From: Dialister sp.
Lineage (GTDB): Bacteria; Bacillota; Negativicutes; Veillonellales; Dialisteraceae
Reading direction: 5' to 3'
NCBI RefSeq assembly: GCF_047832375.1
Contig: NZ_CP181256.1
Location: 2,235,750 to 2,299,749 of the forward strand
Length of the DNA stretch: 64,000 nucleotides
The notes under the pieces were generated by a model, which searched no databases, was not told the origin of the DNA, and was given only the letters and a program-made list of their open reading frames with translations. Shown here piece after piece: positions 1 through 64,000 of this stretch (the stretch's first letter is position 1; the number at the start of each line of letters is the position of its first letter). The position numbers and the translations under genes are program-made.

Positions 1-7827: not shown

Positions 7828-8971
7828 TCAATGGGATTCTTCCAGATGCGCTTCGGATGCTTCCCGAGCCTGGTATTTTTTCCTTACGCTTTCAAAGCGG
7901 AGGCAGAAGACGATGGCAATGGCCGCCAGATACAGGAAGAAGGCACCGATTTCCTGCATAATGTCACTGAACCCGGCTCCCCTCATGATGATGTCCCGGA
8001 CGAAATGAAATTCCCAGGTGAGCGGGAAGAAATGGGACAGGATTTTCACCCATTCCGGAATGAAAATTAACGGTCCCGCCTGGCCGCCGAGGATGAAACC
8101 GCCGGGGATGAAAAGAATCATCCGACTCGAGGCAACTCCGGGGTTCACTGCAGTCCAGCCAAAGAGGATGCTCATCATGCCTACCCCCCCAGATATAAAA
8201 GAACTGGAGCCCCATGAAGAGGAGCATGTTTCCCGAGATCACCATGTCTCCCCATACCCGGAGGATGGCCATACCGAGAAGGAGTGCCGTGAACAGGCAT
8301 CCCATGTATGGCAGGATGCGGACCATGAGGTCAAAGGGAGAGCCCCTTTCCATGAGGTCCTCCCACTTATGCTCCAGTTTCAGTCGGGGTACCATGCCGA
8401 TGGTGGCGAAGGTAAAAAACATACTGGAAAAGAAGAAAAGGAACCCTTCGGTCTCCGCATTGCTCGTACTGCCGCTGGGGTTGAAAAGGAGCCTTGTGCT
8501 CACGGAAATGCCGCCGGACTGTCCTTTCTCTTCCGCCGCTTCTGCATTGATGGTGCCGGCCAGTTCATTCATGGCGGTCTGGATATCCGCCGTCAGAGCC
8601 ACATTGGTATAGTCGCAGTACAGTCCGATATTGACTGACTGCTCGGAATATACATCCCGCTCCAGGTCCTTCGGCAGGCAAATGACGGCATAGGCCTTGT
8701 CTTCATAGAAAAATTTCTGGGGATCCGAGGGTGTATAAATGACGGAGCTCACCTTCATGTGACGGGAAGAATTGATGGCCTCCACCATTTCCTGGCTGTA
8801 CCGGGAATGGTCCAGGTCCACCACCACCACATTCACATCCCGGGCATAGTTGTAGCCAAGGAAGACGGTGAAAAATACGGTAATCACCGAGGCCACCATG
8901 AGAGCCACTTTTTCATAGGGCATACCCCTGCCGGAAAAGAGGAAATGGATTTCATCGACCAGCGAATTCAT
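7828..8971 (-). pseudogene. ABC-2 type transporter permease, reading frame broken at a C7/G7 homopolymer
   Basis: ORF 7964..8971 reads ...LQFFYIWGG then goes out of frame. ORF 7828..8178 continues MMSILFGWTAVNPG... Removing one G in the tract at 8184-8190 joins them as ...FYIWGVGMMSILFGW... Confidence 0.8.
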
Positions 8972-10064
8972 GGCGGTCCACCTCGATTGTCATGCCCGGA
9001 ATGACACCGGGTACCCGGTCTATATAGGTCCGGATCTGGAATGCCGTAAGGTCGGCGGAGCTTTTCTCCCGGGACATTTTGAAATCCGCAAATCCTGATG
9101 CCCGGGCAGCCAGCCGCACCGTACCGGGAACTTTGATATTGCCTGCCACCGTGTGCCCTGTGAGCCGGTCCCCTTCCTTCAGGTTTCCCTTTTCCTGCTC
9201 ATTGATATAAATATCGTAATAGTACCGGTCACTTTCCAGAAGGATCACCGGTGTATTGGCGGACACCATTTCCCCTTCCTTCGCAATGACCTTCAGGATC
9301 TTGCCCCCTTCCGGCGCCCGTAAGATGAGACGGCCCCGGTTCACTTTCTGCTGGGCCAGCTGCACTTCCAGCTGCTTTTTCTGCTGTTTCAGGGATTCCA
9401 GGTCATTGGCTTTGTTATCGGCGCTCTGCCGTTCCTGGCTGATGGAGGGAAGTGCAATGTCTTCGGTACTGTCCTGGTCCTGTGCCCCGCCCAGGAGTTT
9501 ATTCAGGAGTTCTTTCTGGGACCGTACGTCCGCTTCCGCCACCCGGAGCTGGGCGGTGACGTTATCCATTTCCATTTTAGAAATGGCGCCGGCATCCATG
9601 AGCTGTGCCATACGGTTGTAGTCGGACAGCTTATTTTCATAGGAAGCCTGGGAGGACGCAATGACCGCCTTCTGCTGGTCAATCTGCCGATGGGTTTCCA
9701 CTTCGTCGGTGTCCGCCTTCTGGTACGCCACATCAATGGTGCCGGAGAGGGAATCGATTTCCGCATCCATCTGGGCGATCTGGGCTTCCAGCCGCTGGAT
9801 GGCAAGGTCCGTATCGGTGCTGTCCATGACCATGAGGATATCCCCTTTGTTCACGTGGTCCCCTTCCTTCACGTTTTCCTTGAGAAGCCGGCCATTGACG
9901 GAATCAAAGGACACCCGGACCTGTTCCGCCGTCACAATGCCGTCCCTCTTTTCCTTGGCCATGGCCACTGCGTCGTGGCCTTTATACAGAAGGGCCAATC
10001 CGCATACAATGATGAGTCCCAGAAACAACAGGCCGATTTTCACCGGTTTACTATGAATATCCAT
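8952..10064 (-). CDS. HlyD-family membrane fusion / secretion protein
   Basis: 370 aa with N-terminal TM helix, long coiled-coil (QLEVQLAQQK...) and lipoyl/beta-barrel-like flanks. Overlaps the downstream ABC-2 permease start by 20 nt. Confidence 0.85.
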   Translation of the reverse strand: MDIHSKPVKIGLLFLGLIIVCGLALLYKGHDAVAMAKEKRDGIVTAEQVRVSFDSVNGRLLKENVKEGDHVNKGDILMVMDSTDTDLAIQRLEAQIAQMDAEIDSLSGTIDVAYQKADTDEVETHRQIDQQKAVIASSQASYENKLSDYNRMAQLMDAGAISKMEMDNVTAQLRVAEADVRSQKELLNKLLGGAQDQDSTEDIALPSISQERQSADNKANDLESLKQQKKQLEVQLAQQKVNRGRLILRAPEGGKILKVIAKEGEMVSANTPVILLESDRYYYDIYINEQEKGNLKEGDRLTGHTVAGNIKVPGTVRLAARASGFADFKMSREKSSADLTAFQIRTYIDRVPGVIPGMTIEVDRHEFAGR

Positions 10065-10149
10065 GAATTCCTCCAGATAATAAGTCGACTAACTATATAG
10101 GTATACCCATACGGGATGCCTCCAATGAGGTGAATAGAGGCAGTAAGCA

Positions 10150-10308
10150 GGAAAGGGCACTGACCTTCGGCCATGGCTCTGCCTGCAGCATGGCTGCGGC
10201 CTGGCTAAGGCTTCCTCCTGGACACAAGGAAGGAAAATATATAATTCGCAGTGCTTCTAAATTATGTGCGCCGCACATCCATTCCTGATTTCCCATTCCT
10301 GATTTCTC
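10150..10308. repeat. Family C repeat, copy C1 (core GGAAGGAAAATATATAATTCGC...), followed by a tandem 14-mer
   Basis: The core at ~10228-10280 matches 14936-14987. The flanking module GGAAAGGGCACTGACCTTCGGCCATGGCTCTGCC is the inverted counterpart of 15003-15050. ATTCCTGATTTC is repeated twice at 10281-10308. Confidence 0.75.
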
Positions 10309-10351
10309 ATTTTTTCGCACCGCCGCTTCAGCCTCCGCCGAAGGCCGCTGC

Positions 10352-10858
10352 TCACTCCGGTGCCACCAGCTTCTGCAGCAGCCGGACCAGTTCTTTTTTC
10401 TCCGAATCATCCAGTTTTCCGATGACCAGGGAAATCCGCCGGTAATGGGCCGGCAGGATCCGGTCCATCTCTTTCCTGCCCTTTTCGGTGAGGAAAATCT
10501 TCCGGCTTCTCCCGTCTTCCTCATCCACCGCCTTTTCCACCTGCCCGTCCCGTTCCATCCGGGCCAGCATGACGGAAATGGTGGCTTTCGTCACTCCCGC
10601 CGACTTTGCCAGGTCCGACGGCGTCATGCCCTCTTTGTGCTGGTGAAGGATAATCATGACACAGAGCTTTCCCTGGGACATGTGGTATTTCCGCTCCAGG
10701 ATACCGTCGGTGCGGTCCCGGATTTCCTCAGCCGCCTGCATGACGGTGAGCATGGTAATCACATCATCCGCCCGGATTTCCGGAATCATGCGGGCATGGC
10801 TTTCCAGTTCTTCTTTTGTGGGGAATATAAAGTTTTTATACATATGATGACCCCCCAT
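10352..10858 (-). CDS. MarR family transcriptional regulator
   Basis: 168 aa with winged-HTH region MTPSDLAKSAGVTKATISVMLARMERDGQVEK. The true start may be the internal MYKNF (10843). Confidence 0.9.
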   Translation of the reverse strand: MGGHHMYKNFIFPTKEELESHARMIPEIRADDVITMLTVMQAAEEIRDRTDGILERKYHMSQGKLCVMIILHQHKEGMTPSDLAKSAGVTKATISVMLARMERDGQVEKAVDEEDGRSRKIFLTEKGRKEMDRILPAHYRRISLVIGKLDDSEKKELVRLLQKLVAPE

Positions 10859-10935
10859 TGCAGATATTAATTAGCAAGCTAACCAAATGGTAACCGTTCC
10901 TCCCCCTTTTAGTCAAAGCCGAAAATGAAGGAATA

Positions 10936-11182
10936 GGACTATTGCGGTTTATCGAGCTGATGGGGTGTACTGATGGATAGAGTCAAACCCGTGAGGGCTT
11001 CCAGCTGGCAGCCAGGAAAGCTCTACAGCCTGCGGCACGAATGACTGGCGGAAATATCGGATAGGAACCGCCGCAGGCGGGCCAGCTTTCCTGGCAGCTA
11101 ACAGCTGGAAGCCAGCAGCCCCGTGCTGGTGACTCTGCCCATAAGCATGCTAAACGCCAGCCCCATGAGCTCACTGAAATTG
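10936..11182. repeat. Family A repeat copy A3 (full, centre forward)
   Basis: GGACTATTGCGGTTTATCGAGCTG ... CAGCCTGCGGCACGAATGACTGGCGG...CGCCGCAGGCGGG ... GAGCTCACTGAAATTGG. Lies in the divergent spacer between marR and the amidohydrolase gene. Confidence 0.9.
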
Positions 11183-11399
11183 GCTGCTCCCCACAGGAGC
11201 ATGAAAACAATTTACAAATATTTTGCAAAATGCCTATTGCATATATATTCGTAAAGTTGTATTATTATTTCAACAAATTTCATACCTGCTTTTTTATTAC
11301 CCAATTTTATAGGGAATTATGCATATTTCAAGTTTACATGATGCATATTTATTCAATCTTATGAGCAGGAATATCCATGAAGGAAAAGAGGTCGTCCCA

Positions 11400-12578
11400 A
11401 TGATGTATGAAAATCAGATTAAAGAAAAGGTCACACACATTCTGCCGAAGGTGGTGGCCTGGAGGCGACATTTCCATGAATATCCTGAGCTCTCGGGACA
11501 GGAAGTAAAGACTTCCGAATATATACAGCAGGTTTTCCAAGAACTGGGAATCCCCTACGAGACCGGATTTTTCCAGAATGCCGTGCTCGGCACCATCAAA
11601 GGAAAGTATCCCGGAAAGACGGTAGCCCTCCGGGCAGATATGGATGCCCTGCCGGTGACGGAACTCACCGGTCTCCCCTTTGCTTCTAAAAATAAAGGCG
11701 TCATGCACGCCTGCGGCCACGATGGCCACATGTCCATTCTTCTGGGCGCTGCAACGGTATTGAATGAATTGAAGGACCAGCTCCATGGCACCGTCAAAAT
11801 CGTTTTCCAGCCGGCAGAAGAGGAGGCAGCCATCGGCGGCGGCCGTCACATTGCGGCCAGCGGGAAACTGGATGATGTGTCTGAAATCTACGGGCTCCAT
11901 GTATGGCCGGAGCTCCCCACCGGCATGGTGGGACTGAAACCCGGCGCCCTCATGGCTGCTTCTGACCGCTTCTATGTCCACATCAAAGGAAAATCCACCC
12001 ATGCCGCCCAGCCCCATAACGGCACCGATGCCCTGGTGGCGGCGGCCCACTTCATCATCGATGTGCAGTCCCTGATTTCCCGGGAAATGAACCCCATGGA
12101 TAATGTGGTCTGCACCATCGGTCTTATGAATGCCGGCACCCGGTATAACGTGGGCGTAGAAGATGCGTACCTGGAGGGGACCTGCCGTACCTACCGGCCA
12201 AAGCTCCGGGACAAAATGGAAAAAAGACTGGGCGAAATCCTGCAGGGACTGGATGTCATGTTCCATACCCACTCCAAACTGAACTACGTCAGAGGCCATA
12301 GCGCTACCATCAATACACCGGAGAAAATTGCATTTCTCCAGGACGTAGGCAAGGCCTACCTGGGCAGTGAACATATCTGCCAGCCTGAATTCCCGTCCAT
12401 GTGTGCAGAAGATTTTTCCTCATACCTGGAGAAATTCCCCGGCGCCTTTCTGTGGCTGGGTACGGGAGACGGAAATACGCCGGCCCTTCACAATGCATCC
12501 TTCGCTATCAACGAATCCATTCTTCCCCTGGGGGTAACCATGGAAGCTGCCGCTGCCATGGAGGCCCTGGCGCGATGA
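11400..12578 (+). CDS. M20-family amidohydrolase (N-acyl-L-amino acid amidohydrolase / hippurate hydrolase-like)
   Basis: HACGHDGH metal-binding motif and FQPAEE. Length ~392 aa from the MMYENQIKEKV start, which sits behind a GGAAAAGAGG RBS (track start 11319). Confidence 0.85.
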   Translation: MMYENQIKEKVTHILPKVVAWRRHFHEYPELSGQEVKTSEYIQQVFQELGIPYETGFFQNAVLGTIKGKYPGKTVALRADMDALPVTELTGLPFASKNKGVMHACGHDGHMSILLGAATVLNELKDQLHGTVKIVFQPAEEEAAIGGGRHIAASGKLDDVSEIYGLHVWPELPTGMVGLKPGALMAASDRFYVHIKGKSTHAAQPHNGTDALVAAAHFIIDVQSLISREMNPMDNVVCTIGLMNAGTRYNVGVEDAYLEGTCRTYRPKLRDKMEKRLGEILQGLDVMFHTHSKLNYVRGHSATINTPEKIAFLQDVGKAYLGSEHICQPEFPSMCAEDFSSYLEKFPGAFLWLGTGDGNTPALHNASFAINESILPLGVTMEAAAAMEALAR

Positions 12579-12579
12579 A

Positions 12580-12850
12580 GTGATTCGGCGCTGATGGATA
12601 GAGCCATTTGAGCGAGAGCTTCTAGCTTCTAGCGGCTAGCTTTCAGGAAAGCTCTACAGCCTACGGCGCGAATGACTACGGAAACATCAGGTGGGAAGCG
12701 CCGCAGGCGGGTCAGTTTTTCTGGCTGCTAACAGCTAGAAGCTAGAAGCCCCGTGCGAGTGACTCCGCACGCAACCATGCTGACCACCAAGCTCCCGCAT
12801 AAATGACTCTATCCACCAGCGCCGTTCCCACAGCGCAACGCAATAATCCG
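12580..12850. repeat. Family A repeat copy A4 (left terminus degenerate, right box duplicated)
   Basis: Starts 2-7 nt after the amidohydrolase stop and ends ~60 nt before argF. CTAG heptads and forward centre are present. An extra AAATGACTCTATCCACCAGC box lies on the right. Confidence 0.85.
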
Positions 12851-12910
12851 AATCCGGCTTCCCGCCTTCCGGGCGGGAATTCCCATAGAATAACCATCAC
12901 GAGGTATATC

Positions 12911-13921
12911 ATGAAAAGCTTACTGAACCATTCCTTTCTGACCATGACCGACTATACACCGGAAGAATTTGCCTATTATCTGGATCTTGCCGAAAAGCTG
13001 AAACAGGACAAGAAATCCGGAAAAGAAATCAAGACCCTGACCGGCAAAAACTTTGCCCTCATCTTTGAAAAGGACTCCACCCGTACCCGCTGCGCCTTCG
13101 AAGTGGCTGCCCGGGACCAGGGCGCCTTTACCACCTATCTGGGACCTACGGGGAGCCAGATCGGCAAGAAAGAATCCATCGCCGATACCGCAAGGGTCCT
13201 GGGGTCCATGTTCGATGCCATCGAATTCCGGGGATTCGCCCAAAGCGCCGTGGAAGAGCTCTCCGCCAAGGCCGGCGTGCCCGTATGGAACGGTCTCACC
13301 GATTATGACCATCCTACCCAGACTTTGGCCAACTTCCTCACACTGAAGGAACATTTCAAAAAGCCTTTGAACCAGCTGTCTTTTGCTTATGTAGGCCATG
13401 GCCAGTCCAATATGGCCCACGCCCTCATGGCCGGCGCCGCCCTGTCCGGCATGGATTTCCGGATTATCGGACCGAAGCAGTTCTTCCCGGAAGATGATTT
13501 CACCGCCAAATGCAAGAAGATTGCGGAAAAGACGGGAGCCACCTTCACCTTCACCGATGACCCGGTGGAAGGGGTGAAGGGGCTCGATGTCATTTACACC
13601 GGTGTCTGGGTCACCATGGGAGATCCCTACGAATTATGGGGCGAACGGATCAAGCTTTTCCTGCCCTACCGCATCACCATGGATATGATTAAAAATACGG
13701 GAAATCCGGACACCGTATTCTGCCACTGCCTCCCTTCTTTCCATAACACGGAAACGAAAGTGGGGAAAGATATTTACGAACGGTTTGGCCTTGATGGCAT
13801 CGAAGTGACGGATGATGTATTTGAAGCCCCCTGCTCCCTGGCCTTCCAGGAAGCAGCGAACCGGCTTCCCACCATCAAAGCGGTCATGGTAGCCACCTTC
13901 GGTGACTATCCCTTAGATTGA
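12911..13921 (+). CDS. argF: ornithine carbamoyltransferase
   Basis: [13 protein letters not shown] and HCLPSFH motifs. Start at MKSLLNHSF behind a GAGG RBS (track start 12803 lies inside repeat A4). Arg-biosynthesis neighbours. Confidence 0.9.
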
Positions 13922-13942
13922 AAATGGAAGGAGAGACCTCAT

Positions 13943-14914
13943 ATGTCTACAGCACTGCCGAAAGTTTTCATTGTTGGTGAATCCGGTACCACCGGCCTTC
14001 GTCTCCATGACCGTCTTTCCTCCCGCAAAGATATAGAACTCCTTTCCCTTCCCGAAGAGAAGAGAAAAGATATCCCCACCATCAAAGCATTTGCAGAAAA
14101 GGCGGATCTCATGTTCCTCTGCCTTCCCGATGCGGCGTCCAAAGAAATCGTGGAGGCCGTGAAGGATACGGACATCCGGATTCTCGATACCTCCACCGCC
14201 CACCGCACCGCCGACGACTGGGTTTACGGATTTCCTGAACTTTCTGAAACCCAGAAGAAAGCCATCGCCTCCGCAAAGAAAGTAGCGGTCCCCGGCTGCC
14301 ATGCCAGCGGCGTCATTTCCATCCTTTATCCCCTGGTCCACGCAGGGATTCTCCCCATCAACTACCCCCTCCACTGCTTCTCCCTCACCGGTTACAGCGG
14401 CGGCGGCAAGAAGATGATCAGCCAATATGAAAAGGGCGGAGACAGCGCCCTCCTCGCTCCCCGGCAGTATGGCCTTTCCCAAAACCACAAGCACCTGCCG
14501 GAAATCATGAAGGTCTGCAAGCTCTGCGAGACTCCCCTCTTTTCCCCCATTGTAGATAACTACTACGAAGGCATGGAAGTCACCATCGGCTTCCACACCC
14601 ACTTCCTCCAGCTCCCCTGCGGGCTCCCCGGCGATATCGATACCGATGATTTCCACATGATCTATGAAAAGCACTATAAAGGGTCCAAGCTCATCCAGGT
14701 GAGCCCCCTGTCCCTTACGGAAACGAACGGCCTCTTCCTTGCGGCTAATGAAAATGCAGGAAAAGACAGCATGACCCTCTATATCGCAGGAAACGATGAA
14801 CGGGTACTGGTGATTTCTTCCTTCGACAACCTGGGCAAAGGCGCGTCCGGCGCCGCCATCCAGTGCATGAACCTTATGCTGGGCCTGCCGGAAGAAACGG
14901 GATTGGTACTGTAA
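13943..14914 (+). CDS. argC: N-acetyl-gamma-glutamyl-phosphate reductase (short type-2 form)
   Basis: 323 aa. N-terminal GESGTTG Rossmann motif and catalytic PGCHASG. Follows argF by 21 nt with a GGAAGGAGAG RBS. Confidence 0.9.
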   Translation: MSTALPKVFIVGESGTTGLRLHDRLSSRKDIELLSLPEEKRKDIPTIKAFAEKADLMFLCLPDAASKEIVEAVKDTDIRILDTSTAHRTADDWVYGFPELSETQKKAIASAKKVAVPGCHASGVISILYPLVHAGILPINYPLHCFSLTGYSGGGKKMISQYEKGGDSALLAPRQYGLSQNHKHLPEIMKVCKLCETPLFSPIVDNYYEGMEVTIGFHTHFLQLPCGLPGDIDTDDFHMIYEKHYKGSKLIQVSPLSLTETNGLFLAANENAGKDSMTLYIAGNDERVLVISSFDNLGKGASGAAIQCMNLMLGLPEETGLVL

Positions 14915-14915
14915 T

Positions 14916-15051
14916 GGGCTTCGCCTGGGCTTAGGGAAGGAAAATATATAATTCGCGGCGCTTTAATTCTTTGCGCACCGCACCTCCAGCCTTGCCATCA
15001 GGCAGAGCCATGCCACGCATAGCCCCGGCCAAAGGCCGCTGCCCTTTCCCC
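14916..15051. repeat. Family C repeat, copy C2, filling the argC-argB spacer
   Basis: GGAAGGAAAATATATAATTCGCGGCGCTTTAATTCTTTGCGCACCGCACCTCC core, plus the CAGGCAGAGCCATGCC...GGCCGCTGCCCTTTCCCC module that is also seen at 7300-7350 and inverted at 10150-10185. Confidence 0.75.
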
Positions 15052-15068
15052 ATACAAGGAGGTAACTT

Positions 15069-15923
15069 ATGAACGCATCCAATGCGGTACGGGCCGAGAT
15101 ACTGACACAGGCCGTACCTTACATCAAAGAATATACAGGTAAATACGTAGTCGCCAAGTACGGCGGAAATGCCATGACCGATCCGGCCCTGAAAAAGTCG
15201 GTAATGCAGGATATCCTCCTGCTCTCCCTGGTGGGGGTGAAGGTCATCCTCGTCCATGGCGGGGGACCGGAAATCAGCGCCATGCTGAAACGGCTCTCCA
15301 TAGAATCCCATTTTGAAAACGGTCTCCGTGTCACCGATGATGCCACCATGGAAGTGGTGCAGATGGTACTGGCAGGCAAGGTCAATAAAAGCCTGGCCGC
15401 CGACCTCACCGCTCTGGGCGGCAAGGCCGTAGGCCTCTGCGGTATCGACGGCGGCCTCATCAAAGTCCATAAAAAAGACGAAAAACTGGGGCAGGTCGGA
15501 GAAATCGACAGCATCAACAAAAAAATTCTGGATGACCTCCTGGACGGCGGTTTTATCCCCGTCATTTCCTCCATCGGCATTGATGAGGAAGGGAATGCCT
15601 ATAATATCAATGCCGACACAGCGGCCGCCAAAATTGCCGCAGCCATCCATGCGGAATCCATGGTGGTCATGAGCAATATCAACGGGGTCCTCAAGAATAA
15701 GGAAGATCCGGATTCTCTCATCAAAAAAATCACCCTCCCCGATGCGGAGGCCCTGAAACAGGATGGCACCATCGCCGGCGGCATGATCCCCAAAGTGGAC
15801 TGCTGCACCAATGCCGTGAAAGAGGGAGTCAAAAAGGTTTTCATTATTAACGGAGAAATTCCCCACGCCATCCTCATCGAGCTTCTCACCGACGAAGGCC
15901 TGGGAACCATGTTTACGAAGTAA
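15069..15923 (+). CDS. argB: acetylglutamate kinase
   Basis: 284 aa with VVAKYGGNAM and LVHGGGPEI motifs. Confidence 0.95.
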   Translation: MNASNAVRAEILTQAVPYIKEYTGKYVVAKYGGNAMTDPALKKSVMQDILLLSLVGVKVILVHGGGPEISAMLKRLSIESHFENGLRVTDDATMEVVQMVLAGKVNKSLAADLTALGGKAVGLCGIDGGLIKVHKKDEKLGQVGEIDSINKKILDDLLDGGFIPVISSIGIDEEGNAYNINADTAAAKIAAAIHAESMVVMSNINGVLKNKEDPDSLIKKITLPDAEALKQDGTIAGGMIPKVDCCTNAVKEGVKKVFIINGEIPHAILIELLTDEGLGTMFTK

Positions 15924-15928
15924 TGCAG

Positions 15929-16146
15929 CCGATTGCAGGTGACTGTTGATTTTCGACGCGAAGGGATAGAGACACTGGCATGGGGCTTCCCGCTGTTAGC
16001 AACCAGGAACGCCGGTCCGCCTGCGGCGCTGCCCATCTGATACTCCCGCCAGTCATTCATGCCGCAGGCTGTAGTGCTTTCCTGGAAGTCAGGAGACAGA
16101 AGCCCTCACGCGTTTGACTCTACCCACCAGCCCAACGCAATCGTCC
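15929..16146. repeat. Family A repeat copy A5 (diverged, centre reversed) filling the argB-argD spacer
   Basis: GGGATAGAGACACTGGCATGGGG ... GGTCCGCCTGCGGCGC...CAGTCATTCATGCCGCAGGCTG ... CGTTTGACTCTACCCACCAGC. CTAG heptads are largely eroded. Confidence 0.8.
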
Positions 16147-16169
16147 GATTTTCTCAAAGGAGCCAATCT

Positions 16170-17336
16170 ATGAATACAGAAGAAAAAGATGCAGCCTATA
16201 TTGCCCATACCTATTCCAGATACCCCGTGTGCTTTGTCAAAGGGAAAGGATCCCACCTGACCGATGAAAAGGGGAAAGATTACATCGATATGGGAAGCGG
16301 TATCGGCGTCGATATTTTCGGTATTGCCGATGAACAGTGGATGGATGCCGTCACGAAGCAGCTCCATACCCTGAACCATGTTTCCAACCTGTTCTACACA
16401 AAGCCCATGGCGGACCTGGCCGAAATGATCTGCCAGAAAACGGGGATGGAAAAGGTCTTCTTCTCCAACTCCGGCGCCGAGGCCAATGAATGTGCCATCA
16501 AGGGAGCCCGGAAATATTCCATCAACAAATACAATAAGGACAGAAATGTCATTGTCACCCTGATCAACGGATTCCATGGCCGTACCATTACTACCCTCGC
16601 CGCCACGGGGCAGGATATTTTTCACAAGGATTTCTATCCCTTCACCGAAGGATTCCTTTACACCCCGGCCAATGACCTTCCGGCATTCATTAAGCTCTGC
16701 GAGGAAAATCCGAATATCTGCGCCGTCATGGTAGAGCCCATCCAGGGGGAAGGCGGCGTGCATCCCCTGACGAAGGAATTTTTCGAAGGCATCGGCCAAT
16801 ATGCCAAAGACCATGATATCCTCCTCATTGTGGATGAAGTACAGACAGGAAACGGCCGTACCGGCAAGCTCTACGGCTACATGAATTACGATGTGGAGCC
16901 GGATATCGTTTCCACGGCCAAGGGAATCGGCGGCGGTCTTCCCCTGGGCGCCACTTTCTTTAACCATAAAACTGCCGGCGTCTATACCCCCGGTACCCAC
17001 GGCTCCACCTTCGGCGGCAACCCCATTGCCTGCGCCGGCGCCCTGTCCATTCTTTCCCGCATCGATGATGATCTTCTCCAGGATGTGAAAGAAAAGGGAG
17101 CGTATATTAAAAAGGAACTGGCCGGTGCCAAAGGGGTAAAATCGGTGGCCGGCATGGGTCTCATGTGGGGCATTGAACCGGAAAAGGATGTAAATACCAT
17201 TGTCCCCAAGCTTCTGGAAAAGGGAGTGGTGGTGCTGACGGCCAAAGAAAAAATCCGTCTCCTCCCTGCCCTGAACATTCCCTGGGAAGACCTGGAAAAA
17301 GCGGTATCCATCATGAAAGAGGTACTGGCGGAATAA
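16170..17336 (+). CDS. argD: acetylornithine aminotransferase
   Basis: Class III PLP aminotransferase (SNSGAEANE, DEVQTGNGRTG, STFGGNP). Start at MNTEEKD behind an AAAGGAG RBS (track start 16059 lies in repeat A5). Confidence 0.9.
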   Translation: MNTEEKDAAYIAHTYSRYPVCFVKGKGSHLTDEKGKDYIDMGSGIGVDIFGIADEQWMDAVTKQLHTLNHVSNLFYTKPMADLAEMICQKTGMEKVFFSNSGAEANECAIKGARKYSINKYNKDRNVIVTLINGFHGRTITTLAATGQDIFHKDFYPFTEGFLYTPANDLPAFIKLCEENPNICAVMVEPIQGEGGVHPLTKEFFEGIGQYAKDHDILLIVDEVQTGNGRTGKLYGYMNYDVEPDIVSTAKGIGGGLPLGATFFNHKTAGVYTPGTHGSTFGGNPIACAGALSILSRIDDDLLQDVKEKGAYIKKELAGAKGVKSVAGMGLMWGIEPEKDVNTIVPKLLEKGVVVLTAKEKIRLLPALNIPWEDLEKAVSIMKEVLAE

Positions 17337-17340
17337 CAAA

Positions 17341-17604
17341 GCCAATTGCGGTTTGACGAGATGTTGGGGCGACGCTGGTGGATAGAGTCATTCGTGCGGA
17401 GCTTCTAGCTGTTAGCTGCTAGCTTCTAGGAAAGCTGGCCAGCCTACGGCACGAATGACTGACGGGAATACCGGGTGGAAGCGCCGCAGGCGGATCATCC
17501 TTCCTAGCTGCTAGCCGCTAACAGCTAGGAGCTCCATGCGAGTGACTCTATCCGCAAGCATGCCAACCGCCAAGCCCCAGCAGCTCGACAAGCTGAAATA
17601 TTCC
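17341..17604. repeat. Family A repeat copy A6 (full, centre forward)
   Basis: GCCAATTGCGGTTTGACGAG terminus 4 nt after the argD stop; right terminus CAGCTCGACAAGCTGAAATATTCC. Confidence 0.9.
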
Positions 17605-17623
17605 ACACTCCTGAAAAACCATC

Positions 17624-17653
17624 TTGACGACACCCCCTTTCCGGTGATATAGT
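17624..17653 (+). promoter_or_regulatory. candidate sigma-70 type promoter for the metQ leader
   Basis: TTGACG (17624-17629), 18-nt spacer, TGaTATAGT extended -10 (17645-17653). Confidence 0.45.
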
Positions 17654-17659
17654 ATTTCC

Positions 17660-17932
17660 AACTTCATAAGGCAGTGAAGAGAAGAGTAGGCGGGAAAGAA
17701 AGTCAAAGAGAGCCCCGGGTGGTGAAAAGGGGTACCGGACGTCCTTCTGAAGATGGCCTCTGAGCCTTTCTGCTGAATAGTCAGGCAGGACGGGAATTCC
17801 CGTTACAGAAGAGAAGTATCAAGGCATGGCCGGCGTACTTCATAAGGCTTTTCCGGTGACGGAAAGGCGAACCTGGGTGGTACCGCGAAATCAATCCTTC
17901 GTCCCAAATGGGATGGAGGATTTTTTATTGAT
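17660..17932 (+). promoter_or_regulatory. T-box riboswitch leader (candidate Met specifier AUG)
   Basis: Stem I elements AGTA, AGAGAG and GGTGGTGAAA. Candidate specifier context CUGAAG-AUG-G. Conserved T-box sequence TGGGTGGTACCGCG at 17874-17887. Terminator AATCCTTC...GGAGGATTTTTT at 17892-17926. Confidence 0.8.
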
Positions 17933-17952
17933 TAAAACACAGGAGGAGTATT

Positions 17953-18786
17953 ATGAATTACAAGAAGACACTGATCGCATCCATCGCAGCTCTCGCTGCC
18001 GTTTCCTTTATCGCCGGCTGTGGAGACCAGAAAGCAGCAGCTCCGGCCAAGTCCGCTTCTTCCGATAAAGCGGTTACCATTAAAGTAGGCGTTTCCCCCG
18101 TTCCCCATGGTGAAATCCTGAATTCCGTCAAAGACCAGCTGGCCAAGGAAGGGGTCAATGTGGAAATCGTGGAATTCACGGACTATGTACAGCCAAACCT
18201 GGCCCTGAACGACAAGAGCCTGGATGCCAACTACTTCCAGCATAAGCCCTACCTCGATGAATTCTGCAAATCCCGGGGTCTCAACCTGAAATCCATTGGT
18301 ACTGTTCATCTGGAACCGATGGGCGTATACTCCTCCAAGATTAAAGATATCAAAGACCTTCCTGACGGCGCCCATGTAGCCATCCCGAATGACCCCACCA
18401 ACGGCGGCCGGGCCCTTCTGGTTCTCCAGTCCGCAGGACTCATCAAACTCCGTGACGGTGCCCCCATTACCGCTACTCCCCAGGACATTGCTGAAAACCC
18501 GAAGAACCTGCAGTTCTCCGAACTGGAAGCGCCCCAGCTGCCCCGGTCCCTGGAAGATGCGGATATCGCTGTGATCAACATGAACTTCGCCCTGGAAGCG
18601 AAACTGGATCCGAAGAGCGCCATTTACACAGAAAGCTCCGACTCCCCCTATGCCAATATCGTAGCCGTACGGGCGGGGGATGAAAACCGTCCGGAACTGC
18701 AGAAGCTCATGAAAGCCCTGAACAGCCAGGAAGCCAAAGATTTCATTAACAAGAAATACAACGGCGCCATCAAAGCTACATTCTGA
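17953..18786 (+). CDS. metQ: MetQ/NlpA family lipoprotein (methionine ABC substrate-binding protein)
   Basis: 277 aa, lipobox SFIAGC. NlpA-family body (KVGVSPVPHGEIL..., NYFQHKPYL). Confidence 0.85.
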   Translation: MNYKKTLIASIAALAAVSFIAGCGDQKAAAPAKSASSDKAVTIKVGVSPVPHGEILNSVKDQLAKEGVNVEIVEFTDYVQPNLALNDKSLDANYFQHKPYLDEFCKSRGLNLKSIGTVHLEPMGVYSSKIKDIKDLPDGAHVAIPNDPTNGGRALLVLQSAGLIKLRDGAPITATPQDIAENPKNLQFSELEAPQLPRSLEDADIAVINMNFALEAKLDPKSAIYTESSDSPYANIVAVRAGDENRPELQKLMKALNSQEAKDFINKKYNGAIKATF

Positions 18787-18799
18787 TAACCGGTGCCCG

Positions 18800-18838
18800 A
18801 AAAAGAGAGGAATCCTTTCGAGGATTCTTCTCTTTTTA
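18800..18838 (+). terminator. intrinsic terminator after metQ
   Basis: AAAAGAGAGGAATCC-tttcg-AGGATTCTTCTCTTTTTAT. Confidence 0.75.
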
Positions 18839-19006
18839 TATTAAATAAATATTTCTTCTATTAATATAATGGTTCCATGAGCTGGAGAATATTTTTGAAT
18901 TAAATATTATAATAAATATTCCCTATCCCCTTGCATTTTTCCACCAATTTATATTACACTATGGATAATATTGAACAATTCGTACTGTAAGTGAATGGAG
19001 ACTGCT

Positions 19007-19567
19007 ATGGACCGTCGTCAGCAAAAGACAAGGGCTGCCATTTTTGATGCATTCAGCGCACTGCTGTCAGAAAAGCCCTATTCGAAAATTACCATCCAGG
19101 ATATTATCGACCGCGCCAATATCGGAAGAAGCACATTCTACGCCCATTTCAAGGCCAAGGACAGCCTGTTGGAAGAGATGTGCGGAGAACTTTTTGACCA
19201 CATCATCGAAGGGGTCATGAATGACAACATGCCCGATGATGGACATACGGCGCCGGGGGTACCGGATCCCGTTTTTGCCCACCTCCTGCAGCATATCGCC
19301 GCCAACACCAATCACATCCGGGATCTCCTGACTTCAGAAAGCAGCGATATTTTCCTCCGCTTTTTCAAGTCGAGCCTGAACCGCCTCATCGCTTCTTGTG
19401 TGCTGAAAGGGAGGACTCCTTCCTGCCGGGTGCCGGAGGAATTCCTGCTGAACCACATTTCCGGCAGTTTCGTGGAAATGGTGCAGTGGTGGGTACAGAG
19501 AAAAATGAAGGAAACCCCGGAAGAGCTGGACGCCTATTTCCGGGCCGTCATTGAGCCTTTATTATAA
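19007..19567 (+). CDS. TetR/AcrR family transcriptional regulator
   Basis: N-terminal HTH: AIFDAFSALLSEKPYSKITIQDIIDRANIGRSTFYAHF. Start at MDRRQQK behind GGAG (track start 18995). Confidence 0.9.
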   Translation: MDRRQQKTRAAIFDAFSALLSEKPYSKITIQDIIDRANIGRSTFYAHFKAKDSLLEEMCGELFDHIIEGVMNDNMPDDGHTAPGVPDPVFAHLLQHIAANTNHIRDLLTSESSDIFLRFFKSSLNRLIASCVLKGRTPSCRVPEEFLLNHISGSFVEMVQWWVQRKMKETPEELDAYFRAVIEPLL

Positions 19568-19572
19568 GGTAT

Positions 19573-19608
19573 AAAAGAGTCATGGCCGGGGGCCATGGCT
19601 CTTTTATT
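19573..19608 (+). terminator. intrinsic terminator after the TetR gene
   Basis: AAAGAGTCATGGCC-gggg-GCCATGGCTCTTTTATTT. Confidence 0.75.
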
Positions 19609-19616
19609 TACGGTAT

Positions 19617-19787
19617 GCTGATGGATAGAGTCACTTGCACAGGGCTTTCAGCTTCCAACGAGATATCCCCTACCAGTCATTCATGCCGCAGGCGGTAGAG
19701 CATTCCTGGCAGCTGGCAGCTAGAGCCTAGAGGCTAGAAGCCCTCACGCACTTGACTCTACCCGCAAGCGCCGAAAACCAACAGACC
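19617..19787. repeat. Family A repeat copy A7 (internally deleted; both outer termini missing)
   Basis: GCTGATGGATAGAGTCACTTGCACAGGG, then half a centre (CAGTCATTCATGCCGCAGGCGG), right-arm heptads and the CACTTGACTCTACCCGCAAGC box. Confidence 0.75.
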
Positions 19788-19867
19788 AAATCCCTAAACT
19801 CCCCTCTTTATTGTGTTCCTGATTTACGATATAATGATACAAATATATCAGATAGAGAGGAAACCAC

Positions 19868-19896
19868 TTGACCCGCTCCGTGGAAAGAGGTATAGT
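19868..19896 (+). promoter_or_regulatory. candidate promoter for guaB
   Basis: TTGACC (19868-19873), 17-nt spacer, TATAGT (19891-19896). Confidence 0.45.
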
Positions 19897-19943
19897 TATC
19901 CTTAATTATCTGTTATGGAATTTTTTTACTCAAGGAGGAAATA

Positions 19944-21449
19944 ATGGCAACCTATATTAATGAACCGGCACATACCTTTAACGAATATCTGCTCATTCCC
20001 GGATATTCCGATACGAACTGCATTCCTGCAAACGTATCCCTGAAAACACCACTGGTGAGATTCAAAAAGGGTGAAAAACCGGCTATTACATTAAATATCC
20101 CCATGGTTTCTGCTATCATGCAGGCCGTATCCGGTGAAAGACTGGCTGTAGAGCTGGCCCGGAACGGTGGTATTTCTTTCATCTACGGTTCCCAGACACC
20201 GGAAGAAGAAGCAGCTATGGTTGCCAGAGTCAAAGCACAGAAAGCAGGATTTGTTCCCAGCGATTCCAACCTTTCCCCAGAAAATACACTGGCCGACGTT
20301 CTCGCACTGAAAGCAAAAACCGGCCATTCCACCGTTGCCATTACCGATGACGGCACTGCCTCCGGCCGGCTGGTTGGTATCGTATCCAGCCGTGACTACC
20401 GCGTAAGCCGCATGGACAAATCGGAAAAAGTTAAAAATTTCATGACTCCCCTCGAAAAACTGGTAACCGCTAAATTCGGCATTACCCTGTCCGAAGCCAA
20501 CGACATCATCTGGGACAACAAGATCAACTCCCTCCCTGTGCTCTATGAAGACGGCAAGCTCTATGGCTTCGTATTCCGCAAGGACTATGATTCCCACCAG
20601 GAAAACCCGAACGAAATGCTGGATGCCCAGAAGCGGTTCATCGTAGGTGCCGGCATTAACTCCCGGGACTACGAAGAACGGGTACCGAAGCTGGTAGATG
20701 CCGGAGCTGACGTACTCTGCATCGATTCCTCCGAAGGCTTCTCCGAATGGCAGAAAATCACCCTGGACTGGATCCATAAGAAATACAATGGCAAAGTCCG
20801 TGTAGGTGCCGGCAATGTAGTCGACAAAGACGGCTTTCTCTTCCTCGCCAAGGCAGGTGCTGACTTCGTAAAGGTCGGCATCGGCGGCGGTTCCATCTGC
20901 ATCACCCGTGAAACAAAGGGTATCGGCCGCGGCCAGGCTACTGCCCTCATCGAAGTATGCCAGGCAAGAGATGAATATTACAAGGAAACCGGCATTTATG
21001 TACCGGTATGCTCCGATGGCGGTATCGTTTACGACCACCACATCACCCTGGCCCTGGCCATGGGCGCTGACTTCGTCATGCTGGGCCGTTACTTTGCCCG
21101 GTTCGATGAATCCCCGACACAGAAGAGAACTGTCGGCGGCACTGTGGTAAAGGAATACTGGGGTGAAGGTTCCAACCGTGCCCGGAACTGGGGCCGCTAC
21201 GACCTGGACGGTTCCAAGAAACTGGCCTTCGAAGAAGGTGTTGACTCCTACGTTCCTTACGCCGGTCCACTGAAAGAAAACGTGGAAAAAACCTGCGCCA
21301 AGATCAAAGCCACCATGTGTAACTGCGGCGCCATCACCATTCCGGAACTGCAGAAGAAAGCCAAGCTGACCCTCGTATCCGCTACCTCCATCGTAGAAGG
21401 CGGCGCCCACGACGTCATCCGGAAAGAAAAAGACGGCTCCGACCGTTAA
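19944..21449 (+). CDS. guaB: IMP dehydrogenase
   Basis: 501 aa with CBS pair and catalytic loop [23 protein letters not shown]. Confidence 0.95.
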
Positions 21450-21469
21450 TTGACCGACTGGTCCCATAC

Positions 21470-21515
21470 AAAGGGGCCCGGAAAAATGAGAAATCATTTT
21501 TCCGGGCCCCTTTTG
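21470..21515 (+). terminator. intrinsic terminator after guaB
   Basis: AAAGGGGCCCGGAAAAATGA-gaaa-TCATTTTTCCGGGCCCCTTTT. Confidence 0.85.
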
Positions 21516-21538
21516 TGTGCCACTTCGTGGGTGGGCAT

Positions 21539-21805
21539 GGACTATTTCAGTATATCGAGCTGTTGGGTTTGGCGCTGATGGATAGAGTCATTCGTGCGGA
21601 GACTTCTAGCTGTTAGCTCCTAGCTTCTAGGAAAGATCAACAGCCTACGGCACGAATGACTGACGGAAATACCGGGTGGAAGCGCCGCAGGCGGATCAGC
21701 CTTCCTAACAGCTAGCCGCTAGAAGCTAGAAGCTCCATGCGAGTGACTCTATCCGCAAGCATGCCAACCGCCAAACCCTAACAGCTCGATAAACCGCAAT
21801 AGTCC
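21539..21805. repeat. Family A repeat copy A8 (full, centre forward; used here as the reference copy)
   Basis: GGACTATTTCAGTATATCGAGCTG ... 3 CTAG per arm ... CAGCTCGATAAACCGCAATAGTCC. Lies between the convergent guaB and folT. Confidence 0.9.
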
Positions 21806-21819
21806 ATTCTTTTTGCGTC

Positions 21820-22380
21820 CTACTTTCCACTCTCCATTTTCAGGGAACTCCGATTATCGACAGGTCCCCTCTTTTCCGGTCGGAGCAGCAAGAACCGGGC
21901 CACCTGGCGGTAGAGGACAAGGAACAGCGCAATTTCCATGGGATAGCAGATGATATTCTTGATGAGCCTCCCCATGAAAATAGCGGACGCCGCCTTATCA
22001 TAGTACAGGGTGAGCCACAGGGTGTTCAGTCCCAGGTGGATAAAAACCATGACGAGGAAAAAGGGTATGCACACATAAGGGAATGCCACCCTATGGCGGT
22101 AAAAGAACTTCCCGTAAATAAAGCCCGTAAGAAATCCGGAGAGAAGGAATCCCGGGAAAAATATACTGGTCCCCAGGCAGGCGGTACCGATGAAGTCCGA
22201 CATAGCCGCCACCAGTCCTCCCTTCCAGGGCCCATAGAGGGCGCCGGCCAGGGCGATGGGAAGAAATCCGAATGTTACCCGGATAAAGGGCGTCTGTATA
22301 GCAAACACATAGGACAAAAGCACCGCCAGTCCCGTAAGGACACCAAGAACCACCATCTGTTTTCCGTTTATTTTCTGCAT
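21820..22380 (-). CDS. folT: folate-family ECF transporter S component
   Basis: 186-aa polytopic protein (FIRVTFGFLPIALAGALYGPWKGG...), preceded by a THF riboswitch. Confidence 0.8.
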   Translation of the reverse strand: MQKINGKQMVVLGVLTGLAVLLSYVFAIQTPFIRVTFGFLPIALAGALYGPWKGGLVAAMSDFIGTACLGTSIFFPGFLLSGFLTGFIYGKFFYRHRVAFPYVCIPFFLVMVFIHLGLNTLWLTLYYDKAASAIFMGRLIKNIICYPMEIALFLVLYRQVARFLLLRPEKRGPVDNRSSLKMESGK

Positions 22381-22422
22381 TCAAAAAGACCTCCTTTGCG
22401 TTGCCGCATGGGAAGTCCCATG

Positions 22423-22527
22423 CAGCAGCGGGATGCAGTACCGGCACCGCAAGCCTTTAGAGGCTTTTCGTCCGAATGGCAGCTCCCCGTCCACCCGGCA
22501 CTTCACGCGCAGGTACTTACTCTGCTG
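22423..22527 (-). promoter_or_regulatory. THF (tetrahydrofolate) riboswitch
   Basis: The minus strand reads CAGCAGAGTAAGTACCTGCGCGTGAAGTGCCGG...GGACGAAAAGCC...GGCTTGCGGTGCCGGTACTGCATCCCGCTGCTG. This matches the remembered folT-motif core (AGAGUAG..CGCGUUAAGUG..ACGAAGC..GCGGUG..UGCAUCCGCU). Confidence 0.75.
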
Positions 22528-22568
22528 GAATATGATTCGCCGCTTTACCGCGGCTCTTAATGTGACAT

Positions 22569-22597
22569 AGTATAGCACGGTTGGAGAAAAAATACAA
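22569..22597 (-). promoter_or_regulatory. candidate promoter for the THF riboswitch-folT unit
   Basis: On the minus strand: TTGTAT (22597-22592), 17-nt spacer, TATACT (22574-22569). Confidence 0.4.
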
Positions 22598-22625
22598 CCG
22601 GTACCCGGCCAATTTCAGTATATCG

Positions 22626-24241
22626 TATGAACCACAAGTGATATTGTCTCAAGTAACCACAAATGAAAATGTCCCAGTCATGGTATAATCTCATCACAAT
22701 CTTAACGCAAGTGATGGGAGGAATTTTTATCAGAAAGGTTGAATTAACGATGGACGAGCAGTTCAAATATGAAACAATCAAATCTCTTGTTAATCATCCA
22801 GATGGCAACAAGCTCGCAGCAGCTGTCCGGCTGGGGTGCACTGTCCGCACCGTGAACCGGTTAATCCTGCGCTATCGTCAGGAAGGTAAAGCAGCATTTG
22901 TCCACGGGAACAGGGGTAGACAGCCCGTAACAACACTTCCAGCCTCACTCAGAGAAAAAATTGTGGCCCTTTACCAGAATGAGTACTATGGCGCCAATTT
23001 TACCCACTTTACCGAACTTCTGGACAGACATGAGAATATCCATGTCTCCGTTTCCTCTGTAGCCTCCATTCTTGAGGCAGCCTTTATTCTCTCTCCTAAG
23101 GCTACACGGGCCAAAAGAAAACGGATCAGGAGAAAATTGGAAGCAATGAAAAGCAACACGAAATCCAAGAAAAAGCAGATGGAAATACAAGTCAATCTTG
23201 TGGCTGCTGAAGATGCCCACAGCCGGCGTCCACGGCATGCTTACTTTGGGGAACAGCTGCAGGGTGATGCCACTCCATATGAATGGGTTCCCGGGAAGAT
23301 CTGGCATCTCCACCTCTTCATTGATGATGCCACTGGCATCGTGACTGGCGGCTATTTTGACACCCAGGAGACCCTGAACGGCTATTACCATGTCCTCTGG
23401 CAGACTCTCAAAGATTACGGAATCCCTGTGGAAATCTTCACGGATAAACGCACTGTGTTCATTTACAAACAAAAAGGATCCCCGTCCATCGACGAGGATA
23501 CCTATACGCAGTTCGGTTACGCTTGCAGGCAACTGGGGATACACCTTGAGTCAAGCAGCGTACCACAGGCCAAAGGCCGGGTTGAGCGGCTCAATGAGAC
23601 GCTGCAGTCGCGCCTGCCGATTGAGCTGAGACAGGCAGGCATCACGACTATTGCAGACGCCAATGAATTCCTCAAGTCCTACCTAAAAGAATTCAATGCG
23701 AAGTTTGCACTTCCTCCCAATAGTACCAAATCAGCTTTTGTGACGCAACCGTCAGATGAGAGGATCAACCTGATACTGGCTGTACTTACAGGCCGTACGG
23801 TAGACAGAGGCCACTGCATCCGTTTCCAGCGTCAGTACTATCGTATGCTTGATTCAGAAGGCCATCAGGTGCATTATGCCAGCGGAACCAAAGTACTAGT
23901 CATACGGGCTTTCAACGGCGAACTCTACTGCAGTGTTAACGATACCAGTATCTACGCGCTGGAAGCCATCCCTTTGCGCCAGAAGAAATCTCCTGAGCTT
24001 GATGCTGACTATACCAAACCAAAGCCTCAGAAACACTGGATTCCACCGATGAGTCACCCATGGAAGCAGGCATCTTTCCGTCATTACGTCCTTACAAGAC
24101 CGCATCATTCCAGACAAGATCCAGAAGAACTTGCATCGCGTAACATATTTTAGTAACATACTGGCCTAACCACTCAAAATAGCCCCACTATTGCGGGGCT
24201 ATTAAATGACAATTCTCGGGACATTTTCAAAAATGCTTGAC
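22626..24241 (+). mobile_element. ISNCY / IS1202-group-like insertion sequence flanked by a 29-bp direct duplication
   Basis: ACCGGTACCCGGCCAATTTCAGTATATCG occurs at 22597-22625 and at 24242-24270. Inverted repeats TGAAAATGTCCC (about 22663-22674) and GGGACATTTTCA (24218-24229). The outermost ends are not cleanly matched, so the boundaries are uncertain. Confidence 0.6.
22750..24153 (+). CDS. DDE (rve-type) transposase, ISNCY/IS1202-group-like
   Basis: N-terminal HTH (KYETIKSLVNHPDGNKLAAAVRLGCTVRTVNRLILRYRQEGKAAFVHGNRGRQP). Catalytic candidates LQGDATPY, IFTDKRTVF and AKGRVERLNETLQ. Start at MDEQFKYE (track start 22663). Confidence 0.8.
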   Translation: MDEQFKYETIKSLVNHPDGNKLAAAVRLGCTVRTVNRLILRYRQEGKAAFVHGNRGRQPVTTLPASLREKIVALYQNEYYGANFTHFTELLDRHENIHVSVSSVASILEAAFILSPKATRAKRKRIRRKLEAMKSNTKSKKKQMEIQVNLVAAEDAHSRRPRHAYFGEQLQGDATPYEWVPGKIWHLHLFIDDATGIVTGGYFDTQETLNGYYHVLWQTLKDYGIPVEIFTDKRTVFIYKQKGSPSIDEDTYTQFGYACRQLGIHLESSSVPQAKGRVERLNETLQSRLPIELRQAGITTIADANEFLKSYLKEFNAKFALPPNSTKSAFVTQPSDERINLILAVLTGRTVDRGHCIRFQRQYYRMLDSEGHQVHYASGTKVLVIRAFNGELYCSVNDTSIYALEAIPLRQKKSPELDADYTKPKPQKHWIPPMSHPWKQASFRHYVLTRPHHSRQDPEELASRNIF

Positions 24242-24251
24242 ACCGGTACCC

Positions 24252-24515
24252 GGCCAATTTCAGTATATCGAGCTGTTGGGTTTGGCGCTGATGGATAGAG
24301 TCATTCGTGCGGAGGCTTCTAGCTGTTAGCTCCTAGCTTCTAGGAAAGATCAACAGCCTACGGCACGAATGACTGACGGAAATACCGGGTGGAAGCGCCG
24401 CAGGCGGATCAGCCTTCCTAACAGCTAGCCGCTAGAAGCTAGAAGCTCCATGCGAGTGACTCTATCCGCAAGCATGCCAACCGCCAAACCCCAACAGCTC
24501 GATAAACCGCAATTT
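24252..24515. repeat. Family A repeat copy A9 (full, centre forward); its left terminus is duplicated by the IS insertion
   Basis: Near-identical to A8 by eye. GGCCAATTTCAGTATATCGAGCTG ... CAGCTCGATAAACCGCAATTT. Confidence 0.9.
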
Positions 24516-24540
24516 GACAGGCTGCCCCATTTTCCCCACT

Positions 24541-24567
24541 AAAAAATCCCCGGACGGGGATTTTTTT
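24541..24567 (-). terminator. intrinsic (bidirectional) terminator after lysS
   Basis: AAAAAATCCCCGGACGGGGATTTTTTT, 10 nt after the lysS stop. Confidence 0.85.
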
Positions 24568-24577
24568 AGTGATTCTA

Positions 24578-26509
24578 TCAGTACAGCTTTGCGCCGGCCG
24601 GGATGTGGCGGTCTACCATGAGGAGGTGAAGCTTTTCTTCTCCCTCTTCGTGATGGACGGCGGAGAGCAGCATGCCGCAGGAGTCGATGCCCATCATCTT
24701 TCTTGGCGGAAGGTTTACGATGGCAATCAGCGTCTTGCCCACCAGTTCTTCCGGTTCATAGTACGCATGGATGCCGGAAAGGATGATGCGGTCTGTACCG
24801 GTACCATCGTCCAGGACGAACTTCAGGAGCTTCTTGCTCTTCGGAACGGCGGTGCATTCCTTCACTTTCACTGCGCGGAAGTCGGACTTGCTGAATGTAT
24901 CGAAGTCCACATAGTCCTTGAACATCGGTTCAATTTCCACCTTGGAGAAATCGATGGGTTCGTTGTCCGCTTCTTTTGCCATTTCTTCTGCTTCCCGGGC
25001 GGTCTTCTTCTCCAGGGCCGTTTCCGGTTTCATGGCCGGGAACAGGAGTACGTCGCGGATGGAGGCAGAATTGGTCATGAGCATGAAGAGACGGTCAAGA
25101 CCGATACCGAGGCCGCCTGTAGGAGGCATGCCGTATTCCAGGGCGGTCAGGAAGTCCTCGTCAATGGGATGGGCTTCATCGTCCCCGTGTTTTCTTTCTT
25201 CCACCTGCAGTTCAAACCGTTTTCTCTGGTCAATGGGGTCGTTCAATTCGGAGAACCCATTTGCCAGTTCACGGCCGTAAATGTAGGATTCGAAGCGGAT
25301 GGTGTATCTGGGATCCTTCGGGTCCAGCTTGGACAGCGGGGATACTTCAATCGGGTGTTTTGTGATGTGAACCGGCTGGATAAGGTGTTCTTCCACGTAC
25401 GCATCGAAGCAGGCAGAGAGAATCTTTCCGAATCCGTCGAATTCACCGTATTCCACATGGAGCTTGTCGGCGATGGCCCTTGCTTCTTCGATGGTCTTGC
25501 AGGCATCAAAGTCTTCGCCGGTATACTTCTTCACCGCTTCTGCCATGGTGAGCCGCGGCCAGGGCGGAGTCACATCGATTTCCGTATCTTCGTAGGTGAA
25601 TTTCATGGAGCCGTAGGAAGCCATGGCGCAGGCAGCCACGATCTGTTCTGTCTGGTCGATGACGTCTTCGATATCCCCATAGGCCTGGTATGTTTCGATG
25701 GCCGTGAACTCCGGATTATGCCGGGTATCCATGCCTTCATTCCGGAAGTTCCGGGTGATTTCGAAAATCCGTTCATAGCCGCCCACCAGGAGCCGTTTCA
25801 GGTACAGTTCCGGTGCAATACGGAGGTACATGGTCATGTCCAGAGCATTGAAATGGGTGGTAAAGGGCTTTGCATTGGCACCGCCGTAGAGGGGCTGGAG
25901 CACCGGTGTTTCCACTTCCAGGAAGTTGTGGTCTGTATACCATTTCCGGATGGCTGCCATCATGGCTGCTCTCTTCACGAAGGTTTCCCGAACTTCCGGA
26001 TTCATAATGAGATCCAGGTACCGCTGGCGGTAACGCTGTTCCTTATCCGTAAGGCCATGCCATTTTTCCGGCAGCGGCCGGAGGGACTTGGACAGCATGG
26101 TGAAATGGAGCACCCGTACCGTCAGTTCGCCGGTGTGAGTAGTGAATACGGTACCTTCGATACCGAGGATATCGCCGATATCTACCAGTTTGAACAGGGC
26201 CCATTCCTTTTCCGGGAGTTCATCCCGTTTGAAATAGACCTGGATATCGCCGCTCTGGTCACGGAGCACACAGAAAGCGGTTTTGCCCTGGCCCCGGCGG
26301 ATCATGATGCGGCCGGCAATGCGGACGTGGGTTTCATTCTTTTCCAGTTCTTCTGCATCCCTGCGGATATCAGCCGCATGGTGGTCCCAGTTGAACTTCT
26401 GCCCATAGGGTTCTACACCCAGGGCACGGATTTTATCCAATTTCTGACGACGAACGAGCATCTGGTCATTCAGTTTCGGACCGTTCTGCTGTTTCTTATT
26501 TTCTGCCAT
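24578..26509 (-). CDS. lysS: lysine--tRNA ligase (class II) fused to a C-terminal Trbp111/EMAP-like tRNA-binding domain
   Basis: 643 aa. The class II LysRS body ends about at LLFPAMKPE. A charged linker follows, then DFRAVKVKECTAVPKSKKLLKFVLDDGTGTDRIILSGIHAYYEPEELVGKTLIAIVNLPPRKMMGIDSCGMLLSA, resembling the MetRS/CsaA tRNA-binding domain. Confidence 0.95.
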   Translation of the reverse strand: MAENKKQQNGPKLNDQMLVRRQKLDKIRALGVEPYGQKFNWDHHAADIRRDAEELEKNETHVRIAGRIMIRRGQGKTAFCVLRDQSGDIQVYFKRDELPEKEWALFKLVDIGDILGIEGTVFTTHTGELTVRVLHFTMLSKSLRPLPEKWHGLTDKEQRYRQRYLDLIMNPEVRETFVKRAAMMAAIRKWYTDHNFLEVETPVLQPLYGGANAKPFTTHFNALDMTMYLRIAPELYLKRLLVGGYERIFEITRNFRNEGMDTRHNPEFTAIETYQAYGDIEDVIDQTEQIVAACAMASYGSMKFTYEDTEIDVTPPWPRLTMAEAVKKYTGEDFDACKTIEEARAIADKLHVEYGEFDGFGKILSACFDAYVEEHLIQPVHITKHPIEVSPLSKLDPKDPRYTIRFESYIYGRELANGFSELNDPIDQRKRFELQVEERKHGDDEAHPIDEDFLTALEYGMPPTGGLGIGLDRLFMLMTNSASIRDVLLFPAMKPETALEKKTAREAEEMAKEADNEPIDFSKVEIEPMFKDYVDFDTFSKSDFRAVKVKECTAVPKSKKLLKFVLDDGTGTDRIILSGIHAYYEPEELVGKTLIAIVNLPPRKMMGIDSCGMLLSAVHHEEGEEKLHLLMVDRHIPAGAKLY

Positions 26510-26536
26510 TCATTAACCTCATTTCTTCCGATGCAA

Positions 26537-27010
26537 TCAGTCTTCAATGCTGATGACTTTATACTTCAGCACACCATTCGGTGCTTCTGCTTCCACGATA
26601 TCTCCTGCCTTGGCTCCCATGAGAGCACGGCCCACCGGAGATTCATTGGAAATCCGGCCTTCGAAGGGGTTGGATTCCGTGGAGCCCACGATGGTTACCT
26701 TTTCCTGCAGGTGTTCTTCCATATCTTCGATAAGAACGGTGGAACCTACATCCACGCGGCCCTTGGCTGCCTTTTCAATGACCTGGGCAGTGCGGATCTG
26801 CTGTTCCAGCTGGAGGATGCGGCCTTCCAGGAAGGCCTGGGCATTCTTTGCTTCATCGTATTCGGAGTTTTCGGAAAGGTCGCCCATTGCGATGGCGGCT
26901 TTCAGACGCTGGGCAATTTCTGCACGTTTTGTGGAACGGAGTTCATCCAGTTCCTTTTTCATTTTTTCCAGGCCCTCTTTGGTGACCAGGGTACGCTGCA
27001 CTTCTGCCAT
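26537..27010 (-). CDS. greA: transcription elongation factor GreA
   Basis: 157 aa: coiled-coil N-domain and C-terminal ...SPVGRALMGAKAGDIVEAEAPNGVLKYKVISI. Confidence 0.95.
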   Translation of the reverse strand: MAEVQRTLVTKEGLEKMKKELDELRSTKRAEIAQRLKAAIAMGDLSENSEYDEAKNAQAFLEGRILQLEQQIRTAQVIEKAAKGRVDVGSTVLIEDMEEHLQEKVTIVGSTESNPFEGRISNESPVGRALMGAKAGDIVEAEAPNGVLKYKVISIED

Positions 27011-27142
27011 GACAATCTTCCTCTTTTCTTTAAATATACTTCTTATATTACCTTATATAGCGATTTCCTAAACAGGGCATATTTCATAGTATATAGCAAA
27101 TGCGCGGCTCCAGTCAAACGGAATTGGGAAAAGAAGCATGGT

Positions 27143-27405
27143 GGCTATTGCGGTTTGTCGAGCTGATGAGGGGGCTGATGGATAGAGTCATTCGTGCGGG
27201 GGCTTCTAGCTTCTAGCCGCTAGCTTCCAGGAAGGCTCTACAGCCTACGGCACGAATGACTGGCGGAAATACCGGATGGGAAGCGCCGCAGGCTGGCCAG
27301 CTTTCCTAGCAGCTAGAAGCTAAAAGCTAGCAGCCCCGTGCCCAGTGACTCCGTCCGTTAGCATGCTTACCGCCAAATCTCAACAGCTCGCAATACTGAA
27401 ATTGG
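27143..27405. repeat. Family A repeat copy A10 (full, centre forward)
   Basis: GGCTATTGCGGTTTGTCGAGCTG ... CAGCTCGCAATACTGAAATTGG. Lies in the divergent spacer between greA and the porin gene. Confidence 0.9.
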
Positions 27406-27777
27406 CAGTGCTCCATTTCTTATTATAAGGAAAATATAATAGGCCGTTATTAATTTATTCTATATCATCATTTAAGCTTTACCTGTTTTTGACATAATCT
27501 GCCGGTTTTCTGATATGGCGAACCCCTATCGCCACCGGTTTCAACAAAACATTCATGATGTTTGGATATTTTACAATCCGGTGACAGAAGAGCCGGGTTA
27601 TTTTTACAATGTTGTTACCTTGATTTTACTCGATAAAATCTGACAAAATTGCCTGTTCCGATGGGACGATGCTATAGTAAAGACAATGTTTTTCAGATTG
27701 AAAATTTTTATAAAATTTCCGTCTGTCCTCTATTGGTTCCCGGCCTTCGGGCCCCTGTTCTTTCAAAGGAGAAACTC

Positions 27778-29088
27778 ATGAAAAAGCTGACTGTACTTTC
27801 TGCTGCCCTTCTGATTGCCTGCGACGCATCCGCCATGGCTGCCAACCCGTTTTCTGACGTAAGCCCCGATGACTGGGCTTACCTGGCTGTATCTGACCTG
27901 TCTTCCCAGGGTGTGGTGGAAGGCTACCCCGATGGCACCTTCAAAGGGGAGCGGAACATGACCCGCTACGAACTGGCCCAGATCATTGCCCGGCTCATGG
28001 CCAAAGAAGACCAGCTGAATGCAGACCAGAAGGCCACCTTGGACAAACTGGCCGGTGAATACGCCGATGAGCTTGCCAATCTCGGAGTCCGGGTATCCAA
28101 CCTGGAAAAGAAGGTGGGGAATACTTACTGGTCCGGCGATGCCCGTATGCGGTACCTGAGCGATGCCACCATGGATTCGAAGACCGGTGTCAAAAAAGGA
28201 GATGTCTGGGATGGCCGTATCCGCCTCAACGTAAAGGGGAAAGTCAATAAAGATACCTACGTAAAGGGCCGTTTCCTGACCAACATGTACTTCAAAAATG
28301 GCAAATCCGACGATGGAGAGACCTCCATGGACCAGTTATTTGTGAATCATAAATTCGGCGATTTCCAGGTCCGCCTGGGCCGCCAGCCCATTGTTATCGG
28401 CAACCAGAAAGGCTGGCTCTACGGAAAGGCCATCGGCTATGACGGTGCCCAGCTTTCCTACGGTAAAAATGACTGGGACGCTGCAGTAAAATACGGCCAG
28501 TTCAACGGCGGCTGGAATAAAGTCAAAGGCAAATCGCCCATAGAAGGGGCTGACTTCTTTGCAGCCGCTGCAGGCTACCATTCTAAATCCTTCAAGGCCA
28601 ATGTGGAATACCTGAAATTCCAGAGTAAGACAGACGGCATTGATAATCCTTCCATCATTGGCGGTGGCATCGATATCCCCTTTGCTGAAAAATGGAACCT
28701 CTTCGGCGATTACTATAAGAATACCAATGCAAAAACCGACTATGACACCGGATGGAATGCAGGTCTTTCCTACGGGAAACTGAACAAGAAGCATCCGGGC
28801 TCCTTCGACCTGTCCCTCGCTTACTTCGATGTAGACCGGGAAGTATACTTCGGCGGCACCATTCTCCAGACGAACTACCTGAATAACCTGGCCGATTCCT
28901 TTGGCAGCAAAGCGGAGAAAAAGGGCAGCCGGTACCAGACTGACAACCTCCGGTTCTGGAACCTGGAAGGGGACGTGGCTCTTCTGAAGAACGTATACCT
29001 CCACGGGGAATATGCCTTTGCCGGTAAAGCAAAACACGGTGAGGATCCCGATGATGGCTGGACCCTTTCCCTGAACTATAACTTCTAA
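27778..29088 (+). CDS. SLH-domain outer-membrane porin (OmpM-like)
   Basis: Signal peptide MKKLTVLSAALLIACDASAMA, SLH motif FSDVSPDDWAYLAVSDLSSQGVVEGYPDGTFKGERNMTRYELAQIIARL, coiled-coil, then a beta-rich C-terminus ending ...LSLNYNF. Start behind an AAAGGAG RBS (track start 27649). Confidence 0.85.
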   Translation: MKKLTVLSAALLIACDASAMAANPFSDVSPDDWAYLAVSDLSSQGVVEGYPDGTFKGERNMTRYELAQIIARLMAKEDQLNADQKATLDKLAGEYADELANLGVRVSNLEKKVGNTYWSGDARMRYLSDATMDSKTGVKKGDVWDGRIRLNVKGKVNKDTYVKGRFLTNMYFKNGKSDDGETSMDQLFVNHKFGDFQVRLGRQPIVIGNQKGWLYGKAIGYDGAQLSYGKNDWDAAVKYGQFNGGWNKVKGKSPIEGADFFAAAAGYHSKSFKANVEYLKFQSKTDGIDNPSIIGGGIDIPFAEKWNLFGDYYKNTNAKTDYDTGWNAGLSYGKLNKKHPGSFDLSLAYFDVDREVYFGGTILQTNYLNNLADSFGSKAEKKGSRYQTDNLRFWNLEGDVALLKNVYLHGEYAFAGKAKHGEDPDDGWTLSLNYNF

Positions 29089-29180
29089 GGAGAACTGAAA
29101 AAGCAGCAAAAGCACCGCAGCCGCCGAAAACTTGTGAAGACTTCCCCGCTGCGGCACTGCTGTTTTTTTGAAACTATTCT

Positions 29181-30137
29181 ATGCAGATTACCTTACAGAA
29201 TATCAGCAAACAATTCAATGGAAAACCGGTGATCCACAATATATCCATGGTCATCAGGGACCACAGCTTTACCACCCTTCTGGGGCCTTCAGGATGTGGG
29301 AAAACCACGCTGCTCCGTATGATTTCCGGTCTGGAAACGCCGGACCAGGGTGAAATTACCCTTGGAAATACCTGCGTTTTCTCAGATAAGCACCATATTT
29401 CCGTGCCGCCGGAAAAGCGGGGGCTTTCCTACGTATTCCAGGATTTCGCCCTGTGGCCCCACATGACGGTACAGGAGAATGTATCCTTCGGACTGAAAGC
29501 CACCGGGAAAACGGACCACCTGGAGGACGATACGGCGGAGGCTCTCCGGGCCGTGAAGCTGGAGGGTCTGGAAAACCGCTATCCCCACGAGCTCTCCGGA
29601 GGCCAGCAGCAGCGGGTAGCCCTGGCCAGGACCATTGCGCCCCATCCGGACTGCATCCTCTTCGATGAGCCCCTCTCTGCCCTGGATGCGCTGCTCCGTA
29701 TCCGCATGAGGAGTGAAATACGAAATCTCGTAACCCGCCTCGGCATTACCGCCGTCTTCGTCACCCATGACCAGGAAGAAGCCATGAGCATGAGTGATGA
29801 AATCGCCGTGATCCATGAAGGACGGATAGAGCAGCAGGGCGTGCCGGAATGCCTCTATTTCCATCCGGCCACTTCCTTTATTGCCCATTTCATCGGCTCT
29901 TCCAACTGGATCGACCCAAAGCACCTGTTCCGCCCGGAAAAGGCCCACACCACGCCCCGGGATGGATGCCGGCCATTTACAGCCCGGGTGGATGCCGTCC
30001 GGTTCCTCGGCCACTCCTATGAACTGTTTCTTACCCACGGAAACGAGAAATGGATTTACTGGTCCCCCCGCCCGATTCCCAAAGACACCCTCATGAGCCT
30101 TTACGTCCTTGACAAGGACATCATTACTATTAAATAA
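29181..30137 (+). CDS. ABC transporter ATP-binding protein (FbpC/PotA-like)
   Basis: Walker A GPSGCGKTT, signature LSGGQQQRVALAR, Walker B ILFDEPLSALD. Confidence 0.9.
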   Translation: MQITLQNISKQFNGKPVIHNISMVIRDHSFTTLLGPSGCGKTTLLRMISGLETPDQGEITLGNTCVFSDKHHISVPPEKRGLSYVFQDFALWPHMTVQENVSFGLKATGKTDHLEDDTAEALRAVKLEGLENRYPHELSGGQQQRVALARTIAPHPDCILFDEPLSALDALLRIRMRSEIRNLVTRLGITAVFVTHDQEEAMSMSDEIAVIHEGRIEQQGVPECLYFHPATSFIAHFIGSSNWIDPKHLFRPEKAHTTPRDGCRPFTARVDAVRFLGHSYELFLTHGNEKWIYWSPRPIPKDTLMSLYVLDKDIITIK

Positions 30138-30147
30138 GGAGAAAATC

Positions 30148-31167
30148 ATGACAAAAATGAAGAAACTTGCTATTCTTGCTGCTGCCTGCTGCCTTGCCCT
30201 CAGCATTTCCGCCTGTGGGACAAAGACCGGCGGCGCTTCCAAAGCCGCTTCCAGCGCTGCGGCGGGAGGCGATAAGAAAGTAACCGTCTACATGCCTTCC
30301 CCTGCCGGCCTCTCCCAGAAGCTGGCAAAGGGATTTGAGAAAAAGACCGGCATAAAAGTAGAAGTCTTCCAGGGTACCACCGGTGAGATTCTGGCCCGTC
30401 TGGAAGCGGAGAAAAACAACCAGGCCGCCGATGTGGTTGTACTGGCTTCCTGGTCCGACGGCCTGTCCCTGAAAGGAAAGAACGTACTGGTTCCCTATAA
30501 ACCGAAGGGTGCCGATAAGATGGTCAAGGACTTCGTGGATAAGGACAACGAACTCTGGGGATACAGCGCTTCGGCGGTCGGCGTCATTTACAACAAAAAT
30601 GTATATCCGGAACTCCACGCAGACTGGAACGAACTCGCAGACCCCGCCTATAAAGACAACCTGGCCATTCCGGATCCCCAGAAATCGGGGGCCTGCAAAG
30701 ATTTCCTGGCAGGATATGTCAATAAATACGGCTGGGATGCCCTGGAAGGCATGGCTAAGAACGGCATGACCGTGCCCGGCGCCAATAAAGCGGCAGTAGA
30801 AGCGGTAACCACCGGAGAAAAGGGAATTCTCGTGGCCGGCGTGGACTACAATGCTTACACCGCCATCAAGAAAGGGGAACCTCTGGCTATTTACTATCCG
30901 AAGAGCGGTACCATCGTGAACCCACGGCCTGCCATGATCATGAAGAATGCGCCCCATGAAGAAAACGCCAAACAGTTCATGGACTACCTCCTGTCCGATG
31001 AGGCCCAGCAGCTGGTGGCCGACGCCTACCTGATTCCGGGACGGAGTGACGTCGAAGCCAAGGGTACCCCACTCTCCAAGATCCCACAGATTAAACCGGA
31101 ATGGGACAAAATGATGGCTATTGCTTCCGACACTGCCGCCAAACTGAATGCTCTCTGCGGAAAATAA
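30148..31167 (+). CDS. ABC transporter substrate-binding lipoprotein (iron(III)/thiamine-type PBP2 family)
   Basis: Lipobox LSISAC; Fbp/Afu-like body. Start MTKMKKL behind an AAGGAG RBS (track start 30109). Confidence 0.8.
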   Translation: MTKMKKLAILAAACCLALSISACGTKTGGASKAASSAAAGGDKKVTVYMPSPAGLSQKLAKGFEKKTGIKVEVFQGTTGEILARLEAEKNNQAADVVVLASWSDGLSLKGKNVLVPYKPKGADKMVKDFVDKDNELWGYSASAVGVIYNKNVYPELHADWNELADPAYKDNLAIPDPQKSGACKDFLAGYVNKYGWDALEGMAKNGMTVPGANKAAVEAVTTGEKGILVAGVDYNAYTAIKKGEPLAIYYPKSGTIVNPRPAMIMKNAPHEENAKQFMDYLLSDEAQQLVADAYLIPGRSDVEAKGTPLSKIPQIKPEWDKMMAIASDTAAKLNALCGK

Positions 31168-31179
31168 AGAGGTCCTTCC

Positions 31180-32834
31180 ATGAACGGACGGAAACACATT
31201 TCCCTTCCCCTTCTGCTCCTTGGCGCCTGTCTTGTGTTCCTGGTCATCGCTCCCCTGGCCACGGTGTTTGTCAAAGCCCTCATCATTAATGACCACCTGG
31301 ATTTCTCCTTTGCCGCCGCTGCCCTGTCGGAGCCCCAGAATGCCAGGATGATCCGAAATTCCCTTCTTCTGGGGCTGGCAGTGGTCATCCTGTCATCCCT
31401 CATTTCCATCCCCCTGGCCTATCTCTTTTCCCGGACCCGGCTGGGGCGGCACAAGATTTTTGACCTTCTCTTTCTGGTACCCTTCATGACACCCCCCTAC
31501 ATCGCGTCCATGGGGTGGATTCTCTTCATGCAGAAACGGGGGCTCTTCTCCCAGCTTGTCCCTGCTTTTCCAAACGGCATCCCCCTGTTTTTCACCTTCG
31601 GGGGACTGGTACTGGTCATGAGTCTCCATATTTTTCCCTTCATGATGGTGCTCATGAAGAATGCCATGCTCCACATCCCTTCCTCCCTGGAAGAGGCCGC
31701 TGCCATTTCCGGTGCCGGCTACGGCCGGCGGCTCCGGAAAATCTTCTTTCCCCTCCTCACAGGAAACTACGTCATCGGTGCCCTTCTGGTCTTCGTGAAA
31801 ACCCTGTCGGAATACGGTACTCCTTACACCCTGGGGCGTCGCATCGGCTTTGACGTCTTCACCACGGATATCCACCGCTATGCCGCCGTGGCACCCATTG
31901 ACTTCGGAAAAGCGGCGGTGCTGGCGTCGGTGCTCGTCACCATCTGTATGGTACTGTGGCTGGTGCAGAACTACATCACCATTCACCACAGCTATGATCT
32001 CATCAGCGGCAAGGGCAGCCGTATGAAGATTCACCAGCTCTCCCTTCCCGGTGAAGTGCTGGCCACTCTCTATATCGGCCTCGTACTGGTGTTTCTATCG
32101 GGATCCCTTATTTTTCCGTCATTTCCACCTCCCTTATCCGGCTCCGGGGCTTTGGGCTAGCGGCAGGAAACTTTACCTTCCACCATTACGTGGAACTTTT
32201 CACGGACAGTGAAACTGCCCTCCCCGCCATAGGAAACAGTTTTCTCCTGGGCCTTCTGTCCGCCACCATCTGCGCCCTGCTGGGAACAATCATCGTCCTT
32301 ACCATCCGTTCCAACCGGTCCCGGTCCGGAAAAGTGCTGGAAGCCATGAGCCTGCTGCCGGAAATGCTTCCGGGCATCGTACTGGTCATCGGCCTCATGC
32401 TCTTCTGGAATGACATCTATGATATCCTGCCCCTGTACAACACCATGGGCATCATGGTTATCACCTACACAGCCCTCTTTCTCCCCTATACGGTACAGTA
32501 TGTGACCTCCGCCTCCACCCAGCTCAGCGAAAGCCTGCTGGAAGCAGGACGGGTATTTGGCGGATCCCGGTACTACATTTTCCGCCACATCACCTGTCCC
32601 CTCATTGCCCGGGGCATGGCGGCGGGCTGGATGATGACATTCATCATTGCCATCCGGGAACTGGTGGCCCCAAGTCTCATTGCCCCACCGGATACTCTTG
32701 TTATCTCTACATATATAATGAGAGAATTCGAACAGGGCAGTGTATCCCTGGGCATGTCCATGGCGGTGCTCTGCATCCTCCTCACTACCCTCTCCCTGAC
32801 GGCGGTCAAACTGCTGACGAGAAAGCTGAAGTGA
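31180..32834 (+). pseudogene. fused two-domain ABC permease (FbpB-like) with an apparent frameshift near 32092
   Basis: ORF 31180..32160 ends in out-of-frame sequence (...LVLVFLSGSLIFPSFPPPLSGSGALG*). The next frame reads ...VSIGIPYFSVISTSLIRLRGFGLAAGNFTFHHYVELFTDSE... continuously into ORF 32190..32834. The switch maps to GTGTTTCT (T3 run at 32092-32094). Confidence 0.7.
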
Positions 32835-32842
32835 AAAAGAGC

Positions 32843-33107
32843 GGACTATTGCGTTTTGACGAGCTATTGGGATTTGGCGGTTGGCATGCTTGCGGATAGA
32901 GTCATTCGTGCGGAGCTTCTAGCTGTTAGCTGCTAGCTTCTAGGAAAGCTGGCCAGCCTACGGCACGAATGACTGACGGGAATACCGAGTGGAAGCGCCG
33001 CAGGCGGATCAGCCTTCCTAGTTGCTAGCCGCTAGAAGCCAGAAGCTCCATGCGAGTGACTCTATCCACCAGCGTCGCCCCATTAGCTCGACAAACTGAA
33101 ATTGGCC
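32843..33107. repeat. Family A repeat copy A11 (full, centre forward)
   Basis: GGACTATTGCGTTTTGACGAGC starts 9 nt after the permease stop; right end CAGC..TCGACAAACTGAAATTGGCC. Confidence 0.9.
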
Positions 33108-33575
33108 TGTATTCACCCCGCTGGTGCCTGCCAGGGACTTATAAAATTATTCTCTAAGAACCACAAGAAAATATATTATTCTCATTTATTCTTTCATTTT
33201 CTCATTTCTCTAAAGAAATTTTGCCATTTGGGGGAATCTGGGACTTTTTCAGACCATTTTGGGTGGTACGGGGGCAAACCGTTTTTACCGGGTTTTTACA
33301 TTTTTGCATATTTTTACTGCATATCTGTTTATTTATACATCTTATTCATATCCGAAATTCAGGGGCAGACCCCGGAAGCGCCATGGTATGGGCATTCCGG
33401 GGTTTTGCTATTTCTTCCCATAAATTATCACAATACATTTTGATTTATCATTCCAATCCATACCAATCCATGATGGCTCCCATTTTTTACATTTTTCCTC
33501 CATTTTCCTTCAAAGTTCTCAAAAGTCCATGGTACTTCAGCGAAAAAAATTTACAATTTTCTTTTGGAAAAAGTC

Positions 33576-33604
33576 TTGTCATCTGTTTTCATTTATGGTA
33601 TATT
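33576..33604 (+). promoter_or_regulatory. candidate promoter for the antiporter leader
   Basis: TTGTCA (33576-33581), 17-nt spacer, TGgTATATT (33596-33604). This would give a ~230-nt leader. Confidence 0.45.
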
Positions 33605-33836
33605 GCAGTAAATAAAAATTCATCGCGCCCTGCCCCGTGTGCAGTTGAGCAGCGAACCGTTATAGAATAACGGATGGTTTTCTTTATGCCCTGTTTCTTT
33701 CACCTTTATTGAAAGCAAATGGGGTTCATGCATGCCTTGAAGCAATTCAGGACCTGCCTATCCGGTCAAACCGGGACAATATTTTTCCCCCGTCGCAGCA
33801 CGTATGCGAATTGGATCGAGAAAGAAGGGAACAACC

Positions 33837-35180
33837 TTGTCTAAAAGCAAAAAAATGGGAGTGGTACAGCTCACAACAGTCACCGCCATCAACATGATGG
33901 GTTCCGGCATTATTCTTCTTCCGGCCACACTGGCGGAAATCGGAACAATTTCAATTTTGGCGTGGATTCTTGCCTCCATCGGTGCCACCATCCTGGCCTA
34001 TGCCTTTGCCCGCTGCGGCATGCATACCAGCAAGGTAGGCGGCATGGGCGGCTACGCAGAGTACCGTTTCGGACGGGCCGGCAATTTCCTGTCCAACTTC
34101 TGCTACACCATTTCGCTGATCATTGCGAACGCAGCCATTGCCAGCGGTGTAGTCAGCTACGCAACCTATGTTTTCGGCCTCACCCTTTCCCCGGTGGAAG
34201 TCTGCATGGCAACCATTTCCGTTCTTCTTGTGGCAGCCACCATCAGCCTCGTGGGCCCGAAGAAATTCGGAAAATTCAGTTCCCTCGGCGTGTTCTGCGT
34301 CGTGGCTCCTGTGGTGGGCCTTCTCCTCTGCGGTTTCTTCTTCTTCGATACCAATATTTACCGGGAAGCATGGAACCCCGGAAATCTGCCCTTCTATGAA
34401 ACCATGAAGGACTCCATTGCCGTCATCATCTGGGCTTTCCTTGGACTGGAAACGGCCTGCGCCAACTCCGATACCGTTGAAAACCCGGAAAGAAATGTGC
34501 CCATTGCCGTCCTGGCCGGTACACTCCTGGCCGGTGCCTGCTACACCACATCCACTGCCATTATCGGCGGCCTCGTTCCTTACCAGGAACTCATGAACTC
34601 CGGTGCCCCCTTCGGACTCGCCTATGCTACCATGTTCGGCGACAAAGCAGGATACATCGTTTCCTGCATGCTCGTATGCTCCTGCTTCGTATCTCTTACC
34701 GCATGGCAGTTCACAGTTTCCGAAGTAGCCCGCGAAGCCTCTTCCATCGGCCTCTTCCCGAAGTTCCTGTCCAAGGTAAACCGTTTCCGTTCTCCCTATG
34801 TAGCCATCGGTACCCTGGTAGCTATCCAGATCGTCATGACCCTTTCCACCATGAGCCCCACCCTGCTGAAGCAGTTCAATGTACTCATTAACCTGGCCGT
34901 CATGATCAACCTCATTCCTTACCTCCTGGCCATGGCTGCGGTGGCGGACCTGCAGAAAGCGGAAGGCATTCCCCATGACAAAGCACGGCTTGCTAACATG
35001 GCTGCCATTGTGGGCGGTGTATACAGCTGCTACGCCGTATACGGCTGTGGCTGGACGGTGATCATGGAAGGCGCTTTCGTAGCTGCCATGGGACTGGTGA
35101 TTTACGCCATCGTCTCCTCGAAGCTCCGTTATGCCCCCTCTCCCCGGGTTTCTACTTACCCGCCGATTGATAAGAAATAA
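33837..35180 (+). CDS. APA-family basic amino acid/polyamine antiporter (AdiC/PotE/CadB-like APC transporter)
   Basis: N-terminus ...KKMGVVQLTTVTAINMMGSGIILLPATLAEIG, typical of APA antiporters; 12-TM length. Start uncertain: TTG 33837 behind AGAAGGGA, ATG 33804 or ATG 33855. Confidence 0.8.
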   Translation: MSKSKKMGVVQLTTVTAINMMGSGIILLPATLAEIGTISILAWILASIGATILAYAFARCGMHTSKVGGMGGYAEYRFGRAGNFLSNFCYTISLIIANAAIASGVVSYATYVFGLTLSPVEVCMATISVLLVAATISLVGPKKFGKFSSLGVFCVVAPVVGLLLCGFFFFDTNIYREAWNPGNLPFYETMKDSIAVIIWAFLGLETACANSDTVENPERNVPIAVLAGTLLAGACYTTSTAIIGGLVPYQELMNSGAPFGLAYATMFGDKAGYIVSCMLVCSCFVSLTAWQFTVSEVAREASSIGLFPKFLSKVNRFRSPYVAIGTLVAIQIVMTLSTMSPTLLKQFNVLINLAVMINLIPYLLAMAAVADLQKAEGIPHDKARLANMAAIVGGVYSCYAVYGCGWTVIMEGAFVAAMGLVIYAIVSSKLRYAPSPRVSTYPPIDKK

Positions 35181-35185
35181 TAATC

Positions 35186-35219
35186 AAAAACTCCCCGAGG
35201 AAAACCTTGGGGAGTTTTA
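35186..35219 (+). terminator. intrinsic terminator after the antiporter gene
   Basis: AAAACTCCCCGAGG-aaaa-CCTTGGGGAGTTTTAT. Confidence 0.8.
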
Positions 35220-35245
35220 TTATGGGACAATGAACCAGACCCAAT

Positions 35246-35506
35246 GACTATTTCAGTTTGTCGAGCTAATGGGGCGATGCTGATGGGTAGAGTCATTCGT
35301 GCGGAGCTTCTAGCTACTAGCCGCTAGCTTCTAGGAAAGCTGGCCAGCCTACGCACGAATGACTGACGGAAATACTGGGTGGAAGCGCCGCAGGCGAATC
35401 AGTCTTCCTAGCTGCTAGCCGCTAGAAGCTAGGAGCTTCATGCGAATGACTCTATCCGCAAGCATGCTAACCGCCAAACCCCAACAGCTCGTCAAACCGC
35501 AATTGG
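35246..35506. repeat. Family A repeat copy A12 (full, centre forward)
   Basis: GACTATTTCAGTTTGTCGAGC ... CAGCTCGTCAAACCGCAATTGG. Confidence 0.9.
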
Positions 35507-35536
35507 CAGGGCACCCATTTCCACCACTGCCACTTC

Positions 35537-35565
35537 TTGCAGCCCTTTCCCTTTTATGGTACAGT
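35537..35565 (+). promoter_or_regulatory. candidate promoter for the EamA transporter leader
   Basis: TTGCAG (35537-35542), 17-nt spacer, TGgTACAGT (35557-35565). Confidence 0.4.
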
Positions 35566-35620
35566 AAATCATATAAAACCGTTTCGGTTGTGGATTTTTT
35601 CAGAACTATCTGTTTTCGCC

Positions 35621-35653
35621 GCACAGTACAAGGGGTACTGTGCTTTTTCTTTT
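35621..35653 (+). terminator. terminator-like hairpin inside the EamA leader (candidate attenuator)
   Basis: GCACAGTAC-aaggg-GTACTGTGC followed by TTTTTCTTTT. It ends ~3 nt before the GGGAGGA RBS. Confidence 0.5.
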
Positions 35654-35666
35654 GGGAGGATTCATA

Positions 35667-36530
35667 TTGTCAAAAGGAATCTATGCTTTCATTGTTTTTG
35701 CGGCGGGCGCCTGTTATGGGATTCTGTCCACCTTTGTAAAAATCGCCTATGCCTCGGGGCTGGATCTCACTGATGTGACCGGGGTGCAGTGCTTTTTCGG
35801 TATGATATTCCTTTGGGCCGGCGTATTGTTTTCCAAAAAGAAACGGCCCACCCCCTTCCACGTACTGTCTCTCCTGGCTGTTGGAATTCCGATGGCATTG
35901 ACCACCATCTTTTATTACCGTTCCCTGGAGACCCTTTCTGCCTCCCTGGCGGTGGTCTTCCTGTTCCAGTCCATATGGATGGGGACTGTGGTGGAGGCAG
36001 TCCTTGCCCGCCATTTCCCCAGTCCCCTGAAATGCCTGTCCATTATCCTCTGCCTCGCCGGTACATTCCTGTCGGCCGGTTTTCTTGAAGGAGGCCAGCC
36101 CCTTTCCCTGTCCTCCGGCATGATATGGGGTCTCCTGGCCGCCCTTTCTTACACCGCCGTCATTACCGCCAGTTCCCTTTTGGGAGAAGGAATTCCTCCA
36201 GTCCTGAAGGGTGCCCTTATGGCTACCGGGGACACGGTTTTTACTTTTCTCATCCTGCCTCCTGTATTTATACTTACCCCCGCCCTGTGGCCCACGCTCC
36301 TTCCCTATGGTCTCCTTTTAGGACTCTTCGGCGTCGCCCTGCCGCCGTTCCTCCTTTCCTGGGGCATGCCCCACGTAGGTCCGGGACTGGGCAGTATCCT
36401 CGTGGCCTCCGAACTCCCTGTGGCCCTTGTGATGGCTCTCCTTGTGCTCGGAGAATCGGTGGCTCCCCTGCAGTGGGCCGGTATCGCCTGCATCCTCGGC
36501 GGAATCGTACTGGGAAACTGGTCGAAGTGA
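35667..36530 (+). CDS. EamA/DMT family transporter
   Basis: 10-TM profile with two EamA-like halves. Start proposed at TTG 35667 behind GGGAGGA (track start 35640). Confidence 0.8.
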   Translation: MSKGIYAFIVFAAGACYGILSTFVKIAYASGLDLTDVTGVQCFFGMIFLWAGVLFSKKKRPTPFHVLSLLAVGIPMALTTIFYYRSLETLSASLAVVFLFQSIWMGTVVEAVLARHFPSPLKCLSIILCLAGTFLSAGFLEGGQPLSLSSGMIWGLLAALSYTAVITASSLLGEGIPPVLKGALMATGDTVFTFLILPPVFILTPALWPTLLPYGLLLGLFGVALPPFLLSWGMPHVGPGLGSILVASELPVALVMALLVLGESVAPLQWAGIACILGGIVLGNWSK

Positions 36531-36545
36531 AAAGAAACCGTATGA

Positions 36546-36803
36546 CAAATTGCGGTTTGACGAGCTGTTGGAGCGGTGCTGATGGATAGAGTCATTCGCG
36601 CGGGGGCTTCTAGCTACTAGCTTCTAGCAACTAGGAAAGCTCTACAGCCTACGGCACGAATGACTGGCGGAAATACCGGATGGGAAGCGCCGCAGGCTGG
36701 CCAGCTTTCCTGGCAGCTAGAAGCTAAAAGCTAGCAGCCCCGTGCCAGTGACTCTGTCCAACAGCATGCCAAACCGCTCGCTCTAACAGCTCACTGAAAT
36801 TGG
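36546..36803. repeat. Family A repeat copy A13 (full, centre forward)
   Basis: ACAAATTGCGGTTTGACGAGCTG ... CAGCTCACTGAAATTGG. Confidence 0.9.
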
Positions 36804-36816
36804 CACATCAGCTTAA

Positions 36817-36848
36817 AAAAAGCGGCAGTTCAAAACCTGCCGCTTTTT
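36817..36848 (-). terminator. intrinsic (bidirectional) terminator after the URO-D family gene
   Basis: AAAAAGCGGCAG-ttcaaaac-CTGCCGCTTTTT, abutting the stop codon at 36849-36851. Confidence 0.8.
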
Positions 36849-37868
36849 CTATGCTCCAAACATTTTCCGCTCGATTTCTTCCTTTGCCTTTCTCACGAAA
36901 GACAGCATTTCCTCATCCAAAGGATATCGGATGACGCAGCCCGGGGAAAGGATGACCTTCCGGCCCCCCGTTTTCTTCAGGGTCTCATAAATCTGGTATT
37001 CGATCTCATTTTTATGGTGCTCCGTAATATCCATCCGCTCCAGTCCTGCCATGATGCACTTTCCCGTCATGAGCTGGGCCTCTGCAATGTCCGGGAGCGA
37101 CTCCCAGGCATGCCAGTTGAAAATCTGGACCGGATATTTCCGAAGGAGGGGAAACATAATATTTTTCCCGTGGCCGTGGAGCACATTACACCAGCCCGAC
37201 GAAGCCGCCAGCACCGCCAGGTCATAGGGCATGCCGTACTCCCGGTAGAAGGACTCCTCCGTCAGGTTGTAGGAGGAAAGCTGGGTGGCAAAGAATATGC
37301 CGTCTGCCCCCAGTTCGATGACCCGCTGCACGAGTCCGCAGGTGGTTTCGGTGATGGCCTTCAAGGCCTGCTTCACTTTGTCCCCATGGCCCTGCCGGAT
37401 GTGGTCCATCATGGAGGGGCACAGTTTATTGGCCGTGGTGAGCGGGGAAAAGACAGTAAAAATCACAGGGACCTCTCCCTTCGTCTTATCCAAGAGAAGC
37501 TTCAGGTATCTCTGCTCCCGGGCCAGGGCGCCCTCATTCACCGACACTGGCTCGATTTTCAGCCAGTCCTCCGGTTCCTTCACCGGCGTGTCCGTAATCT
37601 TTGCCACGCCGCCTTTGGGAATATCGGAGAAGTCGGTTTTAGCCCCAAAGTCTTCCACGCTGTACATACCGTTATTCATGGTTTTTAAAATATCTACGTC
37701 ATATTTTTTATAGAAATCATAGGTATGTTCCGCATTTTTAACCGGATCCAGGTCAATCATGGGCAGGTGGGACCAGAGAGAATAGGGCACCCGGTCCACG
37801 GGGTCCCCCGCGATGGCCGCCTGTATCCGTTCTCTTTTTGTCATCTGCTGCGGTGCTTTTTTCTTCAT
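36849..37868 (-). CDS. uroporphyrinogen decarboxylase (URO-D) family protein, MtaA/CmuA-like
   Basis: TKRERIQAAIAGDPVDRVPYSLWSH N-terminus and overall length are typical of URO-D-fold enzymes. Start at MKKKAPQQ behind AAGGAGG (track start 37898). Confidence 0.6.
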   Translation of the reverse strand: MKKKAPQQMTKRERIQAAIAGDPVDRVPYSLWSHLPMIDLDPVKNAEHTYDFYKKYDVDILKTMNNGMYSVEDFGAKTDFSDIPKGGVAKITDTPVKEPEDWLKIEPVSVNEGALAREQRYLKLLLDKTKGEVPVIFTVFSPLTTANKLCPSMMDHIRQGHGDKVKQALKAITETTCGLVQRVIELGADGIFFATQLSSYNLTEESFYREYGMPYDLAVLAASSGWCNVLHGHGKNIMFPLLRKYPVQIFNWHAWESLPDIAEAQLMTGKCIMAGLERMDITEHHKNEIEYQIYETLKKTGGRKVILSPGCVIRYPLDEEMLSFVRKAKEEIERKMFGA

Positions 37869-37894
37869 GCTTACCTCCTTGGGATGATGGTTCA

Positions 37895-38139
37895 TCAAAT
37901 TGCGGTTTGTCGAGCTGATGGGTTTTGCATGCTGACGGGTAGAGTCACTCGCATGGAGCTCCTAGCTTCTAGCTGTTAGCTGCTAGGGAAGCCGGTCCGC
38001 CTGCGGCGCTTCTACCCGGTATTCCCGTCAGTCATTCATGCTGTAGGCTGGCCAGCTTTCCTAGGAGCTAGCAGCTAGAAGCTCCGCACAAATGACTCTA
38101 CCCATCAGCGCCAAACCCAACAGCTCACTGAAATTGGCC
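37895..38139. repeat. Family A repeat copy A14 (full, centre reversed) filling the MATE to URO-D spacer
   Basis: TCAAATTGCGGTTTGTCGAGCTG ... GGTCCGCCTGCGGCGC...CAGTCATTCATGCTGTAGGCTG ... CAGCTCACTGAAATTGGCC. Both flanking genes are on the minus strand. Confidence 0.9.
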
Positions 38140-38146
38140 GTATTCA

Positions 38147-39478
38147 TCACTGTTCCATCAGTTTCCTGTACCCCTTCATAATACCATAGATATCGGCCAA
38201 CGCCCAGCCGATAGGGATGGATAGCCAGATGCCTGTGACGCCGAAGAAGGGAATCGCCGACAGCACATAGGCCAGCACCACCCGGGTGCCCAGGGAGAGG
38301 ATAGTAAGAATGACGCTCATCCCTGCCCGTTTGATGGCACGATAATAGCCGTAGAGCATGAAAAGGATACCGATCCCTATATAGCAGCTGCCCTCGATAC
38401 GGAGGTAATGGCTGCCGATGGCAATGACCTCTTTTGCCGTATCCGGTACGAAGAATCCCATGAGCACCGGCGCCAGGATGGAAACGATGAGACTGGCGGC
38501 GATGGAAAAGGCAAGTACCATTTTCCCCGCCGTTATGACACCATCCCGGATCCGCTTTCTGTTTCCTGCCCCATAATTCTGGGCCACATAGGTGGAAAAG
38601 CCGTTGCCGAAATCCTGGAGCGGCGAATAGGCGATGGTATCGATTTTTACTCCTGCCGCAAAGGCTGCCATGACGGCGGTGCCGAAGCTGTTCACCAGCC
38701 CCTGTACCAAAAGAATTCCGAAGTTCATGATGGACTGCTGGAGACTCGTCAGGAGGGAGAGCTCTGACATATCCCGGAATATCTGCCTATCCCAGACCAT
38801 TTCTTCAAGGGACAGACGGAAATCCTTCTTCACCAGAAAACAGTATCCGAAGATACCGAGACCTGAAGCGTACTGGGAAATCACGGTGGCCTGGGCTGCC
38901 CCTGCCACGCCCCAGCCAAAGTAAACCACAAAGAGAATATCCAATACCACGTTCATGAGAGAGGACAGAATCAGGAAGGCCAGCGGTGTCACGGAGTCCC
39001 CCACGGCCCGCAGGAGGGCGGCGCCGAAGTTATAGAGGAACACCGCCACAATCCCCGTAAAAATCCACCATACGTATTCCCTGAAGTAGGGAACCACATC
39101 TGCCGGAGTCTGCATGAAGGACACAATGGGATCCAGGAGCACATAGACCGCCCCATTCATGACCACCGTCAGAAGGCCGATGGACACGAAGGAGATAAAT
39201 ACGGACTGCCGCATCCTGGAGAAATTCTTCTTGCCAAAACACAGGGAAAAATACACACTGCTTCCCATGGAAAGGCCGATGAGAATGGATGTGAGGAATA
39301 TCATAAGGGTATAGGCACTGCCCACAGCCGCCAGGGGCGCTTCTCCCAAGTACCGTCCCACAACGAGGGTATCCACGATGTTGTAAAGCTGCTGGAACAC
39401 ATTCCCCACCATCAGGGGCAGTGAAAAAATAAGAATCTTCCGAAAAATCGGCCCCGATGTAAAATCTATATCTCTCAT
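38147..39478 (-). CDS. MATE family efflux transporter
   Basis: MRDIDFTSGPIFRKILIFSLPLMVGNVFQQLYNIVDTLVVGRYLG N-terminus, 12 TM. Start behind a GGGAGAAATC RBS (track start 39577). Confidence 0.9.
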   Translation of the reverse strand: MRDIDFTSGPIFRKILIFSLPLMVGNVFQQLYNIVDTLVVGRYLGEAPLAAVGSAYTLMIFLTSILIGLSMGSSVYFSLCFGKKNFSRMRQSVFISFVSIGLLTVVMNGAVYVLLDPIVSFMQTPADVVPYFREYVWWIFTGIVAVFLYNFGAALLRAVGDSVTPLAFLILSSLMNVVLDILFVVYFGWGVAGAAQATVISQYASGLGIFGYCFLVKKDFRLSLEEMVWDRQIFRDMSELSLLTSLQQSIMNFGILLVQGLVNSFGTAVMAAFAAGVKIDTIAYSPLQDFGNGFSTYVAQNYGAGNRKRIRDGVITAGKMVLAFSIAASLIVSILAPVLMGFFVPDTAKEVIAIGSHYLRIEGSCYIGIGILFMLYGYYRAIKRAGMSVILTILSLGTRVVLAYVLSAIPFFGVTGIWLSIPIGWALADIYGIMKGYRKLMEQ

Positions 39479-39674
39479 GATTTCTCCCATTTTCTTCGTC
39501 CGGTGCGGACTGCAAGCTGCTTTTAGTATACACCATCCGCCGGTCCGCTTCTTCTCCCCTTTTCCAAGAGGGAACAATCCGGAGATAAGAGGAATTGCCG
39601 CTGTTTCCCATGAATTTCTGCAATAAAAAATCCGCCGGAATCATACGTTCCGACGGATTGAACTTATTAATGGA

Positions 39675-40322
39675 TTATTTCATATTGGCTGCAGCCCAGT
39701 CAGCCTTGAAACGGGCAATACCGTTATCGGTGAGAGGATGTTTCATGGCATCCATGAGTACCTGGAACGGAACGGTAGCAATATCCGCACCGGCCAGGGC
39801 ACACTGGGTAATGTGCTGGGGCTTACGGATAGATGCGGCGATGATCTTTGTTTCAATGCCGTGAAGTTCAAAGATTTCAGAAATGGTCTGAATCAGTTCG
39901 ATGCCATCCCAGCCGATATCATCGATGCGTCCTACGAAGGGGCTCACGAAGGAAGCGCCGGCACGGGCAGCCAGGAGCGCCTGGTTCGCAGAGAATACGA
40001 GGGTCACATTGGTACGGATACCCAGTTTTTTGAGACCTTTAACGGCTTTCATACCTTCCGGAGTCATGGGGATCTTCACAACCACATGGGGGTCCAGGCC
40101 TGCCAGGACCTTCCCTTCTTCAATCATCCCTTCCGCATCATCAGCCAGCACTTCGGCGGAAATAGGGCCATCCACAATGGAAGCGATTTCCTTAATGGTG
40201 GAATGGAAATCCTTGCCTTCCTTTGCAATGAGGGATGGATTGGTAGTCACACCGGAAATAAATCCCATATCGTTGGCTTTACGAATGGCTTCTACATCAG
40301 CGGTATCAATAAATAATTCCAT
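39675..40322 (-). CDS. fructose-6-phosphate aldolase / short-form (type 3B) transaldolase
   Basis: 215 aa. [31 protein letters not shown] and catalytic-Lys region VVVKIPMT. Confidence 0.9.
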
Positions 40323-40739
40323 TTTCTTTTCTCCTTTACCTATTCGATATGTAATACATTTTCACACTAACCGCCGCTCCTGTCAATTGGAAAAGCGTAA
40401 AAAGGGGGTAAAAGAAATGTCCCGTCCCATGGCTGCGGGATGATCTGCCTGTTTCATGGGTTTCCCTGCAGGCCGGAGTATTTCTTCCCCAGTTTTTCCC
40501 TATGGCTATTAATAAAATTGTTCTATATATCGGGATAATGATTATGGGATTCTCATTTTCCCATTCACTTCCTCGATACTATCTATCAGTTCATAATTCC
40601 TTAAGGTCGTGAATTAATTCTATATATTTCTAAATTATAATGCATGAAATCTGTATTTTATTGATTATTAATAGACTAGAGTGTATAATTGAATAAAAGA
40701 ATCTATCATTTCCATTGTATTGCAATCCAGGGGGATATC

Positions 40740-41654
40740 ATGAAATTAACGCTCCTCGCTTTGAGCTATTTCCAGAAAACAGCTGAGCTCCAGCACCTGA
40801 CCCGTGCTGCGGAAGCCCTTCATATTTCCCAGCCATCTCTTTCCCACACCATCAAAGTTCTGGAAACAGAACTGGGGGTCCCGCTTTTTTCCAGAAGCGG
40901 ACGAAACATTGTACTCACCAGATATGGCGAAATCCTGCTCCGCCATACGAACCGCATCATGCAGGAACTTCATGGCGCCCAGAAAGAATTGGAAGATACG
41001 AAAGAAGCCCAGAAACTGACCGTCACCATTTCCCTTTTTGCCGCTTCCATGATTATCCCCGCCTTCCTCACCCGGTTCCGCCAGGAACATCCGGATATCC
41101 GCTTTGAAATCCTCCAGCAGCACAATAAACCGGGACAGCAGAACCAGAGCCACGTGGACCTCTTCCTGTCCTCCTCTATTAACCCCATAGAAAACGACCA
41201 CTCCGTCACCCTGTTGAAAGAGGATATTATGCTGGCCATGCCGGATACGGACCCCCATGCCCGCAAATCTTCCGTGAACCTGGACGAATTTGAAAAGGCG
41301 GGATTCATTTCCCTGGAAGCCGGATCCAGCCTTCGGACTATCACCGACTTTTACTGCCGTATGGCAGGATTTGTCCCCCATGTGGTACTGGAAAGCGACA
41401 GTCCCATGACGGTTCGTGAATTTATCAGGGCAGGGCTCGGTGTATCCTTTGCTCCTAGGATTACCTGGCACGGCGTGGGCGGTGACCATGTGGCCCTCGT
41501 CCCCATCGCATCGCCAAACTGCCAGCGCTATATCAGCCTGTCCTGGAAAAAGGGAGAAAAGCTCTCACCTCCGGCAGAAATGCTGAAGAAATATATCATC
41601 GACAACTTCTCCGACTACGCCAGGGAATACGCCGGACTCCCACCGGAAAGATAA
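40740..41654 (+). CDS. LysR family transcriptional regulator
   Basis: HTH: LSYFQKTAELQHLTRAAEALHISQPSLSHTIKVLETELGVPLFSRSGR. Start at MKLTLLAL (track start 40689). Confidence 0.9.
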   Translation: MKLTLLALSYFQKTAELQHLTRAAEALHISQPSLSHTIKVLETELGVPLFSRSGRNIVLTRYGEILLRHTNRIMQELHGAQKELEDTKEAQKLTVTISLFAASMIIPAFLTRFRQEHPDIRFEILQQHNKPGQQNQSHVDLFLSSSINPIENDHSVTLLKEDIMLAMPDTDPHARKSSVNLDEFEKAGFISLEAGSSLRTITDFYCRMAGFVPHVVLESDSPMTVREFIRAGLGVSFAPRITWHGVGGDHVALVPIASPNCQRYISLSWKKGEKLSPPAEMLKKYIIDNFSDYAREYAGLPPER

Positions 41655-41665
41655 TAAAGCCGCCC

Positions 41666-41700
41666 AAAGGGGAACCATGGATTCATGGTTCCCCTTTTTC
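41666..41700 (+). terminator. intrinsic terminator after the LysR gene
   Basis: AAAGGGGAACCATG-gatt-CATGGTTCCCCTTTTTC. Confidence 0.85.
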
Positions 41701-41824
41701 ATGCAGGCAACCCGGATATAGGCATTTGAAATCGTAAAATCCGGTTGCCCCAGGGGCCGCTATAGTTTATAGTAGTCCTGTAGAACATAAATTCAGTATG
41801 ATACATACTCCAAAGGAGTCAACC

Positions 41825-42559
41825 ATGCCAAGAAAATCGAAATTCGAAGAAGAAGACCTGTTTTCCACCTCCTCCCCTTCTCCCGACCTGAATAAGAAAG
41901 ATTCCAAAAAGAATTTACCCCACGCCCCAGAAAAAAGCACCGCCCCCCTCCGGCCGGCGGAAGAAGCAGCTGCCCATGCATGGAAAGAAAAGATCTGGGA
42001 ATTTGACCTGACCATGCCTTCCCAGGCCATGAAGGATGCCATGAAAGCATCCATGCTGCAGGAGGGATTCGGAAAAAGGGAAGCCAATAAGGTATTCAAA
42101 GGCCTGTTCTTTAAAGAAAAAGTGTGCAATACCAGGACCCAGGCCCTGGAGTACTTAGAGACCATCCCCACCTCCTATGGGGTGAAGTACAAAATCGGCA
42201 TTGCCCCGTCTCCCCGCATGGTGTCCCTGGAAAAGCGGCTTCAGGAAAAAGAAGACCGGCTGAAATCATTCAGGAAAGAACAGAAGGAAAAGGATAAAAA
42301 GAAATTCAGCCTTCCCTTCATTACATGCCCCCACTGCCACTCCCGGGTGAACCGGGACTATATCCACCTGCCCCTCTGCCCGGTCTGCGGAAAGGACCTC
42401 CATCCCGATACCACCTTAAAGACCCTGGCCTCCCTGGAGGAAGCGGTAAAAGAGCTGAAGAAGCGGTACGAAGACACAGCCCGGAAATATAACAGCAAAT
42501 TCACAGGCGGCGAGAAATGGATCATCCGCCTCGTCAATCCGCTGTATGAAGAAGATTGA
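41825..42559 (+). CDS. hypothetical protein with disordered N-terminus, coiled-coil and a CxxC...CxxC zinc ribbon
   Basis: 244 aa from MPRKSKFEEE behind AAAGGAG. ITCPHCHSRVNRDYIHLPLCPVCGKDL ribbon, flanked by K/E-rich helices. I do not recognise any family. Confidence 0.6.
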   Translation: MPRKSKFEEEDLFSTSSPSPDLNKKDSKKNLPHAPEKSTAPLRPAEEAAAHAWKEKIWEFDLTMPSQAMKDAMKASMLQEGFGKREANKVFKGLFFKEKVCNTRTQALEYLETIPTSYGVKYKIGIAPSPRMVSLEKRLQEKEDRLKSFRKEQKEKDKKKFSLPFITCPHCHSRVNRDYIHLPLCPVCGKDLHPDTTLKTLASLEEAVKELKKRYEDTARKYNSKFTGGEKWIIRLVNPLYEED

Positions 42560-42566
42560 GGGTATT

Positions 42567-42828
42567 GCCAATTTCAGTTTATCGAGCTGTTGGGTATGGC
42601 GATGATGGATAGCGTCATTCGTGCGGAGGCTTCTGGCTGCTAGCTCCTAGCTTCCAGGAAAGATTAACAGCCTACGGCATGAATGACTGACGGAAACAGA
42701 TAGGAAGCGCCGCAGGCAGGTCAGCTTTCCTGGCAGCTAACAGCTAGAAGCTAGCAGCCCCGTGCCAGTGACTCTGTCCAACAGCATGCCAAACCACTCA
42801 CTCTAACAGCTCGATAAACCACAATTGG
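42567..42828. repeat. Family A repeat copy A15 (full, centre forward)
   Basis: GCCAATTTCAGTTTATCGAGCTG ... CAGCTCGATAAACCACAATTGG. Confidence 0.9.
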
Positions 42829-42867
42829 ATGAAGCGCCTTTTCTCAACGTCTATCAGTGGCGATCGA

Positions 42868-43521
42868 GTAGGAGGCGGGCATCGGCCCGCCGACCTCTCA
42901 CACCACCGTACGTACCGTTCGGTATACGGCGGTTCCTTAGTTTTCGCATTCCTGCTTATGCAAGTCTGCGATGATGTTGTTGTTTTCAGCAATCCTCACA
43001 TGGATGGGCACTCCGGCATATCCTTGCTGTTCCGCAGCTACTTTCTGCCAGTAGTCTTCTTTCTGAAGTTGTCTGCCTTTAAGCCCATGGTTGGTTACTT
43101 TCATTGACTAACATCTCCTAAAGTTCGGCCCTTCCCAGATGCCCATGAGCCATCTGGTACTATGGCCTCTGCTGACTTCTCACGGCAAATCTTATTTCAA
43201 CCACAGCACAGCCCAGTAAATACAGCCTTATTCTGCTGTGTCCGTGAGACCTCCCCAGGTAAGAACGTATTCTTTCTCTCCATCTATCCGCCACATCTAC
43301 TCTACAGGATTCCGTACAGCTATGGGACTTCAGTTTGTTTGGCAACCTTATCCACCCTGTATTAGCCTTATGTGGTTCTTGTACATCGGACCGGAGATTT
43401 GCCTGCACCTTCCTTCAGATTCCACCTCACGATGGACACCCTTGGTGTTCAGCTATGACCTTCCCGCTGTCGGGTAGTCTTGGGACTTTCACCCTTGAGA
43501 ATACGCCCATGCTGGGCGCAC
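42868..43521 (-). mobile_element. class C (IIC) group II intron, ORF-less / IEP-deleted derivative
   Basis: The minus strand starts GTGCGCCCAGCATGGGCG...GGGTGAAAGTCCC...GGAATCTGAAGGAAGG...TTCTTACCTGGGGAGGTCTC...GAAGTCAGCAGAGGCCATAGTACC. Domain V is CCGCCGTATACCGAACGGTACGTACGGTGG (42933-42904), followed by a domain VI hairpin. Domain IV holds only a 55-codon ORF (43107-42943). The 3' end is approximate. Confidence 0.85.
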
Positions 43522-43522
43522 C

Positions 43523-43566
43523 AAAAAAACTCCCGTTCCGAAACCATCGGAATGGGAGTTTTTTAT
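43523..43566 (-). terminator. intrinsic terminator of mdcA; also the apparent homing site of the IIC intron
   Basis: On the minus strand: AAAAAACTCCCATTCCGA-tggtt-TCGGAACGGGAGTTTTTTT, then G, then the intron 5' GTGCG. Confidence 0.85.
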
Positions 43567-43584
43567 TGCTTATTCAGGCCTCGA

Positions 43585-45258
43585 TTACCAGTTTCTGAAT
43601 TTAGCCGGCGGATCATAGAGGCCGCCGGACCAGTCTACGAGGTCCTTCATATTCTTGGCAGCCAGGAGGTCCCTTGTGGCTGCTGCGGGGTTGATGCCCA
43701 GGTCTTCCGGAAGCTTCACGATGCCTTCCTTCCGGAGTCTCTTTGTGACTTCCGGATCTTCCTGTTTGCCCACATCCGTCTTACCTGCAACGGCACGGAT
43801 AGCATCCATTCTTTCTTCCATGTTGTGGCACTTATGGAGGTAGGCGATACCCACTTCAGATACGATATGGGTGAGGTCATCGGAGTAAATCATAATCGGT
43901 TCCAGGTCCAGGTTGGCGTTCTTCTTCAGGGCCACTGCATCCAGCTGGTCCACGAAGCCCGGGAAGCCTTTGGCAGAAACGGTGGTAATCATCTGGACCA
44001 CCAGCTTCTTGCCGCGGTTCCGGTCGCCCATGAGTTCATAGCGGTTGGCTACTTCTTCGCCGCACTTCTTCCATGCTTCCGTTACATGGCGGCGGCCCTT
44101 GGCATCGCAGCCCATGTTCGGAGCACCGCCGAATCCGGCCACATTGTTCTTTGTGGCGGTAGAGGAGTTGCCGAACCGGTCGATCTGCATGGTGGAGCCG
44201 ATGAACATGTCTGCCGCATAATGGCCGGCAGCCTGGCAGAAGGCACGGTTGGAACGCATGGTGCCATCAGGTCCGATAGCAAAGATATCCGGACGGGCTT
44301 TGATGTATTCTTCCATGCCCACTTCGGAGCCGAAGGAATAGACCGCCTGTACCCAGCCTGTTTCAATGGCAGGAATCAGGGTAGGATGGGGATTCAGTAC
44401 CCAGTGGGTGCAGATCTTGCCCTTGAGACCCAGGGATTCACCGAAGGTCGGAAGAAGCAGTTCTACCGCTGCCGTATCATAGCCTACGCCATGGTTCAGG
44501 ACTTTAACGCCATATTCTGCATAAATGCCTTTGATGGCCATCATGGCCTTCATGATGCGGTCGTCCGTAATCTTGGCAGGGTCACGGGTGAAGAGGGGAT
44601 TCAGGAGGTACGGAGTCGGTGCTTCAATGACGAAGTCCACCCAGTCCGCCGGGATATCCACTCTCGGTACCTTGTCTACAATCTTGTTGACCTGGAAAAT
44701 GACGATGCCCTGGTTGAATTTCGTAGCTTCTACGATGGCCGGTGTATCTTCCGTGGAGAAACCGGTGTAAATGTTGCCATCCTTATCGGCTGCATCAGCG
44801 CAGACCAGGGAAACTCTCGGTACCAGGTCGATGAAGTAGCGGGAATACATTTCCAGGTACGTATGGATAGCACCCAGTTCGATGCCCCCATTCTGTACCA
44901 TCTGGGCCAGCCGCTTGCCCTGGCTTCCGGCATAGGCGAAGTCCAGTTTCCGGGCAATCCCTTTATCAAAGACATCCAGGTGTTCCGGAATGGAAAGGGT
45001 GGACTGAATCATATGGAGATCATGGACTTTGGAAGGATCAACCTTGCACAGTTCCTTTGCCAGGAAATCAGCCTGTTTCTGGTTATCCCCTTCAATGTTT
45101 ACTTTATCACCGGGACGAAGAACTGCTTCCAGCAGTTTTACCGTATTATCGGCATCTACGATCTTTCCATCTGCATACACCCGGGCAGCAGCCAGTCTGG
45201 CAGCGGTATCGTCGCCTCTGGTATGCCAGTTCTTATTGGACGGTTTGATTTCTAACAT
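43585..45258 (-). CDS. mdcA: malonate decarboxylase alpha subunit homologue (acetyl-S-ACP:malonate ACP transferase / CoA-transferase fold)
   Basis: 557 aa. IEGDNQKQADFL, GIARKLDFAYAG, LFTRDP, HPTLIPAIETGW, GFGGAPNMG and C-terminal LVDWSGGLYDPPAKFRNW match my recollection of MdcA along the whole length. Confidence 0.85.
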   Translation of the reverse strand: MLEIKPSNKNWHTRGDDTAARLAAARVYADGKIVDADNTVKLLEAVLRPGDKVNIEGDNQKQADFLAKELCKVDPSKVHDLHMIQSTLSIPEHLDVFDKGIARKLDFAYAGSQGKRLAQMVQNGGIELGAIHTYLEMYSRYFIDLVPRVSLVCADAADKDGNIYTGFSTEDTPAIVEATKFNQGIVIFQVNKIVDKVPRVDIPADWVDFVIEAPTPYLLNPLFTRDPAKITDDRIMKAMMAIKGIYAEYGVKVLNHGVGYDTAAVELLLPTFGESLGLKGKICTHWVLNPHPTLIPAIETGWVQAVYSFGSEVGMEEYIKARPDIFAIGPDGTMRSNRAFCQAAGHYAADMFIGSTMQIDRFGNSSTATKNNVAGFGGAPNMGCDAKGRRHVTEAWKKCGEEVANRYELMGDRNRGKKLVVQMITTVSAKGFPGFVDQLDAVALKKNANLDLEPIMIYSDDLTHIVSEVGIAYLHKCHNMEERMDAIRAVAGKTDVGKQEDPEVTKRLRKEGIVKLPEDLGINPAAATRDLLAAKNMKDLVDWSGGLYDPPAKFRNW

Positions 45259-45490
45259 AGCATGAAGTCCTTTCTTTTATAACAAGAGAAATGAAAGTGT
45301 CAGCAGCTCAGGCTGCTTTGTATACAGGTCTCATATTTTTATTATAGCCCCTTCTGAAATTGGTTTTCAGGTCCGGGGTACCCACCGCGGGCACCCCGTC
45401 CCCGAAAAGGAAGGGAATCATTCCGGCTCGGCTCCCTGTGAGAGGCGGGAATGTAAATTCCCAGGACCGCCTCCCCGGAATGGGAAGTCC

Positions 45491-46255
45491 TCAGAAAAAC
45501 AGGGTAGTGAGGAAGTAGAACACCGATGGGAAGAGCAGGCATCCCAGACCGGTATAGAAGGTAGCCGTCATGGCTGCGTAGGGCACAAGCCTCGGGTTCA
45601 CGGCTGCCATACCGGCTGCAGTGCCGGAGGTGGTTCCCATGATGCCGCCGAAAGCCATGGCAGACTGGGGGTTATCAATGGACAGCGGTTTTGCCACGAA
45701 AGGCGTTACCACCATGACCAGTACCGATTTCACAACGCCGGCAGCGATAGAAATCGCAATGACTTCAGAGGAAGCGCCCAGGGCGGCCCCGGTAACCGGT
45801 CCTACCACGAAGGTGGCCACGCCGGCGCCGATGGTGACAAGGTCCACGGCACTGGTGTATCCCAGGGGATAAGCCACTGCAATGCCTGCTACGAGGCAGA
45901 CAAATTCACCGAAGAACAGGGAAGCCACGCCGCGCCATCCGATTTTCTTGATTTCCCGAAGGTCTGCACCGAAGGCAGTGGAGACGATGGCGAAATCCCG
46001 GAACATGGCGCCGCCCACAAGACCCATACCTGCAAAGAGAGGTATGTCGGCAATCCCTTTATGTCCACCGGTAGTGACACCGCCGATATAGGCCAGGACC
46101 AGGCCCAGGAAAATGGCAATGGCGCTGCCATGGATGCGGCCCTTGGTAAGGCCCGCCAGTTTATAGGAAATATACATGACAATGCCCAGCAGTGCAAAGG
46201 CAAAAACCATGCCGTTTTTTACGAAAAGTTTTGTAATGATTGCTGCAAGATCCAT
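45491..46255 (-). CDS. madM: malonate transporter subunit MadM
   Basis: 254 aa. GRIHGSAIAIFLGLVLAYIGG, GGAMFRDFAIVSTAFG and RLVPYAAMTATFYTGLGCLL resemble the MadM family. Adjacent to madL and mdcA. Confidence 0.75.
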   Translation of the reverse strand: MDLAAIITKLFVKNGMVFAFALLGIVMYISYKLAGLTKGRIHGSAIAIFLGLVLAYIGGVTTGGHKGIADIPLFAGMGLVGGAMFRDFAIVSTAFGADLREIKKIGWRGVASLFFGEFVCLVAGIAVAYPLGYTSAVDLVTIGAGVATFVVGPVTGAALGASSEVIAISIAAGVVKSVLVMVVTPFVAKPLSIDNPQSAMAFGGIMGTTSGTAAGMAAVNPRLVPYAAMTATFYTGLGCLLFPSVFYFLTTLFF

Positions 46256-46270
46256 GATTTTCTGCCTCCT

Positions 46271-46666
46271 TTACTTCTGGTCTTTAACCACTTCATCATC
46301 CCTGGCCCAGGCTTCCCCATGGCCCTTGGAGAAGAATGGAATGGCCAGATAGCCGATGACTACAGCCAGTACAGCGCCTCCGAGAGCGACGATGCCGCCG
46401 GAAAGAGCAGCTGCCACGTTCTGGATGGAACTCATGGCTACAACGATGGGAATGTACATGGCACTCCAGAATTTGATGCCCTGTTCTTCCGGGGCTTTCA
46501 TATATCCCTTCTGGATGGCCCAGGTGGAAGCCAGGATCAGGAACAGCATGGCGAAACCTACGCCGCCGATGTTTGCATTAATTCCCAAAAGGGCCCCCAG
46601 TACATCGCCCACGAAGTTTCCGGCCAGATAGCAGCAGGCAAGCAGTGCAACACCATAAACAACCAT
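46271..46666 (-). CDS. madL: malonate transporter subunit MadL
   Basis: 131-aa 4-TM protein from MVVYGVALLACCYLAGNFVGDVLG behind a GGAAGGG RBS (track start 46747). Sits 15 nt upstream of madM. Confidence 0.7.
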   Translation of the reverse strand: MVVYGVALLACCYLAGNFVGDVLGALLGINANIGGVGFAMLFLILASTWAIQKGYMKAPEEQGIKFWSAMYIPIVVAMSSIQNVAAALSGGIVALGGAVLAVVIGYLAIPFFSKGHGEAWARDDEVVKDQK

Positions 46667-47034
46667 AATAACACCCTTCCTTTCCTTCGAAAAACGGCTC
46701 CTTCTTTCCCTGATTGCCCTCCGGGAAAGGTCTTGTCCGCTTTTCAAAAATTTGGACCTGACAGGCTTCCTATTTGTTATAATAAAATCAAATAGGCCTT
46801 ATCAAAAATCCTTTTGTTTTCTTCGGCTTTAGTATACCCGCTTTTCTTTAAAGATTAAAATAAAATTAGCCAAGATGCGGAAAACAGGGGGTAAGATGCG
46901 ATAGAAATGCATGAATTCCCCAATTCATAATTTTAGGCGGAAATTCATAGAAATTATTGATAATTTCTATGATATATCATAATTTATATATTATGTATTG
47001 TGACTGATCGGATTTTTCTGTAATTTCAGAAAGG

Positions 47035-48795
47035 ATGATTTCTATGAATGCCTCCTGGGTCGTAGGTGTCCAGCATGTCTGGTTCGGCATTTCCATCTTC
47101 CTGCTGCTGCTCCTCCTCATCTGCCGGACCACATTTTTCAGGGAAGCCATTTCCGCCAAGCACTTCAGCCGGAAGCACACCATCCTCTTTATCATCCTCT
47201 TCTCCATCATGTCCATCTGCGGCACCTACTGGAACGTCAGTGCCGGCGGCGGCATCATCAATTTCCGGGCCGTCGGCATCATTCTGGGGGGCTTCGTGGG
47301 CGGCCCCATCGTAGGGACCGTGACCGGCCTCATCACCGGCTTCCACCGGGCCTTCTTCATCCACACCGATGCCGCCTTTATTCACGGAGGCCTTTCTATT
47401 CTCCAGGGCATTGCGGCCGGATTTCTTTCCAAGCGGCTGAAGAGCCACCACCAGCAGCTCTGGCTTTGGGCTTTCATCGATGCCCTGGTATTGGAGCTCC
47501 TGTTCTGGATGTTTTTCGCCTTTCTCACATTCCCCCAGTCCCTGGAACACCCCTATGGCTTTTTCAGTCTCTCCCTGCCGATTATTGTAACCAATACCAT
47601 TGCAGTAAGCCTGTTCTACATGGTCATTGAATTCTTCATTCACCAGCGGGATTCTGAAAAGACACAGACCACCCGGACCACCTTCGACGCGGTGGCCGGC
47701 CTCTTTGCCACCCTCCATGACGGATTCAACAACACGAACATTTCCAGCATTGCGGAGCTCGTGACTTCCTCCCTGCCCAACCTCACATGGACTGCTATTT
47801 CCTACAAGGACCAGCTCTATATCCATACCAATTACCAAAATGAGGCAGATAAAAACCAGGGGGACGCGGAAATTGCCATACTGAAACTGCAGAAAAAGCT
47901 GCCCGACATGCCCCACCTCATGACCCTGCCTGTGACATACCGCCATGAACCGGTGGGCTACATCATCGCCGCCAAGAGCAAAGGGGATACATTCACGAAG
48001 ATGGGCATCGAATTTCTCCACGGCATCTGCCATGTCATGGAAGCCATCTATGAATACGACAAAATGAAGGAAGAGGAAAACCTGCTGGCGGAAGCGGAAA
48101 TCCGGGCTCTCCAGGCCCAGATCAACCCCCATTTTCTCTATAATACCCTGAATACCATCAGCTACTATGTGCGGAGCGACCCCGATACGGCCAGGAAGCT
48201 CATCCAGTACCTGTCCGACTATTTCCGGCACAGCCTGAATAACCCCTCCAAACTGATTCCCCTGTCCGAGGAACTACACGTCATTGAAAGTTATACGGAA
48301 CTGGAGCGGGCCCGTTTTGGGGACCGCCTGAAAATCACCTACGATTTTCCGAAGGATAAGCTGGACACCATCCAGGTACCGCCGCTGCTGCTGCAGCCTC
48401 TTGTGGAAAATGCGGTAATTCACGGCATCTTCAAGCGGCCGGAAGGCGGGAAAATCAAAGTAGGCCTCATTGAGCATCCCAAATATTATAAAATCTACGT
48501 CCTCGATACAGGGGTCGGCATGTCGCCCAGAAAGAGGAAAAAGCTCCTCATCGACCACAAGCGGCGAGACCAGATCGGCCTTATCAATGTGCACCAGCGG
48601 CTTCTCTCCCTCTTTGGGAAATCCTGCGGTCTCCATATCGTAAGCAAAGAAAACAAAGGCACCCTGGTTTTCGCCAATATTCCCAAGATTGAGGTGCCAA
48701 AGAAACGGGCAGCAGATAAAAGGGAGGAGCCCCTCCAGAAGCCCATCGTCCTCCATCCCTTAGTAAAGGAAGAGTCCGGTACTGCTAACGGATAG
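47035..48795 (+). CDS. LytS/YehU-type sensor histidine kinase (5TM-Lyt, GAF, His_kinase, HATPase_c)
   Basis: 586 aa. N-terminal multi-TM region with GGFVGGPIVGTVTGLITG. AEIRALQAQINPHFLYNTLNTI H-box. LLLQPLVENAVIHG and VLDTGVGM ATPase motifs. Confidence 0.9.
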   Translation: MISMNASWVVGVQHVWFGISIFLLLLLLICRTTFFREAISAKHFSRKHTILFIILFSIMSICGTYWNVSAGGGIINFRAVGIILGGFVGGPIVGTVTGLITGFHRAFFIHTDAAFIHGGLSILQGIAAGFLSKRLKSHHQQLWLWAFIDALVLELLFWMFFAFLTFPQSLEHPYGFFSLSLPIIVTNTIAVSLFYMVIEFFIHQRDSEKTQTTRTTFDAVAGLFATLHDGFNNTNISSIAELVTSSLPNLTWTAISYKDQLYIHTNYQNEADKNQGDAEIAILKLQKKLPDMPHLMTLPVTYRHEPVGYIIAAKSKGDTFTKMGIEFLHGICHVMEAIYEYDKMKEEENLLAEAEIRALQAQINPHFLYNTLNTISYYVRSDPDTARKLIQYLSDYFRHSLNNPSKLIPLSEELHVIESYTELERARFGDRLKITYDFPKDKLDTIQVPPLLLQPLVENAVIHGIFKRPEGGKIKVGLIEHPKYYKIYVLDTGVGMSPRKRKKLLIDHKRRDQIGLINVHQRLLSLFGKSCGLHIVSKENKGTLVFANIPKIEVPKKRAADKREEPLQKPIVLHPLVKEESGTANG

Positions 48796-48836
48796 AGACA
48801 TTCATGCGGTGACTCTGCCCATAAGCATGCTAACCC
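48790..48836. repeat. Family A mini-remnant A16 (left box fused to right box) between the kinase and regulator genes
   Basis: GGATAGAGACATTCATGCGG-TGACTCTGCCCATAAGCATGCTAAC: only the box modules remain. Confidence 0.6.
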
Positions 48837-48882
48837 CTTAGACACAAAATCCTGTAAATACATTTTATAAGAAAGGAACACC

Positions 48883-49635
48883 ATGGAAGAAATCAATGCA
48901 CTGGTAGCGGATGATGAACTCCCGGCCCGGGGAGAACTGAAGTATGAACTGGCCTCCATTCCCGGCGTCAGAATCGCAGGGGAATGTGCCAATGGAAAAG
49001 AGGTCCTGGCATTCCTCAAAGTTCACCCCAATGTGGACATCCTTTTCCTCGACATCGAAATGCCCATGATGAACGGACTGGAATGCGCCGAGAAAATCCT
49101 GGCCATGGACCTGCCCCTGAAAATCGTGTTTGCCACAGGATACAGCCAGTTTGCCCTTCAGGCCTTCGAACTGGAAGCTTTCGACTACATCCTGAAACCC
49201 TATTCGGAGCAGCGGATCCGCCGTATCATAGAGCGTCTGGAAGACAGCCTCACTCTCCGCCGCCAGCATATGGTGCCGGGAGAAGTAACCGCCAACTCCC
49301 AGAAAATCGCTATCCAGACAAGGGATAAGACTCTCATGATTTCTCCGGCCCAGGAAATCGTACTCATTTCTACAGAAAAATCAGACCGTTCCCTCTTCTA
49401 TACCACCAATGGCATCGTGGAATCCCGGATGACCCTCCGGGACATCGAAAGCCTCCTCACGCCTCTGGGATTTTTCCGTACCCATAAGGGATTTATCGTA
49501 AATCTCTCCATGATTCATGAAATCGAGCCCCAGGACAACGGTACCCTCCTTCTCACCATGACCCGCTACGAAAAGCAGAAGATTCCGGTGTCCCGGCACT
49601 ATATCAAGGCGTTTAAAGACATACTGCACATATAG
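48883..49635 (+). CDS. LytR/AlgR family response regulator (REC + LytTR DNA-binding domain)
   Basis: 250 aa. DDELPAR...ILFLDIEMP receiver; C-terminal LytTR segment FFRTHKGFIVNLSMIHEIEP. Confidence 0.9.
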   Translation: MEEINALVADDELPARGELKYELASIPGVRIAGECANGKEVLAFLKVHPNVDILFLDIEMPMMNGLECAEKILAMDLPLKIVFATGYSQFALQAFELEAFDYILKPYSEQRIRRIIERLEDSLTLRRQHMVPGEVTANSQKIAIQTRDKTLMISPAQEIVLISTEKSDRSLFYTTNGIVESRMTLRDIESLLTPLGFFRTHKGFIVNLSMIHEIEPQDNGTLLLTMTRYEKQKIPVSRHYIKAFKDILHI

Positions 49636-49899
49636 CCAATTGCGGTTTGACGAGCTGTTGGAGGGTTGGCGGTTGGCATGCTTGCGGATAGAGTCACTCG
49701 CATGGAGCTCTTAGCTTCTAGCGGCTAGCTGTTAGAAAGGCTGATCCGCCTGCGGCGCTTCCACCCGGTATTTTCGTCGGTCATTCGTGCCGTAGGCTGG
49801 CCAGCTTTCCTGAAAGCTAGCAGCTAACAGCTAGAAGCTCCGCACGAATGACTCTATCCATCAGCGTCGCCCCAACAGCTCGACAAACTGAAATATTCC
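49635..49899. repeat. Family A repeat copy A17 (full, centre reversed)
   Basis: GCCAATTGCGGTTTGACGAGCTG begins at the last base of the response regulator stop codon (49635); right end CAGCTCGACAAACTGAAATATTCC. Confidence 0.9.
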
Positions 49900-49904
49900 C
49901 ACGC

Positions 49905-49948
49905 AAAAGGACCGGGAAAATGAATTCTCATTTTCCCGGTCCCCTTTA
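49905..49948 (-). terminator. intrinsic terminator after the YkvI-like gene
   Basis: AAAGGACCGGGAAAATGA-attc-TCATTTTCCCGGTCCCCTTT, abutting the stop at 49954. Confidence 0.85.
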
Positions 49949-49953
49949 TATGC

Positions 49954-51132
49954 TCAGGCGCGGACCGCTTCGGTCTGCTCCTCTTCTTCCGTTGTATTCA
50001 CAGATTCTTCCTTTTTGAAGATCTTGTACACACCCACCGTCAGGAGAGGCAGGAGGAAGAGTGCCATAAAAGCATAGGCCAGTGCCATGTAACCCTTGGC
50101 GATGAGATCGATGATTCCCACCTGGGCCAGGGCGATGGACGCAGCCATGATGACCACCGTGGTCAGTCCCTTGTTCCTGCGGGACAGGGCAGGCCGTCCT
50201 TTTTCAGCAAGTCCCTTGTCTACCCGAGCCAGGAGGGCATGAATCATACCGGTAGCCGTTTCGATAAGGGTCCATCCCATGATGAAGCTGAAAGCCACCA
50301 TGAGCCAGGAAGGAGCGCCGCTTTCCTGCATCATCACCATCCAGGGCACCTGGGCACCCAGCACTTCTTTAGACGGATAAAATCCCATGACAGAGAAATA
50401 GGTGAGGAACCAGGGAATGGTTGCCAGAAGGCCGGCCACGATGCCGCTTACCACAGATTCTTTCCGTTTCGTCTGTTTCTTCACAGTAAAGAAAGATGCC
50501 GGGAATACGACGAGATTGCAGGCCATGTAGAGAAGGCCGGTCCACAGGGCGTGTCCCATGGTGGCATCCGGTACATAGGAATGGTCAGAAGAAGCCATGA
50601 CTGCGGCAATGTTTCCGGTATGTCCGGAAATGACGAGGACCGAGAATGTAAGGTAACCCACATAGAGGGCCACGGTGCCGAAGGTCTCAAAGAAGGAAAT
50701 CACCTTTTCCCCGTAGAAATTGAGGAGCCCTGCCACCACCATGATACCTACCACGCCAAACCAGTGGGAAACGCCGAACATCTGCTGCACCACAGCACCG
50801 GTGGCGGAAGACATGACCGCCAGGATGATGACCATGAATACCGCATAAACCAGGTCGAAGACCCGGTAAAGGGGGCCTGCAATGGCTTCAATAAAAGACT
50901 TGTAATCGTATACATGGTACAGGCGGATCAGCTCATAGCAGAGAACCGCCACCAATGCAAATCCCAGCATAATGCCCAGACCCGCATACCAGCCATAGGC
51001 GCCGAATTTCGCACCGTACTCCACGATTTCCCGGCCCGTGGCATAACCACCGCCAATCATGACGGACTGCAGCACAATACCTGGAAGAAGATATTTCCCC
51101 AGGTTCCCATCAAACATCGAAGATACTTTCAT
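49954..51132 (-). CDS. YkvI-family membrane transporter-like protein
   Basis: 392 aa, ~11-12 TM. QSVMIGGGYATGREIVEYGAKFG resembles the YkvI N-terminal motif. Preceded by a T-box leader. Confidence 0.65.
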   Translation of the reverse strand: MKVSSMFDGNLGKYLLPGIVLQSVMIGGGYATGREIVEYGAKFGAYGWYAGLGIMLGFALVAVLCYELIRLYHVYDYKSFIEAIAGPLYRVFDLVYAVFMVIILAVMSSATGAVVQQMFGVSHWFGVVGIMVVAGLLNFYGEKVISFFETFGTVALYVGYLTFSVLVISGHTGNIAAVMASSDHSYVPDATMGHALWTGLLYMACNLVVFPASFFTVKKQTKRKESVVSGIVAGLLATIPWFLTYFSVMGFYPSKEVLGAQVPWMVMMQESGAPSWLMVAFSFIMGWTLIETATGMIHALLARVDKGLAEKGRPALSRRNKGLTTVVIMAASIALAQVGIIDLIAKGYMALAYAFMALFLLPLLTVGVYKIFKKEESVNTTEEEEQTEAVRA

Positions 51133-51480
51133 AATAACCCTCCTTCAATATTCGGCAGGGCAATCAAAAAGCCCCTGCCACAATAGACAGAGGCGGATGT
51201 TCCGCGGTACCACTCTGATTTATCACTCAGACACAAAGCATAAAGACGATGGAAAAAGAAAAACCCCTGTCCGAATGATCGGACAGGGGCGAAATCGCGG
51301 TACCACCCTGCATTATACTCATATGTCATAGTCCTGTAACGGGCACTCCCGCTTTCCTTACTGCTGCTTCAGGAAAGATGCTCCCAAGTGATTGTCCATG
51401 ACCCGTGTGTACCGGCTTTCACCATACGCCGGCTCTCTGGGACATCGTCAGCCATGTCCATCTTGCTCATCGCTCTTTAT
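51133..51480 (-). promoter_or_regulatory. T-box leader with a second, downstream T-box-like box
   Basis: On the minus strand: AGAGAG...GGTGAAAGCCGG stem I elements. GCAGGGTGGTACCGCG (51311-51296) with terminator CCCCTGTCCGA-tcat-TCGGACAGGGGTTTTT. About 95 nt later a second AGAGTGGTACCGCGG (51217-51203) precedes hairpin GGCAGGGGC...GCCCTGCC just upstream of the RBS. Confidence 0.75.
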
Positions 51481-51485
51481 GGGCT

Positions 51486-51513
51486 ATTATAGCACCATGA
51501 GACCCATTGTCAA
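51486..51513 (-). promoter_or_regulatory. near-consensus promoter for the YkvI T-box leader
   Basis: On the minus strand: TTGACA (51513-51508), 16-nt spacer, TGcTATAAT (51494-51486). Confidence 0.6.
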
Positions 51514-51519
51514 GGAAAA

Positions 51520-51573
51520 ACTGATTTTCGGTGCCGAGGAACAGAGTCACCGGCATGGGGCTGCCAGCTCCTA
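51520..51573. repeat. Family A repeat copy A18, left fragment (interrupted by IS630 copy 2)
   Basis: ...GGAACAGAGTCACCGGCATGGGGCTGCCAGCTCCTA, then the IS end. The outer terminus is degenerate. Confidence 0.7.
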
Positions 51574-52748
51574 GTGTCTAATTTCATAAATAATAGATTG
51601 TATTGCCGGACACAGCAAATAATGGTATACTTATTCCAGATAAATGCAAATTGCAGGGGGGGATAACGTTATGCCAAAAGTTGCTAAGCAAATACGCTGC
51701 TCCGAAAGCAAACGCATAGAACTGCATAAAATCGTAAACTCTCAAAAAACAGAGCATCGCATTGTAAGACGTGCAAAAATGGTTCTTCTATGTCTTGATG
51801 GAATGCAAATCAAGGATATCGCGGCTAAGTTGGGGGAACGCCCCAATACCGTTAGTCTTTGGCGGAATCGTTTCGCTGAACAGGGCATCCCTGGGCTACA
51901 GGATAAGAAAAGGCGGGGCCGTACTGCTCAATATGGACCGGAATTCCGCGAAATGGTGTTAAATAAGCTGAAGGAAGCGCCTCCAGACGGGTTAGCACAC
52001 TGGGATGGTCCTACACTGGCAAGAGTTCTGAATGTCTCAAAGGCTGCCATTTGGCGACTTATGAGAAAGGAAGGAATACAGCTGGCAAGGCAGCGTTCCT
52101 GGTGTGTCAGTACTGATCCGGAGTTTACTAAAAAGTCTGCTGATATCGTGGGGCTTTACTTGGACCCGCCAGAGAATGCTGTCGTAATCAGCGTTGATGA
52201 GAAACCATCGATACAGGCCTTAAGTAGAGCCCAAGGATATGTACTTACTCATAACAAGAAAATTGTGCGCGGGTTGAAAAGCACATACCGGAGGAATGGA
52301 ACAATAAATTTATTCGGTGCACTGGAGGTAGCTACCGGACAAATTTATGGAAAGGCAACAAAGAGAAAAACCAGAGAGGACTTTGAAGAATTTTTAAATG
52401 ACTTATTGAAAAGTGAGCCGGGTGGAGACAAAGTGCAATATCATGTTATTGTCGATAATTACTGCACGCACAAGCGCTTAAACGACTGGCTGGAAAAGCA
52501 TCCTAATGTCCATTTTCATTACACACCAACGTCAGCGAGCTGGCTGAATGAAGTGGAAATATGGTTTAACATTATGTCGCGAAAAGTGCTCCGAGGGGCA
52601 AGTTTTGACTCTGTTTCGGATCTCGTGTCAGCGATTAAAAAGTTTATTGCTGCCTACAATGAGCATGCAGAACCGTTCCGCTGGAAAAAACGTGAGGTCA
52701 AGGGTTCGCAACTTAGGGATACAATCGGAAACTTACGAAATTAGACAC
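51574..52748 (+). mobile_element. IS630-family insertion sequence, copy 2 (1175 bp)
   Basis: Same GTGTCTAATTTC / GAAATTAGACAC ends as copy 1. Flanked as C-TA-[IS]-TA-G inside the first CTAG heptad of repeat A18. Confidence 0.9.
51671..52744 (+). CDS. IS630 family DDE transposase (copy 2)
   Basis: Differs from the copy 1 protein at 5 positions in the track translations (E/K, N/D, T/A, D/N, I/V). Confidence 0.9.
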   Translation: MPKVAKQIRCSESKRIELHKIVNSQKTEHRIVRRAKMVLLCLDGMQIKDIAAKLGERPNTVSLWRNRFAEQGIPGLQDKKRRGRTAQYGPEFREMVLNKLKEAPPDGLAHWDGPTLARVLNVSKAAIWRLMRKEGIQLARQRSWCVSTDPEFTKKSADIVGLYLDPPENAVVISVDEKPSIQALSRAQGYVLTHNKKIVRGLKSTYRRNGTINLFGALEVATGQIYGKATKRKTREDFEEFLNDLLKSEPGGDKVQYHVIVDNYCTHKRLNDWLEKHPNVHFHYTPTSASWLNEVEIWFNIMSRKVLRGASFDSVSDLVSAIKKFIAAYNEHAEPFRWKKREVKGSQLRDTIGNLRN

Positions 52749-52916
52749 TAGCTGTTAGCTGTTAGCTTTCAGGAAAGCTGGCCAACCTACGGCATGAATT
52801 CTATTCTGGAACATGGGACGGAAAGCGCCGCAGGCGGATCAGTTTTCCTGGCAGCTAGAAGCTAAAAGCCAGCAGCCCCGTGCTAATGACTCTATCCATA
52901 AACACCCCAGACCGCC
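52749..52916. repeat. Family A repeat copy A18, right fragment
   Basis: TAGCTGTTAGCTGTTAGCTTTCAGGAAAGCTGG..., a diverged centre ...GCGCCGCAGGCGG..., right heptads, then TAATGACTCTATCCATAAAC. Confidence 0.8.
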
Positions 52917-52963
52917 TTCTGTTATAATACATATAAAACTCTGTATTCCAAGGATGTGATTTC

Positions 52964-54097
52964 TTGCAATCCCAAAGCAGCATAAAGGCCTCATCCACCA
53001 TCCGTCCCCATTGGGTGCTTATGATGGTTACCTTTCTGTACATACTCATTAATATTACCCACCCGGAACTGAAGGGAGAAGCCATTGCCTGCTCCATGGG
53101 CCTCTTCATCTTTTACACCTGGCGCCGAATCCTGCTGATTCTCATCACCGCCGCCATAGCCTTTGCCCTGGTGTTCTTCTTCCCTTTCCTGGCGCCTGTG
53201 GCCTTTATTCTCATGGTTATCATCTTCATAGCCCGGCTCAGCTATATCCTGAAAAACTGGCGGGCCGTGCTGGCAGGATTCTACATGTATGCCCTGGCCT
53301 TCGGGTTTGCTTTCTATGGTTCTGTATTTGGAGGATTGATCTGGGGCTTTTCTTTCTATCATTACCGGTTGAATGGTATAGAGCCCTTTTTGGGGTACCA
53401 GGGCCTGGAATATACCCTGGCCGCGGTGGCAGCCCTCTTTTTCACGGTCATTTTCCATTTTATCATGCGCTGGCTCTATCGCCACCATTATACCCTGCAG
53501 CAGGCCCTGCCCATTATGGGAGTGGCGCCGCTTCTTATCCTCCTTCTCTTCCTCCCCTTCATCAAAGCCTTCGACAGCTTTGAAACGGGAGTGGATACAG
53601 TGGATGCCGGCGGCCATTCCTTCGATGGCATAGATGGAAGCGGGCATACCGTGGATACAGTGGATTTCGGCCATACCAATATGGACGATTTCAGCCATCC
53701 CGACATCATCCATCATGACTCCATAGATGCCGGCAGCCACGATGTCTCCGACGCTCCCGGCGTCCACCACACCCATGATTACTTCCGTACCGGTCCCGAT
53801 GGGGAAGTGCAGCATGTCCACGGCTATGAAGCCACGAATCCCGATGGCATTCCGGAAAATAACTATTCCTACCACGGGGATTCCTATGCAGACAGCACCG
53901 ATGGCTCCATCCCCTCTGATGCCATAGATGCAGCTCCCATCCATGGCACTGAAGGTCCTCTTGCAGAATCCCCGGCAGATACAGCCCTTCTGGCAGGCAC
54001 AGAAGGGGCCATGGAGAAGGAACGCAAAGAGCAGAAAGAAAAAGAATTGTCCCTGGACGATGCCATCCGGCATAACAGGAATGACAGTCAGGGATAG
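52964..54097 (+). CDS. hypothetical polytopic membrane protein with His/Asp/Gly-rich C-terminal tail
   Basis: 377 aa. About 6 hydrophobic helices, then GVDTVDAGGHSFDGIDGSGHTVDTVDFGHTNMDDFSHPDIIHHDSIDAGSHDVSDAPGVHHTHDYF... and a K/E-rich end. Start (TTG 52964 or ATG 53021) is uncertain. Confidence 0.6.
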   Translation: MQSQSSIKASSTIRPHWVLMMVTFLYILINITHPELKGEAIACSMGLFIFYTWRRILLILITAAIAFALVFFFPFLAPVAFILMVIIFIARLSYILKNWRAVLAGFYMYALAFGFAFYGSVFGGLIWGFSFYHYRLNGIEPFLGYQGLEYTLAAVAALFFTVIFHFIMRWLYRHHYTLQQALPIMGVAPLLILLLFLPFIKAFDSFETGVDTVDAGGHSFDGIDGSGHTVDTVDFGHTNMDDFSHPDIIHHDSIDAGSHDVSDAPGVHHTHDYFRTGPDGEVQHVHGYEATNPDGIPENNYSYHGDSYADSTDGSIPSDAIDAAPIHGTEGPLAESPADTALLAGTEGAMEKERKEQKEKELSLDDAIRHNRNDSQG

Positions 54098-54146
54098 TAT
54101 GAAGAGCCTCTCTCCATGCTTGTTGTGACCCCCCCGGCGAATGTAT

Positions 54147-54217
54147 GCTGATGGGTAGAGCCACTGGCACGGAGCTGCGAGCTGGCAGCCCCCGCACATG
54201 TGACTCTGTCCATCAGC
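54147..54217. repeat. Family A mini-variant A19 (box palindrome only, ~70 bp)
   Basis: GCTGATGGGTAGAGCCACTGGCACGGAGCTGCGAGCTGGCAGCCCCCGCACATGTGACTCTGTCCATCAGC: left and right boxes with no termini, one degenerate heptad region and no centre. Confidence 0.75.
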
Positions 54218-54250
54218 ATAAAAACCGTCTTCCCCAATAGTCATGCAATC

Positions 54251-64000: not shown

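What the first reader, a model, noticed from the sequence alone, without database searches (positions are those of the whole stretch)
42868..43521. ORF-less class C group II intron inserted immediately after the mdcA intrinsic terminator
The minus strand reads terminator hairpin, T7, G, then GTGCGCCCAGCATGGGCG... with conserved domain I strings (GGGTGAAAGTCCC, GGAATCTGAAGGAAGG, TTCTTACCTGGGGAGGTCTC, GAAGTCAGCAGAGGCCATAGTACC). A canonical domain V follows (CCGCCGTATACCGAACGGTACGTACGGTGG), then a domain VI hairpin. These are very close to what I remember of the Oceanobacillus/Bacillus IIC introns.

IIC introns are known to home just downstream of terminator stem-loops, exactly as seen here. The whole element is only ~650 nt. 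Domain IV holds a 55-codon ORF (43107-42943, MKVTNHGLKGRQLQKEDYWQKVAAEQQGYAGVP...) that looks like the N-terminus of an intron-encoded protein fused to its last codons. So this appears to be a maturase/RT-deleted derivative that would need a trans-acting IEP to splice or move.
Basis: partly seen in the sequence, partly recalled or inferred. Interest (0 to 1): 0.7.

Follow-up and report, generated by a model that had tools for sequence, protein, structure and literature searches.

The report
RT-less group IIC intron, mobilised in trans
A 659-base self-splicing "group II" intron that has lost its reverse-transcriptase gene sits just after the terminator of the malonate gene mdcA in a gut Dialister; it is a recently inserted, still mobile hitch-hiker on full-length sister introns in the same genome, which is a known kind of element seen here in a new host and intron class.

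Summary
Rfam places DI, DIII and DV-DVI, and it begins 8 nt after the mdcA terminator stem.

- **Deletion:** the 55-codon ORF in DIV is codons 1-48 of a 470-aa IIC-type IEP fused to its last six codons, an in-frame 1245-nt deletion. Full-length siblings (1904 nt) show this directly.
- **Candidate helper:** at least three full-length copies with intact RT/maturase genes lie in the same 2.94-Mb Dialister genome.
- **Recent insertion:** nine other metagenome contigs encoding an identical MdcA carry the precise empty site (…TTTTTTTG|CGCC…). A 100%-identical second copy sits after another terminator with the same flanks (TTG|C).
- **Family:** at least 35 copies share the same deletion junction, lie after many different terminators, and sometimes form head-to-tail arrays.
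- **Retargeting:** their 3-nt EBS1 and 1-nt EBS3 are hypervariable and covary with the flanking exon bases.

This is a non-autonomous IIC lineage, the counterpart of the Thermosynechococcus ORF-less introns. It is a new member of a known kind. Splicing and mobility are inferred, not shown.

The parts
43585..45258 (-). mdcA (malonate decarboxylase alpha subunit), last gene of madL-madM-mdcA; its transcript would read into the intron
   Evidence: Pfam PF16957 E=1e-291; madM PF03818 and madL PF03817 lie upstream
43524..43564 (-). Intrinsic-terminator hairpin (AAAAAACTCCC…GGGAGTTTTTT). The T run is 43529-43523. This is the stem-loop that IIC introns use as a target.
   Evidence: Sequence; terminator scan; fold of the last 50 nt of the 5' exon, dG -23.5 kcal/mol
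43522..43524 (-). IBS1 (5'-TTG-3'), the last three bases of the 5' exon, complementary to EBS1 CAA
   Evidence: EBS1/IBS1 covariation across 20 sites: 55/60 nt paired against 37.7 in shuffles, 0 of 20,000 shuffles as good
42863..43521 (-). Complete ORF-less group IIC intron, 659 nt, GTGCG…CTCGAT
   Evidence: Rfam; end-to-end alignment of other copies; exact empty site …TTTTTTTG|CGCCACTG… in L143-L145, L147, L148, L150 and L151, with close variants in L144, L149 and L152
43253..43516 (-). Domain I (approximate, intron nt 6-269), including GGGTGAAAGTCCC and GGAATCTGAAGGAAGG
   Evidence: RF02001 147 bits at 43436-43264; alifold consensus closes 6-10 with 264-268; compensatory pairs 19:255, 21:253 and 163:219
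43339..43341 (-). EBS1 (CAA, intron nt 181-183) in hairpin loop GC-CAA-ACA. This is the most variable spot among copies (CAA, CAT, TAT, TCG, TTG, ATG).
   Evidence: Alignment; covariation with the 5' exon; the O. iheyensis 5'-exon oligo is complementary to the homologous loop (PMC4748821)
43297..43297 (-). Putative EBS3 (G, intron nt 225, in GAGTA-G-ATG). It varies G/C/A among copies and pairs with the first base of the 3' exon.
   Evidence: 14/20 sites paired against 7.7 in shuffles, p about 0.001. The assignment of this position as EBS3 is by analogy and inference.
43179..43246 (-). Domain II hairpin (intron nt 276-343, CACGG…CCGTG)
   Evidence: MFE fold; coordinates of the flanking strings. 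The alifold consensus pairs this stretch differently, so this is the least certain domain call.
43127..43176 (-). J2/3 plus domain III (GTCAGCAGAGGCCATAGTACC…GGGAAGGGCC)
   Evidence: RF01998 54 bits at 43197-43128; MFE fold
42935..43126 (-). Domain IV (intron nt 396-587), which retains the ribosome-binding region, the start codon and the first 145 nt of the IEP gene (the presumed IEP-binding DIVa)
   Evidence: Folds; comparison with the full-length copies
42937..43104 (-). 55-codon relic ORF, made of IEP codons 1-48, a junction codon and the last 6 codons. No sign of protein-level selection.
   Evidence: Distinct substitutions among 12 ORF haplotypes: 3 synonymous, 8 non-synonymous. Homologues are only 51-87-aa Dialister ORFs.
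42959..42960 (-). Deletion junction (intron nt 562|563), where full-length siblings carry 1245 nt more (IEP codons 49-463)
   Evidence: L033, L035, L050-L056: blast split 1-562 / 563-659 with a 1245-nt gap
42903..42932 (-). Domain V (CCGCCGTATACCGAACGGTACGTACGGTGG) with a 2-nt bulge
   Evidence: RF00029 43.7 bits; MFE fold
42866..42899 (-). Domain VI, with a bulged A at 42869 (the candidate branch point, 6 nt before the 3' end). The 3' end GAT is 42865-42863.
   Evidence: RF00029 alignment; MFE fold
42862..42862 (-). IBS3 (C), the first base of the 3' exon, pairing with putative EBS3 G
   Evidence: The identical copy L014 also has C here.

Best explanation
This is a non-autonomous group IIC intron. 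It derives from a 1904-nt Dialister IIC retroelement by one in-frame 1245-nt deletion that removed the RT and maturase domains. The deletion left a complete ribozyme (DI-DVI) plus the start region of the IEP gene in DIV.

Proposed mechanism (inferred unless stated):
1. It is transcribed by read-through of the mdcA terminator.
2. The IEP made by the full-length copies elsewhere in the same chromosome binds the RNA, promotes splicing and forms an RNP.
3. The RNP reverse-splices into DNA just after terminator-type hairpins. The last 3 bases there pair with EBS1 and the next base pairs with EBS3.
4. The IEP has no endonuclease domain. It copies the RNA into DNA, presumably using replication-fork primers as described for other En-less introns.

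The window copy (EBS1 CAA, EBS3 G) has a different specificity (TTG|C) from its full-length helpers (EBS1 CAT, EBS3 A, giving ATG|T). It arrived at mdcA recently.

Shown here: the anatomy, the deletion, co-resident intact IEP genes, presence/absence polymorphism with exact boundaries, an identical second copy, and EBS-IBS covariation.

Inferred, not shown: transcription, IEP binding in trans, splicing and reverse splicing.
For: - **Ribozyme:** Rfam places DI, DIII and DV-DVI. The fold z-score is -3.7, with canonical DV and DVI. Across 20 distinct copies only 15 of 4080 pair cells are unpaired in the consensus fold, and three compensatory pairs separate the window lineage from the rest.
- **Deletion derivative:** L033 and L035 carry 1245 nt more between nt 562 and 563. 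Their 470-aa IEP shares codons 1-48 and the C-terminal KQ.CEN with the relic ORF.
- **IEP type:** RVT_1 + GIIM only, with no En domain. Best solved relatives are GsI-IIC RT 6AR1 (8e-123) and 7UIM.
- **Helper present:** L050, L052 and L053 are full-length copies with intact IEP genes on JGI contig Ga0642476_0001. The same contig holds the window locus (L015, L146).
- **Mobility after the deletion:** all 35 ORF-less copies share the junction. They lie after many different terminator hairpins; counting full-length copies too, 27 distinct upstream flanks were folded. L014 in the same genome is 100% identical and has the same TTG|C flanks. Nine contigs with an identical MdcA protein have the precise empty site.
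- **Base-pair targeting:** EBS1-IBS1 is 55/60 paired, against a shuffle mean of 37.7 and maximum of 52. EBS3-IBS3 is 14/20, against 7.7.
- **Precedent:** Thermosynechococcus ORF-less introns have one deletion break-point and divergent EBS families, and are mobilised by 'driver' IEPs (PMC2882425).
Against: - No expression, splicing or mobility data exist for this element.
- The co-resident full-length ribozymes differ from the window copy at 41 of 659 positions, so cross-recognition by their IEP is assumed.
- Whether DIVa is the IEP's high-affinity site in IIC introns rests on analogy with other classes.
- The EBS3 position was assigned by analogy plus covariation, and 6 of 20 sites do not pair.
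- One array (L006) has EBS1 sequences that do not fit its exon.
- Many short-read contigs are chimeric across the repeat. The covariation set was restricted, but it still includes some short-read contigs.
Confidence: 0.82

Rival explanations
1. Dead relic. A full-length intron inserted at mdcA and later lost its ORF in place, so the element is immobile debris.
For: ORF-less bacterial introns are generally regarded as having lost mobility (review PMC4424553).
Against: - The identical deletion junction occurs in all 35 ORF-less copies, at many different sites.
- A 100%-identical twin lies at a second site in the same genome.
- The mdcA site is empty in nine contigs with an identical MdcA, so the 659-nt form itself inserted.
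Confidence: 0.03
2. The copies were spread by DNA-level processes (recombination, duplication, or carriage on IS elements or phage), not by reverse splicing.
For: One copy lies in a prophage (L002). Another is embedded among IS66 and IS21 elements (L016-L023).
Against: - Every copy ends exactly at GTGCG…CTCGAT, and the mdcA empty-site comparison shows no target duplication.
- The flanking DNA is unrelated between sites.
- EBS1 and EBS3 covary with the adjacent exon bases, which only RNA-guided insertion or splicing selection explains.
Confidence: 0.03
3. The ribozyme is functional, but the co-resident full-length IEP is not the helper. The intron either self-splices without protein and no longer moves in this strain, or it is mobilised by a different reverse transcriptase.
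For: - There is 6% divergence between the window copy and the co-resident full-length ribozymes.
- Five fixed differences lie near the junction and in DVI.
- C.te.I1 is a precedent for an ORF-less bacterial intron with no IEP gene in its genome (PMC4424553).
Against: - The DIV 5' part, including the start-codon region, is nearly identical to that of the full-length copies: 5-6 differences in the first 144 nt of the ORF.
- Mixed arrays of full-length and ORF-less copies exist (L057, L061).
- T. elongatus IEPs mobilise diverged ORF-less introns (PMC2882425).
Confidence: 0.1
4. The conserved 55-codon ORF encodes a functional small protein, or acts as a decoy for the IEP, and that is why the element persists.
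For: The reading frame, start codon and upstream AGGAG are intact in 34 of 35 copies. The identical or near-identical 55-aa product is called on several hundred contigs. In T. elongatus the relic frame is broken.
Against: - Substitutions among haplotypes are 3 synonymous and 8 non-synonymous, spread over all codon positions.
- Frame-shifted variants exist (P0007-P0010).
- There is no Pfam match.
- The sequence is merely the pre-RT0 N-terminal extension of the IEP.
- The copies are young, so an intact frame is expected by default.
Confidence: 0.04

Closest known systems
Thermosynechococcus elongatus ORF-less TeI3 introns with TeI4 'driver' IEPs (Mohr, Ghanem and Lambowitz 2010, PMC2882425)
   Same: - One ancestral ORF deletion with the same break-points in all copies.
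- N- and C-terminal ORF remnants in DIV.
- ORF-less copies outnumber ORF-containing ones.
- Families with different EBS sequences sit at matching IBS sites.
- Intact IEP genes are co-resident and can act in trans.
   Different: - Those are IIB-like (CL) introns using EBS1/2/3, in a thermophilic cyanobacterium. This is a IIC intron with a 3-nt EBS1 plus hairpin recognition, in a human-gut Negativicute.
- Here the relic reading frame is intact.
- Trans-mobilisation was shown experimentally there and is only inferred here.
Canonical group IIC retroelements (B.h.I1, O.i.I1, GsI-IIC, E.r. IIC; Robart et al. 2007 as cited in PMC12584367 and PMC4748821)
   Same: - Compact ribozyme and the same DV sequence type.
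- En-less RT/maturase closest to GsI-IIC RT.
- Insertion a few nt after rho-independent terminator hairpins, with a very short IBS1.
   Different: The window copy lacks the IEP (codons 49-463 deleted) and so cannot be autonomous.
Tandem re-integration of the E. coli groEL IIB1 intron (PMC12584367)
   Same: Head-to-tail arrays with no spacer. A second copy can enter the occupied site because EBS3 can pair with the G that starts the resident intron. Here all array members have EBS3 = C.
   Different: That was observed in over-expression assays with a IIB1 intron and a U:G wobble. Here the arrays are natural, IIC, and would use a C:G pair. The window copy itself (EBS3 = G) is single.
Other ORF-less IIC-like introns, for example on Bacillus smithii plasmid pDSM4216 (L012, 2501-3140)
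   Same: About 640 nt, placed after a terminator, with the same DI, DV and DVI sequence type.
   Different: The DIV content is unrelated, so that is an independent deletion. No family expansion was examined.

Membership tests
Group II intron (ribozyme) | 5' GUGYG, DV with catalytic triad and 2-nt bulge, DVI with a bulged A 6-8 nt from the 3' end, 3' AY | tested here: met
   GTGCG at 43521. RF00029 43.7 bits (gathering 40) over DV-DVI, ending …CTCGAT. The MFE fold shows the DV bulge and the DVI bulged A at 42869.
Group II intron (ribozyme) | Domain I-IV architecture recognised by covariance models | tested here: met
   RF02001 147 bits and RF01998 54 bits; compensatory pairs in the DI stems.
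Group II intron (ribozyme) | Catalytic self-splicing | not testable with these tools
   Needs in vitro splicing or RT-PCR.
Structural class IIC / bacterial class C | Insertion shortly after an intrinsic-terminator-type stem-loop | tested here: met
   The window copy begins 8 nt after the GC stem. All 27 distinct upstream flanks fold into hairpins; 26 are between -18 and -33 kcal/mol, and the weakest (-8 kcal/mol) is a truncated flank. Insertion follows within a few nt.
Structural class IIC / bacterial class C | Very short IBS1-EBS1 (3-4 bp) plus single-base IBS3-EBS3 | tested here: met
   Three EBS1 bases and one EBS3 base covary with the flanks. No search for an EBS2-IBS2 pairing was made.
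Structural class IIC / bacterial class C | IEP of the class C lineage, lacking the DNA endonuclease domain | tested here: met
   The sibling IEP has RVT_1 + GIIM only. Best PDB relatives are GsI-IIC RT 6AR1 (8e-123) and 7UIM (3e-109), against LtrA at 4e-44. No formal phylogeny was made.
Non-autonomous (ORF-less) derivative mobilised in trans | Internal ORF deletion with remnants of both ORF ends | tested here: met
   1245-nt in-frame deletion mapped against L033, L035 and L050.
Non-autonomous (ORF-less) derivative mobilised in trans | Related intron with an intact IEP gene in the same genome | tested here: met
   L050, L052 and L053 lie on the same 2,937,477-bp contig as the window locus.
Non-autonomous (ORF-less) derivative mobilised in trans | Evidence that the deleted form itself has moved | tested here: met
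   Shared junction at many sites, an identical twin (L014), and empty mdcA sites in conspecific contigs.
Non-autonomous (ORF-less) derivative mobilised in trans | IEP-dependent splicing or mobility demonstrated | not testable with these tools
   Requires donor/recipient mobility assays.

The most novel reading that the evidence does not exclude
The ORF-less lineage is not just a by-product. It would be a long-lived, SINE-like parasite of the autonomous IIC intron. It has diverged 4-6% from its drivers and outnumbers them. It colonises new terminators by mutating a 3-nt EBS1 and a 1-nt EBS3. In its EBS3 = C form it stacks into arrays at a single terminator. Because every copy sits directly behind a terminator, and keeps an intact IEP start region, it could also change read-through or termination of host operons, or titrate the IEP. 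That would make it a natural model for how non-autonomous retroelements and a shared splicing factor arise from a group II intron.
Probability: 0.15. Interest if true: 0.6.

Novelty: new member of a known kind. Interest (0 to 1): 0.4.

Why it matters
[quoted passage not shown] The one well-studied proliferating case is a thermophilic cyanobacterium.

This locus shows the same evolutionary route in the terminator-targeting IIC class and in a common human-gut genus:
- one deletion,
- then spread of the small form on a sibling's reverse transcriptase,
- with retargeting by a few bases.

Filled and empty alleles segregate in present-day populations, so the system is directly testable. It also serves as a caution for annotation. 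The 55-aa "hypothetical protein", annotated on several hundred contigs, is an intron relic. Short-read assemblies are chimeric across this repeat.

Tried and rejected
- **Protein search with the 55-aa ORF.** It found only short Dialister ORFs and no IEP, which at first suggested that no parent exists. This was a limit of the word index. The parent was found by a DNA pattern scan instead.
- **Pattern scans.** The viral-contig scan and the genome-contig scan gave nothing. The nearest MdcA in the GTDB representatives is only 95% identical, so the window's species appears not to be represented. The Dialister representatives that do have mdcA carry different terminators and no intron there, so they are not true empty sites.
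- **EBS/IBS pairs from short-read contigs (L024-L048).** Many join the 5' flank of one site to the 3' flank of another across the collapsed repeat. Most were excluded from the statistics.
- **Arrays growing by insertion after the intron's own 3' end.** The DVI hairpin plus GAT could act as a pseudo-target. This was rejected as the main route. Downstream copies' EBS1 rarely pairs with GAT (0-2 of 3). In L009 both copies fit the terminator's CGA, and all array members have EBS3 = C, matching G1 of a resident intron.
- **Protein-level selection on the relic ORF.** Not supported.
- **Papers.** PMC6082379 (GsI-IIC) and PMC2525955 (ORF-less survey) are not held. I therefore could not check whether a proliferating ORF-less IIC family has already been described.

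Full report
**What is in the window**

Read on the minus strand, mdcA ends at 43585 (Pfam PF16957, E=1e-291). It is preceded by madM and madL. It is followed by a strong hairpin (AAAAAACTCCCATTCCGATGGTTTCGGAACGGGAGTTTTTT), seven T and a G, then GTGCG at 43521.

Rfam places three models on this strand:
- RF02001 group-II-D1D4-3: 147 bits, 43436-43264.
- RF01998 group-II-D1D4-1: 54 bits, 43197-43128.
- RF00029 (DV-DVI): 43.7 bits against a gathering score of 40, at 42934-42863, seen with permissive filters.

The 659-nt RNA folds better than all 20 shuffles (z = -3.7). The fold shows a canonical bulged DV and a DVI with a bulged A six nt from the end. The element therefore runs 43521→42863.

**Boundaries and recency**

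Thirteen further copies found through the relic ORF align end to end over nt 1-659 at 96-99.5% identity. In tandem arrays they abut with no spacer.

Contigs encoding an MdcA protein identical to the window's were then retrieved. Only the window's own genome is filled. Nine other contigs, from different metagenomes, lack the intron. Seven of them read …GGGAGTTTTTTTG|CGCCACTGATAGACG…, which is exactly the window sequence minus 659 nt, with no target duplication. Two are one T shorter in the run, and one of those also has two base changes just after the site. The insertion at mdcA is therefore a segregating, recent event.

Related Dialister species (MdcA 92-95% identical) have other terminators and no intron there.

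**The ORF and the parent**

The 55-aa ORF matched only 51-87-aa Dialister ORFs in the protein database. It does align to the N-terminal, pre-RT0 extension of IEPs from related Clostridium and Natranaerobius introns.

A metagenome pattern scan then found the parent. L033 and L035 hold a 1904-nt intron whose ribozyme is about 94% identical. It carries 1245 extra nt between nt 562 and 563 and encodes a 470-aa protein:
- Parent IEP: MKVTNHGLKG…NIIADL|PTDSLLKRILSRDNMN…SLTSYY|KQVCEN*
- Relic ORF: …NIIADL-H-KQECEN*

The relic is therefore an in-frame deletion of codons 49-463.

The IEP has RVT_1 and GIIM domains only. Its best solved relatives are the IIC enzymes GsI-IIC RT (6AR1, 8e-123) and 7UIM. 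LtrA and the T. elongatus RT are far behind. NCBI names the protein a group II intron RT/maturase of Dialister sp..

**Helper in the same genome**

The window locus is on JGI contig Ga0642476_0001 (2,937,477 bp; L015, L146). The same contig carries at least three full-length copies with intact IEP genes (L050, L052, L053). They differ from each other at no more than 2 positions, and from the window copy at 41 of 659.

A second ORF-less copy on that contig (L014) is 100% identical to the window copy.

**A proliferating, retargeting family**

- All 35 ORF-less copies examined share the deletion junction.
- Every non-array copy follows a terminator-type hairpin. All 27 distinct upstream flanks, full-length copies included, fold into one.
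- One hybrid-assembled metagenome alone has 12 copies at 8 sites.
- In the metagenome scan, ORF-less copies outnumber full-length ones by about 5 to 1.

Sequence variation among copies is concentrated in two places:
- Three bases of the loop GC-NNN-ACA (intron nt 181-183). This is homologous to the O. iheyensis loop complementary to its 5' exon (PMC4748821).
- One base at nt 225.

These track the flanking exons:

| Copy or group | EBS1 / IBS1 | EBS3 / IBS3 |
|---|---|---|
| Window and L014 | CAA / TTG | G / C |
| Full-length copies | CAT / ATG or GTG | A / mostly T |
| Other ORF-less copies | TCG / CGA; ATG / CAT; TAT / ATG | mostly C / G (two are A) |

Over 20 independent sites, 55 of 60 EBS1 positions pair. 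The shuffle mean is 37.7, and no shuffle out of 20,000 was as good. For EBS3, 14 of 20 sites pair, against 7.7 in shuffles (p about 0.001).

The ribozyme structure is preserved. Only 15 of 4080 pair cells are unpaired across 20 distinct sequences. Three compensatory pairs (19:255, 21:253, 163:219) separate the window lineage from the others.

**Arrays**

Head-to-tail arrays occur in L006 (three copies), L009 (two copies), and L057 and L061 (mixed full-length and ORF-less). All members have EBS3 = C, which pairs with the G that begins a resident intron.

In L009 both copies fit the terminator's IBS1 (CGA) and not the intron's 3' GAT. This argues for repeated entry at the occupied terminator. 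That mechanism was shown experimentally for a IIB1 intron (PMC12584367).

The window type (EBS3 = G) is not expected to stack, and it is single.

**How it most likely works**

1. The intron is transcribed through the mdcA terminator.
2. The IEP from the full-length siblings binds it. The 5' part of DIV, with the AGGAG and the start codon, is retained and nearly identical.
3. The intron is spliced.
4. As an RNP it reverse-splices behind terminator hairpins where three bases plus one base match.
5. The En-less RT completes insertion.

Steps 1-5 are inferred from the anatomy, the population pattern and the T. elongatus precedent (PMC2882425). None was observed directly.

**The relic ORF**

The relic ORF shows no protein-level constraint. 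There are 3 synonymous and 8 non-synonymous distinct substitutions, and frame-shifted variants exist.

**Comparison and novelty**

ORF-less bacterial group II introns that rely on a related IEP are known but described as rare (PMC4424553). The closest analogue is the T. elongatus TeI3/TeI4 system.

The present case is the same kind of thing in the IIC class and in a human-gut Dialister. Its extra features are hairpin targeting, minimal EBS retargeting, natural arrays and live presence/absence polymorphism. I rate it a new member of a known kind, of moderate interest.

**Caveats**

- There is no experimental evidence for splicing or mobility.
- The EBS3 assignment is by analogy plus covariation.
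- Some contigs in the covariation set are short-read assemblies.
- One array (L006) does not fit its exon.
- Two key papers could not be read, so I cannot exclude that a similar IIC family has already been reported.

Noticed in passing
window 17665-17909 (+), 51282-51479 (-), 22424-22526 (-): Two T-box leaders (105 and 107 bits) and a THF riboswitch (88 bits) pass the Rfam gathering scores.
   Followed up: no
window 43585-46747 (-) and flanks: madL-madM-mdcA stands alone. No mdcC/D/E-type genes appeared among the neighbours I examined. It is flanked by a LytS/LytTR two-component pair on one side and by an unknown 253-aa gene plus a LysR regulator on the other. An 'orphan' MdcA with a malonate carrier may act as a CoA-transferase and not as part of a decarboxylase complex.
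   Followed up: no
L152 about 4690-4740 (homologue of window 43531-43562): In one strain with an identical MdcA, the centre of the mdcA terminator hairpin is inverted (CCGAAACCATCGG instead of CCGATGGTTTCGG). This is a hairpin-loop inversion polymorphism at the intron's target.
   Followed up: no
L016-L023 (for example L016 7547-7575 and 9770-10242): An ORF-less copy of the window lineage is broken by an IS66-family element, with an 8-bp duplication of intron nt 187-194, right at the EBS1 hairpin. Its first 165 nt are replaced by other IS sequence. The same structure occurs in human and pig gut samples.
   Followed up: partly
L002 4584-5242: An ORF-less copy sits after a terminator between the terminase genes and the scaffold/capsid genes of a prophage. 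The family can therefore ride on phage DNA, although a pattern scan of IMG/VR found none.
   Followed up: partly
L006 3265-5242: A three-copy array whose exon reads …GTCATG|G. All three copies have EBS1 ATG, which fits CAT and not ATG. The third copy lacks its first G, and two copies have 1-nt insertions. This may reflect hybrid-assembly indels or homogenisation. It is unexplained.
   Followed up: partly
L024-L048 (short-read metagenome contigs): Many contigs join the 5' flank of one insertion site to the 3' flank of another, and carry an EBS1 that fits neither. These are assembly chimeras across the 659-nt repeat. Full-length copies often assemble as isolated contigs of about 1.8-2.5 kb.
   Followed up: yes
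L012 2501-3140 (Bacillus smithii plasmid pDSM4216); L011 about 2420-4300 (Natranaerobius thermophilus plasmid): An independent ORF-less IIC-like intron of about 640 nt lies after a terminator and is unannotated. A related intron has its IEP gene split into fragments.
   Followed up: partly
L059 10-1913, L061 178-2081: Two full-length copies are intermediate between the full-length and ORF-less clades. L061 carries EBS1 TCG and EBS3 C, like ORF-less copies. These are either recombinants or gene-conversion products, or assembly chimeras on contigs of about 2.2-2.4 kb.
   Followed up: no

What the first reader, a model, noticed from the sequence alone, without database searches (positions are those of the whole stretch)
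43585..46666. Orphan malonate module: madL-madM transporter plus mdcA only, without the other malonate decarboxylase subunits
The three genes form a minus-strand unit that ends in a strong terminator. Canonical mdc/mad clusters also encode the acyl carrier subunit (MdcC), carboxyltransferase subunits (MdcD/E or MadC/D), prosthetic-group enzymes (MdcB/G) and MdcH. None of these is present within the window on either side. Downstream lie an intron, a repeat and an unrelated gene. Upstream lies a two-component system.

An MdcA homologue without its ACP cannot work in the classical cycle. As inference, it could act as a free malonate:acetyl-CoA CoA-transferase feeding malonyl-CoA to a decarboxylase encoded elsewhere (Negativicutes carry Na+-pumping acyl-CoA decarboxylases). 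This would be a minimal malonate-utilisation route.
Basis: partly seen in the sequence, partly recalled or inferred. Interest (0 to 1): 0.65.

Follow-up and report, generated by a model that had tools for sequence, protein, structure and literature searches.

The report
Stand-alone malonate uptake and CoA-activation module
A gut Dialister bacterium carries a malonate transporter plus only the "alpha" enzyme of malonate decarboxylase, and this enzyme has lost the surface that binds its usual carrier protein, so it most likely makes free malonyl-CoA as a minimal, undescribed way of using malonate.

Summary
On the minus strand, madL (46271-46666), madM (45491-46255) and mdcA (43585-45258) all score above NCBIfam equivalog cut-offs. 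A hairpin terminator follows at 43524-43564. No other mad/mdc subunit is found in the 64 kb window, by tblastn or by an ACP HMM.

The module occurs with the same content in more than 20 Dialister contigs. It is under strong purifying selection (mdcA dN/dS about 0.05).

The main new result concerns 97 aligned MdcA/MadA proteins. All malonate-site residues are invariant. Yet of 233 columns at least 90% conserved in cluster-borne enzymes, the orphan enzymes lose exactly two, F424 and E466. Both lie in the MdcA-ACP interface of the Pseudomonas crystal structure, and F424A alone breaks the holoenzyme.

This signature matched the gene context in three independent test cases, plus a fourth on a chimeric contig. 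Orphan MdcAs in other anaerobes sit beside other carboxylate carriers (MatC, SSF, DctM-like, AEC), CoA enzymes or a Na+-pump beta subunit.

A LytS/LytTR two-component pair and a conserved 21-nt-period direct repeat upstream of madL travel with the module.

My reading is an ACP-independent malonate:acetyl-CoA CoA-transferase. The fate of the malonyl-CoA and the absence of the missing genes from the whole genome remain unproven.

The parts
46271..46666 (-). madL, small subunit of the two-component MadLM malonate carrier (131 aa)
   Evidence: TIGR00807 138 bits (cut-off 113) and PF03817 2e-46. RBS GGAAGGG lies 8 nt before the ATG. dN/dS about 0.2 against other Dialister.
45491..46255 (-). madM, large subunit of the MadLM malonate carrier (254 aa)
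   Evidence: TIGR00808 340 bits (cut-off 236) and PF03818 2e-113. It starts 15 nt after madL. dN/dS 0.03-0.08.
45259..45490 (-). 232-nt madM-mdcA spacer, strongly structured as RNA, with one promoter-like site (CTGAAA-18-TATAAT, 45370-45341)
   Evidence: MFE -89.7 kcal/mol, z = -4.1 against shuffles. Promoter scan. Conserved only within the species; in other Dialister the gap is 95-420 nt of unrelated sequence.
43585..45258 (-). mdcA homologue (557 aa): predicted ACP-independent malonate:acetyl-CoA CoA-transferase
   Evidence: TIGR01110 913 bits. E = 1e-214 to PDB 5vit/6mpr MdcA. Malonate-site residues N59, Y134, R228, N292, F312, R341, Q345 and G381 are all kept. ACP-interface residues are changed: F424 to V, E466 to V, position 490 to K. 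dN/dS 0.04-0.05.
43524..43564 (.). Bidirectional intrinsic terminator hairpin closing the module
   Evidence: AAAAAACTCCCGTTCCGA...TCGGAATGGGAGTTTTTT, 18 pairs counted, 20 nt after the mdcA stop.
46870..46900 (-). Predicted LytTR response-regulator box: direct repeat CGCATCTTACC / CGCATCTTGG, 21 nt start to start
   Evidence: This is the only conserved block in otherwise unalignable madL upstream regions of 10 Dialister loci. The strict pattern occurs once in the window (0 expected) and in 15 of the 99 loci held at that point. A one-mismatch scan adds further Dialister loci but finds none in L017. Every match in a madLM-bearing Dialister locus lies upstream of madL; a looser box-like match in L024, which lacks madLM, lies next to its own kinase.
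46831..46836 (-). Conserved -10-like hexamer TATACT, 33 nt downstream of the repeat
   Evidence: GGTATACT is invariant or nearly so in all 10 aligned Dialister upstream regions. Not tested as a transcription start.
47035..48795 (+). LytS-type sensor histidine kinase (5TM-LytS + His_kinase + HATPase_c), divergent from madL
   Evidence: Pfam. Found next to madLM-mdcA at 67-87% identity in every Dialister locus that has madLM, while the other flanking genes differ.
48883..49635 (+). LytTR-family response regulator
   Evidence: PF00072 + PF04397. Best NCBIfam match is BtsR at 157 bits, below its cut-off of 246. Co-located with the kinase in all Dialister loci that have madLM.

Best explanation
The unit is a five-gene, self-regulated malonate uptake and activation module. 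The proposed steps are listed below, each marked as shown or inferred.

1. The LytS/LytTR pair senses a carboxylate signal, presumably malonate. It activates the madL promoter through the conserved direct repeat. (Inferred.)
2. MadLM imports malonate. Family assignment is shown; Na+ coupling follows from the Malonomonas rubra system.
3. The MdcA homologue keeps the complete malonate and thioester site but has lost the acyl-carrier-protein docking surface. It therefore uses free acetyl-CoA instead of acetyl-S-ACP: malonate + acetyl-CoA -> malonyl-CoA + acetate. The sequence features are shown; the activity is inferred. The same reaction is known for isolated canonical MdcA in vitro.
4. Malonyl-CoA is then most likely decarboxylated to acetyl-CoA by the biotin-dependent, Na+-pumping (methyl)malonyl-CoA decarboxylase that Dialister uses for succinate-to-propionate conversion. 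This regenerates the CoA donor. (Inferred.)

The resulting cycle mirrors the succinate cycle and needs only three extra genes.
For: - The family assignments are above equivalog cut-offs.
- No ACP, carboxyltransferase, prosthetic-group or MdcH gene was found in the 64 kb window, or within +-10 kb in 20 or more Dialister contigs and about 15 other orphan loci.
- In an alignment of 97 MdcA/MadA, all eight malonate-site residues are invariant in every class. F424 and E466 are kept in 57/63 and 61/63 cluster-borne enzymes and in 0/15 orphan lineage representatives. An unbiased scan of 233 columns at least 90% conserved in canonical enzymes finds exactly these two lost in orphans.
- In PMC5534430 both residues lie in the MdcA-MdcC interface, and F424A was the only single substitution that broke the holoenzyme.
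- The signature matched the context in three independent new cases, plus a fourth on a chimeric contig.
- The genes are maintained: dN/dS is 0.04-0.05 (mdcA) and 0.03-0.08 (madM) at dS about 1.
- Orphan MdcAs in other anaerobes sit beside four other carrier families (MatC, SSF, DctM-like, AEC/Mem_trans). Some also sit beside a family III CoA-transferase plus an acyl-CoA synthetase, or beside OAD_beta.
- An OAD_beta gene lies 0.1 to about 5 kb from the regulator-module unit in four Dialister-type contigs (L059, L100, L102, L120).
- Isolated MdcA is used to make malonyl-CoA from malonate in enzyme cascades (PMC9138302).
- Dialister genomes carry the succinate-to-propionate cluster, including methylmalonyl-CoA decarboxylase (PMC11441152).
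- The kinase-regulator pair and a 21-nt-period direct repeat are conserved with the module.
Against: - The rest of this genome was not searched, so a distant ACP or carboxyltransferase set is not excluded.
- No decarboxylase gene is in the window. The OAD_beta neighbour seen in some relatives is absent here, has no copy of the regulator box, and also occurs without the module (L101).
- No enzyme assay, growth data or clean transcript data exist. The only RNA runs that hold the sequence are wastewater libraries with low, patchy contig coverage that may contain DNA.
- The statement that Mmd accepts malonyl-CoA rests on my recollection of the Veillonella enzyme literature. I did not retrieve a paper for it.
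- The 232-nt spacer leaves the operon structure open.
- Whether the orphan state arose once or several times is unresolved, because the deep nodes of the tree are unsupported.
Confidence: 0.6

Rival explanations
1. Same enzyme chemistry but an anabolic purpose. Imported malonate is turned into malonyl-CoA that feeds FabD and fatty-acid synthesis (or pimelate/biotin synthesis). This would spare the ATP- and biotin-dependent acetyl-CoA carboxylase in an energy-poor organism.
For: All the evidence for ACP-independent CoA transfer applies equally. No decarboxylase gene is linked in this window. The orphan mdcA of L097 (the locus carrying P0048) lies about 6.6 kb from a BioW-type pimeloyl-CoA synthetase fusion gene. 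bioA/bioD/bioY lie 9-12 kb away in the window.
Against: A dedicated high-capacity carrier plus its own two-component system is more typical of a catabolic substrate. OAD_beta or OAD_beta plus a biotin carrier sits beside MdcA in several other lineages (L059, L100, L102, L120, L091, L107). The bio genes are separated from the module by unrelated genes and an IS element.
Confidence: 0.2
2. Split cluster. A complete set of ACP, carboxyltransferase and prosthetic-group genes lies elsewhere in the genome and works with this MdcA in the classical ACP cycle.
For: The whole genome could not be searched. Only the 64 kb window and +-10 kb in relatives were seen.
Against: The two most conserved ACP-interface residues are replaced in every orphan lineage, while 194 of the 233 conserved columns are kept. 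Every Dialister locus is an orphan, including ones on 1.7-2.9 Mb contigs. Among the 120 listed of 170 database relatives of a Negativicutes MadE ACP, the named ones are Acidaminococcaceae, Veillonella, Synergistes and Cloacibacillus, and none is Dialister. By contrast, the MdcA is named from Dialister. This last test is weak, because only some proteins carry names.
Confidence: 0.07
3. The transporter and enzyme act on a different small dicarboxylate or carboxylate rather than malonate.
For: Specificity was not assayed. The partner carriers in other lineages (SSF, DctM-like, SCFA_trans, CitMHS) are generic.
Against: All residues that contact malonate in the crystal structure are invariant (R341, N292, Q345, F312, N59, Y134, G381). 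MadL and MadM pass equivalog cut-offs. MatC-type carriers, named after the rhizobial malonate carrier, recur beside orphan MdcA.
Confidence: 0.07
4. The MdcA uses another carrier protein that bears the same prosthetic group, for example the citrate lyase ACP CitD, docking in a different way.
For: CitD and MdcC share a Pfam family (PF06857) and, from my own knowledge, the same prosthetic-group chemistry. Nothing here excludes citrate lyase genes elsewhere in the genome.
Against: No PF06857-like sequence is in the window or in any orphan locus. The orphan lineages replaced the docking residues with different amino acids (V/V, T/Q, C/I, R/K, M/Q). That pattern looks like relaxed constraint rather than a new common interface.
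Confidence: 0.04
5. The module is a decaying, non-functional remnant of a former mad cluster.
For: It looks like a fragment of a Mad-type cluster, and mobile elements are nearby (IS630, IS110, a group II intron).
Against: The ORFs are intact in more than 30 contigs from several species. dN/dS is 0.03-0.05 at saturating dS. The catalytic residues are invariant and the upstream regulatory repeat is conserved.
Confidence: 0.02

Closest known systems
Malonomonas rubra-type biotin-dependent malonate decarboxylase (mad cluster: madA, B, C, D, E, F, G, H, L, M)
   Same: The MadLM carrier genes are the same. MadA/MdcA is 66-69% identical and has an identical malonate site. It is the closest sequence relative of the Dialister enzyme (L013, L015, L025/26). 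Decarboxylation probably ends on a Na+-pumping biotin enzyme.
   Different: There is no MadE ACP, no MadC/D carboxyltransferase, no MadF, no MadH and no prosthetic-group enzymes in the window. The ACP-docking residues are lost. The thiol carrier is predicted to be free CoA.
Klebsiella/Pseudomonas/Acinetobacter biotin-independent malonate decarboxylase (mdcABCDEGH; structure 5vit)
   Same: The alpha-subunit fold and catalytic residues are the same, 58-62% identical across the proteobacterial Mdc loci; E = 1e-214 to 5vit. The Sphingomonas-type loci also have madLM beside mdc.
   Different: The holoenzyme partners MdcC, MdcD and MdcE are absent. F424 and E466 are replaced. This is an anaerobe with a different regulator type (LytS/LytTR rather than the MdcR regulator named for Klebsiella in PMC5534430).
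Malonyl-CoA-dependent malonate fermentation described biochemically for Sporomusa malonica (Dehning & Schink 1994, Antonie van Leeuwenhoek 66:343; title seen, content from my memory)
   Same: It is also in a Negativicute. It has the same proposed logic: CoA transfer from acetyl-CoA to malonate, then decarboxylation of malonyl-CoA.
   Different: No genes were assigned in that work as far as I know. Whether Sporomusa carries this orphan MdcA type was not tested here.
Rhizobial matABC (malonyl-CoA decarboxylase, malonyl-CoA synthetase, MatC carrier)
   Same: It is an ACP-free route: carrier + activation to malonyl-CoA + decarboxylation. MatC-type carriers sit beside some orphan MdcAs (L033, L091, L097).
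   Different: Activation there costs ATP (MatB synthetase). Here it is an energy-neutral CoA transfer by an unrelated enzyme family.
LytS/LytTR carboxylate-sensing systems BtsSR and YpdAB of E. coli
   Same: The domain architecture is the same. The gene pair sits next to a carrier operon, and a direct repeat with about 21-nt period lies upstream of the target. That comparison with LytTR sites is from my own knowledge.
   Different: The regulator scores only 157 bits against the BtsR model (cut-off 246). The ligand is unknown and binding was not tested.

Membership tests
MdcA/MadA, malonate decarboxylase alpha subunit (TIGR01110, PF16957) | Full-length sequence match above the curated equivalog cut-off | tested here: met
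   913 bits against a cut-off of 789; PF16957 positions 1-546 of 546.
MdcA/MadA, malonate decarboxylase alpha subunit (TIGR01110, PF16957) | Malonate-binding and thioester-site residues of the crystal structure (N59, Y134, R228, N292, F312, R341, Q345, G381) | tested here: met
   All eight are identical in the window protein and in essentially all of the 97 aligned sequences.
MdcA/MadA, malonate decarboxylase alpha subunit (TIGR01110, PF16957) | Docking surface for the ACP subunit (F424, E466, aromatic or hydrophobic residue at 490) | tested here: not met
   The window has V424, V466 and K490. Canonical enzymes keep F and E in 57/63 and 61/63; orphan lineage representatives keep them in 0/15. 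F424A disrupts the holoenzyme (PMC5534430).
MdcA/MadA, malonate decarboxylase alpha subunit (TIGR01110, PF16957) | Acetyl-S-ACP:malonate ACP-transferase activity within a holoenzyme | not testable with these tools
   This needs biochemistry.
Malonate decarboxylase system (Mad or Mdc type) | Linked genes for the ACP (MadE/MdcC), carboxyltransferase (MadC/D or MdcD/E), prosthetic-group enzymes (CitG/MdcB, MdcG) and MadH or MdcH | tested here: not met
   None is in the 64 kb window, nor within +-10 kb in Dialister relatives. The rest of the genome was not searched.
MadLM two-subunit malonate carrier (TIGR00807/TIGR00808) | Two adjacent genes, each above the equivalog cut-off | tested here: met
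   138 bits against 113 and 340 bits against 236; a 15-nt gap between the genes.
MadLM two-subunit malonate carrier (TIGR00807/TIGR00808) | Na+-dependent malonate transport | not testable with these tools
   Known for M. rubra MadLM (cited in PMC8085960). Not assayed here.
Malonate CoA-transferase activity (EC 2.8.3.3) | [quoted passage not shown] | not testable with these tools
   Inferred from the loss of ACP docking with an intact active site. Isolated canonical MdcA is used for this reaction in vitro (PMC9138302).
LytS/LytTR two-component systems | 5TM-LytS + His_kinase + HATPase_c sensor, and a receiver + LytTR regulator | tested here: met
   Pfam domains.
LytS/LytTR two-component systems | Orthology to the pyruvate sensor pair BtsS/BtsR | tested here: not met
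   The regulator scores 157 bits against NF008677, whose cut-off is 246.
LytS/LytTR two-component systems | Regulator binding to the direct repeat upstream of madL | tested here: inconclusive
   The repeat is conserved and unique, but binding was not tested.

The most novel reading that the evidence does not exclude
Orphan MdcAs may form a widespread, unrecognised class of ACP-independent malonate:acetyl-CoA CoA-transferases. That would give the old activity EC 2.8.3.3 a natural genetic basis.

In succinate-decarboxylating gut Negativicutes such as Dialister, the transferase plus MadLM would plug into the existing Na+-pumping methylmalonyl-CoA decarboxylase. The result would be a three-gene add-on for energy-conserving malonate fermentation. 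It could also explain the malonyl-CoA-dependent pathway reported biochemically for Sporomusa malonica.
Probability: 0.4. Interest if true: 0.75.

Novelty: new variant of a known kind. Interest (0 to 1): 0.62.

Why it matters
Databases name this protein "malonate decarboxylase subunit alpha". That name would lead metabolic reconstructions either to call a decarboxylase that is not there or to dismiss the gene as a fragment.

The analysis gives a simple two-residue signature (positions 424 and 466 in Pseudomonas numbering). It separates holoenzyme subunits from stand-alone enzymes and matched gene context in the test cases.

If the predicted chemistry holds, three things follow:
- An ATP-free route to malonyl-CoA exists naturally, not only as an in-vitro side reaction.
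- Dialister, a prevalent human gut succinate consumer, gains a second decarboxylation substrate.
- The old malonyl-CoA-dependent malonate fermentation of Negativicutes becomes genetically testable.

Such stand-alone enzymes may also be better catalysts for malonyl-CoA supply in biotechnology than the holoenzyme subunits used now.

Tried and rejected
1. **Whole-genome search.** The metagenome scan with the Dialister OAD_beta did not return the 2.94 Mb contig that holds this window. Presence of Mmd and absence of mdcC/D/E in this genome therefore remain untested.

2. **Transcript evidence.** Only wastewater RNA libraries hold the sequence. Short contigs cover parts of mdcA, the spacer, madM and madL, and none cover the kinase. 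One run has contigs at 49428-50000, overlapping the end of the regulator gene. Depth is low and DNA carry-over is possible. I treat this as inconclusive.

3. **P0044/L096.** It first looked like a 78%-identical canonical sister of the Dialister enzyme nested among orphans. It is a chimera. Residues about 10-370 are Dialister-like (80-93% identical in most 45-residue stretches, 73-93% over all of them). Residues 415-549 are 82-98% identical to the L015 MadA. The contig is 3 kb at 1.19x coverage. I dropped it from the phylogenetic argument. It still shows the F424/E466-bearing C-terminal part physically next to an ACP gene.

4. **madM-mdcA spacer as a conserved RNA element.** It is strongly structured but not conserved beyond the species, and Rfam has no match.

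5. **Second copy of the regulator box.** I looked upstream of the neighbouring OAD_beta gene in L059, L100, L102 and L120 and found none.

6. **Single versus multiple origin of the orphan state.** Bootstrapped NJ gives five orphan clades with 100% support each, but their mutual relations are unresolved.

7. **Literature.** I found no paper on orphan MdcA, on Dialister and malonate use, or on genes for the Sporomusa pathway. The 1994 Sporomusa paper and the MadLM paper are not held.


Full report
**What is there.** Three ORFs lie on the minus strand of the window. One runs 46271-46666 (131 aa), one 45491-46255 (254 aa) and one 43585-45258 (557 aa). They match the MadL, MadM and MdcA families over their full lengths. 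All three score above the NCBIfam equivalog cut-offs: 138 against 113, 340 against 236 and 913 against 789 bits. madL and madM are 15 nt apart. madM and mdcA are separated by 232 nt. A long hairpin with an A-run before it and a T-run after it (43524-43564) follows the mdcA stop by 20 nt. Divergently upstream lie a LytS-type histidine kinase (47035-48795) and a LytTR response regulator (48883-49635).

**What is missing.** I took reference subunits from two complete Mad-type clusters (L013, L015) and one Mdc-type cluster (Sphingomonas L092). tblastn with these found only madL, madM and mdcA in the 64 kb window. An HMM of 113 MadE/MdcC carrier proteins, run without filters on the six-frame translation, gave no hit in the window or in any orphan locus. 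It scored 1e-16 to 1e-58 on the three control clusters. Pfam scans of the remaining ORFs show arginine-biosynthesis genes, IMP dehydrogenase, methionine and other ABC transporter parts, an SLH protein, biotin genes, thiD and several transposases. None is an acyl-CoA decarboxylase.

**Source and conservation.** The exact MdcA protein is indexed in 61 blocks of the contig collection. The ten places shown are gut and other metagenome assemblies, including a 2.94 Mb contig. All ten show RR-HK / madL-madM-mdcA with no other mdc Pfam family within +-10 kb. The nearest named relatives are uncultured Dialister species. Across Dialister species dS is about 1. dN/dS is 0.04-0.05 for mdcA, 0.03-0.08 for madM and about 0.2 for madL. 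All three genes are therefore maintained by selection and are not a decaying remnant.

**The key test.** The Pseudomonas holoenzyme structure (PMC5534430) names the malonate-site residues of MdcA. It also names the residues at the interface with the carrier protein MdcC. I rebuilt the Pseudomonas numbering from the PDB alignment and aligned 97 MdcA/MadA sequences of known gene context.
- The eight active-site residues are invariant in every class, including the orphans.
- F424 and E466 are kept in 57/63 and 61/63 enzymes that sit in clusters. They are replaced in all 15 orphan lineage representatives. The Dialister group has V/V, Synergistaceae T/Q or V/Q, and the Syntrophales groups C/I or C/V and R/K.
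- Position 490, aromatic or hydrophobic in canonical enzymes, becomes K, N, D, G or E in the orphans.
- A scan that did not use the structure asked which of the 233 columns at least 90% conserved in canonical enzymes are lost in orphans. The answer was exactly two, 466 and 424, while 194 are kept.

In the paper, F424A was the only single substitution that abolished holoenzyme formation. The chance that two random conserved columns are just these two is about 4e-5 (my arithmetic).

**Prediction test.** I classified the 120 database relatives by this signature and then looked up four contexts.
- P0048 (M/V) has only a MatC-type carrier beside it.
- P0068 (M/Q) stands alone among carboxylate carriers.
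- P0074 (M at 424, K at 490) has only madL-madM.
- P0044 (F/E) has an ACP gene next door.

P0044 later proved to be a chimera, probably from assembly. Its N-terminal two thirds are Dialister-like. Its C-terminal 140 residues are 82-98% identical to a canonical MadA. It therefore counts only as showing that the F/E-bearing part is linked to an ACP gene.

**Orphans elsewhere.** Among 80 species-representative loci, orphan MdcAs occur in several lineages.
- Dialister and other Veillonellaceae: with MadLM, with MatC, or with no carrier.
- An unidentified Firmicute (L011): mdcA-madL-madM-AEC carrier.
- Synergistaceae and Pyramidobacter: with a DctM-like protein.
- Syntrophales and other Deltaproteobacteria: SSF symporter, sometimes a family III CoA-transferase, then MdcA, sometimes followed by an acyl-CoA synthetase.
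- One deltaproteobacterial contig: MatC - OAD_beta - small ORF - MdcA.

The recurring partner is a carboxylate carrier of changing family. CoA-handling enzymes or a Na+-pump beta subunit appear, but never an ACP.

A bootstrapped NJ tree gives five orphan clades with 100% support each. One holds Dialister together with the MatC- and MadLM-linked Firmicute forms. The relations among the clades and to the Mad and Mdc clades are unresolved. I cannot say whether the interface was lost once or several times. The different replacement residues fit relaxed constraint after the loss.

**Regulation.** The kinase-regulator pair stays next to madLM-mdcA at 67-87% identity in every Dialister locus that has madLM, while the outer flanks change. 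The madL upstream regions are otherwise unalignable between species. They share one block: a direct repeat, YGCATSTTACC then 10 nt then YGCATCTT, 21 nt start to start. It is followed 33 nt later by GGTATACT. The strict pattern occurs once in the window (none expected by chance) and in 15 of the 99 loci held at that point. A one-mismatch scan adds further Dialister loci but finds none in L017. Every match in a madLM-bearing Dialister locus lies upstream of madL. A looser box-like match in L024, which lacks madLM, lies next to its own kinase. This spacing is what I know of LytTR sites, so I propose it as the regulator's box. Binding and the signal are untested.

**Mechanism proposed.** MadLM imports malonate. 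The MdcA homologue transfers CoA from acetyl-CoA to malonate. Malonyl-CoA is then decarboxylated to acetyl-CoA, which closes the cycle.

The first two steps rest on family assignment, the intact active site, the lost ACP surface, and the documented use of isolated MdcA to make malonyl-CoA from malonate (PMC9138302).

The third step is inference. Dialister genomes carry the succinate-to-propionate cluster ending in methylmalonyl-CoA decarboxylase (PMC11441152). I recall that the Veillonella enzyme also accepts malonyl-CoA, but I did not retrieve that source. In four Dialister-type contigs an OAD_beta gene lies beside the regulator-module unit, and an environmental contig has madL-madM-OAD_beta-biotin carrier-mdcA. 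Against this, the OAD_beta gene is absent from this window, lacks the regulator box, and also occurs away from the module.

The main rival for the last step is anabolic use of malonyl-CoA.

**Limits.** The rest of the genome was not searchable with the scans available. A database search with a Negativicutes MadE ACP listed no Dialister-named protein, which is only weak evidence of absence. RNA evidence is inconclusive. I found no paper on this arrangement. The Sporomusa malonica malonyl-CoA pathway paper is known to me only by title and memory.

**Verdict.** The thing is a new variant of a known kind: an MdcA-family enzyme that has shed its carrier-protein interface and travels with a carrier and its own two-component regulator.

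Noticed in passing
window 42863-43521 (-): A 659-bp ORF-less group II intron RNA (Rfam D1-D4 and D5/6 models, 147, 54 and 44 bits). It is inserted 3 nt after the mdcA terminator hairpin. It is absent from the otherwise 99.4-99.8% identical strain L002. Insertion just behind a terminator stem-loop recalls class C bacterial introns (my knowledge).
   Followed up: partly
window 51282-51479 (-) and 49954-51132 (-): A T-box leader (107 bits, cut-off 93) lies directly upstream of a 392-aa multi-pass membrane protein with no Pfam or NCBIfam match. This may be an amino-acid-regulated carrier of an undescribed family.
   Followed up: no
window 45259-45490 (-): The madM-mdcA spacer folds far better than shuffles (z = -4.1) and has a long GC-rich hairpin. 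It is conserved only within the species; other Dialister have unrelated spacers of 95-420 nt. Its role is unknown (processing or stability element, internal promoter, or a small inserted element).
   Followed up: partly
window 5157-6337 and 51571-52751: Two 99%-identical copies of an IS630-type element (DDE_3 transposase, 366 aa). There are also two IS110-family transposases (3741-4928 and 57624-58985). The copy at 51571-52751 is absent from sister strains at that place.
   Followed up: partly
L096 (contig carrying P0044): Chimeric mdcA. The 5' two thirds are Dialister-type and the 3' third plus the following ACP gene are Acidaminococcaceae-type. The contig is 3 kb at 1.19x coverage, so an assembly artefact is likely. 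It would mislead phylogenies.
   Followed up: yes
L100 2515-4242, L101 9376-11122, L120 9392-11116, L102 5540-7273: In these Dialister-type contigs a FlK-like hotdog thioesterase gene (about 150 aa) directly precedes a lone OAD_beta gene, with no carboxyltransferase gene beside it in the stretches examined. Canonical Mad clusters of Firmicutes (L013, L015) likewise have a 4HBT thioesterase, HutP-like genes and MadB upstream. The role of the thioesterase is unknown.
   Followed up: partly
L052, L055, L068, L074, L076 (Syntrophales and related): A conserved SSF sodium:solute symporter lies immediately upstream of orphan mdcA. In L052/L055 there is also a family III CoA-transferase and an AMP-binding acyl-CoA synthetase. 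This looks like a separate CoA-based small-acid module.
   Followed up: partly
alignment positions 180, 237, 256, 472, 486 (Pseudomonas numbering) of MdcA: Besides 424 and 466, all orphan lineages share changes at these positions: A180 to K/R/H, Q237 to R/S/H/N, R256 lost, L472 to H/Y, G486 to A/S. It was not possible to check whether these line the binding site of the nucleotide part of free CoA.
   Followed up: no
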